64,000 bases of DNA from Candidatus Thermosaccharophagus tengchongensis (GCA_032161105.1 JAVHTD010000006.1); one strand, 5' to 3'. Counted from the stretch's first letter, positions 1-64,000 are shown. The notes: generated from the sequence alone by a model not told the origin. Numbers and translations are program-made.

Positions 1-257
1 AGCCTATAGCCATGCGATTGTGAGAGCCTCAGCATCACATGCATCATTGCGACAGAATCTGCGCCGCCGGAAACCGCAAGCACAACGCCATCGCCATCGT
101 TTAACATGTTAAATCGCCTTATGGCGAGCAACGCCTTCGCAACCACCGCCATTGGAGCTGGAATGTAATCCCATTCATTCAACCCCTCAACAACGGCGTT
201 GGGCATATCACGAACGCTCAAAGGCTCTTTCAACATTCCCTTCATGCAGCCGCTCAT
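1..257 (-). CDS. tilS: tRNA(Ile)-lysidine synthase, N-terminal part (runs off the window start)
   Basis: Manual translation from ATG 257 (SD AGGTGA): ...AIRRFNMLNDGDGVVLAVSGGADSVAMMHVM, the PP-loop SGGxDS motif in its TilS context. Confidence 0.85.
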   Translation of the reverse strand, partial: MSGCMKGMLKEPLSVRDMPNAVVEGLNEWDYIPAPMAVVAKALLAIRRFNMLNDGDGVVLAVSGGADSVAMMHVMLRLSQSHGYR

Positions 258-386
258 ATGCCTTCACCTGCCATTGCCGATTCCGTCTCAAGACCAAGTG
301 AAGCATTTATGGGAGCGGACATAAAGCCATCAGGGCACAGCTTAGCACCGCCGGATTCGCAAGTGGCTTGATAGGTGTCCATGCAT

Positions 387-1250
387 TCAACGGCGCGATT
401 GAGCTTGCGGGAATAACCTGCTATGGCGCTCCCTCAATTCAAGCACATGCGCATAGGGCACAGTGATGCCACCGAGCTTGACCAATGCGCTCCCCTCATC
501 GTGGAAGTCGCTCCCGCCAGTTATAACCAAACCAGCTTCCCTTGCCATCCTGACGAGCCGCTCACTTTCCGCCTTTGAAATGCGCGGGTGAAATGCTTCA
601 ACCCCATCAACACCGCATTTTACGACTTCCCACACCAACTCCAAATTGCCAAAGTCACATGGATGAGCCACAACCGCCAGACCGTTTGCACGGTGAATTA
701 GCTCCACAGCATCGGCGCAACTGACCCTCTCCCTCGGAACATAAGCTGGAGCACCTTCCCTCAAATACCGCCTAAAGGCGTCAATGTAATCTTCGGCGTA
801 GCCCAATTGGGCGAGCGCCCTCGCAACATGCCGGCGACAAACTGTCTCACTGCGGGCTTGTGAGAGGACATCCTCAACCGTTATTCTGATGCCAAGCTGA
901 TTGAGCTTTGCCACTATCTTGAACAATCGTTTCATGCGCTGCCTGCGCATCTCAACCAGAGCCTCAGTCAAGTCATTTGAAGTGTGGTCAATCAAATAGC
1001 CAAGCACATGCACCTCAATGCCATCATACTCGGATGTGATTTCAACACCGGGAATGACCTCCACATCATACCTGCCGCTGGATGAAAGCTCAAGCGCTTC
1101 TGGGATGCCATCAACTGAGTCATGGTCGGTTACGGCTATCGCCCTTAACTTGCGCTCATGAGCCATCCGAAACAGCGCTTCAATGCTGTGTGAGCCATCG
1201 GAGTGAAATGAGTGAATGTGCAAATCCGCGCGCTCATCTTCGCCAATCAT
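387..1250 (-). CDS. PHP-domain phosphoesterase (TrpH/YciV-like)
   Basis: DLHIHS..SDG, AVTDHD, GVEIT, AHP and GGSDFH motifs. Confidence 0.9.
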   Translation of the reverse strand: MIGEDERADLHIHSFHSDGSHSIEALFRMAHERKLRAIAVTDHDSVDGIPEALELSSSGRYDVEVIPGVEITSEYDGIEVHVLGYLIDHTSNDLTEALVEMRRQRMKRLFKIVAKLNQLGIRITVEDVLSQARSETVCRRHVARALAQLGYAEDYIDAFRRYLREGAPAYVPRERVSCADAVELIHRANGLAVVAHPCDFGNLELVWEVVKCGVDGVEAFHPRISKAESERLVRMAREAGLVITGGSDFHDEGSALVKLGGITVPYAHVLELRERHSRLFPQAQSRR

Positions 1251-1280
1251 GTTCGTGCTCCCAGTCCTCAGATAAGTGGG

Positions 1281-3425
1281 TTATGCCTCCGTGAGCAATA
1301 TGCGAGCGTCAAGGACTGTTGCTCCCTCTCCCCTCTGAAAGACCATAAGCGGGTTGACATCAAGTTCCTCAATCTCATCACAATCAAGCGCCAGCTGCGA
1401 AAGCCTGCAAATGCACTCAACTATTGCATCTATGTCCGATGGCGGTTGACCCCTGTAGCCTTCAAGTATCGCTGCTGAACGGACACTTCTTATCATCCTG
1501 AGCGCATCCAACTCCATCACTGGGGCAATCCTGAATGTCACATCCTTGAGCACCTCAACATAAACACCGCCGAGACCGAACATGAGCAGCGGTCCAAAGA
1601 GAGGGTCTCTCTTCATGCCGATGATCGTCTCAACACCCCTTTTCGCCATCCTTTGTATCAACACGCCATCAATGCGCGCCTCGGGGCACCTCTCACTAAC
1701 TTGCTGCATCATCCTTTCAAACGCCTCAGCTACTGAGCTCTCGTCGCTCAGGTTTAAGATGACTCCGCCAACATCAAACTTGTGCACGATGTCGGCGGAG
1801 AGTATTTTCATCGCCACAGGGAAACCGATATCGCAAGCCACTTTGGCAGCTTCCTCTGGTGCGCTCGCAACGCCCCAGCGCATCACGGGAAAACCATACG
1901 CCTCAAGTATGCTCAGAGCCTCATCCTCTCGCACAAACCTTCTTCCGGCACCTCTAACGGCTCGTATTATTTCCCTGACACGCCCAATATCAACATCGGT
2001 GAATGGCTTCGCCTCTGCCCTCGGGCGCGTGATCCACTTGACGAATTTATACATTGCGCTGAGCGCCCTTATGGCTTGCTCCGGAAAGCTGTAATGCGGT
2101 ATCCCATTCTCATTGAGCACTTTTACACCGGGCGAAACATCATACCAACCCATGAATGTCGCCACAATTGGCTTTCCATCCGACTTTGAAATGCGAACTA
2201 TCGCCTTAGCCACCTCTTCAACATCCGTCATCGCCTGCGGCGTTAGCAGGACGGAAATCATGTCCACATTTGGATCCCTCATCACCATGCTCAGAGCAAA
2301 TTCGTAGCGGTCGTGTTGCGCATCCCCGATCAGGTCAATCGGGTTGCGAACAGAAGCTGCCGGCGGAAGATATTCCTTAAGCCTTTTTCTCGTTGTCTCC
2401 GTCAGGTTGGCAAGCTCAAGCCCATAGCGCATGCATGCATCTGCAGCCATTATAGCCGGACCGCCGGCATTCGTAACTATTGCCAGCCTCGGTCCGTTCG
2501 GGAGCGGCTGGTTGACGAACGCTTCAGCATAGTCAAATAGCTCCTCGACTGAATCAACCCTCAGAACGCCAGCCTGAGCGAGTATAGCCTCGTAGACCTC
2601 GTCACTCCCAGATAAAGCGCCAGTGTGGGATGTTGCAGCTCTTGCACCAGCTGGTGTCCTGCCAGCTTTAATTGCCAGTATCGGCTTCGGCTGCGGCAGC
2701 TCACTTGTTATTGTGCTCGCAACTTCAATGAACCTACGCCCACTCGTGAGCTCTTCAAGATACATCAGGATGACACCCGTCTGCGGGTCTTCGGCGAGCG
2801 CCACAAGTATATCGGACTCATCAACATCAGCTTTGTTGCCCATGCTCACCACCTTTGAGAAGCCGATGCCCTGCCCACGAGCATAGTCAAGCACGGCTGT
2901 GCAAAGAGCACCACTTTGAGAGACGAATGCGATGCGCCCAGCTTGAGGCATCCTGCTGGCGAAGCTCGCATTCATTGATACGGCTGGGTCGGTATTTATC
3001 ACGCCCAAGCAGTTTGGCCCGACAAGTGCAATGCCGTAATGGTCGGCAATCTCTTTAAGCCGCTTCTCGCGCTCAATTCCCTCGCCACCTATCTCCTTGA
3101 AGCCCGCCGAGATTACGATGGCGCCCTTAACTCCCTTTCGCCCACACTCATCCAACACCTGCGGGACTATTGGCGCTGGCACAACTATGACAGCCAAGTC
3201 AACATCACCCGGCACTTCCGTGATGCTCGGGTAAGCCTTCACGCTGAGTATGGAGTCAGCCCTCGGGTTAACCGGGTAAAGCACGCCGCGATATCCACCC
3301 ATCAGGATGTTCCGAAAGACAGATTGACCAACGCTGCTTGGATCTCTTGAAGCGCCTATGACAGCAATTGAGCGAGGACAAAATATCGCCCTCAAATCCT
3401 TCCTCGGCTTAAGAGCGCCAATCAT
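1281..3425 (-). CDS. ADP-forming acetate/acyl-CoA synthetase, fused alpha+beta subunits
   Basis: CoA-binding IAVIGAS, GPNCLG, phospho-His motif SHTGAL, C-terminal ATP-grasp (HKFDVGGV, ELDVNPL); no GNAT domain. Confidence 0.9.
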   Translation of the reverse strand: MIGALKPRKDLRAIFCPRSIAVIGASRDPSSVGQSVFRNILMGGYRGVLYPVNPRADSILSVKAYPSITEVPGDVDLAVIVVPAPIVPQVLDECGRKGVKGAIVISAGFKEIGGEGIEREKRLKEIADHYGIALVGPNCLGVINTDPAVSMNASFASRMPQAGRIAFVSQSGALCTAVLDYARGQGIGFSKVVSMGNKADVDESDILVALAEDPQTGVILMYLEELTSGRRFIEVASTITSELPQPKPILAIKAGRTPAGARAATSHTGALSGSDEVYEAILAQAGVLRVDSVEELFDYAEAFVNQPLPNGPRLAIVTNAGGPAIMAADACMRYGLELANLTETTRKRLKEYLPPAASVRNPIDLIGDAQHDRYEFALSMVMRDPNVDMISVLLTPQAMTDVEEVAKAIVRISKSDGKPIVATFMGWYDVSPGVKVLNENGIPHYSFPEQAIRALSAMYKFVKWITRPRAEAKPFTDVDIGRVREIIRAVRGAGRRFVREDEALSILEAYGFPVMRWGVASAPEEAAKVACDIGFPVAMKILSADIVHKFDVGGVILNLSDESSVAEAFERMMQQVSERCPEARIDGVLIQRMAKRGVETIIGMKRDPLFGPLLMFGLGGVYVEVLKDVTFRIAPVMELDALRMIRSVRSAAILEGYRGQPPSDIDAIVECICRLSQLALDCDEIEELDVNPLMVFQRGEGATVLDARILLTEA

Positions 3426-3548
3426 TCAGGTTACACCTCCGCCTATGCATTTCGGCACACATGGCAATCACTATGCCGATTTGAAAGTTAAGTCCACAAC
3501 GCACATGTTGAAGCGCATCGTGTTGACGAACCGTTAACAACGGTCGCA

Positions 3549-6164
3549 TTAAATTGGAGAGCGCTGTCGCATGCGCCAGCGTATTGTATCCAACCCAACT
3601 GCGAGGAGTATCAAAGCACCCTCAATTGCGTTCTCCCAATATGACGAGACATGCAAAAACACAAGTGCGCTTGCGATCGTTCCGAGCAGGACAATGGCTA
3701 ACGCGCTCCCGATGACGCTTCCGCTGCCACCAAAAATATTTGTGCCACCAATGACGGCGCTCGCAATGGCAAACAGCTCAAGCCCAATGCCGGCATTTGA
3801 TTGTATCGCTGTAAACCTCGTCGCGTAGAAGAATGCCCCAAAGCCAGTTAGCGCGCCGCAGATGATGAAGCTCATACACCTTACAAGTGAGACATTGATG
3901 CCAGCGAGCCTTGAACCCTCAGCGTTACTCCCGACTGCATAGATTGCCCTCCCAAAGGGAGTGTGAGAGAGCGCAATTGACCCTAAGGCTACAGATAGTA
4001 AGGCGACATAAACCGGGATGGGCAAGTGAAGTAGCCTCACCTGATAGGGTGAATTAAACCATGCCGGCAAATCAAGCACCCAATAACCCCCGGTTGCCCA
4101 AAGCAAGCCGCCACGAATTATGCTCATCATTCCGAGTGTGACTATAACTGGCGGTATTGACAGACCAACGCTTAAAGCCCCGTTAATGAGCCCGCAGAGG
4201 GCGCCCACAACCGTTGAAATGAGAAGTGTGATGCAAAGACCGACGCCGGCTTTTGAGAGCAGCCCACATATGATGGCACACAGGGCAAGCAATGCGCCGA
4301 CTGACAAATCAATGCCGCCAGAGATGATCACAAAAGTCATTCCAATGGCTACAAGCATGCTGTATGCATAGTTGGTCAAGATGTCGCTCATGTTTGATGG
4401 CGAAAGGAAATCCGGGCGCTTGATTGCGGTCGCAACAGAAACGGCTATAAGGAAGAGCAGGAGCATTTGCTCCCTTTTGCCGAGTGACGATAGGCGCAAT
4501 AACAGGCTCGCAATCGTGCGCCACAGGCTTGCCCCAATGCGGATTGGAGCGCTCAACGCACCGATGTCGCTGTGAGCCATACTACCGCCCGCCGCGCCGG
4601 ATGCGGCATGCTGCGATGTGACTTCACCGCCGGTGGCGACTCCGACGGCGAATGAAAGCACCCTCTCCTGAGTTGCCTCATTGTGCTTCAGCTCCGCTAC
4701 AAGCTCACCGTCACGCATCACAAGGACTCTATCGCTCATGGCGAGCAGCTCGGGCATGTCCGACGAAATGAGCAGTATGCCCATCCCGGATTTGGCGAGT
4801 TCACCAATGAGCCTGTGTATCTCCGCCTTCGCCCCAACATCAATGCCCCTTGTCGGCTCATCCAGTATGAGCAACTTCGGGCGACACAAAAGCCACTTTC
4901 CGAGCACCACCTTCTGTTGATTGCCACCGGAAAGGAATTTGACTTTCCTACCAATGTCTGGTGGGTGGATGCGGAGCTTGCTCACCATCTCTTGTGAGAG
5001 CTCATGCTCAACACGCGCCCTCGCCACGCCCATGCTCGCAATCTGGCGCAGAATGGCGAGGGTCATATTTTCACGCACGCTCATCTGCGTGACCAAGCCC
5101 TGCTTGAACCTATCCTCGGGAACATAAACAATCCCAAGCTCCATAGCATGAGCTGGACCACGCACACGCACCCTTTTGCCGCACCAAATTACCTCCCCAT
5201 CGTCAATCGGCAATATTCCAAACAGAGCCTGCGCAAGCGAACTTCTACCCGAACCCACCAAACCGGCTACACCAACGACCTCCCCCGAACGCACCTCAAA
5301 TGAGACACCATGAAATCGCCCCTTTGACTTTAGCCCCTTCACTTCAAGGAGCGTCTCGCCAATCTTGCCCGATGCCTTCTCGTAGTATTGGTCAACTGGA
5401 CGCCCAACCATGAGCTGAATGAGCTTCTCCCTCGTCACATCGGCTGCGTTGAATGTCCCCACTCGCTTGCCATCACGGAGGACTGTGACTCTGTCGGCAA
5501 GCTTGAAGACCTCATCAATGCGATGCGAGATGTATATGATGCCGACACCCATTCCCCTCAATCTCATGACGACATCAAACAAGCGCTCTATCTCGGCTTC
5601 CGAGAGGGATGATGTCGGCTCGTCCATGATTAGCAACCTTGCGCTCCTTGAAAGGGCTTTAACTATCTCAACCAGTTGGCGCTGCGCTTGCGACAGCTCC
5701 GATACGGGTGCATCAAGCGGCAATGAGATGCCCAACTCCAACAGGAGCTGTTGAACCCTTCTTCTCGCTTCTCTCCAAGAGATGAAAAGCAACCTTCGCG
5801 GGAGCTTCCCGAGGAGGATGTTTTCAATTGCGCTCAAGTCACCGCACAACATCGGCTCCTGATAAATCACGGCTATGCCGAGCGAGATGGCATCACCGGG
5901 GCTGCGCAAGTGCACGCTTTTCCCTTCCCATGTGATAGTGCCGCCATCAGGTTGATACACCCCGGCAACGATTTTTATGAGTGTGCTCTTTCCGGCACCA
6001 TTCTCGCCAACTATTGCGTGAACCTCACCCGTGTAGACATCCAAACTCACGCCATCAAGGGCTACGACGCCGGGGAACTCCTTGCGAATTTCGCGGAGCG
6101 AAAGGAGTGGCTCTCTTCCGTTGCCCAAAATGGCACCACTTGTAACACCTTGCATTTGCATCAC
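3549..6164 (-). CDS. Sugar (CUT2) ABC transporter: tandem ATPase fused to permease
   Basis: GENGAGKST, DEPTS, LSGGNQQK and DEPTRGIDVGAK, followed by RbsC-like TM domain (GGIDLSVG, GRAIYAVGSN, VIGGT..GGSG). Confidence 0.9.
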   Translation of the reverse strand: MMQMQGVTSGAILGNGREPLLSLREIRKEFPGVVALDGVSLDVYTGEVHAIVGENGAGKSTLIKIVAGVYQPDGGTITWEGKSVHLRSPGDAISLGIAVIYQEPMLCGDLSAIENILLGKLPRRLLFISWREARRRVQQLLLELGISLPLDAPVSELSQAQRQLVEIVKALSRSARLLIMDEPTSSLSEAEIERLFDVVMRLRGMGVGIIYISHRIDEVFKLADRVTVLRDGKRVGTFNAADVTREKLIQLMVGRPVDQYYEKASGKIGETLLEVKGLKSKGRFHGVSFEVRSGEVVGVAGLVGSGRSSLAQALFGILPIDDGEVIWCGKRVRVRGPAHAMELGIVYVPEDRFKQGLVTQMSVRENMTLAILRQIASMGVARARVEHELSQEMVSKLRIHPPDIGRKVKFLSGGNQQKVVLGKWLLCRPKLLILDEPTRGIDVGAKAEIHRLIGELAKSGMGILLISSDMPELLAMSDRVLVMRDGELVAELKHNEATQERVLSFAVGVATGGEVTSQHAASGAAGGSMAHSDIGALSAPIRIGASLWRTIASLLLRLSSLGKREQMLLLFLIAVSVATAIKRPDFLSPSNMSDILTNYAYSMLVAIGMTFVIISGGIDLSVGALLALCAIICGLLSKAGVGLCITLLISTVVGALCGLINGALSVGLSIPPVIVTLGMMSIIRGGLLWATGGYWVLDLPAWFNSPYQVRLLHLPIPVYVALLSVALGSIALSHTPFGRAIYAVGSNAEGSRLAGINVSLVRCMSFIICGALTGFGAFFYATRFTAIQSNAGIGLELFAIASAVIGGTNIFGGSGSVIGSALAIVLLGTIASALVFLHVSSYWENAIEGALILLAVGLDTIRWRMRQRSPI

Positions 6165-6233
6165 CGGTTAAAGTGGCGTTAAAGCGAGATCAGTTTGCGG
6201 CAGGGTTGCCCGAAGGTAAGATCGCCATGCATG

Positions 6234-7277
6234 TTAACTCATTAACTCAACGACTCTGCCAGTCATAGCGCTCTCGTAAACTGCCTCGGCAATGCGCAAC
6301 GACCAATAGCCATCCCAAAGGTCCGGACCGCCGTGAGCCTCCCCGAGGCAACGCTTGACAAAATGCTCAACCTCTTTGAGGTATCCGAATGCTCTCCTGC
6401 TATCACCGATGCCAGTCCATGTCGGTGAGAAGGAGTAAAGGTATCTTCCGGCATGCGGCGCCGCATCGGTGAAATCGTCACGCCTCTGCCAATACAGCCT
6501 GAGCATGTCCTCACAGATAAGGTGAGTCTCATATCCGATGAGTTCAAGCACCTCACAGATGTCCCTAAAGCCCTGCCTGCAATCCAAGCTGCTGAGATAA
6601 AGCTGTCCCAAAGCACCGGAGGCAAACTCAAGGTTGACAAGAAAGGCAAACTGAGTTTCGGTCACTTCACGATACAGCGCATGCACCCATTTAACTTCGC
6701 CGCCAAAGTAGCGCACCAAATCAAAGATGTGGCACAGCTGCCCAATGAGCATCGCTTTACACGGCGGCTCAATACCCCAAATGCTTGGGTAAGGACCTTG
6801 AGAGAATTTGCACCTTATGATGTGCAGCTGCCCGAACTCATCCCGGCTCACGATCTCCTTAGCCATCATGTAGACATCGGCGAAGCGTTTCATGAAGCCA
6901 ATCTGACCAAATGTGCCGTGAGCATCCGCAAGCTCAGCTAACTCCTTTGCCTGCTGTGCTGTAACCGCCGATGGCTTCTCAACATACACTGGAATGCCCT
7001 TGCTCAATGCCTTCGGAGCAAGCTCATAATGCATCGGTGCCGGTCCGATGATGAAGACGCCGTCAAGCTCCTCGCTGTCAAGCATCTCATCCATGTTCAC
7101 ATAGTGGCGTTTTGCGCCGAACTTGCGTGCGGCATTCATCGCCCTCTCAACAGCGATGTCGCATACCGCCACCAAATCGGCGCTCGGAATGAAGGCGAAG
7201 TTTGGAAGTATAGAGCGAGATGAAAAGTTCCCACACCCAACAACAGCTACCCTCGCTCGCCTCACCGAATCACTCAT
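6234..7277 (-). CDS. Gfo/Idh/MocA oxidoreductase
   Basis: VVGCG Rossmann motif, YVEKP, GFMKRF. Confidence 0.9.
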   Translation of the reverse strand: MSDSVRRARVAVVGCGNFSSRSILPNFAFIPSADLVAVCDIAVERAMNAARKFGAKRHYVNMDEMLDSEELDGVFIIGPAPMHYELAPKALSKGIPVYVEKPSAVTAQQAKELAELADAHGTFGQIGFMKRFADVYMMAKEIVSRDEFGQLHIIRCKFSQGPYPSIWGIEPPCKAMLIGQLCHIFDLVRYFGGEVKWVHALYREVTETQFAFLVNLEFASGALGQLYLSSLDCRQGFRDICEVLELIGYETHLICEDMLRLYWQRRDDFTDAAPHAGRYLYSFSPTWTGIGDSRRAFGYLKEVEHFVKRCLGEAHGGPDLWDGYWSLRIAEAVYESAMTGRVVELMS

Positions 7278-8517
7278 CACGCTTCACCCCCAAGATGCCC
7301 CTTGCAACGAGCATCTCACAGACGTGATCAAGCAGGCGGTGAGCCACTTCAAGCTTGCTCATCATCGGCAAGTCCTCACGCTTGCCATCTGCCCTGATTA
7401 TGGTGACGATGTTCGTGTCAACTCCAAAGCCCGCCCCTTGCCTCGTTATGTCATTCGCCACGATCATATCCAAGCCCTTGCGGTGCATCTTCTCAATCGC
7501 CCCGGAAATCGGCTCACCGTATTCGGCAGCGAAGCCGACAAGGAGCAAATCCTTATAGCGCTCTCTAATTGCCGCCATTATGTCGGGCGTTGGCTCAAGC
7601 TCTATCACCAACCTATCGTGCTCAATTCGCCTGAGCTTGCCTTCGGCAGCTTTGACCGGTCTGAAGTCGCAAGGTGCTCCGGCACCGATGACGACATCGC
7701 AGCGTTCTCTTGAAAGCTCTTCAAGCATGGCTTCAAGCATGCGCTCAGTTGTGTCAACGCTTATGACCTTAGCGCCGCTTGGCGGATTGACATCAATGTG
7801 ACCGCACACAAGCACAACTTCAGCGCCACGCTCAATCGCAGCACTGGCTATGGCACAGCCCATCTTGCCAGTTGATGGGTTGGATAGGAATCTGACCGCA
7901 TCAATCGGCTCCCTCGTCGCACCAGCAGTGACAATCATCCTCACACCATCAAGGTCTCTCTTGGGCGGCTTGATGGCTCTCTCAATCGCCTCAATGATGC
8001 GCTCAATGGGTGCCAACCTGCCCCTCCCAAGCCTTCCGGAGGCAAGCCAACCGACATCTGGCTCCACAATGATGACGCCCCTGCTTCTCAAAATGCTCAA
8101 GTTGGCTTGCGTTGCCTGATGCTCATACATGTCCGCATCCATTGCCGGCGCCACAACGATTGGGCAGCGAACGGCAAGCAATGTCGTGCTGAGCAAATCA
8201 TCGGCGATGCCGTGTGCCATCTTGGCGATGATGTTGGCTGTAGCCGGTGCGACAACTGCCACATCGGCGCCCTTGGCGAGCTCAATGTGAGCCAATGGCG
8301 GCTCACTCGGGTTCTCAAACGGGTCAATGAAGACGGGGTTCCCAGAGAGAGTCGCAAATGTGAGCGGCGTTACAAGCGCTGCACCATGCCTTGTCATAAC
8401 GACATGAACTGAAGCGCCACGCTGGCGCAGGTGCGAGACGAGCTGTGCAGCCTTAAAGGCTGCAATGCTGCCCGTGACTCCGACAAGTATTCGCCTCCCA
8501 TTGAGCACATCGCTCAA
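7270..8517 (-). CDS. coaBC: Phosphopantothenoylcysteine decarboxylase/ligase
   Basis: GVTGSIAAFK, APATAN, TAGATREPIDAVRFLSNPSTGKMG, VGFAAE. Confidence 0.95.
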   Translation of the reverse strand: MSDVLNGRRILVGVTGSIAAFKAAQLVSHLRQRGASVHVVMTRHGAALVTPLTFATLSGNPVFIDPFENPSEPPLAHIELAKGADVAVVAPATANIIAKMAHGIADDLLSTTLLAVRCPIVVAPAMDADMYEHQATQANLSILRSRGVIIVEPDVGWLASGRLGRGRLAPIERIIEAIERAIKPPKRDLDGVRMIVTAGATREPIDAVRFLSNPSTGKMGCAIASAAIERGAEVVLVCGHIDVNPPSGAKVISVDTTERMLEAMLEELSRERCDVVIGAGAPCDFRPVKAAEGKLRRIEHDRLVIELEPTPDIMAAIRERYKDLLLVGFAAEYGEPISGAIEKMHRKGLDMIVANDITRQGAGFGVDTNIVTIIRADGKREDLPMMSKLEVAHRLLDHVCEMLVARGILGVKRDE

Positions 8518-8552
8518 GATCCATCGCCTCCAAATTCAACATCACACAGGGT

Positions 8553-11500
8553 TCACTTTTCTCCTTTCACATACGGATAACGAAACACGGCTGAGTTTCC
8601 GGCAGCATCAAACACGCGCACTTCAAGCACGCCCTCACCGGAGGGCAACCTATCAACCGGCACTATGAGTTCCTCATCGCGTGAGTCAAAGCTGCCGTCA
8701 GCGCTCATCAGCGGATACCACCTATCGCCGAGTTTGAATTCCGCCCTTGCCACCCATGTGGTTTCATCGCGGACGAATATGCGATGCAGCAGTGAAACTG
8801 CTACAGTGCTTCCTTCCGGCTTCGGCGAAATGGCAATTGGCGGCGTATTGTCAACGATGAAGCTCGGCGAGATGGTCTCCGTGAGAATCGGGTTGAGCGG
8901 ATTGCTCAGTGCATCCGAGGCGACAATTTTTAGGATGTATTTCCCATCGGGGAATTGCGTTGTGTCCCATTCAAACTTCTCCTGCTGCCAACTTTGCTCC
9001 GGCGCAGCACCCTCGGATGTAACCTGCTCGACCAACTCCTCGGAGATTTCCGGCATCGGTGGCGTTTCAACAGTTATGCCAGTCTCACCCTTCTGCGGTG
9101 CTGGCTGCCCCTTGTCCTTCTGAGTTGCCGTTTCATTGGCACCTTTGCCATCCGGTTTCTTTTCCTCCTTAGGCTTGACCTCTTTGATGCGCCGCCAAGT
9201 CTTGCCGCCATCATTTGAGCAGTAAAGCTCAAACTCAAGCTCATCCTGATTGGCATCGTATGCCTTCCACTCAACCGTCACAGTTTTTGAGAGCACAGCA
9301 CCGGGAGACGGCGCAACGAATTGAACGGTTGGGGCGACATTAACCGGCGTGAACGAGACCATAGCCCCATAAAGCCTTGGCGGGTTGTTCGTGGCATTGC
9401 CATCGCATTTGATCCTAATGCGCCATTGCAGCGCCCTTGCAGAGGGCGACCTGATTACAAAGCCATCGCCAGACAAGTCGGCATTCTCCCAATCACTCCA
9501 TGTTTCATCCGGTGCCTCACTGTTGCCCGAGCGCGTTTCAACCGTTACCTCAGCATTGCCTGCGATGTCCGCAGTGCACTTGAGCAAACGCCAGTCGGCA
9601 ACGCATGGGAGCATGAACACAGGTGAAGTGTATTCGCCAATGCTTGCCTTAGCCAACTCAACAATCCTGCCGCTGATTGACATGACGCCGATCAAGCCGT
9701 TGGCTCCCTTGACAAGCCGGGTTACAAACTCATTGCTCAACTTGAGCGCCTGTCCATATACGCCGTCAGCGTCAATCAAGTAAATGGCATGCGGCATAAT
9801 GCCGCTCACAATGAGAGCGCCATCCGATGAGAGGATGATGTCGGCAATGTGCCTTGACGGCGTATCATATAGCAGCTTGCTTTCCCCATCGTCGGAGAGG
9901 CGAAATACCTCCCCATGTGGCGTTGTGCCAATGTAAACACGACCATCCGAAGATGCGCAGAGAGCCGATATTGCGCCCCTCTTCGTTTCCCAGACAAGTC
10001 TGTAACTACCATCGGGCGATATGCGCCATAACCTGCCCATCGGGTATGTGCCAGCGTATATTGAGCCATCGCCGCAAACTACAAGCGCCATCACATGCTC
10101 ATCAAGCGCCTCAGTGAGGGGTTTTAAGCGACCATCTTTTGCAACCCGAAACACGCGCCCCGGTAGACCGGTTGCAATTAGCACATCGCCAGATGGCAGG
10201 GAATGCATTTTCCAAATGTGCTTGCAGTTGAGCTTCAGCCAAACCTTCGGCAAAGCCATATCACCGTCGGTGACCTTTACGGAGTAAATTTCGCCATTCG
10301 GCGATGTGCCAATGAGCAGCTCGTCCACAAGCGGGAGCAAAGCTGTAGGTATGCAATTCAAGTTGCCATCTTTGCAGAGGCTGCAAACTCGCTTTGCAGA
10401 GCCATTTGAGATGGCGTAAACAGCACCGCTTTGCCATGAGCACACATACAGAGTCCCGCCCTCCGAAACGGCAGCTTGCCATATGCCACCGTCACCTAAG
10501 TCGGCAATGTCAACCGCCTTCAAGCCGATGCGCACAGAGCCATCGCTTGCCACAAATGCGCCATCGCACCTGCCCCTCATCAAATCCTTCTGCGACTTAA
10601 TTTCAATCCTGCGAGCCTTCAGGGCATCTTTGGGCAAGCGCTGGAAAGTGCCATCATCGCGCCTTCCTTGAGCCCCTTCGCCTTGAGCCCCCTTTGCAGC
10701 CCCCTGTTCACTCTCATCCGCCTCAGGTTCACTTGTCTGCTCACCATCACCCTCATCCTGAAGCGAGAGTCTGCTCGGCTTTCGCATGCGGAGCAACTCA
10801 AACGGCATACCGCTTGAACTGGCTTCACCATCGCCCCACATACCGAACAACCTCCCAACCTGCTCAATGAGTTCCAGTCCCCCTTCAACCTGGCGCACGC
10901 GAGCCCTCTCAAGTTCGGGCGATGGCTGTGGCACTTCCTTTGGGTAATCCGGTTCAATCTTGATGCTTAGCACCTTCATCCCACGCACTACACACCCAAC
11001 ATCAACATGCTCAGAGAGCTCGCCATAGCCGACACGAAGCATGTCGTCGCCGGCTGCGCTCATCACTTCAAGGATGTTAAACGGCATGTTGTTTGCGACC
11101 GTTCCGTTGACACAAGCATCCATGTTGGGCAATTGGAGGCACACGAATAGCTGGTCATTTCTCTCCCTGCTCACCAGCTCCTCAATGAGTTGCGCAAGTG
11201 AATTTGGGCGGCGCTGCAGTATCCCGAGGCGATTGCGCAAGCGCTGTGCATCTGCGCCGCCACAAACGCCTATGCGCACAGTGCACGCATGCTTAACATC
11301 CGGCAGGCGAACTTTGACCTCCTTTTGCTCCCAGCCGGATTGAGCATGTCGCATGTGTATTGTGAGCTTTAGCTCCTCGCCCGGGCGCGCCACACGCTTA
11401 TCACACAAAACGCGCTCAATGAATGCCTCACGCACTCTGCTCGTGTTCTCAAGTCTTACAATGACGCTCTTAACATTTGCCCTCTCAAACCTGTTCTCCT

Positions 11501-12833
11501 CAAGCAAAAGCAGCGTTTGAATCAGCTCCGAGGTTGATGGCATTGAGTAGCCCAAAAGCCTCTCAAACAAGCTCATCTTGCCCTCAACGAATGCGTTTTG
11601 TCGCCTCATCTTGGGCAAGCCATCGGCGCTTATCTCGTAGGAGACAAATGTGGTCCCGCAGGGCGCCTCACTGGTCACATTTGTGAATGCGAGCGCGATG
11701 AGCAAGTCAACCAATGGCACGGTCAATTCGCGATGCCTGAAGACGGACACATTGAAGGTCCGCTCAATACCTCTATCCCTATCGCCAACCGAGATGCGCA
11801 GTTGAAGCATTTTTGAGCGCAACCCGACAACGCCAGCCATCGCAAATGCCCTATCCTGAGTGAATGTGCCAACTGCTTTAATCGGCGAAGCGAGTTTGAT
11901 GGACATGTATTGGCTCGGCAATACACCGTGCACATAGGCAGTTGTAAGGGGCATGCTCGTCTCGCCGGAGAGGAGCAACGGATGCCCGAATGCTATAACG
12001 ATGTCGCCTTTGCGGTATGTGAGCGTCCCTATTGCCGTTATCTCAATGTCCCCACATGTGAGCTGTGCGCCAATTGGCGCACCCGGCTCAAGCATTGCTT
12101 TGAGCGCTGAGGCATTAGCCGGTCTGCCGGGTGAGAGAACAGGGATGAGCGCATACGGCTGAAGGAGTTTTTTCAAGCGCTCAAGCGATGCCTTCGGCAT
12201 ACCGTAAACCATCAAAGGCGTCGCAACCGGAATGAGCAACATTTCGTCTTGGGGAACTTTCGTCCCGTCCACATCCAATGGGCATGTGCTCAGCTTCACC
12301 GAGCTTATGCGTTTGCCTGAGAGAATGATGCTGCCATTCACCGGCTTCAAATTTATGGTCTTTGGCACAGCCGCGGCGGCAGCCATCTTTTGCGGCATGG
12401 TTGATTCAACCATGCTCCTTATCGGCGTCACGCCAGCTATGGGCGCTTTTGAGAAAGGATACGCATATGCAACCGCCCCAACAAGCTTGCCGGCAATGTA
12501 GACCGGAGAGCCGCTCATGCCGGAGACAACACCCCAACCGTTTGAAACGATCGGACCACCATCAATCCGAATGAGTATCAGGTCCATTCCGAAGTCAACT
12601 CCCCTGAGCACGCCTATGACCGTCACTGGGAATGTGCTCACCTTTGTGCCGTTGAATGTGCTCTTGCAATAACCGCGCATGCCCGGGGATATGCGTTCTA
12701 CGGGGATGTATTCATCGGGCGAGAGCAGTTTATGTGCTTCTTCACACAAAGCCATCGGAACGAAAGCTGCGCCGAGGCAAATCGCTAAGATGAGAACGAG
12801 CCGTGTGTGACAAAGGCTTTTGATCTCGCTCAT
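8553..12833 (-). CDS. Secreted SpoIVB-type (S55) serine peptidase fused to beta-propeller and Ig/FN3-like domains
   Basis: Probable start ATG 12833 (SD GGGGAGG); signal peptide; SGMSGSP; AFGHP; repeated 'G.iya.T.p.G..y' blades; TRSGN..PDETWSDW; WDTT..PDG.Y..K..ASD. Confidence 0.8.
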   Translation of the reverse strand: MSEIKSLCHTRLVLILAICLGAAFVPMALCEEAHKLLSPDEYIPVERISPGMRGYCKSTFNGTKVSTFPVTVIGVLRGVDFGMDLILIRIDGGPIVSNGWGVVSGMSGSPVYIAGKLVGAVAYAYPFSKAPIAGVTPIRSMVESTMPQKMAAAAAVPKTINLKPVNGSIILSGKRISSVKLSTCPLDVDGTKVPQDEMLLIPVATPLMVYGMPKASLERLKKLLQPYALIPVLSPGRPANASALKAMLEPGAPIGAQLTCGDIEITAIGTLTYRKGDIVIAFGHPLLLSGETSMPLTTAYVHGVLPSQYMSIKLASPIKAVGTFTQDRAFAMAGVVGLRSKMLQLRISVGDRDRGIERTFNVSVFRHRELTVPLVDLLIALAFTNVTSEAPCGTTFVSYEISADGLPKMRRQNAFVEGKMSLFERLLGYSMPSTSELIQTLLLLEENRFERANVKSVIVRLENTSRVREAFIERVLCDKRVARPGEELKLTIHMRHAQSGWEQKEVKVRLPDVKHACTVRIGVCGGADAQRLRNRLGILQRRPNSLAQLIEELVSRERNDQLFVCLQLPNMDACVNGTVANNMPFNILEVMSAAGDDMLRVGYGELSEHVDVGCVVRGMKVLSIKIEPDYPKEVPQPSPELERARVRQVEGGLELIEQVGRLFGMWGDGEASSSGMPFELLRMRKPSRLSLQDEGDGEQTSEPEADESEQGAAKGAQGEGAQGRRDDGTFQRLPKDALKARRIEIKSQKDLMRGRCDGAFVASDGSVRIGLKAVDIADLGDGGIWQAAVSEGGTLYVCSWQSGAVYAISNGSAKRVCSLCKDGNLNCIPTALLPLVDELLIGTSPNGEIYSVKVTDGDMALPKVWLKLNCKHIWKMHSLPSGDVLIATGLPGRVFRVAKDGRLKPLTEALDEHVMALVVCGDGSIYAGTYPMGRLWRISPDGSYRLVWETKRGAISALCASSDGRVYIGTTPHGEVFRLSDDGESKLLYDTPSRHIADIILSSDGALIVSGIMPHAIYLIDADGVYGQALKLSNEFVTRLVKGANGLIGVMSISGRIVELAKASIGEYTSPVFMLPCVADWRLLKCTADIAGNAEVTVETRSGNSEAPDETWSDWENADLSGDGFVIRSPSARALQWRIRIKCDGNATNNPPRLYGAMVSFTPVNVAPTVQFVAPSPGAVLSKTVTVEWKAYDANQDELEFELYCSNDGGKTWRRIKEVKPKEEKKPDGKGANETATQKDKGQPAPQKGETGITVETPPMPEISEELVEQVTSEGAAPEQSWQQEKFEWDTTQFPDGKYILKIVASDALSNPLNPILTETISPSFIVDNTPPIAISPKPEGSTVAVSLLHRIFVRDETTWVARAEFKLGDRWYPLMSADGSFDSRDEELIVPVDRLPSGEGVLEVRVFDAAGNSAVFRYPYVKGEK

Positions 12834-13095
12834 GCAACGATGCCTCCCCGCTTGAGCAAATAAAGCCGAAGGGCGAAATTGAAGACGGAATTGGCGAATG
12901 ATGTGCCTTAAACATGACCATGACTGCGCAAAGGTATGTCCACCTTCGCTCTTTCTTGCTATCATTGTAGCTCAAAAGTAAGCTACCAAGCCGTGTCGGA
13001 TGGCAACATCTATATGGGTGGATGTGAGTTGGTCCAACTTTGCGGGCAGCATAACAGCTGCCCTGCGTTCGGCCACATAACTCAACATTAAGGAC

Positions 13096-13737
13096 ATGGG
13101 GGTTGCTTCAACGATGTATTGCATGGCTTTAACAGCATGTTGCTTCTGTCTCTTCGGCTCAAAGGCGCCACATCGTGAGCGAGAGGATTTGGGCAAGGGC
13201 GAAAAGAAGCTGCCCGTCGTTTGCATCCCAATAGGTGTTGATGAATCAATTGTTAGGGTGGCTTTGGGTGAAGTTGAAATAAGCCTCCCCGAAACAAGAT
13301 GCGTTATAGGGAGCTTGGAATGCCAGATAGACCTCTCAAAGGCATTTGTCAAGCGGCGAAATCAGTATCTCGCCGATGCCATACTTGACAGCATTCCGCT
13401 TCCGGAGGACGAAAGCCGCGTCGTCGGAATTGTTGATGTGGACATCTATACCAGCACATTGAACTTCGTCTTTGGCATAGCCGAGTTGCCGGGGAGGAGG
13501 GCACTCATCTCTACATACAGGTTGAGGATGGGCGATGTGTCAAACGAGCTTTTGATTGAACGCTTAGCTAAGGAAATAGTCCATGAGCTTGGGCACACAT
13601 TCGGATTGCGACACTGCAGTGACAAAAGATGCGTCATGCATTTCAGCAATTCAATTGCGGATACGGATTACAAGTCGGTAAGGCTTTGCGAAAGGTGCTT
13701 TGAAGCCTATCGCAAGGCTAAGTTGTGGTTCTTCTGA
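13096..13737 (+). CDS. Archaemetzincin (M54) zinc metalloprotease
   Basis: LNFVFG, HELGHTFGLRHC...CVM.FSNS..DTD.K...C..C. Confidence 0.9.
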   Translation: MGVASTMYCMALTACCFCLFGSKAPHREREDLGKGEKKLPVVCIPIGVDESIVRVALGEVEISLPETRCVIGSLECQIDLSKAFVKRRNQYLADAILDSIPLPEDESRVVGIVDVDIYTSTLNFVFGIAELPGRRALISTYRLRMGDVSNELLIERLAKEIVHELGHTFGLRHCSDKRCVMHFSNSIADTDYKSVRLCERCFEAYRKAKLWFF

Positions 13738-13758
13738 TGCCATCGCTGTTTCAATGTT

Positions 13759-14724
13759 TCAATGTGTGGGCTCCGTTGGGATGCCAAGATAAGCCTTAAC
13801 AACGATCTCAACACTCTTTGGGTCAATGAACCTGCCCGCCAGCGGCTCCGCATCCAACCTAATCACGGTGCTTTTTTCTCCGACCTTCACTATGTGCTTA
13901 TAGCTGCCGTTAACGAGTGCGCATGGACCGCGAATGCGCCCTTCCTTGAGCGCCCTTGTCGCCTCATCGCTCATCATGTCAACCACTCTGACAGAGAGCT
14001 TTTCACCATATTGCTCCTTTAGCCTTTCAACTTGCTTGATGGCTTCCGGGAAGTTTATTGCTCCCGGAGTATCCTTTGGCGGCATGTAAAACACAACTTC
14101 AACTTTGCCGCCCGGCTTTGCCACAGGGATGGCTTCGTGTTCCACCTCTTCAGCTTTCGGCGCAAAAATCTTTCTGACAAACTCATTAGCCTCCTGCACC
14201 GTCATCTTAGCCCACTTCTGCTTAAGCTGTTCGGCAACCTCGCCATTCATCCCGCTCCCATATGCTGCCTTGAGCGCCTCATCAATCTTTCCAATCAACC
14301 CACCGACATCAACCTGCGGACCTGACAAGACAACCTCGCCGTTCACGAGTATTGAAGCACAGTGCACACCGCGCTTTTCCATAGCCTTTGAACCCTCGGG
14401 GGAATGCATGTTGTAAATTCCGAGCCGTATGCGCTTCCCCTCAACCTTCGCCACCTCGGTTAACAGCCCAATGTTAATTGCGTGACACTCCACATCAAAT
14501 GGGAGGAAGGCTTCAATGCTCACTTTTGCGTTCGTTGGACCGACAACATATTGCGCTGGGATGTCCATTCGTGAAACGGGTTGTTGCACAGTCTTTGGCG
14601 GGGCACTCCTTAGGGCTTGCTCAACGCGCTGCATGTAAACCGAGGAGAAAAGCACGGCTATGACAAACCCCGCTACAAAGATGCATGCGAGTATTTCCGT
14701 CGGACGAATCTTCCTAATGACCAC
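13759..14724 (-). CDS. Membrane-anchored hypothetical protein with two thioredoxin-like repeats
   Basis: N-terminal TM; two similar halves ending CASILVNG and PCALVNG. Confidence 0.55.
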   Translation of the reverse strand: MVIRKIRPTEILACIFVAGFVIAVLFSSVYMQRVEQALRSAPPKTVQQPVSRMDIPAQYVVGPTNAKVSIEAFLPFDVECHAINIGLLTEVAKVEGKRIRLGIYNMHSPEGSKAMEKRGVHCASILVNGEVVLSGPQVDVGGLIGKIDEALKAAYGSGMNGEVAEQLKQKWAKMTVQEANEFVRKIFAPKAEEVEHEAIPVAKPGGKVEVVFYMPPKDTPGAINFPEAIKQVERLKEQYGEKLSVRVVDMMSDEATRALKEGRIRGPCALVNGSYKHIVKVGEKSTVIRLDAEPLAGRFIDPKSVEIVVKAYLGIPTEPTH

Positions 14725-14739
14725 AAAACATCACCGCCC

Positions 14740-15222
14740 TCAAAGTTCGTGGACGCTCACATCAAGCCTTTCCAAATCAAGCAAAGCCGCAGTTGAACGC
14801 CCTGTGAGCCACCCACAAGCCTCCCCCGGATTGACGACAAGGCATTGATTTCGCTCAACGGAGACTTTATGGGTGTGCCCATAAACGATGACATCAAACA
14901 TGCGACTCCTCTTCATCGCCTCAAGCGGTTCTGGTTCGTGCATGACAGCGATGCGCTTGCCCTCAACCTCAAGTGTAGCCATCCTTGCATGCAGTTCTCC
15001 AAAGCCCTCCATCGCTTTGAGCAAGCCAATTCGCTCACCATCGTTATTCCCAAACACAGCCACAAGCCTGCAACTGAGCCGTGAAAACGGCTTCACCGAG
15101 AACGGTGCCACAAAGTCACCAGCGTGAATGACCAGTTCAACACCGTGAGATTCAAACAGCTTGATTGCCGCCTCTATCTTGGGCATGTTATCGTGTGTAT
15201 CAGCGATCAAGCCTATCTTCAT
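14740..15222 (-). CDS. Metallophosphoesterase, YfcE/MJ0936 family
   Basis: ADTHDN, HAGD, GNNDG, YGHTH, NPGE. Confidence 0.92.
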   Translation of the reverse strand: MKIGLIADTHDNMPKIEAAIKLFESHGVELVIHAGDFVAPFSVKPFSRLSCRLVAVFGNNDGERIGLLKAMEGFGELHARMATLEVEGKRIAVMHEPEPLEAMKRSRMFDVIVYGHTHKVSVERNQCLVVNPGEACGWLTGRSTAALLDLERLDVSVHEL

Positions 15223-15373
15223 GACTCATCCCTCCAACGCACAGCTCACTACTAACATTGTAGTCACTCAACCGATTAGCCACCCGCAAAACGCCGTGTG
15301 GAGTGACTTGAGGTTTTGGTCCTGCAGCAGCATGGTATAAACATCATGGCACTGCCATGTGTCCAAAGAAGTT

Positions 15374-15437
15374 GGCGGCATCCTTGATGCCACCGTTTAC
15401 CAACCCCACAACCACCGCAGCCCCCAAGGATGCCGCC
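15374..15437. repeat. 13-bp perfect inverted repeat (REP-like or terminator) downstream of icd
   Basis: GGCGGCATCCTTG 15374-15386 and CAAGGATGCCGCC 15425-15437. Confidence 0.6.
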
Positions 15438-15453
15438 CGTGTCTCTTCCGACC

Positions 15454-16728
15454 TCAAGCAGCTCCGGTTGAGCAGCGCCGTGATTGAATACACTCAACGA
15501 GCTCCGCTGCAAATTCGGAGCAAGTCAACACTTGCACATCACCGTCAATGTGCCTCGCTAAGTCCTGCGTCACCTTCCGTGATTTGATTGTGAAGCTGAG
15601 CGCATCGTAAATCAAGTCGGCTGCCTCACCCCATCCGATGTAGCGCAACATCATTGCCCCGCAGAGGATCATTGAGCTCGGATTGGCTATATCCTTTCCC
15701 GCATATTTTGGTGCGCTCCCATGAGTCGGCTCAAACAGCGCATGGTAATCGCCCAAGTTCGCCCCAGGAGCAATGCCAATGCCGCCAACCTGTGCTGCAC
15801 ATGCATCGCTCAGGTAATCTCCATTCAGGTTTGGAAGCACTATGACATCGTAATCTTCGGGACGCGTGAGCACCTGCTGGAACATGTTATCGGCAAGCAC
15901 ATCTTTGATTATGAGCTTCCCAGTGATGTTTTGCTCGGGAGCTCTTGAGACATCGCGCTGCGTTACGACATGCTCACCAAACTCGTCCAGAGCAACCTCA
16001 TAAGCCCATTGCGCAAATGCCCCTTCGGTGAACTTCATGATGTTTCCCTTGTGGACTATGGTGATGCTCCTTCTCCCGTTCTCAAGCGCATACTTGATTG
16101 CCTTTCGCATCAGCCTTTTCGTTGCGCGCTCACTTATCGGCTTAATTCCGATGCCAGCATCCTCGGGCAGGATTATACCGAACTCCTCCCTCAAGAACTG
16201 AATGACACGCCTTGCACCATCGCTGCCCATCTCCCACTCAATTCCCGCATACACATCCTCTGTGGCTTCACGGAATATGACCACATCAAGCCTCTCTGGA
16301 TGTTTGACCGGTGATGGGACGCCTTCAATCCACTTGATCGGGCGAACGCAGGCATACAGATCAAGTTCCTGCCTCAAAGTCACATTGAGGGAACGATGCC
16401 CACCAAATGGCGGCGTCGTTAACGGACCCTTTATTGCCACGATGAACTGCTCAATCGCCCTTAGCGTATCCTGAGGGAGTAACTCACCGTAGAGGTTGAG
16501 CGCCTTCTCGCCAGCGAAAACTTCGCACCATGCGATTCTCCTCTCGCCATCGTAGGCAACTTTAACTGCGGCATCAATCACAAGGCGTGCAGCACGCCAC
16601 ACATCCGAACCGATGCCATCGCCCTCAATGAATGGGATTATAGGTATATCAGGGACGCACAGCTTCCCATCAACAACTTTTATTGCCTCACCCTCATCGG
16701 GCAACCTGATCTTTTGAAAGCCGTGCAC
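15454..16728 (-). CDS. icd: Isocitrate dehydrogenase, probably NADP-dependent
   Basis: [44 protein letters not shown]. Confidence 0.95.
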
Positions 16729-16864
16729 CCCTCACACCACCCTTTGAACCCATCACATCATCAGGGCTTACTCAAGCGGCATTTTAGGGCGCAATGCAAA
16801 GCGCAAATTTATTGGCAGCTTATCAGCTGCCAACTGCATTTTGTCTGCTCACCATAAAATGTTT

Positions 16865-16939
16865 TGGAGCTGGCGGCGGGATTTGAACCCGCGACCTGGG
16901 GATTACAAATCCCCCGCTCTGCCGCTGAGCTACACCAGC
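16865..16939 (-). tRNA. tRNA-Thr (UGU), CCA encoded
   Basis: Reverse complement GCTGGTGTAGCTCAGCGGCAGAGCGGGGGATTTGTAATCCCCAGGTCGCGGGTTCAAATCCCGCCGCCAGCTCCA folds into a cloverleaf with anticodon TGT. Confidence 0.97.
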
Positions 16940-17020
16940 TCCGCTTCGCATTTTCATTATGCCAACATGAAGCAATCGCGTATGCAGCACATCAACGCGA
17001 GGAAGGAATTGCTACGGGCA

Positions 17021-17914
17021 TTATGAAAGGTAGCGCACAAGCTGATGAACTGCGCTCAAGCTCCCGAGCAATCCGAATGCGAGCCCGACAATTGTCATGC
17101 TGGCAAAGAAATACCAGTTCGGGACAGCCACATGGAACAGCATCAGCAGCACCTTATTCGTCTCAACGAGCCTAAGAAGAGAGGCATGCGCTGCATAAAC
17201 CATCAAAGACGCAACCGCGCCACCAACCAACCCGTAAATCAATCCCTCAAGCATAAGCGGCGCCCTTATGAACCAAATCGTAGCCCCGACAAGCTGCATG
17301 ATTCTTATGGCTTCCCTGCGCGCATAAATTGTCAACCTGATTGCGTTGGCGATTAGCGTCAATGTGGCGAAAGCAGTGACGATGACCAGAGCAAGCCCGC
17401 ACAGCCTGACGAGCCTCATGATGTGCGATAGCTGTTTCACCACATCAGCCATACACACCACACTTTCAACCTCAGGGAGGCGCTCAAGCCTCTTTGCGCA
17501 CTCAATTGCGTCCTCAAAGTTTACGGCGACCACATCAAGCCTGTGCGGCAATGGGTTACCGCCAGCCAAGCTGCGCAACGAAACATGATTCCCCATGGAG
17601 GCTTCCATCTCCCTCAAGCCCTCATCCTTGTGAACGAACTTGACGCTTTTGACGAGCACCCAACGCTGAATCCTCCTTTGCAATTCCCTTGCCTGCTGCT
17701 CCGTCACGCCGCTATGGAGATAAACACGCATGCAATTGACCTTTTCAGACTCACGAAGCACAGCTGAGCGCACATAAAGCACGATGAGGACGAGGAGACC
17801 AAAAACGGCTACGGACAATGCGGCACTCACTGTCGCAGCCATGCTCATCAGCCAGTGCCTTCGCATGCTCGTAAGCGCTTCAGAGATGCAATGCTCAACG
17901 AACCGTAATAGCAC
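17021..17914 (-). CDS. ftsX: Cell division permease FtsX
   Basis: Four TM segments, GNPLP, IRLTIYARR..I.IMQLVGAT.WFIR.P..LEG; follows ftsE; probable GTG start 17914. Confidence 0.92.
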   Translation of the reverse strand: MLLRFVEHCISEALTSMRRHWLMSMAATVSAALSVAVFGLLVLIVLYVRSAVLRESEKVNCMRVYLHSGVTEQQARELQRRIQRWVLVKSVKFVHKDEGLREMEASMGNHVSLRSLAGGNPLPHRLDVVAVNFEDAIECAKRLERLPEVESVVCMADVVKQLSHIMRLVRLCGLALVIVTAFATLTLIANAIRLTIYARREAIRIMQLVGATIWFIRAPLMLEGLIYGLVGGAVASLMVYAAHASLLRLVETNKVLLMLFHVAVPNWYFFASMTIVGLAFGLLGSLSAVHQLVRYLS

Positions 17915-18590
17915 CGCGATACACCCCTTCCGGCTCGTCCCTGACGATGCTTCCGCCACGCAGTTCAATGACTCGCTTCTTCAGGTAGTCAACGATGTAT
18001 TTGTCGTGCGTCGCCACAACTACAGTTGTGCCACGCTGGTTCACACGGTCAAGTAGCGAGGCTATCTCTATGGATGAGTCTGGGTCAAGGTTGCCAGTTG
18101 GCTCATCGGCAAGCAATATCAGCGGGTTGTTCACGATTGCTCTCGCCATGCACACCTTTTGCTGCTCACCGCCGGATAGCTGCCTCGGATATGCATCCCA
18201 CTTCTCTATCAACCCGACGAGCTGCAGCGCACTGCACACCGCATCACGAAGCTCAGACCGAGGCGCTCCAATGACCTTTAACGCGAATGCCACATTCTCC
18301 CAGACTGTCTTGTCCTGAAGGAGGAGGAAGTCCTGAAACACAACTCCAATTGAGCGGCGAAGGAATGGGACCTGTGAAGGGCGCAATGATGCGACATTGA
18401 TCCCGTTAACGATGACCTTGCCCTGCGTTGGAATGAGCTCTCGGTTGATGAGCTTCAATATTGTTGACTTGCCAGAGCCAGTCGGTCCAACGATGAAGAC
18501 AAATTCGCCCTTGTTTATCGTGCATGAAACATTGTTCAAAGCAACGATGCCGCCCTTGAACTTCACGGTCACATTGTGCAACTGTATCAT
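17895..18590 (-). CDS. ftsE: Cell division ATP-binding protein FtsE
   Basis: GPTGSGKST, LRRSIGVVFQDF, LSGGEQQ, ADEPTGNLDP. Confidence 0.95.
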   Translation of the reverse strand: MIQLHNVTVKFKGGIVALNNVSCTINKGEFVFIVGPTGSGKSTILKLINRELIPTQGKVIVNGINVASLRPSQVPFLRRSIGVVFQDFLLLQDKTVWENVAFALKVIGAPRSELRDAVCSALQLVGLIEKWDAYPRQLSGGEQQKVCMARAIVNNPLILLADEPTGNLDPDSSIEIASLLDRVNQRGTTVVVATHDKYIVDYLKKRVIELRGGSIVRDEPEGVYRGAITVR

Positions 18591-18624
18591 GAAACCTCAC
18601 TCACCTTCATTTCGGAGTCGTGTC

Positions 18625-19713
18625 TCACTCAACCGCCTCAGGGTAAGAGCCGAGCACCTTTAGGAATAGGCACTCCCTTCTCATCTCCTCAAGCGCTTTC
18701 TTAACGGGCTCATCTTCAATGTGCCCTTGGAAGTCAACGAAGAAAAGATACTCCCACGGAGTGTGCCTTGCCGGTCTTGATGCTATCATGGTCATGTTTA
18801 TGTTGAAGCGCTGCAAAGCTCCGAGAGCCCTGTAAAGCGCACCCGGACGATGCGCCACCGAGAACAGAATTGATGTTTTGTCCTGACCAGTTGGAGGTGG
18901 TATTTCATCCCCGATGATGAGGAAGCGAGTTTTATTCCCGGGCATGTCCTCAATGTTTGATGCAAGCACGCTAAGTCCATAATGCTCCGCAGCCAGTCTG
19001 TGCCCAATAGCTGCTGCGTTTGGTTCACTTGCAGCTCTCATTGCGCCCTCCGCTGTGCTGCTAACTGGGCATAGCCTTGCGTTTGGCAAATGAGTTGAGA
19101 GCCAACCCTTGCATTGAGCCAGCGCACTGTCTCGGGAATAAACCACCTTGATCTCGTCAAGCGAACATTTAGCCATTAAGCAGTGGTGAATTGGCAGGAG
19201 CGTCTCCGCGCATATCTTTGAGTTTGAGCGTATGAACATATCAAGCGTATCATTGACTTCACCCTCAGCCGTGTTCTCAACTGGCACGACGCCGTAATCG
19301 GCATTGCCGCGCTCAACCTCAAAGAACACATCCTGAATTGTCGGCACAGGGTATAACTCCACACCGTGACCGAAGTATTGCCTGCTCGCCAAATCCGTGT
19401 ATGAGAATTCAGGTCCGAGGTAGACGACCTTTATAAGCCCTTCAAGCCTCCTGCAAGCGCTCAATATCTCTCGGTAGATGACTTTCAAGGAGTCTACAGG
19501 CAGAGGACCATGGCTCAGTTTCAAAAGCCTATTAAGTATTTGAGCCTCCCTTGATGGCGAGTGCGGTGAGAGATTCAGCATGCGTTTAAGCGCGCCAACT
19601 GACATGGCAACCTCGGCACGCCTATTCAGCAGGTTCAGTATCTCTTCATCAATCCTGTCTATCTCTCGGCGCAACTCCTCAAGTCGGCTTTGCCAATCAT
19701 CATTGCACTCCAT
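18625..19713 (-). CDS. pheA: Chorismate mutase / prephenate dehydratase (P-protein)
   Basis: LRREIDRIDEEIL, YLGP, VPVEN, NKTRF, ACT domain SRP...WEY.FFVD. Confidence 0.95.
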   Translation of the reverse strand: MECNDDWQSRLEELRREIDRIDEEILNLLNRRAEVAMSVGALKRMLNLSPHSPSREAQILNRLLKLSHGPLPVDSLKVIYREILSACRRLEGLIKVVYLGPEFSYTDLASRQYFGHGVELYPVPTIQDVFFEVERGNADYGVVPVENTAEGEVNDTLDMFIRSNSKICAETLLPIHHCLMAKCSLDEIKVVYSRDSALAQCKGWLSTHLPNARLCPVSSTAEGAMRAASEPNAAAIGHRLAAEHYGLSVLASNIEDMPGNKTRFLIIGDEIPPPTGQDKTSILFSVAHRPGALYRALGALQRFNINMTMIASRPARHTPWEYLFFVDFQGHIEDEPVKKALEEMRRECLFLKVLGSYPEAVE

Positions 19714-20076
19714 TTGCTTTAGTCACCCCGCCCAATGCGTTAGAATAGCCGTTGAGAGTGACTCAGACAACGCCTGTTGTTGCTTTGGTGAGGCATTGGG
19801 AATAAACATCAAAACATCATGATAGCATTTGTATCGGCATTTGACACTCTCAGCAATTACTCCGCACTTGCATGGAATGAGGAACTTGCCCGAATGCTGC
19901 TCCCAAACACAACTTTGCCGATGACCAAGATGATGTGCATTGTGCACGAGGTGAATCTTTGGGCAAAGTGACGCAGGCAACAAAGCGCCAGCAAACTTTG
20001 TGGTGAAGGGCGCAGGCGACCATCTAAGGGGCACAAAAGCGATGACCTTTCTTTTGCTTGCGGGCGGTGATGAGGG

Positions 20077-20886
20077 ATGAGCAAAGCAGGGGTAATTGCG
20101 ATGAGCGAGGCTGGTGAGAACCTTTGGGTTAAGTGTGAGAGGTGCAGCGCCCTAACATATCGCAAAGAATACGAGCGCGAGCTGAAAGTGTGCCCGCAGT
20201 GCGGATACCACGAGCGCCTCAGCGCATGGGAGCGTTTGAAGATAACCGTTGACGAAGGAACATTTGAGGAATGGGACGAAAACCTATCACCAGCAGATCC
20301 GCTGAACTTTCCCGAATACAAGGAGAAGCTCCTAAAAAGCCAGATGGCAACAAACTTGAAGGATGCCGCCCTGACAGGCATGGCTAAAATTGAGGGTATA
20401 CCTGTGGCGATAGGCATAACCGACTTCAAATTTATGGGTGGGAGCATGGGCAGCGTCCTCGGGGAAAAGATAACAAGGCTCTTTGAGAGGGCTATAGAAC
20501 TTCACTTGCCGGTGTTCGTCATTTCCGGCTCAGGCGGTGGCGCGAGGATGCAAGAGGGTTTGCTGTCACTGATGCAGATGCCGAAGACATGTGCAGCTTG
20601 TGCAAGGCTTCATCAAGCACGACTGCCCTACATAATTCTGCTCACGGACTCAATGGCTGGCGTTCAAGCGAGCTTTGGCGCACTCGCCGATGTCATCCTC
20701 GCCGAACCTGGTGCGATGGTTGGCTTTACCGGCCCAAGGGTGATTGAGCTGTCGTTGAAGATCAAAGTCCCGATTGAGCATCGCATGGCTGAGTTTCAGT
20801 TTGAACATGGCATGATAGATTTGATCGTCCCAAGGAAGCTTGTTCGTCCAACTGTGGCAAAGCTGCTCCAATGGATGTGCAAATGA
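20077..20886 (+). CDS. accD: Acetyl-CoA carboxylase carboxyltransferase beta subunit
   Basis: Zn finger C..C...C..C, FMGGSMG, GGARMQEG, GFTGPRVIE. Confidence 0.93.
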   Translation: MSKAGVIAMSEAGENLWVKCERCSALTYRKEYERELKVCPQCGYHERLSAWERLKITVDEGTFEEWDENLSPADPLNFPEYKEKLLKSQMATNLKDAALTGMAKIEGIPVAIGITDFKFMGGSMGSVLGEKITRLFERAIELHLPVFVISGSGGGARMQEGLLSLMQMPKTCAACARLHQARLPYIILLTDSMAGVQASFGALADVILAEPGAMVGFTGPRVIELSLKIKVPIEHRMAEFQFEHGMIDLIVPRKLVRPTVAKLLQWMCK

Positions 20887-30005: not shown

Positions 30006-31979
30006 ATGCGGCAAAGCCATTCCGGAAAGGCGACGGAGCACTCGGATGAAGTCGCTATTATGAGGAAAATACGCAAAAAATTGCGCGAAGAGAGGCTTTT
30101 GAGGCGCCATGTGCAATTTCTGCGCTTTTTGAAGTCACTGTGTGAGGAGAGGGAGAAAAAGGGCGAAGTTTTGAAAAAGCTCAGGCAAATGAAGACTGAC
30201 TGGAGAAAACACTTGAGCAAGTGCGCCGGTATTTATGCCCCAGCATTGCCGTCAAAGGGGCAATTAATTCGCCTTCACCCATCAAGGTATGCACTCTCTG
30301 AATGGGTGCTTGAGCTCAGCGACGGCTTGCAAGTTCCGTTCATCGTTCTTTCTCCCGAATCCGCAATGAAACCATTCGCCAACATAGTGCTGATACCACC
30401 ATTAGGCGAGCGGACTGGCTTGGGATGCCGAAAAGAGGATGTTTCTGAGCGTTATGGGGTTTTAATCGCCGATGCCGGCTACAGGGTTATCATACCTGAC
30501 TTGCCAACATTGGCTTCCTCTAACATATCTGGAGTGAAATGGCTAATTTTGTCCGGGAAAACTTTTGTCGGGGAAATGGCTCGTGAACTCATGTCATTAA
30601 CGACATTCCTCATAAATCACGGTAGATTTAGCGAATTACCGATCGCCATTATGGGTTGGGGGATTTCAGGTTGGGCTGGATTGATATTTGCAGCCCTTGA
30701 CGAGAGGGTTTGTGGTGCATTTATTTCAATGCCGCCAAGAATGACAATTCACGGGTATGTTCCGGGCATGTTTCGGAAATTTACATTCAACTCCGTTGGC
30801 GCGCTCGTCTCACCGAGAGTGTTGGCTTTTTCTTCAACTCTTGAGGATTGCCTTGAGGTGGAGGGAGATATCATCAAAGCGACATATGAGGCTGAAAACG
30901 CTGAGGAAATGTATAGAAGGCTGGCATTATCGCAGCCCGAGGATTTGGTCAAATGGTTCACCGAAGAAGGCTCATTGTGGGCGCAAAACTTGCTCCAAAG
31001 GTATCATCTCAAAAATGCCGGAAAAACAGCGCCAATATTTGTCGCTGAAGCTCATGAGGCGCCTTGTGACATTTCAAAAATTAAATCGGCAGAGGAATGG
31101 GAAAATGTTTGCGGGAAATTGCGAAGGAGCTTTGTTGAGCTGCTTGGAATGGACGGCGAAAAATCCGAACCAGAGGGAATAATTGATCAACTTTGGCAAG
31201 AAGAGGGTATCATCCACGAACGCATAATTTACAAAAGCGAAAATTTCGCCAAAGTTTCGGCAGTTATGCTCAAGGGCTGCGAGGGGAAAAAGCCAACGGT
31301 AATTTGCATCCCCGGCTCAAGCCAATCGGTGGAGGACATGGCAAAAATCATCGGGAAAGATTTGGCAAAGATTGGCATTCATTCCTTCATTGTTGACCCA
31401 AAGCCGGGCAGGTTCTCACGCATAGCCGTAGATGAGTTCATGGATGGGAAACCGATGCTCGGGCAAATGGCACAGGATGTGATCGCGGGCATTGACTACC
31501 TGCAGACAAGGGAAGATGTGGATGCAAATTCAATTGGATGCTTTGGCATTTCAATGGGCGGGACTTTGGCATGGATTGCCGCTGCAATTGATGAACGGAT
31601 AAAAGTGGCTGCCTGCGCGCTTTGCTTTTCAACCTTCGGGAAGTTGAAGGAATTGGTGCGTGACGAAAGAATTGATGGTTCGTTCCTTAGCTTCCTTGAT
31701 AGCCACGGTGAGTATTACTTTGTGCCAGGCATATTGCGCCTCGGCGAACAGGATGCCTTCATTGCGATGATTGCCCCTCGTCCACTGCTGTTGCTCGCAG
31801 CGACAAGGGATAATTGCTTTCCGTTTGATGGTGCGAAAGAGGTTTACGAGCGCGTCAAGCGCATATACGAGCTTTATGGCGCAAATGAAAAACTCGCATT
31901 TGAGTATGCGGATGCACCGCATTCATTCACTGACGAATTCCGTATAGCGACACTGCGCTGGTTCTCAATGTGGATGTGA
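30006..31979 (+). CDS. Tandem alpha/beta hydrolase (acetylxylan esterase / dienelactone hydrolase-like)
   Basis: C-terminal domain GISMGG, IAPRPLL...RD, PHSF; N-terminal copy degenerate; start uncertain. Confidence 0.75.
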   Translation: MRQSHSGKATEHSDEVAIMRKIRKKLREERLLRRHVQFLRFLKSLCEEREKKGEVLKKLRQMKTDWRKHLSKCAGIYAPALPSKGQLIRLHPSRYALSEWVLELSDGLQVPFIVLSPESAMKPFANIVLIPPLGERTGLGCRKEDVSERYGVLIADAGYRVIIPDLPTLASSNISGVKWLILSGKTFVGEMARELMSLTTFLINHGRFSELPIAIMGWGISGWAGLIFAALDERVCGAFISMPPRMTIHGYVPGMFRKFTFNSVGALVSPRVLAFSSTLEDCLEVEGDIIKATYEAENAEEMYRRLALSQPEDLVKWFTEEGSLWAQNLLQRYHLKNAGKTAPIFVAEAHEAPCDISKIKSAEEWENVCGKLRRSFVELLGMDGEKSEPEGIIDQLWQEEGIIHERIIYKSENFAKVSAVMLKGCEGKKPTVICIPGSSQSVEDMAKIIGKDLAKIGIHSFIVDPKPGRFSRIAVDEFMDGKPMLGQMAQDVIAGIDYLQTREDVDANSIGCFGISMGGTLAWIAAAIDERIKVAACALCFSTFGKLKELVRDERIDGSFLSFLDSHGEYYFVPGILRLGEQDAFIAMIAPRPLLLLAATRDNCFPFDGAKEVYERVKRIYELYGANEKLAFEYADAPHSFTDEFRIATLRWFSMWM

Positions 31980-32027
31980 TGAGGCAAGGTTTGCGGCGAG
32001 CCAAAGCGCCTTTCTGTGGTTGATTTT

Positions 32028-34019
32028 TCAAGCAACTGGTGGGCGCATGATGAGGTGGCGCGCTATCATGGCGCTTTCCGAGATGGGCAATGGCAGGTCC
32101 TCAATTTGCCGCAGTGCTTCGGCAGCCTGTAAGATGAGCCTTTGCAAATCGCCCTCATCAGCGTCGGCGCGCATGACAAGCCTATCCCAATCAACTCCCA
32201 TTGCCCATGCGTAGACACATGCAGCCCTTCTCTCGGCATCGCCAAATGGCTTTCCGCGCTCACCAAACTCGCTTGCGAATCCAGATGGCTCAATCCCAAA
32301 TGCGTCTTCAAGCACTTCAATTTCAAAGGCAAGCTCAGCAAGCTTTTCCAAGTTCACCCGCACAGCTAATGCCCTCGGTGAGCGTTCAGTTGTGAGTGCC
32401 GCTGCCCAACCAGCCAACTCCTCAGGCGACAGTTCGTCGCACAAGCCCCTCCTTATCGCCTCAATGGCAAATAGCGAACGCTCATGCCTGATGAGCAGCG
32501 CCCATTGCCCAACACTTGTAAGTTGCATGCTGCTGTCAAGGTAGCCCAACTCTTGAAGCAACCTTGCTCGCCGCTTGAATTGCTCCCTTATCTCATGCCT
32601 TTTCCTTCTGCCCTTGCGATGGCTTCGCTTGCTCCATTGGTAAACTGCCAAGCTCTTTTCAAGTATTGCTATTGCGTCATCGTAGCTGTAGCGAGAGAGC
32701 AAATTTAGCACCTGATAATAGTGCACTCTGAATGCGGACTCAAGCGCCTCAGGCTTTGATTCAATCAGGCGCAACGCAAGTTCAATGTCGCCAGTGCTCC
32801 TCGGAATGATGAGCACAAAGCCGACTTTATCCTTGCCGCGCCTGCCAGCCCTGCCCGTCATCTGATGGAATTCAAGGGCGCTCAATGGGCGCCACCCATA
32901 GTCATCCCTCGTTATGAGTGTCGGGAGCACAACTGTTCTTGCCGGGACATCCAAGCCAGCCGCAAGCGTTGTCGTTGCAAAGACAGCTTTGATTAGTCCC
33001 TCTCTGAGCATCCTTTCAACCATAACCTTCCACGATGTGAGATGACCAGCGTGATGCGGTGCAACGCCGGCTTTGATGAGTTGCGGCAAGAGCGGGTGGT
33101 GTGCGATCCTTTCGTTCTCCTCAATCACTCCCCTGACAAACTCCTCTCGCTCCTTTGTGCCATCCATAGAAAAGCCCTTGAATGCGAATGCTGCCTTATC
33201 GCAATCCCTGCGCCTCGGAAGAAAGATGATGGCAGGTAGCAAGCCCCAAGCACGCAATGATGCTACGATTCCAACAATGTCAATGCTGCGATGGATGAGC
33301 CTTTTAGCGCTGCGCGGGCTTATCTCTTTATCACATGGCAATGGTCTTCCATCCCTATCAATGAAGCCGTAGCGCAGCGGCACGGGGCGCTCCTTAGCCA
33401 TAACAACTGACGGTTTTCTCCCCCTAACATGCTCCATCCAGTTGGCTATCTCATTTGCGTTTGAGATTGTAGCCGACAGCAAGAGCAAACGGCTCTCCTG
33501 TGGCGCAAGTATAACAACTTCCTCCCATGTCGTCCCCCTCTCCGGATCGGCGATGTAATGTGCCTCGTCAAGCACAATCAAATCCGGCGCATCAAAACCG
33601 GTGTAAAGGGCATTTCTTAAAACTTCGGTTGTGGCGACAATTATTGGTGCGCCAGTGTTCTCACGCCTCTCACCAGTTATCAAGCCCACATTCTCGCGCC
33701 CGAACAGATCGCTGAACGAGTCATACTTCTGGTTTGAAAGGGCTTTTAGCGGCGTCGTATACCAACATTTCTTGCCCTCATTCAACCATCTCCGCATAGC
33801 CTGTTCAGCAATCCATGTTTTACCGCTCCCTGTCGGCGCAACTACGATGACATCGTTGTGTGCTATCTCATTCAACGCCTGTTCCTGAAATGGCGATGGC
33901 TTAAACGGCTCCGGTTCGGGTTCACCCATCCCCTCAAGGAAGCGTAAGGCGATCTCGTCAAGTCGCCCTTTGACCTTAAACTGTCTCTTTCGTTTTGAAC
34001 GCTTCACTCGGTTGCCCAC
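32028..34019 (-). CDS. Ski2/HelY-like DExH helicase
   Basis: APTGSGKT, TPLKALSNQK, TTEVLRN, DEAH, LSAT, HHAG, QMTGRAGRRG. Confidence 0.92.
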   Translation of the reverse strand: MGNRVKRSKRKRQFKVKGRLDEIALRFLEGMGEPEPEPFKPSPFQEQALNEIAHNDVIVVAPTGSGKTWIAEQAMRRWLNEGKKCWYTTPLKALSNQKYDSFSDLFGRENVGLITGERRENTGAPIIVATTEVLRNALYTGFDAPDLIVLDEAHYIADPERGTTWEEVVILAPQESRLLLLSATISNANEIANWMEHVRGRKPSVVMAKERPVPLRYGFIDRDGRPLPCDKEISPRSAKRLIHRSIDIVGIVASLRAWGLLPAIIFLPRRRDCDKAAFAFKGFSMDGTKEREEFVRGVIEENERIAHHPLLPQLIKAGVAPHHAGHLTSWKVMVERMLREGLIKAVFATTTLAAGLDVPARTVVLPTLITRDDYGWRPLSALEFHQMTGRAGRRGKDKVGFVLIIPRSTGDIELALRLIESKPEALESAFRVHYYQVLNLLSRYSYDDAIAILEKSLAVYQWSKRSHRKGRRKRHEIREQFKRRARLLQELGYLDSSMQLTSVGQWALLIRHERSLFAIEAIRRGLCDELSPEELAGWAAALTTERSPRALAVRVNLEKLAELAFEIEVLEDAFGIEPSGFASEFGERGKPFGDAERRAACVYAWAMGVDWDRLVMRADADEGDLQRLILQAAEALRQIEDLPLPISESAMIARHLIMRPPVA

Positions 34020-34089
34020 CTTTTCCCCTCACCGTCCTTAGCGGGGCGCGCATCGTGGAACGCTTTGGCGACCACGGTGAATGTCGGCA

Positions 34090-35103
34090 TCAAACAATAC
34101 CGGCGGAGAGCAAGTCTTGGACATCAAGCATTCCGATTGGATGACCATCCTCGTCAATCACCGGAAGGTCATCAATTGAGTGCAGCTGCATCAGGCGCAA
34201 TGCCTCCGTTGCGAGCGCATCGGGAGATATCGTTTTCGGGTTGCTCGTCATGACATTCGTTATCGGCTCGTTGAGCACATTGATGTCCTTTAAGACAGCA
34301 CGCCTCATATCGCCATCCGTGACTATGCCCATCAACCTGTCATTGTCATCAACAACGACACACGCACCAGCGCGAGCCTTCGTTATTGCGGCATATGCCA
34401 TTATCGCCGGCTGGTCATACTTGACCTTTGCAAGTCTATCGCCTGTGCGCATCAAGTCCCTCACCCTCAAAAGCAACCTCCTTCCGAGAGTGCCACCAGG
34501 ATGAAAGCGCGCAAAATCCTCTTTGGTGAACCGCTTCAACTTCATTGTGGCGAGCGCTAATGCATCACCTATGGCGAGCGAGAGTGTCGTTGATGCGGTC
34601 GGAGCAAGATTTAAAGGGCACGCCTCACGCTCAACCGAGATGTCAATGACGACATCGGAATGCCGCGCAAGAAGCGAATGCCTGTTTGCTGTTAGCGCTA
34701 TTATTGGCACATCAACGCGCTTCAGTGCCGGCAAAAGCAAACGAAGCTCATCTGACTCGCCGCTGTATGAGATTGCGATAAGCAGGTCGTCGGCAGTGAC
34801 AGCACCTATGTCACCATGCACCCCTTCAGCCGGGTGAAGGAAAAGTGCCGGTGTGCCAGTGCTGCACAGGGTTGCCGCAATCTTGCGCGCAATTGCTCCC
34901 GACTTACCTATGCCGGTGACAACCACCTTACCCTTGCAACTCAAAATCATGTTTACTGCCTTAACGAACTCATCGCCAATGCGTTCCATTGCTGCAAGTA
35001 TTGCCTCAGCCTCCGTGCGCATTACATCCCTTGCAAACTCTATCACATCTTTTGGCGCATGCTCTTCATCCACCTGCATCTTTGGCTGTTCACTTGGCGG
35101 CAT
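34090..35103 (-). CDS. kdsD: Arabinose-5-phosphate isomerase (KpsF/GutQ; SIS + CBS domains)
   Basis: TGIGKSG, HPAEGVHGD, EACP.NLAPTASTT, FHPGG.LG, CBS pair. Confidence 0.92.
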   Translation of the reverse strand: MPPSEQPKMQVDEEHAPKDVIEFARDVMRTEAEAILAAMERIGDEFVKAVNMILSCKGKVVVTGIGKSGAIARKIAATLCSTGTPALFLHPAEGVHGDIGAVTADDLLIAISYSGESDELRLLLPALKRVDVPIIALTANRHSLLARHSDVVIDISVEREACPLNLAPTASTTLSLAIGDALALATMKLKRFTKEDFARFHPGGTLGRRLLLRVRDLMRTGDRLAKVKYDQPAIMAYAAITKARAGACVVVDDNDRLMGIVTDGDMRRAVLKDINVLNEPITNVMTSNPKTISPDALATEALRLMQLHSIDDLPVIDEDGHPIGMLDVQDLLSAGIV

Positions 35104-35200
35104 CCTTTGCTTCACCTCGCCCACGCAGGACGAGAACACAGCTTGGGCAATTACGAGGTGAGTAAAAGACACGGCGTGGCATGCAGCTTGTCCGCTCAAT

Positions 35201-37336
35201 TTAACGCTTCCCTTTCAATGCACCCCTTCTTGGTCCGACCGTGCTCAGGTCAATTGGCTCAAAGCCGAGTTTGAGCGCGGGTGATTGCGCTTTCAACCTG
35301 AAATCATATTTGGCAGCGTCAACGAACATCGGATCGGATATAATGCTCTCTTTGTCCATGCCCTTTTCCCGCCATTGTTGCCATGTCAAATTGCCAAACT
35401 TTATTTCGCCGCCATCCTCACGCCAGTATATGTTGCGCTCAAAGGCGAAGTTGAAATCAATCCCGCCAACAAGCCACCTCTCGCCCCTTCCGATGACGAT
35501 GTTCCTTTCAAACCTGAAGCGCAGGTGTCCCTCAGGACGGCTGGCTTGAAGTTGATGGTCTCTCGCATACGCAAAGATATTGTTGCGCACGATGTTCTCC
35601 CGCCCGTAGTGTTGATGGAAGCCGCCATGTGTCGTGTTGTAGACGATGTTTCGCTCAGCCACTATCCCAGTTGAACCCTCATCAAAGTAGATTCCCCATC
35701 CGCCGTAGCGCAGCCCGTAGATGTCGTGGAAAAGGTTGTTTCTTATCACGGTGCCGTGTTGAATTCCGAGGGTGTATATTGCCCCCATGTCGCTGAGTAT
35801 CGGTCCATCGCCGTCGGTGCGCTTCCCAATATGATGCACATGATTAAACTCAACGACATTCCCACCGGCGAGCGAATTCCCATATCCCCATGTCCAACCT
35901 ATGCTTATGCCGGTGTAGTAAAAGTTGGCTATCTCATTGTGCGCAATCACATTGTTGTAACTTTGCCCAATCCAAATCCCAACGGCGCTGTGAAACATCA
36001 ATCCGCCGTCTCGTATAATGCAATTCGTCACCTCGTTGCCGAATGTTTGTTCAGCCTTGTCTTCCCTTATCCTTGTCTCGCCGATCTTTACACCGCCGGC
36101 ACCGATGTCGTAAATGTCACAACCATTCAATCTGTTGTTGTGGCAGCCCCTCGCAATCTCAACCCCATAGTTTCCGATATGGGCAACAGTGCACTCCTCA
36201 AGCGAGCAATTTAGTGCGCCTTCAAAACAGACTGCGCCGGGCACCTCAACGGCTGCTTGTGCAAACCCGCCAACATCGCTACCCCTTTTGCTCGCTTCAG
36301 GAAAATACCATTCGGTGTGTGAGAATGTTATCCTGCGAAGTGTTATGTGCTCAACGAAGAGACCTGCCTTCGGTTCCCCAACTACCCTTAGGACTTGAGT
36401 TAGAAACGGAGCAATGACTTCGGCATTGCGCATGTCTTCGCCGTCCCTCGGAATGTAGTAGATCACGCCCGCCCGTCTGTCCAAGAACCATTCGCCGGGT
36501 TCGTCAAGGAGTTCAAGGGCATGCTCAACATAATACGGGTCGCCAGCATCAAGATGGAATACGGAGCGTTTGGCGAAGCTGACGATGCGCTGCCCCTCAT
36601 CAACTTCAACGATTGGCAGGCGTGATTCAACCCAACGGTTCATCACCACAACCTCAGCATCACTTGCCGTGCTCCATGCCTTAATGTCACCATCTGCAAA
36701 CCTAAATCGCTTTTGCCCCATGAACCAATTCCCCGTTTTGTCCATCACCTCGGCGACATTCAAATAGCCGCTATTTGGGTGACGCGCTCGCCTTGCTCGC
36801 TTTCCATTAACCCACAGCTGCCTGAAAAACCATCTGCCATCCTTCACCTCTGGGATTTGTGCAGCCCAAACCTCAACGGGCTTTTCCCTGAGTTGTTCGG
36901 GCAATTCGCCCGCGCTCAACCTGCGCCATCCGGCAATCCTTCTCCCGCCGCTCAAGATGGGCTTTTCATCTCCGTATGCGCATATGGTCAGCTTGCATTG
37001 CTCATTTCCGGAATGCTCCGGCGTTATGAGTATTGGCTCGTTGAGAAAGTAAGTTCCACCGCGAAGTTGTATTGTGACAGGCTGTCGGAGCATTCCGCCA
37101 AAATCCGCCCTCAGCCTCTTGACCTCGTCCAAAGCCCTTTGAAGTGTCGCAAACGGTCCGTCTGTCTTTCTCGCGTTTGGTGATGGCAGCTTGCCGCTCC
37201 ATTTATCGTTGCCACTTGGAGAAACATAAAGCACTATGCCTTTCGCTTGTCCGCCTCGTGCGCCAACGGCAGTTGAGGCAAGTAGCGACATCGCCCCTAA
37301 GCACATCCCAACCGCTGCAGTTATGTTCATTTCCAT
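35201..37336 (-). CDS. Secreted right-handed beta-helix protein (GH141-like CAZyme)
   Basis: Signal peptide, YVSP.GND.WSG, DGPFATL, PGEWFLD, SDMGAIYTLG, GIYFDEGS. Confidence 0.8.
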   Translation of the reverse strand: MEMNITAAVGMCLGAMSLLASTAVGARGGQAKGIVLYVSPSGNDKWSGKLPSPNARKTDGPFATLQRALDEVKRLRADFGGMLRQPVTIQLRGGTYFLNEPILITPEHSGNEQCKLTICAYGDEKPILSGGRRIAGWRRLSAGELPEQLREKPVEVWAAQIPEVKDGRWFFRQLWVNGKRARRARHPNSGYLNVAEVMDKTGNWFMGQKRFRFADGDIKAWSTASDAEVVVMNRWVESRLPIVEVDEGQRIVSFAKRSVFHLDAGDPYYVEHALELLDEPGEWFLDRRAGVIYYIPRDGEDMRNAEVIAPFLTQVLRVVGEPKAGLFVEHITLRRITFSHTEWYFPEASKRGSDVGGFAQAAVEVPGAVCFEGALNCSLEECTVAHIGNYGVEIARGCHNNRLNGCDIYDIGAGGVKIGETRIREDKAEQTFGNEVTNCIIRDGGLMFHSAVGIWIGQSYNNVIAHNEIANFYYTGISIGWTWGYGNSLAGGNVVEFNHVHHIGKRTDGDGPILSDMGAIYTLGIQHGTVIRNNLFHDIYGLRYGGWGIYFDEGSTGIVAERNIVYNTTHGGFHQHYGRENIVRNNIFAYARDHQLQASRPEGHLRFRFERNIVIGRGERWLVGGIDFNFAFERNIYWREDGGEIKFGNLTWQQWREKGMDKESIISDPMFVDAAKYDFRLKAQSPALKLGFEPIDLSTVGPRRGALKGKR

Positions 37337-37689
37337 CACCCCTCGCCTGAATTTGTCACATCATCTTTGCTCGCCATTTGCCCCACGCTTTTGACCCATG
37401 TTCGCACATAGAGTAGCATCACAACACCGGGAATGGAAACGGCTAAAGCCAACGCTATGCGCACGCTTTCACTCTGGGCAGCTTCCCCGAGCGCCAAAAT
37501 GAGACCGTGCCAGACAACCCAACCGGCAATGAGCAGACCATACAGGGCAAATTGCAGTTTGACCCATTGAACTGCCAATGCTTTGAATTCGCGAGGGCTG
37601 CTGCAGCAACCTTTGAGCAGCATGAAGACAAACAGGTTTATGCATCCGATGCTCACAGCCGCTGCAATTGCTATGCCGATAAAGCGCAT
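37336..37689 (-). CDS. Small membrane protein (three TM segments)
   Basis: Three hydrophobic segments; stop overlaps the start of the downstream gene. Confidence 0.6.
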   Translation of the reverse strand: MRFIGIAIAAAVSIGCINLFVFMLLKGCCSSPREFKALAVQWVKLQFALYGLLIAGWVVWHGLILALGEAAQSESVRIALALAVSIPGVVMLLYVRTWVKSVGQMASKDDVTNSGEG

Positions 37690-37776
37690 TCGTCTCTCAC
37701 CGCCAAAGTTGAGCCACAATGTAGGTTAGCGTTATGCCAACCATTTTGTCCATCAAACTTGCGCCGATAGCTCAGG

Positions 37777-38631
37777 ATGGTGACCGAACAGATGTGTGCG
37801 CCCTTAAACTTACGCCATTGGCTTTGTGGTGTTGGCTGCTTGCCATTCATCATAGCGTTGTTGCTCCCTGTGCTTCAGCCATCACAGTGCGTGGCTGAGC
37901 AAGCGGTATATGGCGATGTCATCATTGCCCCTTTCACATTTGACTTTGATGCATCGCTTTGGAAAGGCAAGCTCACAGGGCTCGCAGAAGATGTGCTTTC
38001 ATCATCTGGCTTGTCGCTCATATCGCACGAGCAAGTTGAGCAGGAGTTGGCATTGATGGGTGCAACTTTACCGCTCTCAAGGGAGCAGCTTGTTGAGCTT
38101 TCCGAAAGGCTGAGGGTTAGAGCATGCGTTGAGGTGATTGGCTCGTTGCAAAGGGCTGGTTCATCAAAGCGCAGTTTGATTGTTTGTGCGCGATGGCTTG
38201 ATGTGAGCTTGCGCCTGTTCACACGCGGCGGCATCTCAAAATGTGATGTTGGGGATGCTGAAGCATTCATCTCCTCAAGCGAACCGCCGGAGCCCCTCCA
38301 AAGGGCTGTTAGAGAAGCCATCTTGGCGATGCTGCGAAGCCAGCCGGTGCGCTCGCAAGTCCAATTGCAACTTCAAGGTGGCTCAATCTACATCACGGGT
38401 GGAAGAAAAGCTGGCTGGAGGAAGGGAATGGATGTGGCGATATGCCGCCGGACATACAACCGTGAGCTCAAGAGGGTTGAGTGGCAGCTCATCGGGTTTG
38501 CCCGAATAACGACTGTAGAGACATTGCACGCTGTTGCGCGCCCAGTTGGGTCGCGCTTCTCAACGCGCAATCCCGACGAAGCCATCTCGCTCTTTGTAGT
38601 CCCAAAGGAGCTTTCGCATTTGGCGAGGTGA
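37777..38631 (+). CDS. Exported hypothetical protein (CsgG/FlgT-like architecture)
   Basis: Signal peptide; C-terminal IYITGG..AGW.KGM...IG.ARI beta domain. Confidence 0.5.
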   Translation: MVTEQMCAPLNLRHWLCGVGCLPFIIALLLPVLQPSQCVAEQAVYGDVIIAPFTFDFDASLWKGKLTGLAEDVLSSSGLSLISHEQVEQELALMGATLPLSREQLVELSERLRVRACVEVIGSLQRAGSSKRSLIVCARWLDVSLRLFTRGGISKCDVGDAEAFISSSEPPEPLQRAVREAILAMLRSQPVRSQVQLQLQGGSIYITGGRKAGWRKGMDVAICRRTYNRELKRVEWQLIGFARITTVETLHAVARPVGSRFSTRNPDEAISLFVVPKELSHLAR

Positions 38632-38672
38632 AGGTTTTGGGGCAAACCATCTTCACGCTGGGGGTGTGAAGT

Positions 38673-39362
38673 GTGCTCAGGGCGATCATCTTTGACTGCG
38701 ATGGCGTTCTTGCCGACACTGAACGCATCCATTGGCAGGCGTTCAATGAGGTGCTTTCGCAACTCGGCTTGCACATGAGTTGGGATGAATATGTTGAGCG
38801 CTATCTGGCTTACGATGACCCAACTTGCTTTCGCGCCTTCCTGAGCGATGTCGGATACGCACACGATGATTCGCTCATTGAAGGGCTTGTTCGTCAGAAG
38901 CGGCGCATGTTGAGCGAGCGTTCCAATGCCATCACGATAGCCGCCTATCCCGGTGTGGTTGAATTTGTGACCGAAGCGGCAAAGCGCTATCACATTGCTG
39001 TTGCATCCGGCGCAGCCAGAAGCGAAATATTGATGGTGCTAAAAGCGCTCTCCATTTCCGACCTCTTCAAAGTCATTGTCTCATCCGAGGATGTGGCTCA
39101 TGGCAAACCGCACCCTGAGCCATTCATCAAAGCCATGGAGCGGTTGAATGAGGAACTCAAACTGAATCCGCCACTTGAGCCGAGCGAATGCATCGCTGTT
39201 GAAGACTCAATTCACGGTGTGCGTTCGGCGAAGGCAGCGGGGATGTGGTGTCTGGCTGTGACGAACACATATCCGAGGGAGATGTTGGGCGAGGCAGATT
39301 TTGTGGTTGATGAGTTGAGTGCGAGCTTGATTGAACATCTTGATGAGCGCATTCGGCGGTGA
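38673..39362 (+). CDS. HAD-family phosphatase
   Basis: FDCDGVLADTE, GKPHPEP, VEDS..GV. Confidence 0.93.
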   Translation: MLRAIIFDCDGVLADTERIHWQAFNEVLSQLGLHMSWDEYVERYLAYDDPTCFRAFLSDVGYAHDDSLIEGLVRQKRRMLSERSNAITIAAYPGVVEFVTEAAKRYHIAVASGAARSEILMVLKALSISDLFKVIVSSEDVAHGKPHPEPFIKAMERLNEELKLNPPLEPSECIAVEDSIHGVRSAKAAGMWCLAVTNTYPREMLGEADFVVDELSASLIEHLDERIRR

Positions 39363-39368
39363 AAGCAT

Positions 39369-40331
39369 ATGCGCATCCAAATGCCGTCAAGCGCGAATCG
39401 CATCATCACGGTGACACCCAATCCGGCGCTTGATAAGACGCTCGTCGTTGGTGAGTTCGTTGAAAGGGGCGTGGTTAGAGTCCGCGAAGTTTTTCAGTAT
39501 CCATCTGGCAAGGGATTGAATGTCTCAAGGGCTATAGCGCGCCTTGGCGGAAAATCCATCGCAACCGGCTTCCTCGGCGGACCAATCGGAAAGTGGATTG
39601 AGGAGGGTTTGATGGCTGAGGGCATTGAATGCGATTTCGTCTTCGTCAAGGCGTGCACGCGCACATCAACAACCGTAAGGTGCGATGCGATGGGAATTGA
39701 AGTCCACATCGTTGAGCCCGGCGAGCGGATTGAGCTGGATGAAGTTGAGCGGCTTTTTGCGAAGCTCAAAATGTATGCCGGTGAGGATAGCATCTTCATC
39801 TTCTGTGGCAGCTTGCCACCGGGCGTTTCGGATGACTTTTACAGGCGCTGCATTGAGTGCGTTCAATCCGAGGGCGCAATTGCGCTTCTTGATGCGTCGG
39901 GTAAGCCACTATCTGCGGCGCTAAGCTCATCGCCATTCCTCGTAAAGCCAAATGAGGAGGAGCTGAGCGAGGCGCTCGGTGTTGAGTTTCACGATGACTT
40001 AAAGCTTGCGGAGGCAATTGAAAGGCTGCTCTCTTGCGGCATAAGGTGCGCGGTCGTATCGCAAGGTGAGCGTGGCGCAATCGGCGGGTGCGAGGATGGC
40101 ATCTGGCGTGCCGTGCCGCCGGCGGTGAATGCCGTCAACACAATCGGGAGCGGTGATGCCATGCTCGGCGGAATTGCATATGCGCTCTGTCAAGGGATGA
40201 GGTTTGAGGAGATGCTACGCTTCGGCGTGGCTGCCGGGACGGCAAATGTCCTCGTTGACGGACCGTGTTACTTTGACCGAGAGTGTGTCCTTGAAATTTA
40301 CCGAGCCGTCAAACTTGAGCGCATCGCTTGA
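39369..40331 (+). CDS. 1-phosphofructokinase-family hexose kinase (PfkB/LacC)
   Basis: TPNPALD, GKGLNVSR, GSLPPG, KPNEEE, NTIGSGD. Confidence 0.92.
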   Translation: MRIQMPSSANRIITVTPNPALDKTLVVGEFVERGVVRVREVFQYPSGKGLNVSRAIARLGGKSIATGFLGGPIGKWIEEGLMAEGIECDFVFVKACTRTSTTVRCDAMGIEVHIVEPGERIELDEVERLFAKLKMYAGEDSIFIFCGSLPPGVSDDFYRRCIECVQSEGAIALLDASGKPLSAALSSSPFLVKPNEEELSEALGVEFHDDLKLAEAIERLLSCGIRCAVVSQGERGAIGGCEDGIWRAVPPAVNAVNTIGSGDAMLGGIAYALCQGMRFEEMLRFGVAAGTANVLVDGPCYFDRECVLEIYRAVKLERIA

Positions 40332-40436
40332 TGAGAACTATCCCTCGTATGCTGAAACTCGCGGCATTGAGCACCTTGAGAGGCATCGCCAATTTTACTT
40401 GGCAGCAATGGCTCGCCAGTCAATCTTGGGGCGAGT

Positions 40437-41381
40437 TTAAGCTCCCTCACATTCGGATGACAGCTTTGCAACGGCATCTTCAATTCCCCTTGGATCTTCA
40501 ACTTGGATGACCTTCGCCTCGGGGAGCGTTTGCAATATGAGTTGCGATAGGACTTTCCTCGGTCCGACTTCAACGAACCACCTAACGCCGTTGTCCCAAA
40601 GCCATTGAATGCTCTCAACCCATCGCACCGGCGATGTTAGCTGCAATGCCAACAGACGGCGCAATTCGGTTTCCCGTGTTATCGGTCGAGCGGTAACATT
40701 CGCCACAAGCGGTATGTCGGAATCGCGCATCTTTGCATTCTTCAAGGCTTCCTCAAGTTGCGAAGCTATTGGCTGCATCAGCGGTGAATGGAAGCCGCCG
40801 CTGACTCGGAGCATGACAACCCTCTGTATGCCGAAGCTCTTTGCAAGCCTTGCCGCTTCTTCTACGGCACTAACTTCACCGGAGATGACTATTTGAGATG
40901 GGCTATTGTAATTGGCTACGACTATGATTCCCTTCTCCTTGGCGCACTCACAAAGCTTGTTGACTTGTTCAATGTCGCCGCCAATGAGCGCAGCCATTGC
41001 CCCCTTCGCGGCGGCGTTCATCAGTTCAGCGCGCCTCAGCACAAGCTTGAGACCGGTTTCAAAATCATAGAAGCCGGCACACATTGCTGCGCTCCACTCG
41101 CCGAGGCTGTGCCCGGCAACATAGCTCGGCTTTAAGCCGTTGCGTGAGAGGATGGTCCAAACAGCGCAGCTTACAAGGTAAATGCAGGGCTGCGCGTTCA
41201 GCGTCAGTGTAAGTTCATCCATCGGACCATCAAAGCAGAGCTTTGTTAAGCTCCTTTTTGCGACCTCATCGGAAAGCGAGAACAGCTGGCGCACCTCATC
41301 AAATGCCTCGTATAGTGCCTTGCCCATGCCAACATACTGTGAACCCTGTCCCGGAAACACAAACGCCACCCTCTCCATCAC
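40437..41381 (-). CDS. fabD: Malonyl-CoA:ACP transacylase
   Basis: FPGQGSQYVGMG, GHSLGE, GFHSPLM, PVRW. Confidence 0.96.
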   Translation of the reverse strand: MMERVAFVFPGQGSQYVGMGKALYEAFDEVRQLFSLSDEVAKRSLTKLCFDGPMDELTLTLNAQPCIYLVSCAVWTILSRNGLKPSYVAGHSLGEWSAAMCAGFYDFETGLKLVLRRAELMNAAAKGAMAALIGGDIEQVNKLCECAKEKGIIVVANYNSPSQIVISGEVSAVEEAARLAKSFGIQRVVMLRVSGGFHSPLMQPIASQLEEALKNAKMRDSDIPLVANVTARPITRETELRRLLALQLTSPVRWVESIQWLWDNGVRWFVEVGPRKVLSQLILQTLPEAKVIQVEDPRGIEDAVAKLSSECEGA

Positions 41382-41382
41382 G

Positions 41383-42378
41383 TCACCACCTCAGGACACA
41401 CGATGCCCAACTAAGTCCGCCCCCAAAGCTCGTGCAGACGACTATGTCGCCGCGCTTAACGATGCCGAGCTTCTTGGCTTCCGCCAATGCAATCGGTATT
41501 GATGCTGCAGATGTATTGCCGTATCTGTCCACATTGACAAACATGCGTTCAAGCGGGATTTGGAGCCGCTCCGCTGCTGCCTGCATAATTCGCATGTTGG
41601 CTTGGTGCGGCACAAACAGGTTCACATGGCTTGTATCAAGTCCGCAGGCTTGCAGAGCTCGCTTGGTTGATTCAGCCATTGCTCTGACGGCAAACCTGAA
41701 CACCTCACTCCCATTCATGGTCAGCGAATGCGCTTCCTCAAGTAGGCTCATAACCGATGCCGGGCGATATGAGCCTCCGGCTTCTATTTTCAAAAGGTTG
41801 CTTCCGGAGCCGTCGGAGCCGAGGTCAAACCCAAGCAGCCCGCATCCGTCATCAACCGGCGCAATAACTGCAGCGCCGGCACCATCGCCGAATAGGACGC
41901 ATGTGCGCCTGTCTCGCCAGTTGATGAACCTTGAAAAGACATCGGTGCCGATGACCAAGACATTCTCAAATGCGCCACATGAGACCATTTGCGACGCTAT
42001 GACCAGTCCGTAAACGAAGCCCGTGCATCCAACGAGCAGGTCAAATGCTGCGGCACCATTTGCACCGAGCGCGTCCTGAATCAGGCATGCCGTGGCTGGG
42101 AAGATGTAGTCTGGCGTTATAGTGGCGACGATTACGCACTGCACATCAGTCGGGCTCATTCCCGCATCCGTTATGGCTTCCATTGCAGCTTTGGTGCCCA
42201 GTGTCGCAGCCGTCTCGTCCTTTGAAGCTATGCGCCTTTCGCGTATGCCCGTTCGCTCAATTATCCATTGGTCGCTCGTCTCAACGAGCTTTTGCAAGTC
42301 GGCATTCGTCAGGATGCGTTTTGGCAGGTATGCACCAATCCCCTTTATCCCTGCTGACCTCAAATTGCAACTCGCCAT
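41383..42378 (-). CDS. fabH: Beta-ketoacyl-ACP synthase III
   Basis: RTGIRERR, GCTGF, FGDGAGA, PHQAN, YGNTSAAS. Confidence 0.96.
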   Translation of the reverse strand: MASCNLRSAGIKGIGAYLPKRILTNADLQKLVETSDQWIIERTGIRERRIASKDETAATLGTKAAMEAITDAGMSPTDVQCVIVATITPDYIFPATACLIQDALGANGAAAFDLLVGCTGFVYGLVIASQMVSCGAFENVLVIGTDVFSRFINWRDRRTCVLFGDGAGAAVIAPVDDGCGLLGFDLGSDGSGSNLLKIEAGGSYRPASVMSLLEEAHSLTMNGSEVFRFAVRAMAESTKRALQACGLDTSHVNLFVPHQANMRIMQAAAERLQIPLERMFVNVDRYGNTSAASIPIALAEAKKLGIVKRGDIVVCTSFGGGLSWASCVLRW

Positions 42379-42499
42379 CAGCCATCACCGCCAGAGGTGA
42401 GCATTTCTCACGAGTTGTTTGGGTGTCTTGAGATTTGGTGGTTGTAAATGCAATTGATTGCCCGTCGCAGCTGAGGGTTGAGCGGCGCTATCACACGCA

Positions 42500-44005
42500 T
42501 CATTCAATCCCCAACTTGCCAACCCTCCTTTGGATAGCCATCCTGTAGGCGCGCTCATACTCTTGTGCGGAATGCTTCCATGAGTAATCGGCGCTCATGG
42601 CATTCAGCATGGCATTGCGCCACAGCTGTGGCTTGCCGTTATAGATTGAGAGAGCCCTTTCAATTGCGCTCAGCATTTCCGTTGCATCAAACTTGCGGAA
42701 ACAAAAACCATTGCCCTCACCAGTCGCTTCATCCAACTCTTTCACCGTGTCCGCAAGACCGCCGGTGTGATGCACGATTGGCAGCGTCCCATAGCGCATG
42801 CTTATCATTTGACCGAGACCGCATGGCTCATACCTTGACGGCATGAGAAACATATCAGAGCCGGCGTAGATCAAATGCGCCAAAGGCTCATCGTATACGC
42901 CTATGCGCGCGCCAACCTTCGTCGGATACGCTTTGGCGAGGTTGATGAATGCGTTCTCATACCTCTCTTCGCCAGCCCCGAGGATGACCAGTTGCAAGTC
43001 ATGCTTTGAGAGGAGCTCATCGGCGACCTCAATGAGCAAGTCAAATCCCTTCTGCCATGTCAGCCTTGCCACTACCCCAATGACCGGCTTTTGCTCATCA
43101 ACTGGCAGCCCGAGCGATTCTTGGAGATGGACTTTATTCCTGCGCTTCATCTCAATTGTGGAGGCATCGTATCTGGCATGGATGAGCTTGTCCGTCTTCG
43201 GGTTCCAAATCTCGTAGTCAACGCCATTCAGTATCCCAACGAGGTCATTGGAACGGCTTAAGAGCAAACCGTGAAAGCCCTCACCGAACTCCGCTGTCTG
43301 TATCTCCTGAGCATATCTCGGACTAACTGTTGTGAGCATGTCCGAGTAATACAGCCCAGCCTTCATGAACGAAAAGTGACCGTAAAACTCAACACCGTTG
43401 ATGCTGAATGTCTCCCAAGGCAATCCGACATCGCTAAGCAGCGCCGGGGAGAAGTTGCCTTGGTAGCCCAAGTTGTGTATGGTGAACAAAGTGGCAGTCC
43501 GCGCGAAGAAGCCATCATAAAGGTCTGTCGTGTTCAGGTATGCCGGGATAAGCCCAGTTTGCCAGTCGTTGCAGTGAATGACATTTGGTTGAAAGCAAAT
43601 TGCCTTCGCCAATTCAAGCGCTGCCCGACAGAAGAGAGCGAACCTGAGCGCATCGTCGTGGTAGCCGTAAAGGTGTGGGCGGTTGTAGAACTCGGGATAG
43701 TCAAGCAGGTATAGTTCAACGCCGGCGATAGCATAGCATCGTTCAATGCCAACCCTGTAAACGGAGTTGCCGAGCTTGACGGGGAGAGACTTGAAGATGG
43801 TCCTTGTGCGCCACTTGCCCTTGGCGATGGCTTCATACTTCGGGAGCAGCGCACGGACATCGTGCTTTAGCCCCCTTAAAGCCTTCGGAAGCGCCCCGGC
43901 AACATCAGCGAGCCCGCCTGTTTTAGCCAGCGGTGTCATCTCCGAGGCGAGATAGAGTATGCGAAGCCGTCCACTCGCCCTCACGCGTTGGTCAGTTTGA
44001 GACAT
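42500..44005 (-). CDS. glgA: Glycogen synthase
   Basis: KTGGLADV, HCNDWQT, TIHNL.YQG, PSRYEPCGL. Confidence 0.96.
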   Translation of the reverse strand: MSQTDQRVRASGRLRILYLASEMTPLAKTGGLADVAGALPKALRGLKHDVRALLPKYEAIAKGKWRTRTIFKSLPVKLGNSVYRVGIERCYAIAGVELYLLDYPEFYNRPHLYGYHDDALRFALFCRAALELAKAICFQPNVIHCNDWQTGLIPAYLNTTDLYDGFFARTATLFTIHNLGYQGNFSPALLSDVGLPWETFSINGVEFYGHFSFMKAGLYYSDMLTTVSPRYAQEIQTAEFGEGFHGLLLSRSNDLVGILNGVDYEIWNPKTDKLIHARYDASTIEMKRRNKVHLQESLGLPVDEQKPVIGVVARLTWQKGFDLLIEVADELLSKHDLQLVILGAGEERYENAFINLAKAYPTKVGARIGVYDEPLAHLIYAGSDMFLMPSRYEPCGLGQMISMRYGTLPIVHHTGGLADTVKELDEATGEGNGFCFRKFDATEMLSAIERALSIYNGKPQLWRNAMLNAMSADYSWKHSAQEYERAYRMAIQRRVGKLGIE

Positions 44006-44061
44006 CCTTTTGCCAACCCCCTCTTTTGAGTTACACTGTTAACGGCGCAGAAAGTTTCATC

Positions 44062-44454
44062 ATGAGTGTAGCGCAACAAAGGTGCGCGCAGCAATGGGGT
44101 GATGCGAGATTGTTGTTTGAGCGTCTCCCAAAGGACAGGGAGAGGGAAGTCATAGAGCGAATTGCGAGGAGGGTTATAAGTTACGGTTTGGAAGTGCCTG
44201 CAGTTCTTTTCCTTGAGCTCCATAAGCCGCTTGCTAACATTCTCGGTCACGGTCTGCTATTTGCCTTCCCATTCCTCGCCCCGTTCTTCGGAATTACTGC
44301 GTTGCATGAAGCTGGGGCAATATTGAGCACTGCCGATGGCATTGAAGCTCTCATAAAGCGGATTGAGGAACTCGCGTCGGAGAAGCGCTCGCAGAACGAA
44401 TGTAACGAATGTGCCGAAGGCGCGGAGCAAGCCATGACAACAAAATCAAGGTGA
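44062..44454 (+). CDS. Conserved hypothetical protein, first gene of the membrane cluster
   Basis: IERIARRV..YGLEVPAVLFLELHKPL with hydrophobic hairpin; probable start ATG 44062. Confidence 0.7.
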   Translation: MSVAQQRCAQQWGDARLLFERLPKDREREVIERIARRVISYGLEVPAVLFLELHKPLANILGHGLLFAFPFLAPFFGITALHEAGAILSTADGIEALIKRIEELASEKRSQNECNECAEGAEQAMTTKSR

Positions 44455-44532
44455 TGCCATCTCGGCATAGTGTTGTGCGTGCATCCGTGCAGGTGAACAT
44501 GATGGCAATTGTTATGGAAGTTGGTGAGACCG

Positions 44533-45315
44533 ATGGAACATGCACAGCTCATTCACCTGCTTGTTGTGGGCTCCGTCTCTGTGCTCATACTCTACGGGAT
44601 ACTTTCATCGCTGCGTGGCAGGAGCCTTTTCATACGCCGTTTGCCCGGCATTGATGCAATTGAGGAAGCAGTTGGCAGGGCTACGGAAATGGGTCGTCCC
44701 ATACTTTTCTCCGTCGGGCTTGGTGGAGTTGAGATTGAGACATTTCAAGCGCTTGCAATCGCAGGCTATGTGGCGAGGCTCGCCGGGCGGTATAGAAACA
44801 GGGTCATAGTGCCAGTCATTGATACGGTCGTCTACACGATTGCCGAGGAGGTCCTCAGGGAGGCTTATGCTGAGGCTGGTCATCCGGATGCTTTCAGAGC
44901 AGAGGATGTGCGTTTCCTTTCGGGAAGCCAGTTTGCGTATGCGTCTGGTGTCATCGGGATAATGAACCGAGAGAGGGTCGCCGCCAACTTCTTCTTCGGA
45001 CCATTTGCAGCTGAATCGCTCATACTTGCTGAGACGGGGCAATCCCTCGGAGCAATACAAATAGCTGGAACTGCATCAATGCTGCAAGTGCCGTTCTTCA
45101 TTGCCGCATGTGATTACACAATCATCGGCGAGGAATTTTACGCAGCCTCGGCGTATCTGTCACGAGACCCAATACACCTTGGCAGTGTCGCTGGTCAGGA
45201 CTATTCAAAGATACTGCTTGCCGCATTTACGCTCTCTGGGATGACCATTGCCACGCTCTCGCAATACTGGGTTGAACTTAGCAGCTTGCTCAAATTCCTC
45301 ACGGGTGGGCAGTGA
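44533..45315 (+). CDS. DUF6754-like membrane-anchored protein
   Basis: IRRLPG.DAIEEAVGRATEMG, FAAESLILAE, QVPFFIAACDY..IGEE.YAASAY; N- and C-terminal TMs. Confidence 0.8.
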   Translation: MEHAQLIHLLVVGSVSVLILYGILSSLRGRSLFIRRLPGIDAIEEAVGRATEMGRPILFSVGLGGVEIETFQALAIAGYVARLAGRYRNRVIVPVIDTVVYTIAEEVLREAYAEAGHPDAFRAEDVRFLSGSQFAYASGVIGIMNRERVAANFFFGPFAAESLILAETGQSLGAIQIAGTASMLQVPFFIAACDYTIIGEEFYAASAYLSRDPIHLGSVAGQDYSKILLAAFTLSGMTIATLSQYWVELSSLLKFLTGGQ

Positions 45316-45438
45316 CTGCGATGGGCAAATTTTGTGTGGCGCAATGCACATGGGGCTTGCTGTAAAATGAGCGCTGTTACACGGGTGCATTTTGGCTTCG
45401 CCTTATGCGCTCACGCTGTTAGCGAGGAGTGGTGAGGT

Positions 45439-46275
45439 GTGTTTCTGACGGTTGAGAGCATGGCATTGAACATTGCCCTCATGGCTCTTGCAGTTTGCAT
45501 CAGCATCGTCCTGCTCATCGCCTTGCATCACATTACTCCGGCTATGCGCATGCGAGTTATCATCGCCGTCACTTTCATCGCGGGCTTATACTACCCGCTT
45601 GAGTTCTTCATCCCCGACGGCACTGCCCTAACTCCATTCCGCAATCGTTATCTCACTCCGTGGTTGAATCCGCTTGGCGATGCCGTGGCTGTGATGGCTG
45701 CTTTCACAGTTGGGCTTGGAATCATGAACCTTTGCATCGTGCACGCAAGGAACATCGCTCAAAGGCGCGAGGGTTGGGGAAACAGCATTGCCTTCTTTGT
45801 GAGCATGGTGCTCATGTTTGTGGTGACGATGCTCAACCACTATGCGCCACAACTTTTTTCGGGCGAGGTTCCAAGTGGGCGCATTGGTCTTATCCCGGCC
45901 GCATTCAAAGTGCTGTTTGAGGGCGCTTATACGGCGCTCAACGCCACCGTCTTTTCACTGCTCGCCTTTTTCATCACATCGGCTGCCTATAGGGCATTTC
46001 GCATACGCACTGCTGAGGCTGTGTTGCTCATGGCAGGCGCCCTCATAGTCATGCTTGGGCAAGTGCCAGTGGGAATGTGGCTGACTCACTGGATACCGGA
46101 TGACAGCGTCTTCAGATTTTTGAGGTTTGAAGTGATGTCCGAATGGTTGCTATCAAACATAAACATGCCAGCGCAGCGGGGCATACTTTTCGGCGTTTGG
46201 GTTGGTGCACTTGCGATGGCTTTGAGGATATGGCTCAGCCTTGAAAGGGGTGGCTACTTCGGGAGGCAATTCTAA
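45439..46275 (+). CDS. Polytopic membrane protein (about 7 TM), DUF6754 cluster
   Basis: ATVFSLLAFFITSAAYRAFRIR..EA..L, MLGQVP.G, AQRGI..G. Confidence 0.8.
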   Translation: MFLTVESMALNIALMALAVCISIVLLIALHHITPAMRMRVIIAVTFIAGLYYPLEFFIPDGTALTPFRNRYLTPWLNPLGDAVAVMAAFTVGLGIMNLCIVHARNIAQRREGWGNSIAFFVSMVLMFVVTMLNHYAPQLFSGEVPSGRIGLIPAAFKVLFEGAYTALNATVFSLLAFFITSAAYRAFRIRTAEAVLLMAGALIVMLGQVPVGMWLTHWIPDDSVFRFLRFEVMSEWLLSNINMPAQRGILFGVWVGALAMALRIWLSLERGGYFGRQF

Positions 46276-46440
46276 ATGCGTTAATTGCGCATGGGCAGTG
46301 CAGCTATTAAATCTCACGCGGTGGCGTGTTTTAACAATGAGGTTGCCTTGAGGCTGTTGCTTACCGCTGCAAATGAGTGCCAAATGCGCAAGTTAAATGC
46401 GTTGGCGAAGGGAGCGCACTCAAGGGGGGCGATCTTTCGG

Positions 46441-47322
46441 GTGAGTTTAAATCGGTTGGCATCGTCAACACTCATCATGCTCTCTCGTTTTCAGCAGGTG
46501 GACAGGCGAATCATCTATGCGCTCGTTTGGGTTTTGATAGGCTTCCCAATAGTTGCACCATACATCGGCGTGAGGCTGCCAATACTGCCGATGTATCCGA
46601 CAAGGGCAGCACGCTCATTCTTTGAGGCGGTTGAGAGCATCCCAGATGATAAGGTTGTGTTAGTGGCGTGCGACTTTGACCCGGGCACACTCGGTGAAAA
46701 TGGACCACAATGCAGGGCTGTCATAGAGCACTTAATGCGGTGTAGAAAGAAATTCATCATCATGGGGCTTGACCAAGTTGGTCCGACTATAGCTCAGGCA
46801 TATGCTGAGGAGCTTGGGAAAAGATACGGCTATCGCTACGGGGTTGATTATTGCAACTTCGGTTGGATAACTGGCGGGCAGATGTTCCTTGAGAGGATGT
46901 GTCGTGACCTGCATGCCGCAGTTAAACAGGACAAGATGGGCACACCGATTAACGAGATTGCGATGATGCAGAATGTGCGTTCTGCGAAGGATATTGGGCT
47001 TGTCGTTGAGTTTACCGGCTCTGGCTTACTCCCTCTATACATTGCCACATTCCATGCGCAGTTTGGCGTCAAACTCGCGCAGGGCTGCACTGGGATTATC
47101 GGACCGGAGCAATTCCCATACTTGGACACTGGTCAACTTAGTGGCTTACTTGTTGGACTGAAAGGGGCTGCCGAATATGAGGAGATGCTGAAAACGGTTG
47201 GCGGTGGGAAGAGAACAATGCTGCCACAATCTGCCGGTCACTTGCTAATCATTATCCTTGTCCTTCTTGGCAACCTCGGGACATGGGCTGCAAGGCGAGC
47301 GGAGAGAGGGATGAGAGTATGA
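46441..47322 (+). CDS. Membrane-anchored alpha/beta protein, apparent paralogue of the DUF6754 protein
   Basis: DRRIIY, DFDPG..GE, YGVDY.NFGW, PYLDTGQL.GLL.GLKGAAEYE; start 46441 or 46477. Confidence 0.8.
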   Translation: MSLNRLASSTLIMLSRFQQVDRRIIYALVWVLIGFPIVAPYIGVRLPILPMYPTRAARSFFEAVESIPDDKVVLVACDFDPGTLGENGPQCRAVIEHLMRCRKKFIIMGLDQVGPTIAQAYAEELGKRYGYRYGVDYCNFGWITGGQMFLERMCRDLHAAVKQDKMGTPINEIAMMQNVRSAKDIGLVVEFTGSGLLPLYIATFHAQFGVKLAQGCTGIIGPEQFPYLDTGQLSGLLVGLKGAAEYEEMLKTVGGGKRTMLPQSAGHLLIIILVLLGNLGTWAARRAERGMRV

Positions 47323-48398
47323 GCTTGGACGAGCGCACTGTTGAAGTCATCACATACTTTGTGGCAGCTGCGTGCACACTCGGAATATACACAGTCTTAT
47401 ACCGTGAGAACAGACTTTTCAGGCTCTTTGAGCACATATTCATTGGCGTCGCTGCCGGATACGGTCTTGCGATAACGATAACCGAGGTCCTTGACCCAAG
47501 ATGGTTTAAACCGATGGTGACCGAGAATGCCGCCTTGATCAGCGCATGTGACAGTTTAGTCGGTTGGCAAGGCGCCTCACTTGATGAGCGGCTTAAAAAG
47601 GAAGGGAAGGCATCCATCAGGTGGGATGTGAAAGGTATCGGAGCAATTCGCTTTTCTGCACCGCCGTCTAACTGGTCCGATGCCAAGTATCTCAAACTTT
47701 GGGTGCACTCAAGGAAGCCATCTGGCGGGAGTGTGATTGTGCGCGTGGCGACAGCAGATGAGACGGGCAAGGTTAAAGGGTGGCTTAGCAACTCTATACC
47801 AATTGACTTTGCCGGGTGGCGTGAAGTAACGCTCTACATCAGCGAATTCTCAAGGGAAGGCGAAGTGAACTTAAAGACGGTGAGGGTGATTGAGTTTGCA
47901 GCCGATGATGCGCTTATTGCTGCTGGGACAGTTGTGCACATTGACAATGTGCGCCATTGTGTTGGGCGAAAGTGGTATTGGATATTGGCGCTCGTTTGTG
48001 GCTCGCTGTATTACACCATCTTCATCCCAAGGTTCGCGTGGATGAGCCGGTTGATAATCGGTGCTGTGATGGGCTTGCAATCTGGCTACACATTCAAGGC
48101 GTTTGTGCTCACATTTTATCCGCAGATTGCAAAGTCGCTTCGCCCAATATATGTGCCCGGGAACTTATCGCTCACGCTTAACAACATCATCTTCGTTGTC
48201 ACATTGCTCTGCGTGCTCATTTACTTTTTCTTCACCATTGAGCATAAGCATCCGGCGATTAGGACATCGGCTCGCATTGGCAGGCTGCTGTTGATGGTGA
48301 CATTTGGGTTGATATTCGGCAACACAGTGATGGCTCGTTTTTCGCTCTTCATCAAGCGCCTTGACTTCCTCATAACCCAATTCCCGTGGCTCAAATGA
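47319..48398 (+). CDS. Polytopic membrane protein with inserted CBM11/CIA30-like beta-sandwich
   Basis: YRENRLFRLFEHIFIGVAAGY; insert WSDAKYLKLWV...IDFAGWREV...HIDNV; YFFFT.EH, GR..LMVTFG..FGNTVM.R. Confidence 0.75.
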   Translation: MSLDERTVEVITYFVAAACTLGIYTVLYRENRLFRLFEHIFIGVAAGYGLAITITEVLDPRWFKPMVTENAALISACDSLVGWQGASLDERLKKEGKASIRWDVKGIGAIRFSAPPSNWSDAKYLKLWVHSRKPSGGSVIVRVATADETGKVKGWLSNSIPIDFAGWREVTLYISEFSREGEVNLKTVRVIEFAADDALIAAGTVVHIDNVRHCVGRKWYWILALVCGSLYYTIFIPRFAWMSRLIIGAVMGLQSGYTFKAFVLTFYPQIAKSLRPIYVPGNLSLTLNNIIFVVTLLCVLIYFFFTIEHKHPAIRTSARIGRLLLMVTFGLIFGNTVMARFSLFIKRLDFLITQFPWLK

Positions 48399-48516
48399 GT
48401 GAGGGCAAATCCATATCGCAAAAGGTGAGATTGCCATCCCACCGATGGAGTTTGCCATGTGGCGTGCGCTTTGAATTTGAGCGGCTTTGTCTTGAGCCGT
48501 GAGGTGAAGGCTCACA

Positions 48517-49203
48517 GTGTCTGACAAAAGCGGCGGTGCGCAAAGTGGCATGCGTGCAATAACAGCTGCAGTTGCACTGGCATGCATATTCATGGTTTGT
48601 TCCATTGTGCCAATCGTTAAGCCACTTGAGCGCATTGATGTTGCAGTTCTTAAGATGCTCAATCCAAACTGCGAACACAAGTTTGCTGATGAGTTCATGC
48701 TCGCCGCGACCCGTCTTGGAAAGAATGCGCTCTTTTGGGCGTTGCTGGTCGCATGGCTCTGGTTGTGCAGGGGCTTCAAAGGGATGATACATTCGTTAGT
48801 TGTGCTCCTGCTTGTGATCTCGCTCACGGACTTGCTCGTTGGCAAAGTGGCAAAGGGCTTGTGGAGACGACCTCGTCCGACATCGGTTGAAATGGATGTG
48901 CGCGCGATTGCGCCAACAGGCGGCTCGCCATCGTTCCCGTCAGCACATGCGGCAAATTGGTTTGCGGCTGCAAAGGCGCTCTCAAACTTCGTCCCGGAAG
49001 GCAAGCCATCATTGTTTGCCATTGCATCGCTCGTTGCCTACTCGCGGATATACCTCGGTGTGCACTACCCAAGCGATGTAATTGCAGGGTGCATCATCGG
49101 ATATGCGATGGCATTATTTGTGCTCTCACTGGTGGAACTGATGGCTGTGCGGCTGAAGCAGCATTGTAGCCGGCAAGCGGCAATTCATCGGCATGATTTG
49201 TGA
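48517..49203 (+). CDS. PAP2-family phosphatase (undecaprenyl-PP phosphatase-like)
   Basis: K....RPRP, SFPSAHA, SRIYLGVHYPSDV. Confidence 0.92.
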   Translation: MSDKSGGAQSGMRAITAAVALACIFMVCSIVPIVKPLERIDVAVLKMLNPNCEHKFADEFMLAATRLGKNALFWALLVAWLWLCRGFKGMIHSLVVLLLVISLTDLLVGKVAKGLWRRPRPTSVEMDVRAIAPTGGSPSFPSAHAANWFAAAKALSNFVPEGKPSLFAIASLVAYSRIYLGVHYPSDVIAGCIIGYAMALFVLSLVELMAVRLKQHCSRQAAIHRHDL

Positions 49204-49292
49204 TGCGCTCACCGCTAAGGTCGCTCTCGCTGTGAAAATGTTCACGGCTCAATGGCGTGTTCTCCCAAACTGGTGTTTAGGCGGTGACGATG

Positions 49293-49586
49293 ATGCGCAT
49301 GGATAAGTTTTTGAAGGCGGTTGGGCTTGTCAAGCGCAGGAGCATTGCGAAGCTCCTCTGCGATGCGAAAAGGGTTAAGCTCAACGGGCGGATAGCCAAG
49401 GCTGCAAGCGATGTTCATGTTGGTGATGTGATTGAAATTCGTTGGGGAGAGAGGATCGTTAGGGCGCATGTGCTCAAGGTGCCAGATGGGCATATCCCGA
49501 AAGGAATGCGCAATGAGTATGTGAGGACAAGCTCAGAGTGGCTGGGTTTTGAAGAGTTGGAGTTTGAGGCGCTATCGGATGAGTGA
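49293..49586 (+). CDS. S4-domain RNA-binding protein (RqcP/YabO/Hsp15-like)
   Basis: MRMDKFLK..GLVKRR..AK..CD..RV.LNG..AK...V.VGD.I. Confidence 0.88.
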   Translation: MRMDKFLKAVGLVKRRSIAKLLCDAKRVKLNGRIAKAASDVHVGDVIEIRWGERIVRAHVLKVPDGHIPKGMRNEYVRTSSEWLGFEELEFEALSDE

Positions 49587-49701
49587 GCAGCCGAATCTCA
49601 ACACCATCGTTGTGTGCCTGCCGTTAAGTGCAACTGCGATTTCGGAACGCAACTCTAAAGGTATGTAAACCACAATGCATGGTGAAGCGAGGTGAACGGG
49701 C

Positions 49702-50592
49702 TTGAAGGGAAGATGGATTATGGCGGTCATATGGAAGGCGGGTAATGCACTGGTGGCATCTGTAACTGTTGTGTGCCTCTTAGTTGTATGGCTGTTTGGT
49801 GCGGCAACGGCGGCGTATCCTCAGCAGGAACAGCCAGCTGAAGGTGTGGAAAAGCCAAAGGGCATTGAGGTTGAGGAGCCGAAGTTCACCGAGACATTTG
49901 ATGGCGGCGTTATAGACCTGAAAATTTTCCCCGAGGTGAATCGCCCACAGGGGACAAGGGTCGCTGTTGAAGATGGGCAACTCGTAATGAGTGGGCGCGC
50001 ACAGAAGGGTCAATCAGTGACTGTGAATGTAGCGACGGCGCCATTGCCGATACAGCCACTTGAAGTGAGCGTCAAGGTCATGCTGGTCAAACTTCCATTT
50101 GGAGCTATGTGCGGCGTTTACATTTCAAATGCCACGCCGAAGGGTGAGGAGACATCCAACGGCGCTGCTGTTGATGTTGACCATCTCGGCAAGGATGCAA
50201 GGTATGTGCTTTGGCTATGCGACAATAAGCGCTGGAGGGATGTGGCAGCGAGGGCAAGACTGCTCTTCGGCGACGAGGCGGAGAAATGGCATGTCCTCAA
50301 GATAGCGTTTGATGGAAAGGACAGGTTTGAGGCGTTCGTTGACGGGCTGTCGTTGGGCACAGGCAGGGTTGATTTGAAGAGTGAGCAGATTGAAATTGGG
50401 CTTTTCGTCTTCACGACTGGTCAGGAGGAAGTGGAATTTGATGTCAGGTTTGACGACTTTAAGACGACGCTGCCAATAAAGGAATTGGTTGAAGGGAAGG
50501 CGCAGAAGGAAGAGCAACCGAAGGCGGAGGAGCAACCGAAGGCGGAGGGAGAAAAACAGGAGGCGCAGGGGCAGGAGGGCGGCGCAGGGTAG
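49702..50592 (+). CDS. Exported beta-sandwich (ConA/laminin-G-like) hypothetical protein
   Basis: Signal peptide; WHVLKIAFDG....FVDG, FDDF; acidic tail with 18-bp repeat at 50512-50547. Confidence 0.6.
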   Translation: MKGRWIMAVIWKAGNALVASVTVVCLLVVWLFGAATAAYPQQEQPAEGVEKPKGIEVEEPKFTETFDGGVIDLKIFPEVNRPQGTRVAVEDGQLVMSGRAQKGQSVTVNVATAPLPIQPLEVSVKVMLVKLPFGAMCGVYISNATPKGEETSNGAAVDVDHLGKDARYVLWLCDNKRWRDVAARARLLFGDEAEKWHVLKIAFDGKDRFEAFVDGLSLGTGRVDLKSEQIEIGLFVFTTGQEEVEFDVRFDDFKTTLPIKELVEGKAQKEEQPKAEEQPKAEGEKQEAQGQEGGAG

Positions 50593-50683
50593 CCTCAACG
50601 CCCCCCTTAAAAATTCGCCCCGCAAATTGAGCTGTGAGTGTATGTCGTCAAGGGTTGAAGCTGTAACTTCATCCATCAAGCGC

Positions 50684-52396
50684 TCAATTGCGCGGTGAGA
50701 GAGCTGGTGGGCGAGCTGCCTTTGAGAGGGCAATGCGTATGGCGTTTGCGTCGTAGACGGCGGCTATTGGCACGCCATCGTAAGTTGCCGCATAAGCTGG
50801 TTTGCACTTGAGCCACAGAAACCATGTGATTGGGTTGGCATAGATTTCCGTTTGGCTCCCTTGGAGCATGGCAAAGGAGACTTTTGGCAGGTCATTTGGG
50901 TTGCTCGTGAAGCGCAGCGTCGGCTTAAGCCATCCAAAGCGTTTATACAAGTCCATGTAAGCGTGCAGCCCGACTGGGATGATGAAGATGAGGCTGCCAT
51001 CTGGCTGCTCGTTTAGGAATGGCAGCAGTTGAACGATGTTAACGCCCCAGTAAGTGCATTCAAAGCCCCATCGGTAAACAGCGCCGTTTGTGCCACCAAC
51101 AAGCGCATTGTAGTATGAGAGTTCAAAGGGATGAATGCGAAGAAGTGAGTTCACTGATGGCGCAATGAGCGCCGTGACAAGGAAAAGCGCAACAGTCGTT
51201 GCGCGGACATTGAAGCGCGTGCGCAGCATGGCTAATGCGCTATTCGCCAGTGCTTCAAGCCTGTGGAAGGCGAAGGAGGAGAGCACAACCACAAATGGGA
51301 TTGCGGGCATGAATAGGCGCACGCCGTTATACTTCGGCGTGTGTGGCAAGCAAAATGGCGCGATGTGGATGAGGTAATTGATGAGGGCAACACGAGCCAG
51401 CAATGGTGCGCTTCTCCAATGCGAAATTGTGAGGGCAGCCCCAATTAGCGCCATGAGAAGGGTAAGCGTTGGTGTGGTAACGGCTGTCATGACAAGCGTG
51501 TAATGCCAAGGCGCATAAGCATGTAGCCTGCCGAGATAGAAGGTGTGCACTGGGAAGTGCTTGCCGTGAAAGAGGATGTATGATGCCAGTCTTCTCGGCG
51601 TCTCATACCAAAGCCAAGGCCATGTGATTAGCAGGAATGCGAACGCAAACGCAGTTGAGGTTGCGGTTACAGTTATGGCTCGCTTCAACTTGGTGCTTGC
51701 CTCTTTGCGCTCATCCTCATGGTTCACTTTTGTGAGCCAATCAATGAGGAAGAATGCGAGGACACCGAATGGAGATAGTAGTGCGTTCATCTTGCATGAG
51801 AAGGCAATGCCGAGTGCCAGTGCGCCGATGATCGCCAGTTTTGTGCTTGAGTGCTCAATGGCGGTCACCATGAGCATGGTGGCGATGAATGTGGCGGAAG
51901 CAACTGGCACATCCAAGGTGACGAAATGGGCGTGTGCGAATACCCTCGGCATAGTGAGCAATGCGAGCGCACCGTATATTGCGGCGATTCGTCCGAAGTG
52001 GCGCAGCAGCCATGCGTAAATGGCAACGATGAGCGATGCAAACATGAGTGCTGTGCTGCTTCGCAGCGATGCCAACCCAGTGGGCATGATGTCGCCGAAC
52101 ATCAGGTAAGTTGCTGCTGTGAGCATTTTCGGGAATGGCGGGTGCATATCCTTTGCGTGCCAGTAGGTTTGTATCGTCTCATACCTGAATGGGGTCAAGA
52201 CATCGCCGTGTTTGATACTTTTGAGGGTCATGTCAAGCCATTTCAGGAAGCGCAGCGCGCAGCCGCTGTATATGGCTTCGTCATAGGTCACACCCATGTC
52301 ATCGGATGTGCATACAACGGCTGTGAATGAGCTCGCAAAGAGAAAGCCAGCCAACACTATGTCGGTGATTTTCTTACCAATCGCATAGCCCGACAT
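50684..52396 (-). CDS. ArnT/PMT-type (GT-C) glycosyltransferase
   Basis: TYDE, HPPFPK, HAHFVTLD, many TM segments, YYNALVGG. Confidence 0.85.
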   Translation of the reverse strand: MSGYAIGKKITDIVLAGFLFASSFTAVVCTSDDMGVTYDEAIYSGCALRFLKWLDMTLKSIKHGDVLTPFRYETIQTYWHAKDMHPPFPKMLTAATYLMFGDIMPTGLASLRSSTALMFASLIVAIYAWLLRHFGRIAAIYGALALLTMPRVFAHAHFVTLDVPVASATFIATMLMVTAIEHSSTKLAIIGALALGIAFSCKMNALLSPFGVLAFFLIDWLTKVNHEDERKEASTKLKRAITVTATSTAFAFAFLLITWPWLWYETPRRLASYILFHGKHFPVHTFYLGRLHAYAPWHYTLVMTAVTTPTLTLLMALIGAALTISHWRSAPLLARVALINYLIHIAPFCLPHTPKYNGVRLFMPAIPFVVVLSSFAFHRLEALANSALAMLRTRFNVRATTVALFLVTALIAPSVNSLLRIHPFELSYYNALVGGTNGAVYRWGFECTYWGVNIVQLLPFLNEQPDGSLIFIIPVGLHAYMDLYKRFGWLKPTLRFTSNPNDLPKVSFAMLQGSQTEIYANPITWFLWLKCKPAYAATYDGVPIAAVYDANAIRIALSKAARPPALSPRN

Positions 52397-52708
52397 GGCT
52401 GCGTCACCGCCGCAAAGCGGTTTACAATTTGGCTCTGTCGGGTTGCGCGATCACCGCGCGATCACCTTTGCGCACTTGCGCATCACAGGGCGCGCCTTGC
52501 CATTTGGATTAAGCCCATTTTGACCGAGAGCAATCGCTCTCGTGCTACAATGGGTTCAATGGGTGGCGATTGCTCATCCATGTGAAAGTTTGCAGTGGCA
52601 CGATGCTCTGCGGTAAAGGGCATAAATGGAGCGGTGAGAAAAATAATCATCGGGATTGACTGCGTCCTTTCCAGCGACTTGATGGAGAGCCCTCAGAGGT
52701 GAAAAGCG

Positions 52709-55700
52709 ATGTCAGTGAGTGACTTCTTTTGGGAGTTTGGCGGGGCAATATGGCGTGGGCTTGGAAAGGTTTTCAGTGTCAACGAATGGCGCATAAGGCG
52801 CCTGAGAAGAAGGGTCAAAGAGATAAATGCACTTGAGCCCGAAGTCCAGAAGTGGCGTGACGAGGACTTCAAAGCCAAGACGGAGGAGTTCAAGGCGGAG
52901 CTTAAGGCTTATACCGAGCGGGAGCGGATTGAATACGAGACGAAGAGGGAACAGTGGCTCCGCTGCAAAGACCCTGATGAAAGGAGAAGGCTTGAGGAGG
53001 AGCTTGCAGCAGCTGATACGGCTCTGAAAGACAAGGAGCAGGAATACTTGCGCAAGATATTACCGCTTGCGTTTGCAATGGTTAGGGAAGCTGCAAGGCG
53101 GACACTGAATATGAGGCACTTTGATGTCCAGATAATGGGCGGCATCGTCCTACACGAGGGCAAGATAGCCGAGATGAAGACGGGTGAGGGAAAGACGCTT
53201 GTAGCGACTTTGCCGCTATACCTGAATGCGCTAACTGGGAGAGGCGTTCATTTGGTCACAGTCAACGATTACCTCGCAAAGAGGGATGCCGAATGGATGG
53301 GTCCAATTTACGAATACCTCGGGCTCACTGTCGGATACATTCAGCACTTCATGGACACCGAAGAGAGGCAGGCAAACTACAGGTGCGATGTCACTTATGT
53401 GACCAATACGGAGCTCGGTTTTGATTACCTGCGCGACAACCTCGCATGGAGGCTTGAGGACACCGTCCTAAGGGAGCTCTTCTACGCCATCGTGGATGAG
53501 GTTGACAGCATATTGATTGACGAGGCGAGGACGCCGCTCATCATTTCCGGAGTGGCTGAAAAGCCCACAAGGATTTACTACGATGTTGACAGGGTTGTGA
53601 GGAGGCTCAAAGCCGATGTTGATTACACGGTTGATGAGAAGGCTCGCACAGTTGCCCTCACAGATGAGGGATTGAGGAAGGTTGAAAGAGAACTTGGCGT
53701 TGATAACCTCTCCGACCCAACCAACTTTGAAATCTACCACTATGTCATGAACGCCCTGAAGGCGCACACGCTTTTTCACCGTGATGTTGACTACATCGTT
53801 AAGGATGGCGAGGTCATCCTCGTTGACGAATTCACCGGCAGGTTGATGTTTGGGCGGCGCTATAGCGATGGCTTGCATCAGGCTATTGAGGCGAAGGAGG
53901 GCGTCAGGATACAGCGTGAGAGCCAAACTGTGGCAACGATAACGCTGCAGAACTTCTTCCGGATGTATTACAAGCTTGCCGGGATGACGGGCACAGCCAA
54001 GACCGAGGAAAGGGAGTTCATCAAGATATACGGAATGCCCGTTGTGGTCATACCGACTCATAAGCCAATGATACGAGTTGACTACCCCGACATTGTCTAC
54101 AAGACGCAGGAGGCAAAGTTCAGGGGGATTGTAGCCGAGATACTCAATTGCTACTGCAGGGAGCAGCCAACGCTTGTCGGGACTCGCTCGGTGGCTGTAT
54201 CGGAGTTTTTGAGCGAGCGCTTGAAACCGCATTATTTGCAATTGCTCGCTCTGTGCTATATCACCCTTGACCAAATACACGCCAAGCACAATTCAGGCGA
54301 GTTGAGCACGGATGATTTTAACAGGATGCGCCAGGTCATCAATACACCGCTTGAAAGGCTGGACATAATCAAGGTGCGAAGGATAGCTAAGGAGGTCGGT
54401 GTGGATGCGGATGTTCTGACCGAGGAAAATTTGAAGCGCTTCGCCGAGTTGATAAAGCTATCGCCGGAGCCGAAGATATTGAAGCGCCTATCAAAGGCAT
54501 TAAGTGAGGGTATACCGCACAATGTGTTGAATGCAAAGCATCACGAGCGCGAGGCTCAAATAATCGCCGAAGCCGGGAGGCTCGGAGCTGTAACCGTTGC
54601 AACGAACATGGCGGGTAGAGGAGTTGACATAATTTTGGGAGGCAAGCCAGACCCCAAAGATCGCCCCGAGGAGTTGTGCGATGATCCAAGCTGCAAAGTG
54701 CACATGATACACAACAAGCAGTATCACGATGTTGTGAAGGTAGGCGGGTTGCACATCATAGGGACGGAGAGGCACGAGAGCAGGCGCATTGATAACCAGC
54801 TCAGGGGACGCTCAGGAAGGCAGGGTGATCCCGGCTCATCTCGCTTCTATGTCTCGTTGCAGGACGAGTGGATGAGGCTCTATGGCGACAGGCTAAATCA
54901 CCCCTGGCTGCGCGGTTGGTGGGAGGAGTTGCCGATAGAGAGCCGGATAGTCAGCAAGGCTATGGAGAAAGCGCAGCAAAAGGTTGAGGCGCACAACTTT
55001 GAGATACGAAAGCACACATTGCGATATGACGATGTCATGAACATGCAGCGCGAGATTATCTACTCTGACAGGCGCAAAGTGCTTGAGGGCGCAGATATGC
55101 GCGCAAATGTCATTGAGATGCTCCGCGCTGTGATTGACAGCGCCGTTGATTACCACCTGAGCGAGGCTCTGCCGAGGGAGAGCTGGAACTGGGATGCATT
55201 CATGCAAGCTATGCGCCAGCTCATCCCGATTGAGGAAATGGTTAAGCTACCCGAGTTGGTCAACCTGTCAAGGGAGGAGATCAAAGAGCTCATCTACCGA
55301 AGGGCGCTTGAATTCTATGAGCGCAAGGAGAAGATATTCGGTGAAGAAGCGATGCGAGATTACGAGAGGAGAGTCGTGCTGTGGGCGATAAGCACAAAGT
55401 GGATTGACCACTTAGCCAACATGGATTACCTTCGTGACCATATCCACCTTCGCGCCTATGGGCAAAGGGACCCATTCATTGAGTATCAGCGTGAGGCTTA
55501 CGAGATGTTTCAACAGTTGCTCCAAAGCATTCGTGAGGAGGTCGTCAGGTGGGCATTTTACGGGCAACCGGAGGTGCAGCAGCGTCAGACGAGTGTCTCG
55601 GAGTTGCGTGAGCGTCATGACGATGTTGCGGCAATTGCTGTTGGCGCCGCGGGTGCCGAGGAGACAATAGAGTCAGCCGGAAAGCGCACCGATGTTCAAC

Positions 55701-55816
55701 GCCCGGTTAAGGTGCAGAAGGTTGGGCGTAACGACCCGTGCCCATGTGGCAGCGGCAAGAAATACAAGAAGTGTTGCATGCTCAAGGAGATGAGCGAGAG
55801 CACAAGGAAGCATTAG
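52709..55816 (+). CDS. secA: Preprotein translocase SecA
   Basis: [43 protein letters not shown] motif [18 protein letters not shown]. Confidence 0.98.
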
Positions 55817-55829
55817 TGAGGTGAGGCAG

Positions 55830-56952
55830 TTGCCGAGCGCAAGGGAAATCGCAAGAGAGGCAGAGCAGTTGCTCATCCAGCTTAAAGAGCTGGGTGATTG
55901 CCTTTGACCTGCCAAGGAAGCGAATGGAGTTGGAGCAATTGAGGGGGCGAATCAATGAGCCGGATTTTTGGGTCACCGAAAAGGATCCGCAAGACATCCT
56001 GCGCAAGGTTAAAGAGCTGCAATCGGAACTTGAGCCGTGGGACGAAATTGATAAGAGCACAAGGGAGCTTTTGGCTCTTGCCGAGTTGGCTGCCGAGGAG
56101 GATGACGAGAGCCTCAATGCGGAGCTTGAAGCCGACCTAAAGTCAATCAGGCAAAAGTTTGAGGAGCTTGAGTTGCGTACGCTGCTAAGCGGTGAGCACG
56201 ATGAGAAAAATGCCATTCTGTCAATAAACCCGGGCGCAGGCGGAGTTGACGCAATGGATTGGGCTGAGATGCTCGCAAGAATGTATCGCATGTGGGCGCA
56301 GCGCAGAGGCTATGAGTTCAGAGTGGTTGAAGTCCTCCCCGGCGAGCAAGCGGGCATAAAGGCTTTCACAGCGCTCGTCATAGGTCCATATGCCTACGGT
56401 TACTTGAAAGCCGAAAAGGGTGTTCACAGGCTCGTGCGCATATCGCCGTTTGACTTCAACAGGAGGAGGCATACTTCATTCGCATCGGTGGATGTCATTC
56501 CGGAGATAGGCGATGAGATAAAGGTTGAGATAAATCCGGAGGACATTCGCATTGAGACTTTTCGCGCCAGCGGGCACGGCGGGCAGCATGTTAACACGAC
56601 TGACTCCGCGGTCCGCATCACGCACATCCCGACTGGCATCGTTGTCACATGTCAAGCTGAGAGGTCACAGTTGCGCAACAGGCAAATCGCAATGGAAGTG
56701 TTGCGCTCGCGGCTCTATGAGTATGAGCGCAGGAAGCGACAGGAGGAAATTGAGAGGCTAAGGGGTGAGAGGAAGGAGATAAGCTTCGGCAGCCAAATAA
56801 GGAGCTACATCTTGCACCCATACATGCTCGTAAAAGACCACCGCACAGAAGTTGAGAAGACGGATGTTGAAGCAGTGCTCAACGGTGAGATTGACGAGTT
56901 CATCAATGCATACCTTAAAGCATGCGGAGGTGGTAACGGTGAGCGCCGTTGA
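55830..56952 (+). CDS. prfB: Peptide chain release factor 2 (programmed +1 frameshift at 55902-55908)
   Basis: Frame 0 from TTG 55830 to CTT TGA C; +1 frame carries SPF and GGQ motifs. Confidence 0.96.
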
Positions 56953-57796
56953 GGAGCGTTATCCAATTGGCGTGTTCACATCAATAGGTGCTGGCTTGGG
57001 CGTTACGCCGCAGGTTGTCAAGGAGCTCGGCATCCCAACGATACAGCTTCATGCGCCGCCAAAACAGATGCGCACCAAGGAACACATAGAGCAGCTGAAG
57101 AGGGATTTAGAGGAGGCTGGCATAAAGGTCACCGTCGTATTTTGTGGCTTTCCCGGCGAGAGCTATGCCGACATACCGACTGTGAGAAGGACAGTTGGGC
57201 TTGTCCCGAGGGAAACGAGGGCAGAGCGCCTTAGCGAGACGAAGGAGATATCCGATTTTGCAGCCGCACTCGGCGTTGATGCGATAGCTATGCACATCGG
57301 GTTCATACCGGAAGACCCAGCTGATACGCTCTATGGCGAGGTCGTTGAGGCATGCAGGGAGGTTTGCGACTACGCTAAATCCAACGGGCAGCGCTTCCAT
57401 CTTGAGACCGGTCAAGAGACTGCCGATACGCTGCTCAGGTTCATTAACGATGTCGGCAGGGATAACTTGTTCGTTAATTTTGACCCAGCCAACATGATAC
57501 TCTACGGCTCCGGAGAGCCGATTGAGGCGCTCCGGAAAGTCGGGAAGTATGTGCGCAGCGTCCACTGCAAGGATGCGAAGTGGTCATCGCGCCCGGGTGA
57601 GGAGTGGGGCGAGGAAGTGCCGCTCGGTCAGGGTGATGTTAACATACCGCTTTTCCTCAAGACGCTGAAGGAGGTCGGCTATGTTGGTCCACTCACAATT
57701 GAGAGGGAGATAACTGGTGAGCAGCAGCGCAGGGATGTGGCAGCAGCTGTGAAGTATCTTGAGAAGTTGCGCTCGGAAATACTCGCTGACCCATAG
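56939..57796 (+). CDS. Sugar phosphate isomerase/epimerase (xylose-isomerase-like TIM barrel)
   Basis: LETGQE, NFDPAN, VHCKD, LGQGDV, TIERE. Confidence 0.9.
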
Positions 57797-57858
57797 ACGC
57801 CCCATGAGCGGGCGGATTGCGATGTTGCGATTATGCATTGTATTTGGGTGCCATAAAC

Positions 57859-58788
57859 ATGCAGCGGGCTGTTGATGAGCGTTTGCTCCCCGAAGTGGTC
57901 GCTAAGCTTAAGACACTTAAGCTGCGTGCACGCACTGTTGTTGAGGGTTTCCTCAGCGGCATGCACAGGAGTGCATACAAAGGCTCAAGTATTGAGTTTG
58001 CAGAGCACCGGCCATATTTCCCCGGTGATGATGTGCGCCATGTTGATTGGAGGGCTTACGCCAAGTCGGACAGGCTCTATGTGAAGGAGTTTGAAGAGGA
58101 AACGAACCTGCGCTGCTACTTGCTCGTTGATGCGAGTGCTTCAATGTCCTTTGGGACGACGGCAATGAACAAGTTTGAATACGCATCAGTTGTTGCGTCA
58201 GCCATCGCATACATTGCATTGAGGCAGCGCGATTCAGTCGGCTTGGTCATCTTCAACGAGCGAACCTTGAAATACATTCCGCCGAGGGTGAATCCCTTTC
58301 ATTTCAAGACGCTCGTTGAGGCGCTGGAAGGTGTGCGCCCTTACGGACACACCAATCTTGGCAATGTGATTGCGGAGTTGGGTGAGCGGTTGAAAAGGCG
58401 TGGGTTGGTCATACTGCTCTCGGATTTGATTGAGGACGACGGCTCGTTCAAAAGGGCGTTAAGTTTTTTGAGGCATCGCAAGCACGAGATAATCACATTC
58501 CATGTGCTTGACCCGGCGGAAATTGAGCTGCCGTTTGATGAGCCATCCATATTCAAGGACATGGAATCGCAGAGGGTGTTGCCAACAGACCCAGTTGCAC
58601 TCAGGGCTTCCTATAAGCGCGAGCTGGAGATGTTCTTAGCGAGGTGCAGGGAAGTGTGTTCACAAGTCTACGCCGATTATAAGCTCATCCGCACCGATGA
58701 GCCATTGGACAAATCCCTGACTGAATACTTGAGCTGGCGCTCAAGGCGAAGGGCGCACATCACTTCACAACCGTTTGCGGGTTCGTGA
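57859..58788 (+). CDS. DUF58 (VWA-like) protein
   Basis: G.HRS..KGSS.EFAEHR.Y.PGDD.R..DW, KEFEEE, DASASM, LSD. Confidence 0.92.
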   Translation: MQRAVDERLLPEVVAKLKTLKLRARTVVEGFLSGMHRSAYKGSSIEFAEHRPYFPGDDVRHVDWRAYAKSDRLYVKEFEEETNLRCYLLVDASASMSFGTTAMNKFEYASVVASAIAYIALRQRDSVGLVIFNERTLKYIPPRVNPFHFKTLVEALEGVRPYGHTNLGNVIAELGERLKRRGLVILLSDLIEDDGSFKRALSFLRHRKHEIITFHVLDPAEIELPFDEPSIFKDMESQRVLPTDPVALRASYKRELEMFLARCREVCSQVYADYKLIRTDEPLDKSLTEYLSWRSRRRAHITSQPFAGS

Positions 58789-58821
58789 CCTCAGTGTGAG
58801 ACCACTTGAAGGGGTTAATGG

Positions 58822-59814
58822 ATGAGAGGGGTGATCACAGGCGCAGTGGCAAAGCCTCTGACCTGCATATGGTGCATCACCGTGGCACTCCTTGCAATGC
58901 CAGCTTGTGTGCAAGCCAATGGCTCGCAGGAGTGGGTGCATCGGTTCAGAATTCAAATGCTCCATGAGATAAACAGGGCAAGGAGCAAAAACGGAGTCCC
59001 ACCCGTTGAACTTGATGAGCATGCATGCGCCGTTGCGCAACTGCACGCTGAGGATATGGCTGATGGTGAATACTTCAGCCATTGGGATAGGGATGGGCTA
59101 AAGCCATACATGCGTTATTCGCTTGCCGGCGGCTACCACGCTGTCTCAGAGAACCTCAGCCGGACTAAAGGTATACCGATTGAGCGCCTTCCGGAGAGCA
59201 TCATAACTTCTTACCTTGGCGAAAAGCCCCCTAACGACGGGCACAGGAGGACGCTGCTTCAAAGACATGCAACGCATGTCGGCATTGGGATTGCCATGAA
59301 GGGCGGTTGGATTTATGTTGTTCAGGAGTTCGTTACGAAGGTGGTCAACTTGTTCCATCTGCCGCAATTTGCGACGCTTGATGAACAACTGCAAATCTTG
59401 GGCAAGTTGCCAAGCGGTTGGGAATTGCACAACATTGATGTGTTTTATGAGCCAATGCCATCGCGGATGAGCAAGGGCGAGCTTAATGAGAGAGGCGCAT
59501 ACGGGCTGCCCGATGAGCGGAAATCGCTCTTCAAGCTACTCCCACCAAACGCGAGATATGCCGATGGCTCACGCGGTGATATCCTCGTCACCGAGGATGG
59601 CTCGTTCATTTCGCCATTGCCCTTCTTTACCAATCGCCCCGGAGTTTACACTGCCGTCGTCTGGGTCAAAGAAAAACCCGGCGAGGTGCATGTTCACGCC
59701 ACCACAGCTTCGATCTTTGTTTGCCGAGATAAAAATGAGATGGAAAATTTGCGCCAGCGCCTGTCACGCTATACGGCGTTAATTCCATTAAGCCTCTTAC
59801 AAGACCGACGATAG
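58822..59814 (+). CDS. Secreted CAP/SCP-domain protein
   Basis: INRAR, HAEDMA..YFSH, SENL, GHRR.LL...THVGIG. Confidence 0.88.
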   Translation: MRGVITGAVAKPLTCIWCITVALLAMPACVQANGSQEWVHRFRIQMLHEINRARSKNGVPPVELDEHACAVAQLHAEDMADGEYFSHWDRDGLKPYMRYSLAGGYHAVSENLSRTKGIPIERLPESIITSYLGEKPPNDGHRRTLLQRHATHVGIGIAMKGGWIYVVQEFVTKVVNLFHLPQFATLDEQLQILGKLPSGWELHNIDVFYEPMPSRMSKGELNERGAYGLPDERKSLFKLLPPNARYADGSRGDILVTEDGSFISPLPFFTNRPGVYTAVVWVKEKPGEVHVHATTASIFVCRDKNEMENLRQRLSRYTALIPLSLLQDRR

Positions 59815-59870
59815 CTGTTAATCGCCCGCACGCGAAGTCTGCATGCGGCTTGATGTCATTTATGCTTGGG

Positions 59871-60182
59871 TCATTTGAGTTTCTCTTCCACAGCTCGCAC
59901 CTTATCTTCGGCTGTCTGCAGCTTGTCACGCCTGTCATCAATTTCAATTCTGCTAATGAGCCTCTTGCATCCGAGCTTGAAGAGCGCCTCTTGCATTTCC
60001 CTTATGGCAGCGATGGCGATGTCAATGTCGCCCTCTATCACTGTCCCCATAGCGCCGACTTGAAACTTCAACCCATCTCTTTCAGCACGCTGTGAGAGAA
60101 CCTTAATCGCATGTGCTATGTAGCTGCTCAGCCCTGTGCCCTCGGTTCCAACTGGGATAATTGAGACTTCAATGATAGCCAT
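59871..60182 (-). CDS. MTH1187/YkoF thiamine-binding family protein
   Basis: EVSIIPVGT...LS.YIA, GAMGTVIEG, IDDRRDK. Confidence 0.9.
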   Translation of the reverse strand: MAIIEVSIIPVGTEGTGLSSYIAHAIKVLSQRAERDGLKFQVGAMGTVIEGDIDIAIAAIREMQEALFKLGCKRLISRIEIDDRRDKLQTAEDKVRAVEEKLK

Positions 60183-60410
60183 CGTTAGCCACCTCACTTG
60201 TGGCTTGATAAGTGCGAATGCTGCACATGGGAAGTTTCACCCTAAGAGTCTGCCACCTGCGTCCGTATGGGGCAAATTCTGTTTTATTGCGCCTCGCGCT
60301 TGAACCATTAGTCCCAGATGGCTCTTTCATGGGCTACCGTGTGGCGCTATGCTTAGATTTCACAGCGCTCACCTCAGCTTACAATGACAACCGCTTAGGA
60401 GGTGAAAGGC

Positions 60411-61475
60411 ATGGGAGGGTCACTCTGCAATGCATGCTGTTTTGGCTTGGGAGCTTTGCCGCTCCTATCCGACGCTGAGACGCGCTCAATATCGGCTGAG
60501 AACCCGACCGGTGAGAAGGGGAAAGGCGCTATGGCTGTCCCGGATGAAAAAAGCCCAGCATCAAATCTTGGTGTCGGGTGGAAGGTTCGCCCATGTATAA
60601 CGCTCCCATCGGAAAGCACAACGACGCTTGCCGACATTAAGGGCAGCGGCATCATCCAACATATCTGGATGACGGTTGATGTGCGCGCATACAGGGATTG
60701 CATCCTCCGCTTCTATTGGGATGATGAACCAACTCCATCAGTTGAAGTCCCGCTTGGTGACTTCTTCTGCAACGGGCACGGCTTGAGATACAATGTGAAC
60801 TCGCTCCCCATAGCCGTTAATCCATCCGGCGGATTCAACTGCTACTTCCCGATGCCTTTCAGGAAGCGGGCGCTGATTACGATTGAAAATCAGCGCTGGG
60901 AAGACATCGGCGGCTTTTTCTACCAAGTCACATACACCATTACCGATGTGCCCGATGATGCAGCCTACTTCCACGCGCAATGGCGCCGCTCAATGACGAG
61001 GCGTGAATATCCAGAGCACATCATTCTTGATGGTGTTATCGGAAGGGGTCATTATGTCGGGACATTCATAGCGTGGACGCAGCTCTCAAACGGTTGGTGG
61101 GGTGAAGGTGAGGTAAAGTTCTACATTGACGGCGATACGGATTACCCAACGATTTGCGGCACTGGCACGGAGGATTACTTTGGTGGCGCATGGGGCTTCG
61201 GTGGTCAAACATATTGCACGCCTTTCCTCGGTTACCCGCTGTATCGCAACGAACCGGGTGAGGTGCCAAGACACGCCCTTTACAGATGGCACATATGCGA
61301 CCCGATAAGATTTAAGCACGACCTTAAGGTCACGATTCAGGCTCTCGGATGGTATCCGAATGGAAAATATCAGCCGCTCACTGACGACATCGCCTCGGTA
61401 GCCTACTGGTATCAAACCGAACCACATGCGTCATTCCCGCCCATGCCGCCAATACATGAGCGATGGTCACGGTGA
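60411..61475 (+). CDS. DUF2961 / GH172 glycoside hydrolase
   Basis: SAENPTGEKG, PSVEVPLGDFF, WWGEGE.KFYIDGD, GTGTEDYF. Confidence 0.93.
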   Translation: MGGSLCNACCFGLGALPLLSDAETRSISAENPTGEKGKGAMAVPDEKSPASNLGVGWKVRPCITLPSESTTTLADIKGSGIIQHIWMTVDVRAYRDCILRFYWDDEPTPSVEVPLGDFFCNGHGLRYNVNSLPIAVNPSGGFNCYFPMPFRKRALITIENQRWEDIGGFFYQVTYTITDVPDDAAYFHAQWRRSMTRREYPEHIILDGVIGRGHYVGTFIAWTQLSNGWWGEGEVKFYIDGDTDYPTICGTGTEDYFGGAWGFGGQTYCTPFLGYPLYRNEPGEVPRHALYRWHICDPIRFKHDLKVTIQALGWYPNGKYQPLTDDIASVAYWYQTEPHASFPPMPPIHERWSR

Positions 61476-61610
61476 ATAGCCGTGTGGCAAACTCGGTGCA
61501 TGTTAAAGACTTGAATTGCAGCGGCAAAATGGGTGATGGTTTTTTCGGATAACATCGTTGTTCATAGCAGCGCCGTAAAAACTGCGCAAGCTAACGGGTG
61601 GTGAACGAAG

Positions 61611-62819
61611 ATGTCTTCACATGAACCCATAAGGCTCGCGATGGTTGGGTGCGGTGGTATAGCGCGTGCACACCTTAGGGGTTACATTGAGCTGAAGCAG
61701 CGTGAGCCCGAGCTTTTCAAATTTGTAGCCATGTGCGATCCGGTCAGGGAGCGTGCTGAGGGGTTTGCAAATGAGGCATCAAAAGTTCAAACCGAGCGCA
61801 TCGGAATCTACACCGACCTTGATGAGATGCTCAAAGACGAGGCAGTTGATGCGGTGGACATTTGCACGCCGCACGGTTTGCATCACATTCACGCAGTGAA
61901 ATGCATGGAGGCAGGCGCACATGTGCTATTGGAGAAGCCCGTCGGGATAACAATAAAGGCTGCCAAAGTCGTCGTTGAGGCATCAAAGCGCCTCGGCAAG
62001 ATAGCGGCAACTGCAGAGCAATGTTTTCGCAGTCTCCCGGCGAGGACAGCGAAGTGGGCGATATGTGAGCTTGGGCTGATTGGCGAGCCGAGGTTGTTCT
62101 ATGCGCAGCAAATCTCTTGGAGCCCGCCGGCTGCCGAATGGAATGCTCCAAAGTGGCACTGGCGAGTTGACCGATACCTTGGTGGTGGCGGATTGGTGTT
62201 TGACAGCGGTGTGCATTTCGTGCACACCATGCGAGTCCTATTCGGTGAGGTTGAGAGCGTCTATGCGCAGGTGAAGCAACTGCAGAAACGACCACACAAC
62301 AGGGATGGTCAAATCGTTTACGACTTCCGAGAGGACACATGGATGGCGATACTCAACTTCTCATCCGGCGTGAGGGGCTTTTGGAGTTACACATCGGCAG
62401 CACCTGCTCACCAGTTTACGCATGTCGTCTATTATGGCAGTGAGGGGGCATTGATTGACTCCGGCGATGCGTTTCACGGTCCGTTTTCCGGGGCGCTCAT
62501 TCACCGTGCCGATGGGAGGGTGCGCCGCCTCTCCGAGTTGCAAAACGAATTCCTGCAAAGCCTTGATGAGGAGAAGCGCCAGCGCCTGTTCCCTTACGGC
62601 ATTACTGAGCCATTCACAATTGAGTGCTATGACTTCCTTGACGCAATCAGGAGTGGGCGCCAGCCGGAAGTTAGCGCCGAGGATGGATTAAAGGATGAGG
62701 CTGTATCAATCGCAATTTACGAATCGGCTGCCACTGGCAATGCCATCAAAGTCCAAGATGTCGTCAACGGCAATGTTGAATGCTATCAAGCCGACATAAA
62801 CGCCCATTGGGGGCTTTGA
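61611..62819 (+). CDS. Gfo/Idh/MocA oxidoreductase
   Basis: VGCGGIA, LLEKP, DSGVH. Confidence 0.92.
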   Translation: MSSHEPIRLAMVGCGGIARAHLRGYIELKQREPELFKFVAMCDPVRERAEGFANEASKVQTERIGIYTDLDEMLKDEAVDAVDICTPHGLHHIHAVKCMEAGAHVLLEKPVGITIKAAKVVVEASKRLGKIAATAEQCFRSLPARTAKWAICELGLIGEPRLFYAQQISWSPPAAEWNAPKWHWRVDRYLGGGGLVFDSGVHFVHTMRVLFGEVESVYAQVKQLQKRPHNRDGQIVYDFREDTWMAILNFSSGVRGFWSYTSAAPAHQFTHVVYYGSEGALIDSGDAFHGPFSGALIHRADGRVRRLSELQNEFLQSLDEEKRQRLFPYGITEPFTIECYDFLDAIRSGRQPEVSAEDGLKDEAVSIAIYESAATGNAIKVQDVVNGNVECYQADINAHWGL

Positions 62820-63191
62820 TGCGCATTCGCTGAAACTCCGATGGCGCAAGCTGAAGCGACCGTGCTAACCACAGCGCTTGCCGCAATGGCTGCAGCGGTG
62901 TTGTGGCATATCCCATCGCGATTTTGAGCGGCGTAAAAGCCAACAAAATGCCGCTCAAGTTCACACCCCTGACTGGAGCGCTTTTTGCTTGGAAGCTCTC
63001 TGTGCATAAGGGACGATAGGAACTGCGTGTGCTATCTTGATGGTTAGGAAGTATCAGTGGACGCAGGTGCACTACAACGATGCCTATCAAAACATGTGCC
63101 CAATGCCATATGTCATAGCGCCTCAAATCTTGAACGCATAACGGACAGGGGTGGTCGTCACTGTGATAGCGTGTTAAGGTGGCGATTGGCG

Positions 63192-64000
63192 ATGGACATC
63201 CGTCATTACGGGCAGACGCCGATGCTCCGCCAATACCTTCGCATCAAGCAGCAATATCCCGATGTCATATTGCTCTTTCGCCTCGGCGACTTCTATGAGA
63301 TGTTCGGTGAGGACGCGAAGATTGGCTCTCAGGTGCTTCAGCTCGTCTTGACTTCACGCGACTTCGGCAAGGGAATAAGATTGCCCATGTGCGGTATACC
63401 TCACCATGCAGTTGAGCGGTATATCGGCAAGCTCCTTGAAGCCGGTTACAAAGTCGCGGTGTGTGAGCAACTTGATGATGCTGCGACGAGCGGCAAGTTG
63501 ATGCGCCGTGAAGTCGTGCGTGTCCTGACCCCCGGGACAGTCGTTGAAGAGCCATTCTTGGATGCCCGTGAGAATAACTTCCTCGTGGCGCTTTACCCGG
63601 ATGAGCGTTGGCATAAGTGCGGGATAGCTGTCGTTGATGTCTCAACTGGCGAATTCGCCGTGACAGAGGTTGACACATCAAACGGCTATGACCAAGTGGC
63701 AGATGAGCTTGGCAGGTTGCAACCTGCCGAAATCCTTTTACCTCGCAATATCTCCGAGGACGCATCATTGGTGGCACAGCTGTTAAGTTCATGCTCACCG
63801 CGCATAACGCCATATCAAATTGACCCGCTCATGTCGCCATCGCCGGCTCAAATTTTGATGAACCACTTTGGCACGACATCACTTAAGGGCTTTGGATGTG
63901 AGGATATGGACGCCGCAATTGTTGCGGCGGCAATGGTTCTCTCGTATCTCAAGGAGACGCACATGGCGACTCTTGAGCACATACGCAGGTTGAGCACATA
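63192..64000 (+). CDS. mutS: DNA mismatch repair protein MutS, N-terminal part (runs off the window end)
   Basis: Manual translation TPMLRQYL.IK..YPD..LLFRLGDFYEMF, PMCGIP.H, REVVRV.TPGT. Confidence 0.96.
   Translation, partial: MDIRHYGQTPMLRQYLRIKQQYPDVILLFRLGDFYEMFGEDAKIGSQVLQLVLTSRDFGKGIRLPMCGIPHHAVERYIGKLLEAGYKVAVCEQLDDAATSGKLMRREVVRVLTPGTVVEEPFLDARENNFLVALYPDERWHKCGIAVVDVSTGEFAVTEVDTSNGYDQVADELGRLQPAEILLPRNISEDASLVAQLLSSCSPRITPYQIDPLMSPSPAQILMNHFGTTSLKGFGCEDMDAAIVAAAMVLSYLKETHMATLEHIRRLST

Follow-up and report, generated by a model that had tools for sequence, protein, structure and literature searches.

A conserved four-gene membrane set

Four adjacent genes, B, C, D and E, make up what is, by sequence comparison, a membrane set conserved across many little-studied bacterial phyla. 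Because this set travels with an actin-fold (ASKHA) ATPase (F) and a partner protein (G), it probably forms the membrane portion of an ATP-driven uptake machine that has not been described. In the genome studied here, the set lies with a small gene, A, in a 64-kb stretch of DNA that was analysed as a whole (the window). ORF calling on this stretch returned five plus-strand ORFs that fill positions 44062-48398 exactly. The original prediction had described five co-oriented genes, the last two coupled by an ATGA, and both the ORFs and the overlap were verified. The features are as follows.

Gene A, 44062..44454, + strand: 130 aa, family core ~100 aa; small and helical, with a single weakly hydrophobic stretch
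Gene B, 44533..45315, + strand: DUF6754, 260 aa from ATG; TM - Rossmann-like domain - TM
B domain, 44638..45165, + strand: six-stranded Rossmann-like domain, ~residues 36-211, predicted cytoplasmic
Gene C, 45439..46275, + strand: 278 aa, polytopic membrane protein
Gene D, 46441..47322, + strand: 281-293 aa; TM - Rossmann-like domain - TM
D domain, 46594..47196, + strand: Rossmann-like domain, ~residues 40-240 from ATG 46477, predicted extracytoplasmic
D stop / E start overlap, 47319..47322, + strand: ATGA
Gene E, 47319..48398, + strand: 359 aa, polytopic, ~6 TM, with an inserted domain
E insert, 47517..47960, + strand: galactose-binding-like (CBM-type) domain, ~residues 67-214, predicted outer loop

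The ORF tool also lists a TTG start for B at 44509, and D starts at either GTG 46441 (293 aa) or ATG 46477 (281 aa). Judged from homologues across 80 loci, A-E are genuine genes and not chance ORFs. The intergenic gaps measure 78 bp (A-B), 123 bp (B-C) and 165-201 bp (C-D), so co-transcription in this genome is presumed. Counts of promoters and terminators in the region were no higher than in shuffled sequence. Four runs over the region yielded 4 reads in total, none within B-E, and are too sparse to inform.

When each ORF was compared with Pfam and NCBIfam, B alone scored above a cut-off, as a full-length member of DUF6754 (PF20539; 326.9 bits, cut-off 27, profile positions 9-253 of 257). This family is catalogued, is uncharacterised and covers only B; A, C, D and E matched no Pfam or NCBIfam family above cut-off and belong to none. 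The claimed lack of ABC, MFS, TRAP and ECF signatures in A-E was borne out by the same searches and by the C and E alignments.

Gene neighbourhoods confirmed that B-C-D-E homologues co-occur across genomes. At 80 related loci we found homologues of B at 80, C at 78, D at 76, E at 75 and A at 43, and the order B-C-D-E was retained in 75 (3 of the 5 exceptions stop at contig ends). The proposed heteromeric five-gene unit is conserved and does hold two soluble-domain and two polytopic subunits, but the fixed membrane unit is the four genes B-C-D-E. Their products likely form one inner-membrane complex. The genes neighbouring the locus are those for glycogen synthase, a PAP2 phosphatase and S4. 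They are passengers: PAP2 and S4 each recur at 1/80 related loci, and glycogen synthase at 0/80.

Gene A is small, as predicted, but the hydrophobic hairpin ascribed to it was not borne out; it has a single weakly hydrophobic stretch (hydropathy peak of 1.8 in a single-sequence scan, family mean 1.5). A has 3209 relatives at E ≤ 0.001. Among its homologues at 43 of the 80 loci, 34 lie upstream of B and 9 beside the ATPase; A adjoins B in Armatimonadota and the ATPase in other phyla. A appears to belong with the ATPase module, likely as a peripheral adaptor. Complete A-B-C-D-E-F-G operons were found at two loci (L117 and L130).

The linked ATPase module

According to the original prediction, clusters of this kind sometimes sit beside a GlmL-like ASKHA ATPase, said to be missing here. 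The link is real, as B, F and G co-occur across genomes. The ATPase is indeed absent from the window, but a search of the same genome located F on contig C9, with its partner G on contig C14.

GlmL/MutL (PF13941, NF040745, TIGR01319) and Or-4 (NF040744) are accessory ATPases of B12 mutases. F shares their ASKHA motifs and scored 449 bits against Pfam MutL, but differs in co-occurring with G and DUF6754, in being ~130-150 aa longer and in falling below all three NCBIfam cut-offs (258 vs 475, 238 vs 600, and 198.6 vs 204.05). The motifs DCGSTTTK at 10, DIGGATTD at 288 and GSGGVL at 421, which we take to be the phosphate 1, phosphate 2 and adenosine motifs of ASKHA proteins, are intact, and nearly all ATP-binding motif residues are invariant among 49 sequences. 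Sequence searches of the PDB matched no solved structure with the F profile and gave only weak matches with the G profile.

In the diol dehydratase reactivase DdrAB and in hydantoinase/oxoprolinase A, an ASKHA ATPase is combined with a swivelling beta/beta/alpha-type domain. G is weakly RraA-like (E 0.075) and is fused to F as a single ORF of 868-947 aa in five genomes, which resembles this arrangement; those systems, however, lack a membrane cassette and have soluble enzymes or small molecules as their targets.

By analogy to GlmL, a role in handling B12 was considered and dropped: no His is conserved in B, and the genome matched neither a B12-domain query nor the motif that we presume to be B12-binding. 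The glutamate mutase E gene (PF06368) was not found in this 97% complete genome, although the control matched only weakly. A PF09043 query matched nothing anywhere and is therefore uninformative on a cognate mutase.

Distribution and copy number

We surveyed 151 Bacillota genomes, defining long F as a match at E < 1e-100. Full-length B occurred in 9, all of which have long F and G. F (split) and G without B were seen in one genome only (G053), and 48 others had weaker GlmL-family matches alone, none with full-length B. Among 17 more distant genomes of the source organism's phylum, 13 had B, F and G, 3 had none of the three and 1 had only F and G. All 121 genomes of a second class had B, with 2-10 matches and most often 5; 120 had F and 119 had G, both nearly always as one copy. 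In the three genomes of this class that were inspected, the five cassettes were full B-C-D-E sets and occupied matching positions. Bacillota cassettes expand to ~11-16 matches per genome.

The copy-number pattern expected of one shared module and several cassettes fits the 121 genomes of this class. Some Bacillota, such as G120 with one B and four long F, have expanded F-G pairs and not cassettes, making them a poor fit to a simple shared energiser. Another genome, G140, carries a divergent B-C-D-E set without long F, G or A.

These patterns also bear on a different explanation, in which the proteins form a housekeeping machine of the envelope. F-G would then be an ATP-dependent enzyme or remodeller whose substrate or client is bound to B, working through hydantoinase/oxoprolinase-like activation or as a GlmL-like release factor, and B-C-D-E would export, flip or modify an envelope component. 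F is weakly similar to Hydantoinase_A (E 2.8e-5) and has many invariant His and Cys residues, as such an activity might predict. The presence of stable paralogous cassettes in 121/121 genomes of one class, the single copy in most of the source organism's phylum and the diversification of F-G paralogues independently of B point the same way. In Fervidibacter sacchari, the gene annotated as F had flat expression, at 1427-1955 counts across eight polysaccharides (PMC11535203 supplement). Taken together, presence in all genomes of one class and this near-constant expression look more housekeeping-like than expected of nutrient-specific uptake. Against this explanation, no biosynthetic neighbour recurs across phyla, and the patchy occurrence in Bacillota (10/151 genomes) with expansion up to 16 matches is that of substrate-specific systems. 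We consider it unlikely, though with a real chance of being right.

Two soluble-domain subunits, predicted to lie on opposite faces

AlphaFold models of B (pLDDT 95.8) and D (pLDDT 96.5) confirmed the TM - alpha/beta - TM architecture claimed for two of the proteins, and the order of secondary-structure elements in D is that of B. Hence the two soluble-domain subunits stand as described, with the correction that B and D are predicted to place these domains on opposite membrane faces. The mean number of K+R flanking TM1 of B is 4.4 after versus 0.17 before, and around D it is 3.1 before TM1, 0.6 after TM1 and 3.7 after TM2. From this charge bias and natural D-B fusions, the B domain is predicted to face the cytoplasm; the D domain is predicted to lie outside, again from charge bias and from B fusions that carry D domains on their exported side. 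In such fusions, seen in 3/120 long B proteins, D-type domains follow an N-terminal hydrophobic, signal-like segment. None of the 120 is fused to A, C, F or G. The E profile gave five weak matches among them (E ~1e-4 to 1e-3).

B belongs to a large family, with > 1300 long-form relatives in one search, and is 45-55% identical across phyla. B, F and G as a group share 45-59% identity across phyla versus 29-39% for most segments of C, D and E, which fits a conserved cytoplasmic interface. Outer-face domains of relatives are swappable, and include FN3, beta-propeller, PKD, Ig, OmpA-like and CBM-like types. B of this genome has neither the N-terminal FN3 nor another outer domain of those frequent in other phyla. 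D (338 homologues) carries a candidate ligand-capture domain.

The best superposition of the B domain was on the sirtuin (DHS-like) fold of Sir2Af2 (VIA-align; Z 12.5, rmsd 3.3, 142 aligned). The resemblance is of fold only, as the zinc-binding Cys pairs and catalytic His of sirtuins are absent from B, whose only conserved Cys is C193. Wide VIA searches gave many tied, generic Rossmann matches for B (best Z 10.4) and generic Rossmann ties for D (best Z 9.8). Neither protein had a Foldseek match in the PDB at E ≤ 0.001 or a significant hit in PDB sequence searches with its profile, and D matched only unnamed clusters in the ESM Atlas. Other fold neighbours of B are RCK domains (Z ~10) and transhydrogenase domain III. 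These likenesses come without a sequence match, and the B domain differs from all three folds in having a TM helix as an anchor at both of its ends.

A fold of nucleotide-binding type near sirtuin and RCK domains would also suit a transmembrane sensor, in which a ligand would bind to D and the variable outer domains, the change would be relayed by C and E, and B would switch F-G to act on a cytoplasmic target. The high variability of outer accessory domains and the feeding of many cassettes into a single cytoplasmic module are consistent with this. However, none of the 120 long forms of B carries a fused output domain (kinase, cyclase, DNA-binding or other), no such domain occurs as a conserved neighbour, and ~16 TM helices in which buried charges are conserved would exceed what a sensor usually needs. 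We regard a sensor as rather improbable.

Polytopic subunits and a predicted inverted architecture

Family-averaged hydropathy agreed with the claim of two polytopic subunits. C has 7 hydropathy segments, which comprise a 6-TM core, predicted N-in, and an extra N-terminal TM in sequences of the Armatimonadota type. E has 5 clear TM segments, with a sixth, Gly-rich, visible only in the single-sequence scan, and is predicted from charge bias to be N-out. Conserved residues are H102, R185, E193, N242, R247 and E269 in C and T20, N31, E38, R244, R340 and R347 in E.

E also contains a soluble insert of ~150 aa that the original prediction did not mention. It resembles Lyase_N (E 2.5e-5) and CBM_11 (E 0.002) in Pfam, both under cut-off, and CBM30, Exop_C and Lyase_N at 0.91 in the ESM Atlas. 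Among 120 listed homologues, 31 span the whole query and the remaining 89 at most half. The E core matched no family. At most 3/59 C homologues and 3/62 E homologues shared a Pfam family; neither protein had a Pfam match to EcfT/CbiQ or an S component, and no consistent Pfam match to MFS, TRAP or other catalogued secondary carriers appeared across the two alignments. PDB sequence searches with the C and E profiles returned nothing significant.

B and D combine the same architecture with predicted opposite orientation, as in an inverted repeat; judged by charge bias, C and E would be opposed as well. Two inverted halves (B-C and D-E) could make a self-sufficient secondary carrier or channel, with F-G-A merely processing the imported compound. 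The G140 cassette, which stands without F, G or A, and the RCK domains among the fold neighbours would agree with this. Sequence paralogy was nonetheless unsupported for both pairs, with hhalign probabilities of 1.2% for B-D and 0.5% for C-E; after trimming, the profiles still did not outscore reversed controls. Moreover, B is as strongly conserved as G, and one F-G beside five divergent cassettes is hard to square with a single substrate-specific enzyme. A carrier of this kind is decidedly improbable.

Conserved membrane His, Glu and Arg could instead belong to a complex for redox chemistry or ion pumping, of the kind seen in transhydrogenase or Rnf/Nqr, where B would bind NAD(P). Transhydrogenase domain III is a fold neighbour of B (Z 9.6), and G weakly matches the RnfC barrel-sandwich (E 7.6e-5). 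Domain III is just one of many tied Rossmann matches, however, and no Cys is conserved in C, D or E. Motifs that we took to be PntB-like had prompted a comparison of B with PntB, and this kinship was not supported (hhalign 0.3% against one PntB sequence; no PF02233 match). We judge a redox complex to be highly improbable.

A proposed ATP-driven importer

Our leading reading, held tentatively and a little short of an even chance, is an ECF-like importer whose membrane cassettes are exchangeable and are all driven by a single ATPase module. The B-C-D-E complex of the inner membrane would import a solute, driven by the separately encoded module of F, G and A. The outer Rossmann-like domain of D would capture the ligand, aided here by the carbohydrate-binding-like insert of E, and the path would run through the 6+6 helices of C and E, where buried His, Glu and Arg are conserved. 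The highly conserved inner domain of B may be the docking and release site where F-G acts with ATP. A single ATPase module would thereby serve several exchangeable cassettes, as in ECF systems but from unrelated proteins. Assembly, contact of F/G with B, transport and its inward direction are what we infer from these comparisons.

Observations in favour of an importer are the B-C-D-E order, the complete operons, the co-occurrence of B, F and G, the one-to-many copy pattern and the D-B and F-G fusions, together with the intact F motifs, the conservation of B, F and G, the variable outer domains and the expansion of cassettes in Bacillota. Observations against it are the glycogen synthase and PAP2 neighbours, which are not catabolic, the expansion of F-G pairs in G120, the cassette of G140 without long F, G and A, and the housekeeping-like distribution and expression noted above. 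We know of no ASKHA ATPase shown to power a transporter. As a weak best guess, the substrates of the family are small peptide or amide-like compounds. A peptidase or amidase lies ≤ 3 kb from 9/14 Bacillota cassette loci; peptidase enrichment beside cassettes was not significant (14/71 near ORFs vs 7/69 farther ones, Fisher p = 0.16), and this lack of significance also counts against an importer.

Group II ECF transporters comprise a shared EcfAA'T module and exchangeable S components. The likeness lies in one conserved ATPase module with several divergent, genome-scattered membrane cassettes; here, however, the ATPase has the ASKHA and not the ABC fold, and the cassette consists of four proteins with soluble domains on both faces. 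ABC importers differ as well, since A-E matched no P-loop ABC ATPase, ABC-type membrane domain or binding protein in Pfam or NCBIfam. The suspected novelty held up, with no match to any characterised transporter family in Pfam, NCBIfam or the PDB. It is possible, if somewhat doubtful, that the proteins form a primary active transporter of a new kind. It would combine a pseudo-symmetric four-subunit cassette, bearing twin Rossmann-like domains on either side of the membrane, with an actin/Hsp70-fold ATPase shared among interchangeable cassettes, and would be a core feature of whole bacterial classes.

Literature searches, whose scope left subscription journals and bioRxiv supplements outside, found no description of the system, DUF6754 or PF20539. 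Searches on PF13941, TIGR01319, NF040745 and 'glutamate mutase L' found only unrelated work, and those on GlmL only known mutases. The seven proteins, although almost universal in some bacterial classes, had no description that we could find. The present lineage offers a practical entry point: each genome carries a single copy, the proteins are heat-stable, and public transcriptomes and proteomes exist for a relative in culture, Fervidibacter sacchari. If an ASKHA ATPase does energise the membrane complex, this would be a mode of coupling distinct from those of ABC, ECF, P-type, PTS and ion-driven carriers, and the transporter class would have gone unseen so far because its ATPase is labelled 'glutamate mutase L'. 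Even under the alternative explanations, that label on F misleads metabolic reconstruction of uncultured phyla.

Gene cluster and its conservation across loci

The original prediction described five co-oriented genes, the last two coupled by an ATGA overlap. ORF calling bore out both points: all five genes lie on the plus strand and fill the whole interval 44062-48398 of the window, with a D/E overlap and otherwise intergenic gaps of 78, 123 and 165-201 bp.

ORF calls in the cluster
44062-44454, + strand: gene A
44533-45315, + strand: gene B, DUF6754 (326.9 bits)
45439-46275, + strand: gene C
46441/46477-47322, + strand: gene D, two candidate starts
47319-48398, + strand: gene E

Checking each ORF by HMM assigned B to DUF6754, and searches of Pfam and NCBIfam returned no family above cut-off for A, C, D or E. 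Each of the five is single-copy in its own genome. The closest named relative of B is on a Candidatus Thermosaccharophagus contig (89% identity), the top B matches are mostly from Armatimonadota, and the best homologues of D and E bear Fervidibacter-type names. The host thus probably belongs in Fervidibacteria or close to them.

The expectation that homologues co-occur in other genomes held. Of 466 confirmed loci, the best 80 were examined. In this sample, which leans towards close relatives, B, C, D and E were detected in 80, 78, 76 and 75, respectively, and the order was invariably B-C-D-E. Three of the incomplete loci stop at contig ends, and two (L065 and L074) are genuine exceptions, one being an orphan B and the other pairing B with a long C; D and E were not found within 10 kb of either. 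Gene A is present in 43 of the 80 loci, lying upstream of B in 34 and adjoining the gene for a GlmL-like ATPase in 9. This ATPase (F, ~600 aa) and its partner G (375 aa) are present in 10 of the 80, and full A-B-C-D-E-F-G operons were seen in a Bacillota genome (L117), whose B-C-D-E cassette is short at about 950 aa, and in a member of the window's own phylum (L130).

Genes flanking the window cluster are not conserved among loci. A glycogen synthase gene (42500-44005) is divergent from A, the two start codons being 56 bp apart, and a PAP2 phosphatase gene (48517-49203) lies downstream of E; neither is a conserved neighbour. At six of the 80 loci (L049, L050, L056, L075, L082 and L090) the cassette is followed by a gene for a TonB-dependent receptor, accompanied in four of the six by ExbB/ExbD-like genes, and the receptor is a possible outer-membrane partner of the cassette in those lineages. 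Some 6-8 of the 80 loci, from different phyla (L033, L034, L036, L043, L055, L075, L082 and L090), have genes resembling the glycine cleavage system, as named by eye, no more than 10 kb from the cassette.

Elsewhere in the window, the 296-aa product of 49702-50592, which has a hydrophobic stretch at its N terminus and an acidic repetitive tail, had no Pfam or NCBIfam match. The segment 22000-32000 has a G+C content of 0.43-0.48 compared with ~0.53 elsewhere, together with a skew shift, and is possibly an acquired region. A release factor 2-like ORF after secA (55894-56952) apparently lacks its first residues, which presumably reflects the usual programmed frameshift.

Structure, topology and fusions

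Two of the proteins had been described as an alpha/beta domain between TM segments, and the AlphaFold models of B and D (pLDDT 95.8 and 96.5) agree, both showing the same order of elements: a TM helix, a helix, six strands with intervening helices, a helix and a TM helix. Profile comparisons of B with D and of C with E did not show homology. The best structural match of B was the sirtuin nucleotide-binding (DHS-like) domain (Z 12.5, rmsd 3.3, 142 aligned), with the best non-sirtuin row in the same comparison at Z 10.7; a wide structure search with B gave ties at Z 9-10 among SDRs, RCK domains and transhydrogenase domain III. The top match of D was generic (Z 9.8). As an alternative to import, a sensor is unlikely.

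Mean K+R flanking the first TM helix of B was 0.17 before and 4.4 after, while D had 3.1 before its first TM helix, 0.6 after it and 3.7 after its last. This bias predicts that the domain of B is inside and that of D outside. By the same rule, C is predicted to have a six-TM core with its N terminus inside, and E about six TM segments with its N terminus outside; the large inserts of C homologues and of E are located in predicted outer loops. Polar residues that are conserved within TM segments or at their edges comprise Q222, D223 and K226 of B, H102, R185, E193, N242 and R247 of C, H255 and N266 of D, and T20, E38, H39, T336, R340 and R347 of E. The conserved residues surveyed in B-E included no group of cysteines suited to a metal cluster, and we consider a redox or ion pump very improbable.

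Several features set this copy apart. B is without an outer domain, and C starts with an additional helix at its N terminus. The insert in E (~150 aa) has weak Lyase_N and CBM_11 matches, with galactose-binding-like families as its Atlas neighbours; it is confined to the 31 closest of the 120 listed E homologues and so appears specific to this lineage. It may serve in glycan capture or only in anchoring the complex.

Among the 120 listed long B proteins, a hydrophobic stretch opens 110, an N-terminal extension is found in 100 and a C-terminal one in 21, the added domains including PQQ-type propellers, FN3, PKD, Ig and OmpA-like domains. Three (P0176, P0205 and P0179) carry D-type domains (full-sequence E 1e-19 to 1e-67) between an N-terminal hydrophobic segment and the first TM helix of B. 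These fusions link D to B and place the D domain on the exported side. In none of the 120 was B seen fused to A, C, F or G; the membrane and ATPase modules are therefore tied together only by operons and co-occurrence.

The ATPase module and its co-occurrence with the cassette

A GlmL-like ATPase, which sometimes accompanies similar clusters, was originally thought not to be present here. It is indeed absent from the window, but a search of the genome found F on one contig and its partner G on another.

ATPase module in the same genome
C9:84193-85968: F, 59% identity to the copy at locus L051
C14:28054-29175: G, 50% identity

F matches Pfam MutL with 449 bits, falls under the cut-offs of GlmL, Or-4 and TIGR01319, and retains all three motifs that we take to form the ATP site. 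A search of the same genome, with a weak positive control, found no gene for glutamate mutase E. The matches of G to an RnfC barrel-sandwich domain and to RraA are both weak. On C14, the end of G shares four bases with the gene for a DUF362-like protein (L102:9179-10333), which is followed by one for a prepilin peptidase; at L117, a further DUF362 gene is situated 3 kb upstream of the full operon.

In five genomes, F and G form one ORF of 868-947 aa.

Fused F-G ORFs
L176:2270-5068
L177:6968-9808
L178:6304-9075
L179:6788-9565
L180:6438-9041

These are divergent second copies, four of which were checked and retain their ATP motifs; the examined stretches around the copies contained no B-C-D-E cassette. 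Two lie near genes that, by their appearance to the eye, we presume to encode alpha and beta subunits of a sodium-pumping decarboxylase.

Across 41 genomes of the window's phylum, B was found in 35, F in 35 and G in 36, and 13 of 17 more distant genomes of the phylum have all three together. Of the other four, three (G026, G029 and G032; 93-99% complete) are without B, F and G, and G025 has F and G only; A and D were not found in these four, the A search registering elsewhere and the D search having no positive control. In a Bacillota-labelled phylum of 151 genomes, full-length B occurs in nine, and the same nine carry long F and G. The Fisher value for this association (1e-13) is inflated by kinship and overstates it because related genomes are not independent. 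G053 has G and an F split in two parts, with B absent; no cassette was detected to go with F and G there (L132:8825-11388) or in G025 (L131). Weaker GlmL-family matches only (E 1e-25 to 1e-53) were found in another 48 genomes, including G140, which has a divergent B-C-D-E cassette (L116:6514-9269) and lacks long F, G and A. This cassette is either in decay or of a form that does without the ATPase. It seems improbable that B-C-D-E is a secondary carrier sufficient in itself, with an enzyme acting downstream.

Copy numbers were examined in a class labelled Ignavibacteria (121 genomes), where B is in 121/121 with 2-10 matches each, mostly five, and F (120/121) and G (119/121) are nearly always single. 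Inspection of three genomes showed the cassettes to be B-C-D-E sets, of which three stand in tandem and the other two lie elsewhere at matching positions. Several Bacillota genomes have more than one F-G pair, and one (G120) combines four long F with a single B, which counts against a simple shared-energiser rule.

Substrate and expression

At 14 Bacillota loci picked by B matches, a peptidase or amidase lies within 3 kb of the cassette in nine. Such ORFs made up 14/71 near the cassette versus 7/69 farther away (p=0.16), where the near count includes two weak M20 matches, leaves out one phage-repressor S24 match, and has five ORFs judged via orthologues in L121 and L122. We treat these neighbours as only a hint of substrate. 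An envelope housekeeping enzyme or remodeller is a rather doubtful alternative to an importer. PmbA/TldD peptidase genes also adjoin cassettes in Zixibacteria-type and Bacillota loci (L051, L058, L061, L067, L118 and L134).

The portions covered of a study of F. sacchari (PMC11535203) report a 'glutamate mutase L' gene, taken here as the F orthologue on its name and Pfam label only, with 1427-1955 normalised counts across eight polysaccharides (adjusted p 0.006). It stands at row 548 of a table descending by mean, the text giving 3579 expressed genes, and its change in the proteome was not significant (adjusted p 0.125). The term 'DUF6754' is absent from the text passages and supplement portions covered.

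Proposed mechanism and novelty

The best-supported model, which we favour tentatively, is an importer that follows ECF-like logic with unrelated parts. D, outside, would bind the ligand, C and E would conduct the solute, and B, inside, would serve as a docking site for the F-G-A module. On the model of ASKHA release factors, ATP turnover by F might free or pull the ligand. Literature searches found no paper on the DUF6754/F-G system, and A-E matched no characterised family. In its composition we regard the system as new; its mechanism is as yet hypothetical.
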